Shown here piece after piece: positions 1 through 7,422 of a DNA stretch of 7,422 bases. Positions within the stretch are counted from its first letter, which is position 1, and every line of letters starts with the position of its first letter. The position numbers were made by a program, and so were the translations under genes. The stretch is from IMG/VR virus record IMGVR_UViG_2778261179_000004. One strand, given 5' to 3'. A model generated the notes under the pieces. The model saw only the letters and a program-made list of their open reading frames with translations, was not told where the DNA came from and made no database searches. Origin of the DNA: a virus. Its lineage: Duplodnaviria > Heunggongvirae > Uroviricota > Caudoviricetes.

Positions 1-35
1 CCGTCTTTCAGTACACCTGAAATCTTTACTGCCAT
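1..35 (-). CDS. stf: side tail fiber protein, N-terminal 11 codons only (gene continues beyond window start)
   Basis: Minus-strand ATG at 33-35 reads MAVKISGVLKD(G), which I recognise as the start of lambda Stf (orf-401). It sits 64 nt downstream of the lom stop, the spacing I recall for lambda, with a GGGG/GGTG Shine-Dalgarno-like element about 6 nt upstream. Only 35 nt lie in the window, so support is limited. Confidence 0.45.
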   Translation of the reverse strand, partial: MAVKISGVLKD

Positions 36-44
36 ATTCACCCC

Positions 45-73
45 ACAAAAAAGCCCGCCTGAACCGGCGGGCT
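45..73 (-). terminator. intrinsic terminator downstream of lom
   Basis: Perfect 8-bp stem (+ strand 52-59 agcccgcc pairing with 66-73 ggcgggct), 6-nt loop, followed on the minus strand by a U-tract (+ strand A-run 47-52). Lies 27 nt after the lom stop codon. Confidence 0.7.
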
Positions 74-99
74 GTCATAACACTGTGTTACCTGGCTAA

Positions 100-699
100 T
101 CAGAATTTATAACCGACACCCACGATGAAACCGTCAGTGCGCCAGTCGCCACTGCCGGAGCCTTCATAAGCAATATCAATGGCCACGGATTCGGTCGGGT
201 TAAACTGCACGCCAGCTCCCCACGCCAGAGACGTGTTGCTGTGGCGACCGTCATCACTTCCGGTCAGCACGTCGTGCGTTTTCCCCTTATTGTCAGTTAC
301 GCGGAGATAATCCCCGGAGAAAGTCGACACACGGCTGTAAGCCACACCCGCCATCGCATACGCGCTGAACCATTCATTCACGCGCACAGACGGCCCCGCC
401 ATTACGCTGAACCAGCGGTTACGAACGGAATCTTCATGCCAGCGGGTATCGCTGTAACGGGTAAGCTGGCGATTCTTGTCTCCTGCATAGCTGAAAGACG
501 TCACCATCCCCAGTGTGTCCGTAAACTCATAACGGTATTTCACGTTAATCCCGTTCAGATCATCGCTGCCGGGAACGTTCGTCGAGACATGAAGATACCC
601 CGCGCTCAGCGTGGACTGATGTTCAGACGCCCATGCAGGCGCACCGGATACGGCCAGACAAATGGCTGCGGACAAAATGGCGGCATAAAGTTTACGCAT
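100..699 (-). CDS. lom: Lom, Ail/Lom/PagC-family outer-membrane beta-barrel protein (lysogenic-conversion type)
   Basis: 199-aa ORF. N-terminal signal peptide [24 protein letters not shown] with an AxA cleavage site before SEHQ; C-terminal aromatic residue (GYKF) typical of OMP beta-barrels; conserved Ail/Lom blocks ([32 protein letters not shown]). GAGAGG Shine-Dalgarno (+ strand 705-710) 5 nt upstream of the ATG. Sits directly after J as in lambda. Confidence 0.92.
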
Positions 700-720
700 A
701 ATTACCTCTCGCTTTTCTGC

Positions 721-747
721 AATAAAAAAGGCGTCATTTCTGACGCC
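721..747 (-). terminator. intrinsic terminator between J and lom
   Basis: Perfect 7-bp stem (+ strand 730-736 ggcgtca pairing with 741-747 tgacgcc) with a 4-nt loop (GAAA on the minus strand), followed on the minus strand by UUUUUUAUU (+ strand 721-729). Starts 19 nt after the J stop. Confidence 0.7.
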
Positions 748-765
748 CGTTCTGGGTTATAAAAT

Positions 766-4167
<3,402 letters not shown>

Positions 4168-4174
4168 TCACGCT

Positions 4175-4206
4175 CCATAAATGACAAAACCGCCCGCAGG
4201 CGGTTT
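4175..4206 (-). other. intercistronic stem-loop between I and J (terminator-like or RNA-structure element)
   Basis: Perfect 8-bp inverted repeat (+ strand 4187-4194 aaaccgcc pairing with 4199-4206 ggcggttt), loop CGCA. On the minus strand the stem is followed by UUUUGUCAUUUAU and then the J Shine-Dalgarno and ATG. Confidence 0.4.
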
Positions 4207-4224
4207 CACATAAAACATTTTGCA

Positions 4225-4896
4225 TCAGCGACCAATCACCACAACCTGACCACCGTCCCCTTCGTCTGCCGTGCTGATCTCCTGAGAAACCACACGTGAC
4301 CCCACGCGCATTTCACCGTACAGAACGGGCAGAACATTGCCCTGGGCAACCATGTTATCCAGTGAGGAGAAATAGGTGTTCTGTTTGCCGTTATCCGTTG
4401 TCTGTGTACGGGGAGTTCTGGCTTTCGGTGCCAGCATCTGCGCCACACCACCGAGCACCATACTGGCACCGAGAGAAAACAGGATGCCGGTCATACCACC
4501 GGCCCCAATGGCTGCCCCCCACGCTGCAAGGGTGGCTCCGGCGGTAAAGAATGATCCGGCAATGGCGGCAGCCCCCAGGACAATCTGGAATACGCCACCT
4601 GACTTGGCCCCGGCGACTCTGGGAACAATATGAATCACAGCGCCATCAGGCAGAGTCTCATGTAACTGCGCCGTTAACCCGGACGTGCTGACGTCCCGCC
4701 CGGCAATCCGTACCTGATACCAGCCGTCGCTCAGTTTCTGACGAAACGCCGGGAGCTGTGTGGCCAGTGCCCGGATGGCTTCAGCCCCCGTTTTCACACG
4801 AAGGTCGATGCGGCGGCCAAATCGTTGTAAATCCCCGTAAAGGCAGATGCGTGCCATGCCCGGTGACGCCAGAGGGAGTGTGTGCGTCGCTGCCAT
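4225..4896 (-). CDS. I: tail assembly protein I (ubiquitin-like N-terminal domain, Gly-rich hydrophobic C-terminal region)
   Basis: 223-aa ORF. Sequence MAATHTLPLASPGMARICLYGDLQRFGRRIDLRV... is recognisable as lambda gpI. Overlaps the 3' end of K by 103 nt, as I recall for lambda. AGAGG element about 11 nt upstream of the ATG. Confidence 0.93.
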   Translation of the reverse strand: MAATHTLPLASPGMARICLYGDLQRFGRRIDLRVKTGAEAIRALATQLPAFRQKLSDGWYQVRIAGRDVSTSGLTAQLHETLPDGAVIHIVPRVAGAKSGGVFQIVLGAAAIAGSFFTAGATLAAWGAAIGAGGMTGILFSLGASMVLGGVAQMLAPKARTPRTQTTDNGKQNTYFSSLDNMVAQGNVLPVLYGEMRVGSRVVSQEISTADEGDGGQVVVIGR

Positions 4897-5537
4897 TTGT
4901 CGGTATACCTCTCTCGTTTGCTCAGTTGTTCAGGAATATGGTGCAGCAGCTCGCCATCACCACAGTAAATGGCGGCATGATTCGGCACCGATGAACCAAA
5001 ACAGCACAGCAGCACATCGCCCGGTTGTGCTGATGACAACGGCACCTGATACAGCCCTGTGGCCTCCAGATTATCCAGATAGAGATTCTGACCGTGACGC
5101 CACCAGTCATCCTCGCGATGAAAATCCGGCATCTCAATCCCCGCCAGATGATAAGCATCCCGGAACAGCGTGTAACAGTCCGTCACCCCGTGCTCAAAGC
5201 GCCGCCCGGTGAGATGCGGCACACAGCGGAACTTATGAATCGTCCCCCGGCAGACCAGCCACCACGGCAAATCACTCTGCACCTGCAGCCGCCGGTCGGC
5301 CTCACTCAGCCAGGGCAGACCACCGGGGTGGCTGTGGACCAGCGCCACAATCTCACCCTGCATTTCTGCCTGCAGCCAGTCTTCCGGCGACATACGGAAA
5401 TACGCCTCCGGCTCACCGGAGATATTCACGCAGGGAAAATATCTTTCCCCCTCCGGCGTGCTTACCACGAAGCCGCACGACTCCGCTGGCGCACATCGCC
5501 GGGCGTGCGCCAGAATCGCTGATTCTGTCTGTGTCAT
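4794..5537 (-). CDS. K: tail tip assembly protein K (JAB/MPN metalloprotease-like domain plus NlpC/P60 (C40) peptidase-like domain)
   Basis: 247-aa ORF from the first in-frame ATG, 5 nt after the L stop. Contains JAMM signature H68-x-H70-x7-S78-x2-D81 (HSHPGGLPWLSEAD) with a candidate upstream Glu (E19), and NlpC/P60-like Cys121 (TDCYTLF) and His187 (PNHAAIY). The alternative start is Met49 (ATG at 5391-5393), preceded by GGAGG 11 nt upstream, giving the 199-aa form that I recall as the classical lambda annotation. The 5' boundary is therefore uncertain; the 3' end is firm. Confidence 0.85.
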   Translation of the reverse strand: MTQTESAILAHARRCAPAESCGFVVSTPEGERYFPCVNISGEPEAYFRMSPEDWLQAEMQGEIVALVHSHPGGLPWLSEADRRLQVQSDLPWWLVCRGTIHKFRCVPHLTGRRFEHGVTDCYTLFRDAYHLAGIEMPDFHREDDWWRHGQNLYLDNLEATGLYQVPLSSAQPGDVLLCCFGSSVPNHAAIYCGDGELLHHIPEQLSKRERYTDKWQRRTHSLWRHRAWHASAFTGIYNDLAAASTFV

Positions 5538-5542
5538 GGGAT

Positions 5543-6241
5543 TTACTGCGAAAGTTTGTTAATGGAAAGGAAGCTGCCAAAGTTGCCGACATTATTGCGA
5601 AACTTACAGCCACTCAGGCATTTGCTGCATTTATCCTTCGTGATATCGGACGTCGGCTGGTCATATTCATCCGCGACTGCCGGACCGTGATAACCGCACT
5701 CATCACCGCGATAGGTCCAGGTGCAGGTGTTGGCCAGCATGATACGTCCCGGAAAAACAGCGCCATCCGTTTCCGTCGGTGTGGACAACACAAAGGAGGC
5801 ACTCACCGCACTCAGTTCGCTGCACTGCTCGATGCGCCAGCGGCTGATCACCTCCTGCTCCGGATCGGCGTCGCTGTTTCCGTTGACGAAGTTCACCGCA
5901 TCCAGAAAACGGGAGTAAACCTTACGCCGGACCACCGTTCCGCCGACCAGACTCTGCAGATCTTCCGCCATCCCGGTGACCATACCGTACAGGTTAGAAA
6001 CCGTCAGCGTGGGGCGCGTACTGGTGCCTTTGCCATTCAGTTCAAAACCACTCCCCTGAATGGGATACGGCTGATACTGTCGCCCCTGCCAGGTGACCGG
6101 CTCACCTTTTTCGTTCAGCTCATTACAGAAAAAATAACGTTCTCCACCGACCTCTGTCAGGTCGATTTCCCAGAGCACCACGCTGGCCGACTGCTCCGCA
6201 CGGGTGCATTCATTCAGTGTTTCCTGCCGGATATCCTGCAT
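5543..6241 (-). CDS. L: minor tail protein L (tail tip complex)
   Basis: 232-aa ORF. MQDIRQETLNECTRAEQSASVVLWEIDLTEVGGERYFFC... is recognisable as lambda gpL, including the C-terminal Cys-rich segment (CSKCLSGCKF). Its ATG overlaps the M stop codon (minus strand TGATG). GGTGG Shine-Dalgarno-like element about 7 nt upstream. Confidence 0.95.
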   Translation of the reverse strand: MQDIRQETLNECTRAEQSASVVLWEIDLTEVGGERYFFCNELNEKGEPVTWQGRQYQPYPIQGSGFELNGKGTSTRPTLTVSNLYGMVTGMAEDLQSLVGGTVVRRKVYSRFLDAVNFVNGNSDADPEQEVISRWRIEQCSELSAVSASFVLSTPTETDGAVFPGRIMLANTCTWTYRGDECGYHGPAVADEYDQPTSDITKDKCSKCLSGCKFRNNVGNFGSFLSINKLSQ

Positions 6242-6570
6242 CAGTTCACCACCTGTTCAAACTCTGCGCTGAACTCAACACGCAGCATACTGACCCGCGA
6301 CGACCATTTTGCGCAGGTCACCTTTATCTGCCGCCACTCATAAGGCGGCGTCCACAGAAAGGCTTTCCAGCCCCCGTGCTCTTCCAGAAACGACTCCAGT
6401 ACCGTGGCCTCCTCACGGGGGACAGAAAGCGTCACGCTGTACGTTTTCAGGTTGGCATTCAGCCCGGCAGGCGCTCGCTGGGAATAGCCATCACCAAAGC
6501 GCACCTTTCTTACAGAAGGGGCCGAAGCCACATCCATACCGGGTTTCACTTTCCAGCGGAAGGTTTTCAT
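6241..6570 (-). CDS. M: minor tail protein M (tail tip complex)
   Basis: 109-aa ORF. MKTFRWKVKPGMDVAS...RVEFSAEFEQVVN is recognisable as lambda gpM. Its ATG overlaps the H stop codon (minus strand ATGA). GGAGG (+ strand 6577-6581) 6 nt upstream. Confidence 0.95.
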   Translation of the reverse strand: MKTFRWKVKPGMDVASAPSVRKVRFGDGYSQRAPAGLNANLKTYSVTLSVPREEATVLESFLEEHGGWKAFLWTPPYEWRQIKVTCAKWSSRVSMLRVEFSAEFEQVVN

Positions 6571-7422
6571 CGTCCACCTCCGGAGAACAGGCCACCATCA
6601 CGCATCTGTGTCTGAATTTCATCACGGGCACCCTTGCGGGCCATGTCATACACTGCCTTCATCATCTGTGGACCTGGCAGACCATTCGTACCGTCGTTCT
6701 GAATCACCACGTGATTGTTCTGATTAAAATTAATGCCTTCAGCCCGCCGCATCTGCGCCGGACTTCCGGCACCGCCCACATAACCACCTTCCGCATAGCC
6801 CCGCATCAGGCGGTACAGGTTGCCGACACCAATCCGGCTGGTTGCCTCCTTCGTGAAGACAAATTCACCACGGTGAACAATCCCCGCTGGCTCATATTTG
6901 CCGCCGGTTCCCGTAAATCCCCCGGTCGCAAAATGGAATTTCGCCGCAGCGGCCTGAATGGCTGTACCGCCTGACGCGGATGCTCCACCACTGGCAGCAC
7001 CGCCAATGGCGCTGCCGATACTCCCGACAATCCCCACCATTGCCTGCTTAAGCAGAATTTCTGTCATCATGGACAGCACGGAACGGGTGAAGCTGCGCCA
7101 GTTCTGCTCACTGCCGGTCAGCATCGCCGCCATATTCTGTGCAATACCATCAAAGGTCTGCGTGGCTGCACTTTTAACCTGCGACATACTGTCCGTGGCG
7201 CTCTCTTCCCACTCACTCCAGCCGGACTTCAGGCCTGCCATCCAGCTCCCGCGAAGCTGGTCTTCAGCCGCCCAGGTCTTTTTCTGCTCTGACATGACGT
7301 TATTCAGCGCCAGCGGATTATCGCCATACTGTTCCTTCAGGCGCTGTTCCGTGGCTTCACGTTCTGCCTGCCGGTCAGTCAGCCCCCGGCTTTTCGCATC
7401 AATGGCGGCCCGTTTTGCCCGT
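6567..7422 (-). CDS. H: tail length tape-measure protein H, C-terminal 285 codons (5' end lies beyond the window)
   Basis: The minus-strand frame is open from the window edge (7421) to the stop at 6567-6569; I translated 7296-7421 by hand and found no stop, so the ATG at 7295 in the ORF track is an internal Met. C-terminal sequence ...YGDNPLALNNVMSEQKKTWAAEDQLRG...MRDGGLFSGGGR is recognisable as the lambda gpH C-terminus, with a Gly/Ala-rich hydrophobic segment. Confidence 0.9.
   Translation of the reverse strand, partial: RAKRAAIDAKSRGLTDRQAEREATEQRLKEQYGDNPLALNNVMSEQKKTWAAEDQLRGSWMAGLKSGWSEWEESATDSMSQVKSAATQTFDGIAQNMAAMLTGSEQNWRSFTRSVLSMMTEILLKQAMVGIVGSIGSAIGGAASGGASASGGTAIQAAAAKFHFATGGFTGTGGKYEPAGIVHRGEFVFTKEATSRIGVGNLYRLMRGYAEGGYVGGAGSPAQMRRAEGINFNQNNHVVIQNDGTNGLPGPQMMKAVYDMARKGARDEIQTQMRDGGLFSGGGR

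What the first reader, a model, noticed from the sequence alone, without database searches (positions are those of the whole stretch)
4429..5336. Adjacent K (JAB plus NlpC/P60 peptidase motifs) and I (ubiquitin-like domain ending in Gly-Gly)
K carries two peptidase signatures: the JAMM motif HSHPGGLPWLSEAD (5295-5336) and an NlpC/P60-type Cys121 (TDCYTLF) and His187 (PNHAAIY). The gene immediately downstream, overlapping it by 103 nt, encodes I. Its first about 100 residues have the size and pattern of a beta-grasp ubiquitin-like domain and end in ...VAGAKSGG (Gly100-Gly101). This is followed at once by about 55 residues of Gly/Ala-rich hydrophobic sequence with GxxxG/A spacing (residues 102-156, nt 4429-4593). 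A JAB protease next to a Ub-like protein ending in Gly-Gly mirrors ubiquitin-processing logic, and this pairing in lambda-like tails has been noted in comparative-genomics work. I am not aware of a settled biochemical function.
Basis: partly seen in the sequence, partly recalled or inferred. Interest (0 to 1): 0.55.

Follow-up and report, generated by a model that had tools for sequence, protein, structure and literature searches.

The report
Lambda tail proteins K and I
These are the well-known lambda-type tail-tip genes K (a two-headed peptidase) and I (a ubiquitin-like domain fused to the membrane-active tail plug); the ubiquitin-style pairing is real, but it was published in 2003-2006, so this is a confirmation with a refined cleavage-site prediction, not a discovery.

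Summary
The window is a lambda-type tail-tip module on the minus strand: H'-M-L-K-I-J-lom. I is 222/223 identical to lambda gpI.

- **K:** it scores above Pfam cut-offs for Prok-JAB and NlpC/P60, and both catalytic sets are conserved in diverse phages.
- **I, residues 13-97:** they model confidently as a beta-grasp. The closest solved folds are SAMP1, MoaD, Urm1 and CysO. K's best structural match is the archaeal desampylase JAMM1.
- **The Gly-Gly:** Gly100-Gly101 is not the conserved element. G96 (61/63) plus a small residue at 97 (62/63) aligns with the terminal Gly-Gly of MoaD. G100 is Gly in only 33/63.

The idea is already published. The JAMM motif in K was noted in 2003, and JAB cleavage of the Ubl of I was predicted in 2006. 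Cryo-EM shows only the part of gpI after the Ubl, as a trimeric plug. A 2026 F-pyocin preprint shows the homologue's N-terminal domain is removed, by an unidentified protease.

Best reading: I is a precursor, and K's JAB clips off its Ubl during tip assembly. Novelty: already known. Interest is modest.

The parts
4794..5537 (-). Gene K, tail-tip assembly protein, 247 aa (JAB + NlpC/P60)
   Evidence: ORF. Pfam Prok-JAB and NLPC_P60. 96-99% identical to large E. coli prophage clusters. Same 247-aa protein in resequenced lambda.
5226..5531 (-). K JAB/JAMM metalloprotease domain (residues 3-104)
   Evidence: Pfam PF14464, 52.3 bits. The AF2 model's best PDB match is P. furiosus JAMM1, alone and with SAMP2.
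5481..5483 (-). K Glu19, general-base Glu of the JAMM motif (ExCG)
   Evidence: Invariant in 27 K homologues and in 22 diverse phage loci.
5295..5336 (-). JAMM zinc motif HSHPGGLPWLSEAD (H68, H70, S78, D81)
   Evidence: Verified. H68, S69, H70, S78 and D81 are invariant.
4866..5207 (-). K NlpC/P60 (C40) papain-like peptidase domain (residues 111-224), with C121 (5175-5177), H187 (4977-4979) and H199 (4941-4943)
   Evidence: Pfam PF00877, 49.3 bits. D120, C121 and H187 are invariant; H199/H200 are at least 90% conserved. Foldseek hits MepS/Spr, NlpC1/2 and LytE.
4794..4896 (-). 103-nt K/I dual-coding overlap (K residues 214-247 and the K stop codon / I residues 1-34)
   Evidence: The same overlap is in lambda J02459.
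4225..4896 (-). Gene I, tail-tip protein, 223-aa precursor
   Evidence: ORF. Pfam Lambda_tail_I, 100 bits. 222/223 identical to PDB 8iyk_I.
4606..4860 (-). I N-terminal MoaD/SAMP-type beta-grasp Ubl domain (residues 13-97)
   Evidence: AF2 pLDDT is 87-95 over residues 11-90, with b1 13-19, b2 29-34, a 37-57, b3 59-64 and b5 87-93. Foldseek top hits are SAMP1, MoaD, Urm1 and CysO, with TM about 0.6-0.75.
4606..4611 (-). I Gly96-Ala97: conserved tail of the Ubl, equivalent to the terminal Gly-Gly of MoaD; predicted processing site
   Evidence: G96 61/63, residue 97 A/S/G 62/63, P92 63/63. hhalign places I77-96 on MoaD61-80.
4594..4599 (-).
   Evidence: G100 33/63, G101 55/63. Absent in the Oslo/Midgardsormr/mEp013 group and in the F-pyocin homologue.
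4429..4593 (-). I residues 102-156: uncharged Gly/Ala-rich hydrophobic helical hairpin (H1/H2)
   Evidence: Composition and hydropathy. G108, G143 and G150 are invariant. The helices surround the tape-measure C-terminus and are predicted transmembrane (PMC11101478; PMC10721106).
4228..4428 (-). I residues 157-223: plug and beta-strand anchor, retained in the virion
   Evidence: Cryo-EM models cover 135-223 and 134-222. PDB 9e7m chains cover 133-222. The only virion MS peptide is 202-223.

Best explanation
I is made as a 23-kDa precursor with three parts. An N-terminal MoaD/SAMP-type ubiquitin-like domain (about residues 13-97) comes first. A short linker follows. The functional tail-tip component comes last: an uncharged Gly/Ala-rich helical hairpin (102-156) and a plug/anchor (157-223).

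During tail-tip assembly (J, then I, L, K), the JAB zinc metalloprotease domain of K recognises the beta-grasp domain. It cuts the polypeptide at or just after the conserved P-x-h-x-G96-A97 tail, somewhere between residue 96 and residue 101. This is how archaeal JAMM1 removes SAMPs and how deubiquitinases release ubiquitin from ubiquitin-ribosomal-protein fusions.

The 10.5-kDa Ubl and K leave. The roughly 12.7-kDa C-terminal fragment stays as a trimer in the tip lumen. There it holds the tape-measure C-terminus and plugs the tube until receptor binding.

Before cleavage, the Ubl probably acts as a solubilising chaperone or steric gate for the very hydrophobic hairpin. The NlpC/P60 domain of K is a second, catalytically intact peptidase whose substrate is unresolved.

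**Shown:** the folds, the motifs, their conservation and synteny; absence of the N-domain from cryo-EM models; removal of the N-domain in the F-pyocin homologue.

**Inferred:** that K's JAB is the protease, the exact cut site, and the chaperone/gate role.
For: **Enzyme and substrate folds match a known pair**
- K scores above cut-off for Prok-JAB and NLPC_P60, and I for Lambda_tail_I.
- The I 1-102 model is a beta-grasp with a low-confidence, flexible tail at 94-102.
- Its closest solved folds are SAMP1, MoaD, Urm1 and CysO.
- K's best PDB match is JAMM1, including the JAMM1-SAMP2 complex 5lda.

**Active sites are under selection**
- JAB residues E19, H68, H70, S78 and D81, and NlpC/P60 residues C121 and H187, are invariant.
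- This holds across lambda-like, T1-like, Dhillonvirus, cyanophage, Vibrio, Pseudomonas and Rhizobium phages.

**The four domains travel together**
- JAB, NlpC/P60, Ubl and plug co-occur in order in 22/22 phage loci. Eight of those were selected with the NlpC/P60 domain alone.
- They co-occur in 11/13 bacterial loci.
- RcGTA lacks I and has a 150-aa NlpC/P60-only g14 (PMC7296036).

**The conserved Ubl tail is G96-[A/S]97**, aligned to the MoaD terminal GG.

**The N-domain is missing from mature particles**
- Cryo-EM sees gpI only from 101, 134 or 135 onward.
- gpK is absent from virions.
- The single gpI peptide in virion MS, at 9.87% coverage, can only be 202-223.
- In F-pyocin, the PA0640 N-domain is present in stalled tips and absent from mature particles. 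Deleting PA0639 gives tipless tubes.
- The upstream PA0639-type gene has an intact JAB plus NlpC/P60.

The prediction was made earlier by Iyer et al. 2006.
Against: - No experiment links K's JAB to cleavage of I.
- In the F-pyocin preprint, the N-domain is still present in stalled tips made in strains that carry the K homologue. Recombinant PA0640 expressed alone in E. coli also loses its N-region to unknown host proteases. So K is neither shown to be sufficient nor shown to be necessary.
- For lambda itself, cleavage is not demonstrated. Structural papers call the N-domain 'unresolved', and the MS evidence is one peptide.
- The tail is Gly-Ala/Ser, not Gly-Gly. The MoaD alignment is weak on its own (E = 0.024, probability 2%).
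- Co-occurrence inside a syntenic module does not prove an enzyme-substrate relation.
- Two of 13 bacterial loci have I with no K within 3 kb.
Confidence: 0.55

Rival explanations
1. The Ubl of I is removed, but not by K's JAB. The cut is made by K's NlpC/P60 cysteine peptidase or by a host protease. The JAB acts on something else, for example the tape-measure protein gpH, or it only binds the Ubl.
For: - PA0640 expressed alone in E. coli loses its N-region to unknown host proteases.
- The NlpC/P60 triad is as strictly conserved as the JAMM motif.
- K is not detected in virions, so a cytoplasmic protein substrate is plausible.
- The protease that converts gpH to gpH* in its Gly-rich region is unknown (PMC12617516).
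Against: - NlpC/P60 relatives are peptidoglycan endopeptidases. The RcGTA homologue g14 degrades peptidoglycan.
- The JAB-Ubl pairing has a direct structural precedent in JAMM1-SAMP2.
- Loss of the N-region in a heterologous host may be non-specific degradation of an unassembled protein.
Confidence: 0.2
2. In lambda, the Ubl of I is not cleaved at all. It stays attached but flexible and invisible. K's JAB uses it as a docking handle, or is catalytically irrelevant to I.
For: - Lambda structural papers describe the N-terminal domain only as unresolved.
- One paper speculates that it might be the missing cell-wall enzyme.
- No lambda data show a cleaved product.
Against: - The beta-grasp has no hydrolase features.
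- Several good tryptic peptides from residues 17-63 were not seen in virion MS, while the C-terminal peptide was.
- The F-pyocin homologue's N-domain is absent from mature particles by MS.
- Invariant JAMM residues argue for catalysis.
- Older reports that gpI is not in tails (quoted) fit a 12.7-kDa fragment that was overlooked.
Confidence: 0.1
3. K is chiefly a virion-delivered cell-wall hydrolase, as proposed for RcGTA g14. It would be present at about one asymmetric copy per tail. The JAB-Ubl contact would only load K into the tip.
For: - RcGTA g14 degrades peptidoglycan, is needed for tail formation, and may sit as a monomer in the tail lumen.
- A single asymmetric copy would be invisible in C3 maps. 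It could also be missed by MS, which found only one gpI peptide.
- The lambda cell-wall enzyme is unidentified.
Against: - gpK was not detected by MS in lambda virions.
- The K homologue was not detected in F-pyocin particles.
- This reading does not explain the conserved JAMM catalytic residues or the loss of the I N-domain.
Confidence: 0.1

Closest known systems
Phage lambda gpK / gpI (TAPK / TAPI; Iyer, Burroughs & Aravind 2006, PMC1779556; JAMM motif in K noted by Ambroggio et al. 2003, PMC300881)
   Same: Essentially the same genes. I is 222/223 identical to gpI. K is 247 aa, as in resequenced lambda. Gene order and the 103-nt overlap are the same. The JAB + NlpC/P60 + Ubl architecture and the JAB-cleaves-Ubl prediction are already published.
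   Different: Only point differences. The classical records J02459 and NC_001416 annotate K as 199 aa because they lack one G. That hides the N-terminal third of the JAB domain.
Archaeal JAMM1 desampylase with SAMP1/SAMP2 (PDB 5ld9, 5lda, 2l52, 3po0)
   Same: These are the best structural matches for both partners: K-JAB to PfJAMM1 and I-Ubl to SAMP1. Both pair a minimal JAMM metalloprotease with a MoaD-like beta-grasp. From my own knowledge, not tested here: HvJAMM1 also cleaves a linear SAMP1-MoaE fusion.
   Different: SAMPs are free modifiers ending in Gly-Gly. They are activated by an E1 and conjugated to lysines. I's Ubl is translated as the N-terminal part of a structural protein, ends in Gly-Ala, and has no E1 in the module.
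F-type pyocin PA0639 / PA0640 (bioRxiv 10.64898/2026.02.24.707460; PDB 25vf chain 9)
   Same: These are homologues of K and I. PA0640 forms the same trimeric plug. Its N-domain is absent from mature particles. PA0639 is absent from particles and is required for tip formation.
   Different: It is a tailocin, not a phage. The tail sequence is GSKQSG, without Gly-Gly. The authors do not name the protease or mention the JAB or Ubl folds.
Eukaryotic ubiquitin-ribosomal protein fusions (UBA52, RPS27A)
   Same: Same logic, from established knowledge and not tested here. A ubiquitin fold is translated in front of a structural protein. It aids that protein's solubility or assembly and is clipped off by a deubiquitinase.
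   Different: The folds are only distantly related (Foldseek E about 1e-2 to ubiquitin/SUMO). The eukaryotic cut is after Gly-Gly, mostly by cysteine DUBs, and the released ubiquitin is reused.
RcGTA g14 peptidase and T5 pb3 plug domain
   Same: g14 is the NlpC/P60 counterpart of K and is needed for tail formation. The T5 pb3 plug occupies the same place as the gpI tripod and is thought to enter the outer membrane.
   Different: g14 has no JAB, and RcGTA has no I. The T5 plug is an insertion within the hub protein, with no Ubl and no processing.

Membership tests
JAB/JAMM (MPN+) metalloprotease, Pfam PF14464 Prok-JAB | Sequence score above the curated family threshold | tested here: met
   52.3 bits against a cut-off of 25, residues 3-104.
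JAB/JAMM (MPN+) metalloprotease, Pfam PF14464 Prok-JAB | Complete E-x(n)-H-x-H-x7-S-x2-D zinc/catalytic motif | tested here: met
   E19, H68, H70, S78 and D81 with exact spacing. They are invariant in homologues.
JAB/JAMM (MPN+) metalloprotease, Pfam PF14464 Prok-JAB | MPN fold | tested here: met
   The AF2 model (pLDDT 79) has top Foldseek hits PfJAMM1, Rpn11 and CSN5.
JAB/JAMM (MPN+) metalloprotease, Pfam PF14464 Prok-JAB | Zinc-dependent (iso)peptidase activity after a Ubl C-terminus | not testable with these tools
   No biochemical data were found in the literature searches.
NlpC/P60 (MEROPS C40) peptidase, Pfam PF00877 | Score above threshold and papain-like fold | tested here: met
   49.3 bits against a cut-off of 23. 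Foldseek hits MepS/Spr, NlpC1/2, LytE and Acd24020.
NlpC/P60 (MEROPS C40) peptidase, Pfam PF00877 | Cys-His-(His/Asn/Gln) catalytic triad | tested here: met
   C121 and H187 are invariant; H199 is at least 90% conserved.
NlpC/P60 (MEROPS C40) peptidase, Pfam PF00877 | Peptidoglycan endopeptidase activity | not testable with these tools
   Shown only for the RcGTA homologue g14.
Lambda tail assembly protein I (Pfam PF06805, PHROG 32) | Family score, near-identity to gpI, position between K and J | tested here: met
   100 bits against a cut-off of 23.8. 222/223 identity to 8iyk_I. phrog_32 at 1.4e-83. Gene order.
Ubiquitin-like beta-grasp, MoaD/ThiS/SAMP/Urm1 clade | Beta-grasp fold (b-b-a-b-b-b) | tested here: met
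   AF2 pLDDT 85. Foldseek hits SAMP1, MoaD, Urm1 and CysO at E 8e-5 to 1e-3, TM 0.56-0.76.
Ubiquitin-like beta-grasp, MoaD/ThiS/SAMP/Urm1 clade | C-terminal Gly-Gly at the end of the fold | tested here: not met
   The homologous positions are G96-A97, where residue 97 is A in 50, S in 10 and G in 2 of 63. The nearby G100-G101 is not conserved (33/63 and 55/63).
Ubiquitin-like beta-grasp, MoaD/ThiS/SAMP/Urm1 clade | Partner E1-like adenylating enzyme, with conjugation or sulfur transfer | tested here: not met
   No ThiF/E1-like domain in any of the seven proteins of the window, and no E1-like gene is annotated in the 19 of 22 phage loci that carry annotation. So it has the fold of the clade but is not a free modifier or sulfur carrier.

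The most novel reading that the evidence does not exclude
K is a two-headed maturation protease that times tail assembly. Its JAB head removes the Ubl of I at G96-A97 as the checkpoint that lets the tape measure dock. [quoted passage not shown] The protease for that cut has been unknown for decades.
Probability: 0.08. Interest if true: 0.7.

Novelty: already known. Interest (0 to 1): 0.33.

Why it matters
The lambda tail tip is a textbook assembly system, yet the roles of K and of the first 100 residues of I remain biochemically undefined. Recent cryo-EM papers treat the I N-terminus as merely 'unresolved'. The F-pyocin preprint reports a proteolytic checkpoint without naming the protease.

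Three things now point to one cheap experiment: JAB point mutants plus intact-mass analysis of gpI.
- the 2006 JAB-Ubl prediction;
- the structures;
- the conserved G96-A97 tail.

That experiment would settle what K does. It would give a viral example of ubiquitin-style precursor processing without an E1, and it would correct the 199-aa annotation of K. It would not overturn anything.

Tried and rejected
- **Single-protein scan of viral contigs:** returned only identical lambda-like loci. I used tblastn against annotated phages instead.
- **Negative control for co-occurrence:** I looked for phages with an NlpC/P60-only K. None of the eight loci picked with the NlpC/P60 domain alone lacked JAB or Ubl. 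Only RcGTA, from the literature, fills that role.
- **K-I fused ORFs as Rosetta-stone evidence:** rejected. Junctions are scattered through the 103-nt overlap, and almost all are singleton clusters (17 of 19, the other two with 2-3 members), so they look like frameshift errors or pseudogenes. phrog_35166 (JAB + I profile) and P0029 look like deletion derivatives and were not pursued.
- **Apparent split of lambda K into two frames:** this first looked like evidence that the JAB is dispensable. It is a missing base in the 1982 reference, because resequenced lambda has the intact gene.
- **P0288:** a 2783-aa hit with 23 'repeats' of I residues 10-63. It is low-complexity repeat junk with no domain match.
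- **K-I complex:** could not be modelled.
- **The Structure 2024 paper describing 8IYK:** not held. The 'resolved from residue 101' statement is second-hand.
- **Sulfur-carrier or Fe-S role for the Ubl, towards the gpL cluster:** considered and dropped, because there is no E1 and no terminal Gly-Gly.
Full report
**What is in the window.** All long ORFs that match known families lie on the minus strand and form a lambda-type tail-tip module:
- the C-terminal part of tape-measure H (6567-7295);
- M (6241-6570);
- L (5543-6241);
- K (4794-5537);
- I (4225-4896);
- J (766-4164);
- lom (100-699).

The K-I stretch is 97.8-99.4% identical to the 15 best-matching lambdoid phages. I is 222/223 identical to the lambda gpI chain in PDB 8IYK.

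**Checking the observation.**
- HSHPGGLPWLSEAD is K68-81, nt 5295-5336.
- C121 and H187 sit in TDCYTLF and PNHAAIY.
- The K/I overlap is 103 nt.
- I has G100-G101.
- I 102-156 is nt 4429-4593. It has 14 Ala, 11 Gly, no charged residue, and mean hydropathy +1.51.

K scores 52.3 bits for Prok-JAB and 49.3 bits for NLPC_P60. I scores 100 bits for Lambda_tail_I. All are well above the curated cut-offs.

**The folds.**
- An AlphaFold2 model of I residues 1-102, built on 63 sequences, has mean pLDDT 85 and a beta-grasp topology.
- Its C-terminal tail (94-102) and its first 12 residues have low confidence.
- Its best solved-structure matches are SAMP1, MoaD, Urm1 and CysO. SUMO and ubiquitin come further down the list.
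- The K model has pLDDT 79. Its top match is Pyrococcus JAMM1, including the JAMM1-SAMP2 complex. NlpC/P60 endopeptidases such as MepS/Spr follow, then Rpn11 and CSN5.

So enzyme and putative substrate mirror the archaeal desampylase-SAMP pair. This matches the MoaD/ThiS affinity reported by Iyer et al..

**Conservation and linkage.** I family relatives are abundant: 3207 representatives at 50% identity.
- In 27 K homologues down to 33% identity, E19, H68, S69, H70, S78, D81, D120, C121 and H187 are invariant. H199/H200 are at least 90% conserved.
- The same holds in 22 diverse phage loci: lambda-like, T1-like, Dhillonvirus, cyanophage S-2L, and Vibrio, Pseudomonas, Rhizobium, Ralstonia, Moraxella and Klebsiella phages.
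- HMMs for the four domains find JAB, NlpC/P60, Ubl and plug, in that order, in 22/22 of these loci. Eight were chosen with the NlpC/P60 domain alone.
- They are found in 11/13 bacterial loci. The other two have I with no K within 3 kb.
- RcGTA supplies the converse case: a 150-residue NlpC/P60-only g14 and no I.

The Gly-Gly at 100-101 is not the conserved feature. Counts in 63 diverse homologues:

| Position | Conservation |
|---|---|
| P92 | 63/63 |
| G96 | 61/63 |
| Residue 97 | A, S or G in 62/63 |
| G100 | Gly in 33/63 |
| G101 | Gly in 55/63 |

- A profile alignment places I 77-96 (QLHETLPDGAVIHIVPRVAG) on E. coli MoaD 61-80 (SFDHPLTDGDEVAFFPPVTG). So G96-A97 corresponds to the terminal Gly-Gly of MoaD. 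The MoaD sequence was verified against 1fm0_D.
- That alignment is weak alone (E = 0.024). It agrees with the fold match and with the shared motif: Asp-Gly, then a hydrophobic strand, Pro, two residues, Gly and a small residue.
- The two solved distant homologues read PIPTGSKTGG and PLVIGSKQSG. The second is from an F-pyocin and has no Gly-Gly.
- The lambda closed-state model is said to be resolved from position 101 onward. This fits a cut before 101.

The best prediction is therefore processing at or just after G96-A97. That gives a 10.5-kDa Ubl and a 12.7-kDa mature protein.

**What is already known.**
- The JAMM motif of lambda K was listed in 2003.
- In 2006 Iyer, Burroughs and Aravind described the Ubl of TAPI. 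They also described its Gly-rich linker, the JAB + NlpC/P60 architecture of TAPK and the conserved neighbourhood. They proposed that the JAB releases the Ubl at its C-terminal glycine.
- Cryo-EM studies show a trimer of gpI residues 134/135-223, or 101-223, plugging the tip lumen and holding the tape-measure C-terminus. Helices H1/H2 (our 102-156) are predicted to enter the outer membrane on opening. The N-terminal domain is never seen, and gpK is not found in virions.
- The virion MS table lists one gpI peptide at 9.87% coverage. That can only be the C-terminal tryptic peptide 202-223.
- A 2026 preprint on F-pyocin reports that the PA0640 N-terminal region is present in stalled tips and absent from mature particles. 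Deleting the K homologue PA0639 gives tipless tubes. The preprint states that the cleavage mechanism is unknown.
- I confirmed that the gene upstream of that plug protein carries intact JAB and NlpC/P60 motifs.

**Mechanism and its limits.** The best-supported model is that I is a precursor. K's JAB removes its Ubl during tip assembly, leaving the hydrophobic hairpin and plug inside the tip. Before cleavage, the Ubl serves as a solubilising or gating module.

The direct enzyme-substrate link, the exact site and the role of the NlpC/P60 head are inferences. Points against the model:
- the N-domain persists in stalled F-pyocin tips;
- recombinant PA0640 expressed alone loses its N-region in E. 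coli;
- lambda itself has no direct cleavage data.

The rivals are listed separately: another protease makes the cut, no cleavage happens in lambda, or K is mainly a delivered cell-wall hydrolase.

**Verdict.** It restates a published prediction about classical lambda genes. What this work adds:
- structural confirmation of both folds;
- wide co-occurrence with conserved active sites;
- relocation of the likely processing motif to G96-A97;
- the explanation of the 199-aa K annotation as a one-base error in J02459.

Novelty is 'already known', and interest is modest.

Noticed in passing
window 5403-5405 (K codon Ala45, GCG); locus L081 position about 1994 = J02459 about 14266: The reference lambda records (J02459, NC_001416, and the copies OR474059 and OR974322) lack one G here. 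This splits K into two frames and produces the classical '199-aa' K, which misses the first third of the JAB domain, including Glu19. Resequenced lambda (LC730321, 48503 bp; PV340536), DE3, HK629/630 and this window have the G and an intact 247-aa K.
   Followed up: yes
window 4797-4896 (I residues 1-34): Databases use three different starts for I: M1 (223 aa), M14 (210 aa; cluster P0012 with 5268 members), and the GTG of V34, which overlaps the K stop as GTGA (190 aa in PV340536). Only M1 has a Shine-Dalgarno-like GAGAGG upstream. G21 is invariant, L23 and G27 are at least 90% conserved, and strands b1-b2 are modelled confidently. So translation must start at or before M14.
   Followed up: partly
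window 4165-4224 (I-J intergenic spacer): A strong hairpin, AAACCGCC-UGCG-GGCGGUUU followed by UGUCAUUU, sits between the I stop and the J Shine-Dalgarno sequence. Over 73 nt the MFE is -22.9 kcal/mol, z = -2.25. The simple terminator scan did not call it. Its role (attenuation, mRNA stability or J translation) was not examined.
   Followed up: partly
window 6939-7025 (tape-measure H, Gly-rich segment GSIGSAIGGAASGGASASGGTAIQAAAAK): This is the Gly-rich region in which gpH is cleaved to gpH*. According to PMC12617516, both the protease and the exact site are unknown. K, with two intact peptidase sites and encoded about 1 kb downstream of H in the same module, is an untested candidate.
   Followed up: no
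L106 2331-3582 (Pseudomonas sp. RIT-PI-AD) and L114 2989-4301 (Oxalobacter paraformigenes): Two tandem full-length I paralogues, each with a Ubl and a plug, follow a single K gene.
   Followed up: no
L110 (Achromobacter dolens) and L115 (Holophagaceae MAG): I homologues with an intact Ubl but no detectable K (JAB or NlpC/P60) within 3 kb on either side. In L110 a J-like gene lies upstream instead. These are possible exceptions to the K-I linkage, or rearranged or defective prophages.
   Followed up: partly
L101 2151-2872 (Escherichia phage mEp506): The JAB and NlpC/P60 domains are encoded as two separate, abutting ORFs (annotated 2163-2552 and 2552-2872) rather than one K protein. This is either a real split or a frameshift.
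   Followed up: no
PHROG phrog_35166 and phrog_28576; proteins P0029, P0205 and P0150: Profile families and database proteins join K and I sequence in one ORF. Those inspected have junctions scattered through the 103-nt overlap or carry internal deletions. They look like frameshifted or degraded prophage genes, not designed fusions.
   Followed up: partly

Follow-up and report, generated by a model that had tools for sequence, protein, structure and literature searches.

Gene organisation of the analysed region

The DNA analysed here (the window, 7,422 nucleotides in full) covers the tail-tip genes of a phage or prophage resembling lambda. Its genes are read on the minus strand, and the open reading frame list of the window gives their order as the 3' end of H, followed by M, L, K, I, J and lom. 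The genes other than H are as follows.

6241-6570, minus strand: M (open reading frame list)
5543-6241, minus strand: gene L, tail tip protein, to which translation of K is proposed to be coupled (open reading frame list, lambda annotation)
4794-5537, minus strand: gene K, 247 codons and stop, with a 28.3 kDa product (open reading frame list, Pfam)
4225-4896, minus strand: gene I, ubiquitin-like tail assembly protein, proposed substrate of K (open reading frame list, Pfam Lambda_tail_I)
766-4164, minus strand: J (open reading frame list)
100-699, minus strand: lom (open reading frame list)

The genes are tightly packed, with the 3' end of K overlapped by gene I over 103 nt, and overlaps in the H/M and M/L pairs too. 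The K region has 97-99% nucleotide identity to many lambdoid phages, and approximately 97% identity to lambda itself. K lies between the L homologue and the ubiquitin-like gene I, upstream of J, which is the placement of the lambda K family (TAPK). The exact K protein of the window was found on 37 public contigs, labelled as a phage tail protein or as a C40 family peptidase.

Candidate translation starts of K

Two in-frame ATG codons compete as the start of K in the window, with the following features around them.

5535-5537, minus strand: upstream ATG, proposed true start of K; ATG in 45/45 distinct haplotypes
5538-5545, minus strand: L-K junction, consisting of the L stop TAA (5545-5543) and a 5-nt spacer ATCCC (5542-5538), without a Shine-Dalgarno sequence
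5391-5393, minus strand: Met49 ATG, start of the classical 199-residue form (lambda annotation)
5409-5405, minus strand: Shine-Dalgarno-like GGAGG ahead of Met49, lying across the codons Pro43-Glu44-Ala45

The original prediction held that 48 codons are open ahead of Met49, and we recovered K as one frame of 247 codons at 4794-5537 on the minus strand. Its assignment of the better Shine-Dalgarno sequence to Met49 was borne out, as the GGAGG lies 11 nt upstream and pairs with the 16S rRNA tail at -9.5 kcal/mol with a spacing of 10. The upstream ATG, 5 nt beyond the L stop, was correctly described as having no Shine-Dalgarno sequence, the calculated duplex with the 16S rRNA tail being +0.7 kcal/mol, i.e. 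none. The 199-residue form is indeed the classical annotation, with both J02459 and NC_001416 beginning K at the equivalent of Met49. The idea of two alternative starts applies to the window, where both are in frame, but not to the lambda reference, in which one G is missing and the two are out of frame.

An open stretch of this length carries little information of its own. By chance, 48-codon stretches are open in approximately 14% of cases in shuffled sequence, and in 34% of cases in the real window. The open 48 codons are thus unremarkable by themselves, and the case for the long form rests on homology. Two GTG codons, 24 and 37, were additionally weighed as possible starts of K and rejected, as both drop Glu19 and neither has a Shine-Dalgarno sequence better than that of Met49.

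The JAB/JAMM domain and residues 1-48

The N-terminal part of K contains a predicted metalloprotease domain, with the following features.

5226-5531, minus strand: JAB/JAMM (MPN+) metalloprotease domain, residues 3-104 (Pfam PF14464, PDB matches, Foldseek)
5481-5483, minus strand: Glu19 codon GAG, predicted catalytic Glu of the JAMM motif within P-x-E-x-C-G, in the long form only
5295-5336, minus strand: H68-S-H70-x7-S78-x2-D81, predicted zinc-binding half of the JAMM motif (motif, homologues), with the codons of H68 at 5336-5334, H70 at 5330-5328, S78 at 5306-5304 and D81 at 5297-5295

A check of the codons placed E19, H68, H70, S78 and D81 exactly where they had been predicted, giving the full motif E-x(n)-H-x-H-x7-S-x2-D in K. 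Glu19 falls within residues 1-48, in agreement with the earlier claim that the motif is complete in the long form only. The proposed check against a domain model gave a similar answer, the Prok-JAB profile (PF14464) requiring residues 1-48: the 247-residue protein scores 52.3 bits over profile positions 3-112 of 114, whereas the 199-residue form scores 23.3 bits over positions 63-112 only and fails the Pfam cut-off (gathering threshold) of 25 bits. Residues 1-48 in isolation match profile positions 3-41 with an E value of 5.8e-5.

Comparisons with solved structures delimit the domain similarly. The JAB protein 2KKS aligns with K residues 7-105, and a profile built from K homologues also finds 2KCQ and Pyrococcus JAMM1 (PfJAMM1, 5LDA/5LD9), with the solved JAB domains 2KKS, 2KCQ and 5LDA aligning from approximately K residue 3-7 on. 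Within the P-x-E-x-C-G of K, E19 is aligned to the motif Glu of 2KKS (EaCG) and of PfJAMM1. An AlphaFold2 model of K, built from 96 sequences (pLDDT 97.1, pTM 0.91), places a helix at residues 3-15 and strands at 21-27 and 30-36, all within residues 1-48. Foldseek searches of the PDB with the first domain returned PfJAMM1 (in complex with the ubiquitin-like substrate SAMP2), CSN5, Rpn11 and AMSH; the match of K to PfJAMM1 (5LDA) has a TM score of 0.67 (normalised to the target) and an rmsd of 2.7 over 110 columns. Residues 1-48 would therefore supply helix 1, strands 1 and 2 and the catalytic Glu, so that a protein begun at Met49 would, judging by sequence and model, have a broken and inactive JAB domain.

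K thus has its motif and its predicted fold in common with the prokaryotic JAMM/JAB proteins (PF14464; PfJAMM1, 5LDA, and DSY2949, 2KKS) and with Rpn11, CSN5 and AMSH. Like these deubiquitinase-like enzymes, K has a ubiquitin-like partner, in its case gpI, encoded next door. Unlike them, K fuses a second (cysteine) peptidase to the JAB domain and serves virion assembly, and its zinc binding is a prediction from sequence. We found no experimental study of gpK activity (zinc binding, peptidase activity, substrate, or gpK as a JAMM enzyme) in the literature searched.

Conservation of residues 1-48 and of Met49

HMMER identified 2,786 relatives of K among 1.84 billion representative proteins. Those that are full-length, at 31-59% identity, align from approximately residue 4-10 of K and from their own residue 3-15 or so. 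The original prediction had asked whether the first 48 residues are conserved across homologues, and in an alignment of 95 K relatives they are: E19 is present in 93/95, C21 in 88, G22 and N38 in all 95, and F47 in 91. This is similar to the zinc-binding half of the motif, with H68 and D81 in 95/95, H70 in 94 and S78 in 87 (with a further seven having Thr). At residue 49, by contrast, Met occurs in only 11 of the same 95 sequences, with Ile in 61, Leu in 13 and Val in six. All 95 relatives have a start at or before residue 19, and their N-termini, which are gene-caller predictions, match the upstream ATG to within a few residues.

Substitution patterns at the nucleotide level were examined by Nei-Gojobori counts in relatives of 89% down to 44% identity, the loci of 97-99% identity having too few substitutions. 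For codons 2-48, pS/pN was 0.37/0.03 against E. albertii, 0.54/0.24 against Citrobacter and 0.93/0.39 against Xanthomonas, and codons 50-105 have a similar synonymous excess. These counts indicate that purifying selection acts on codons 2-48 as it does on the remainder of the domain.

Conservation of the upstream ATG itself, the other part of this check, was equally clear. In a census of alleles from loci found with the K protein, mostly 97-99% identical, the upstream ATG was kept in 45/45 distinct ungapped lambda-like haplotypes, and none of these had a stop in the first 110 codons. The ATG of Met49 and the GGAGG were likewise present in 45/45 close lambda-like haplotypes. In other close relatives codon 49 differs, reading CTG (Leu) in a prophage of E. 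ruysiae and ATC (Ile) in one of E. albertii.

A stop or frameshift within the first 48 codons of homologues had been named as evidence that would count against the long form. We did find upstream frameshifts at three loci in E. coli and Shigella (L053, L054 and L056), in which the frame from M1 closes after approximately 35-113 codons. Full-length K is no longer encoded at these loci, the frames being broken overall, and we read them as decayed prophage genes rather than as a refutation; the long form stands.

One base missing from the lambda reference

The difference between the two annotations of K goes back to a single position.

5403, minus strand: G at the third position of codon 45 (GCG), missing in the lambda reference, where it would follow 14266 (alignment)

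In the alignment the window reads GAGCCGGAGGCGTATTTCCGTATG, and the lambda reference reads GAGCCGGAGGC-TATTTCCGTATG, the hyphen marking the missing G; the form of the site without the extra G is GGAGGCTAT. In the reference, the upstream ATG (14133) lies 143 nt before the annotated K start (14276), and the absence of one G after 14266 puts the two out of frame, so that the upstream ATG opens an ORF of 76 codons only. Because of this frame break Met49 was the first start on offer, and the annotators made no choice between in-frame ATG codons.

We searched for this base in other lambda sequences. Twelve contigs match lambda without a mismatch across as much as 3,373 nt and differ from it only by the G after 14266; they come from unrelated genome assemblies, into whose sequencing libraries lambda DNA had evidently been carried over. 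With a 100-nt probe, the G was missing in only 4/37 phage records of at least 99% identity (J02459, NC_001416, OR474059 and OR974322) and present in the remaining 33, among which are resequenced lambda isolates, lambda hybrids, DE3 and HK629/630. Sequences with the G include LC730321, PV340536, KT232076, the lambda imm434 and imm21 hybrids and DE3. The coordinates of OR474059 and OR974322 are identical to those of the reference, and we suspect that both records are reference-derived. The probe additionally matched 4,040 of 5,426 complete E. coli genomes, and every top-ranked match has the G; no perfect match to the reference allele was found among these top-ranked matches.

These comparisons indicate that the absence of the G from the 1982 lambda reference is almost certainly not real. 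It is conceivable that the missing base was instead a genuine frameshift in the lambda stock sequenced in 1982, comparable to the stf frameshift known in laboratory lambda (cited in PMC10721106), and OR474059 and OR974322 also lack the G; we consider this unlikely. K is needed for tail assembly (PMC12617516), and a frameshift here would split the JAB domain. The G is present in 12/12 contigs that have zero mismatches to the reference across approximately 3.4 kb, as it is in resequenced lambda, the imm434 and imm21 hybrids and DE3, and the exact reference coordinates of the two concurring records suggest a reference-guided origin. The G/C-rich run GGAGGCG moreover forms a hairpin, a context that would be prone to gel compression. 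The 199-residue K is thus an annotation artefact of one G missing in the 1982 lambda reference, and this annotation was later carried over into several newer phage records even where the G is in the sequence.

The sequence notes of a commercial supplier for lambda cI857 ind1 Sam7 reportedly give 14266 as the site of an inserted G and 138 as that of a deleted G. The coordinates of OM418626 (L ending at 14126, K still at 14276) are consistent with this.

Translation initiation and the number of K products

The surroundings of the two ATG codons are folded to very different degrees. Around the upstream ATG, a 63-nt stretch has a folding energy of only -7.2 kcal/mol, 97.7% of same-strand windows being more structured, and in this fold the ATG and everything 5' of it are unpaired. 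The 63 nt around Met49 fold at -25.8 kcal/mol and are among the approximately 5% most structured windows. The GGAGG is itself part of the following feature.

5405-5422, minus strand: hairpin of 7 bp, pairing 5422-5416 with 5411-5405, with the GGAGG in its 3' arm; MFE -10.6 kcal/mol in isolation

The distance from the L stop to the K start is -4, -1, 4, 5, 10 or 11 nt at 19/21 loci of relatives, the exceptions being a Xanthomonas prophage with 63 nt and one locus that was unscored. In enterobacterial homologues of approximately 49% identity L and K overlap as ATGA or TGATG, and in closer lambdoids they are 4-11 nt apart. The window has a 5-nt gap and no Shine-Dalgarno sequence of its own for K (+0.7 kcal/mol), as in coupled gene pairs. 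K thus resembles coupled phage morphogenesis genes with ATGA or TGATG junctions, being likewise without a Shine-Dalgarno sequence, no more than 5 nt from the L stop, and with a conserved junction. The junction, the start without a Shine-Dalgarno sequence and the open structure fit translational coupling of K to L. Most likely, ribosomes that finish L would re-initiate at the K ATG 5 nt further on, and the unusually unstructured initiation region may aid this re-initiation.

Taking the domain, conservation and coupling evidence together, we are confident, as far as sequences and models allow, that K is a JAB + NlpC/P60 protein of 247 residues that starts at the ATG 5537-5535, and that the 199-residue form is an annotation artefact. 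Met49 is then most likely merely an internal Met codon. The GGAGG ahead of it is also accounted for by the coding of Pro43-Glu44-Ala45.

Two other accounts of the K product have to be weighed against this. K might give two products, the 247-residue protein and, by internal initiation at Met49 from the GGAGG, a 23-kDa isoform with the NlpC/P60 domain only that acts in tail-tip assembly. K-family versions with NlpC/P60 only are reported from some phages (PMC1779556), the pairing of the GGAGG is strong (-9.5 kcal/mol at a spacing of 10-11 nt), and both it and ATG49 persist in all 45 close lambda-like haplotypes. The GGAGG is, however, explained by the codons that it spans, and it is sequestered in the hairpin of -10.6 kcal/mol, within a region among the 5% most structured windows, although ribosomes arriving from upstream would melt this hairpin transiently. 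The spacing of 10-11 nt is also longer than optimal for a Shine-Dalgarno sequence. Close relatives have CTG (E. ruysiae) or ATC (E. albertii) in place of the Met49 codon, and just 11/95 distant ones have Met there, so that an internal start is not a conserved feature of the K family. We therefore regard a second product as distinctly unlikely. A narrower version, confined to lambda and its closest relatives, in which a hairpin-gated ATG49/GGAGG start would set a ratio of 28-kDa to 23-kDa protein that tunes tail-tip assembly, is in our view highly improbable.

The remaining account is that the classical annotation is right, K having 199 residues (or being otherwise truncated, e.g. the 211-residue form from GTG37 in KT232076) and the 48 codons being an untranslated leader. 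The reference lambda records and TIPK_LAMBD have this form, Met49 has the better Shine-Dalgarno sequence, and 48 codons are open by chance in approximately 14% of shuffled windows. Residues 1-48 nevertheless correspond by homology to the first third of a JAB domain and include a nearly invariant Glu; pS is far above pN in codons 2-48; most distant homologues have a residue other than Met at position 49, and their genes begin beside the L stop; and all independent lambda sequences that we examined contradict the frame break of the reference. The classical reading is barely credible, and as far as sequences can tell it appears already contradicted by the conservation data.

The NlpC/P60 domain and the proposed role of K

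The C-terminal part of K contains a second predicted peptidase.

4866-5207, minus strand: NlpC/P60 (C40) cysteine-peptidase domain, residues 111-224, with C121, H187 and H199 (Pfam PF00877)

The NLPC_P60 profile (PF00877) matches K with 49.3 bits over positions 1-105 of 105, against a Pfam cut-off of 23 bits, and this domain is kept in the 199-residue form too. The predicted catalytic set is almost invariant among the 95 homologues (C121 and H187 in 94 each, H199 in 93). Foldseek matches of the second domain include MepS/Spr, LytE, Acd33800 and C. difficile autolysins. E. coli MepS/Spr and B. subtilis LytE have Pfam PF00877, the Cys121/His187/His199 set and structural matches in common with K. 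Unlike these two enzymes, gpK was not detected in the virion (PMC10721106) and has no cell-wall-binding domain in the Pfam scan. Peptidoglycan is a less likely target of the NlpC/P60 domain of K than a phage protein.

A 2003 list of proteins with a JAMM motif included lambda K (PMC300881), and the K family (TAPK; Iyer, Burroughs & Aravind 2006) was described as a fusion of JAB and NlpC/P60 domains, proposed to process the ubiquitin-like TAPI (gpI) (PMC1779556). K of the window and lambda TAPK are one and the same gene: both lie between L and I/J and have the same two-peptidase architecture. We identified no biological difference between them; the frame in the window has 247 codons, and the lambda record and TIPK_LAMBD have the last 199 residues.

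In this setting, K would be a non-structural tail-tip assembly factor, with an N-terminal JAB/JAMM zinc metalloprotease (E19, H68, H70, S78 and D81) and a C-terminal NlpC/P60 peptidase (C121, H187 and H199), both as predicted. Tail assembly requires gpK (PMC12617516), which mass spectrometry did not detect in virions, and gpI was resolved in the tail tip only at residues 135-223 (PMC10721106). Following this literature, the JAB domain of K probably processes the ubiquitin-like N-terminal domain of gpI. That residues 135-223 are the only part of gpI seen in the virion is consistent with removal of its N-terminal domain, and is no proof of it.

Database records and consequences of the truncated annotation

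The two forms of K coexist in public databases. The UniProt entry TIPK_LAMBD has 199 residues, and at least 1,000 contigs encode the exact 247-residue lambda protein, labelled for instance 'C40 family peptidase' or 'Predicted metal-dependent protease of the PAD1/JAB1 superfamily'. Within a large protein collection, clusters of 247 residues have both Pfam domains, and clusters of 199 residues have NLPC_P60 only. Records that carry the G differ in how K was called: it has 247 residues in PV340536 (lambda, 2025), LR595861, OM475428 and phage 21, 199 residues in DE3, HK630 and lambda imm434, and 211 residues (from GTG37) in KT232076.

We found no explicit statement of a correction of the K start or of the missing base in the literature searched, and the site goes unmentioned in the main text of two papers, one about the MutaMouse lambda transgene and one about single-virus genomics. 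The lambda adhesion device was analysed in 2020 with the 199 residues, and that study accordingly reported the peptidase domain only and missed the JAB domain (PMC7291167). The JAB + NlpC/P60 architecture (2006, PMC1779556) and the 247-residue call, made by most pipelines, are already known, and the window adds no new biology, its K gene being intact and typical of the lambda K family.

The value of the present result is as a correction for curators, in that GenBank J02459 and RefSeq NC_001416, the lambda references in widest use, and UniProt TIPK_LAMBD all carry K without its first 48 residues, and work built on the 199-residue entry inherits the truncation error. Expression, modelling or mutagenesis of gpK directed at the putative processing of gpI should use the 247-residue form. 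The tryptic peptides CAPAESCGFVVSTPEGER and YFPCVNISGEPEAYFR arise only from the translated long frame, and YFPCVNISGEPEAYFR spans the disputed G.

Records with and without the G

Besides the lambda reference (J02459/NC_001416), the sole records that lack the G at window position 5403 were OR974322 (locus L148, 'Escherichia phage Lambda isolate P6/2022/SA', obtained from chicken cloacal swabs) and OR474059. The coordinates of both match those of the reference exactly, and both appear to have been assembled with guidance from the reference or derived from it, and not to have been determined independently.

We additionally identified records that contain the G, which restores the 247-codon K frame, yet in which K is given as the 199-aa form: L147 (OM418626, lambda imm434), L142 (DE3) and L144 (HK630). 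In one of these, an explicit ribosome-binding-site feature was placed at the GGAGG. The error of the reference has been propagated to these records by annotation transfer.

Lambda DNA in unrelated assemblies

Lambda DNA that matches the reference exactly or almost exactly was present as contigs of low coverage in assemblies whose labels name unrelated organisms (Neobacillus, Pseudoxanthomonas, Chromatium, Shewanella, Bradyrhizobium, Streptomyces-group and others). These matches from the contig search comprised the loci L004-L019, L025, L026, L029, L030, L034, L036, L039, L040, L043, L055 and L057-L059. Some of the contigs were about 48.4-48.5 kb in length, which is the size of the whole lambda genome. 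All of this lambda DNA almost certainly stems from contamination in the laboratory or from a spike-in, and not from prophages.

Frameshifted K homologues

Homologues of K that carry several frameshifts together with premature stop codons were identified in two strains, in each case around locus position 1501:

L053 and L054, Escherichia coli ECMA0423
L056, Shigella flexneri SFBU1023

In these loci the frame continues for approximately 35-113 codons from M1 and then closes, and we read all three as decaying cryptic prophages.

Organisation of the neighbouring tail genes

The tail genes neighbouring K are likewise tightly packed, with a 4-nt overlap between the H stop and the M start (window 6567-6570), and a single base, 6241, common to M and L. 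This arrangement fits a model in which translation would be coupled along the whole H-M-L-K block.

The start of gene I, which encodes the ubiquitin-like tail assembly protein, also differs between records:

4225-4896, minus strand, classical form of 223 aa, with a 103-nt overlap with K
GTG 4797-4799, minus strand, alternative start in several newer records, giving 190 aa, with the GTG overlapping the K stop

The Pfam Lambda_tail_I profile (positions 2-83 of 83) aligned to residues 14-97 of the 223-aa form, in which Met1 and Met14 are candidate starts. Profile positions 1-25 are absent from the 190-aa form, so that its ubiquitin-like domain is truncated.
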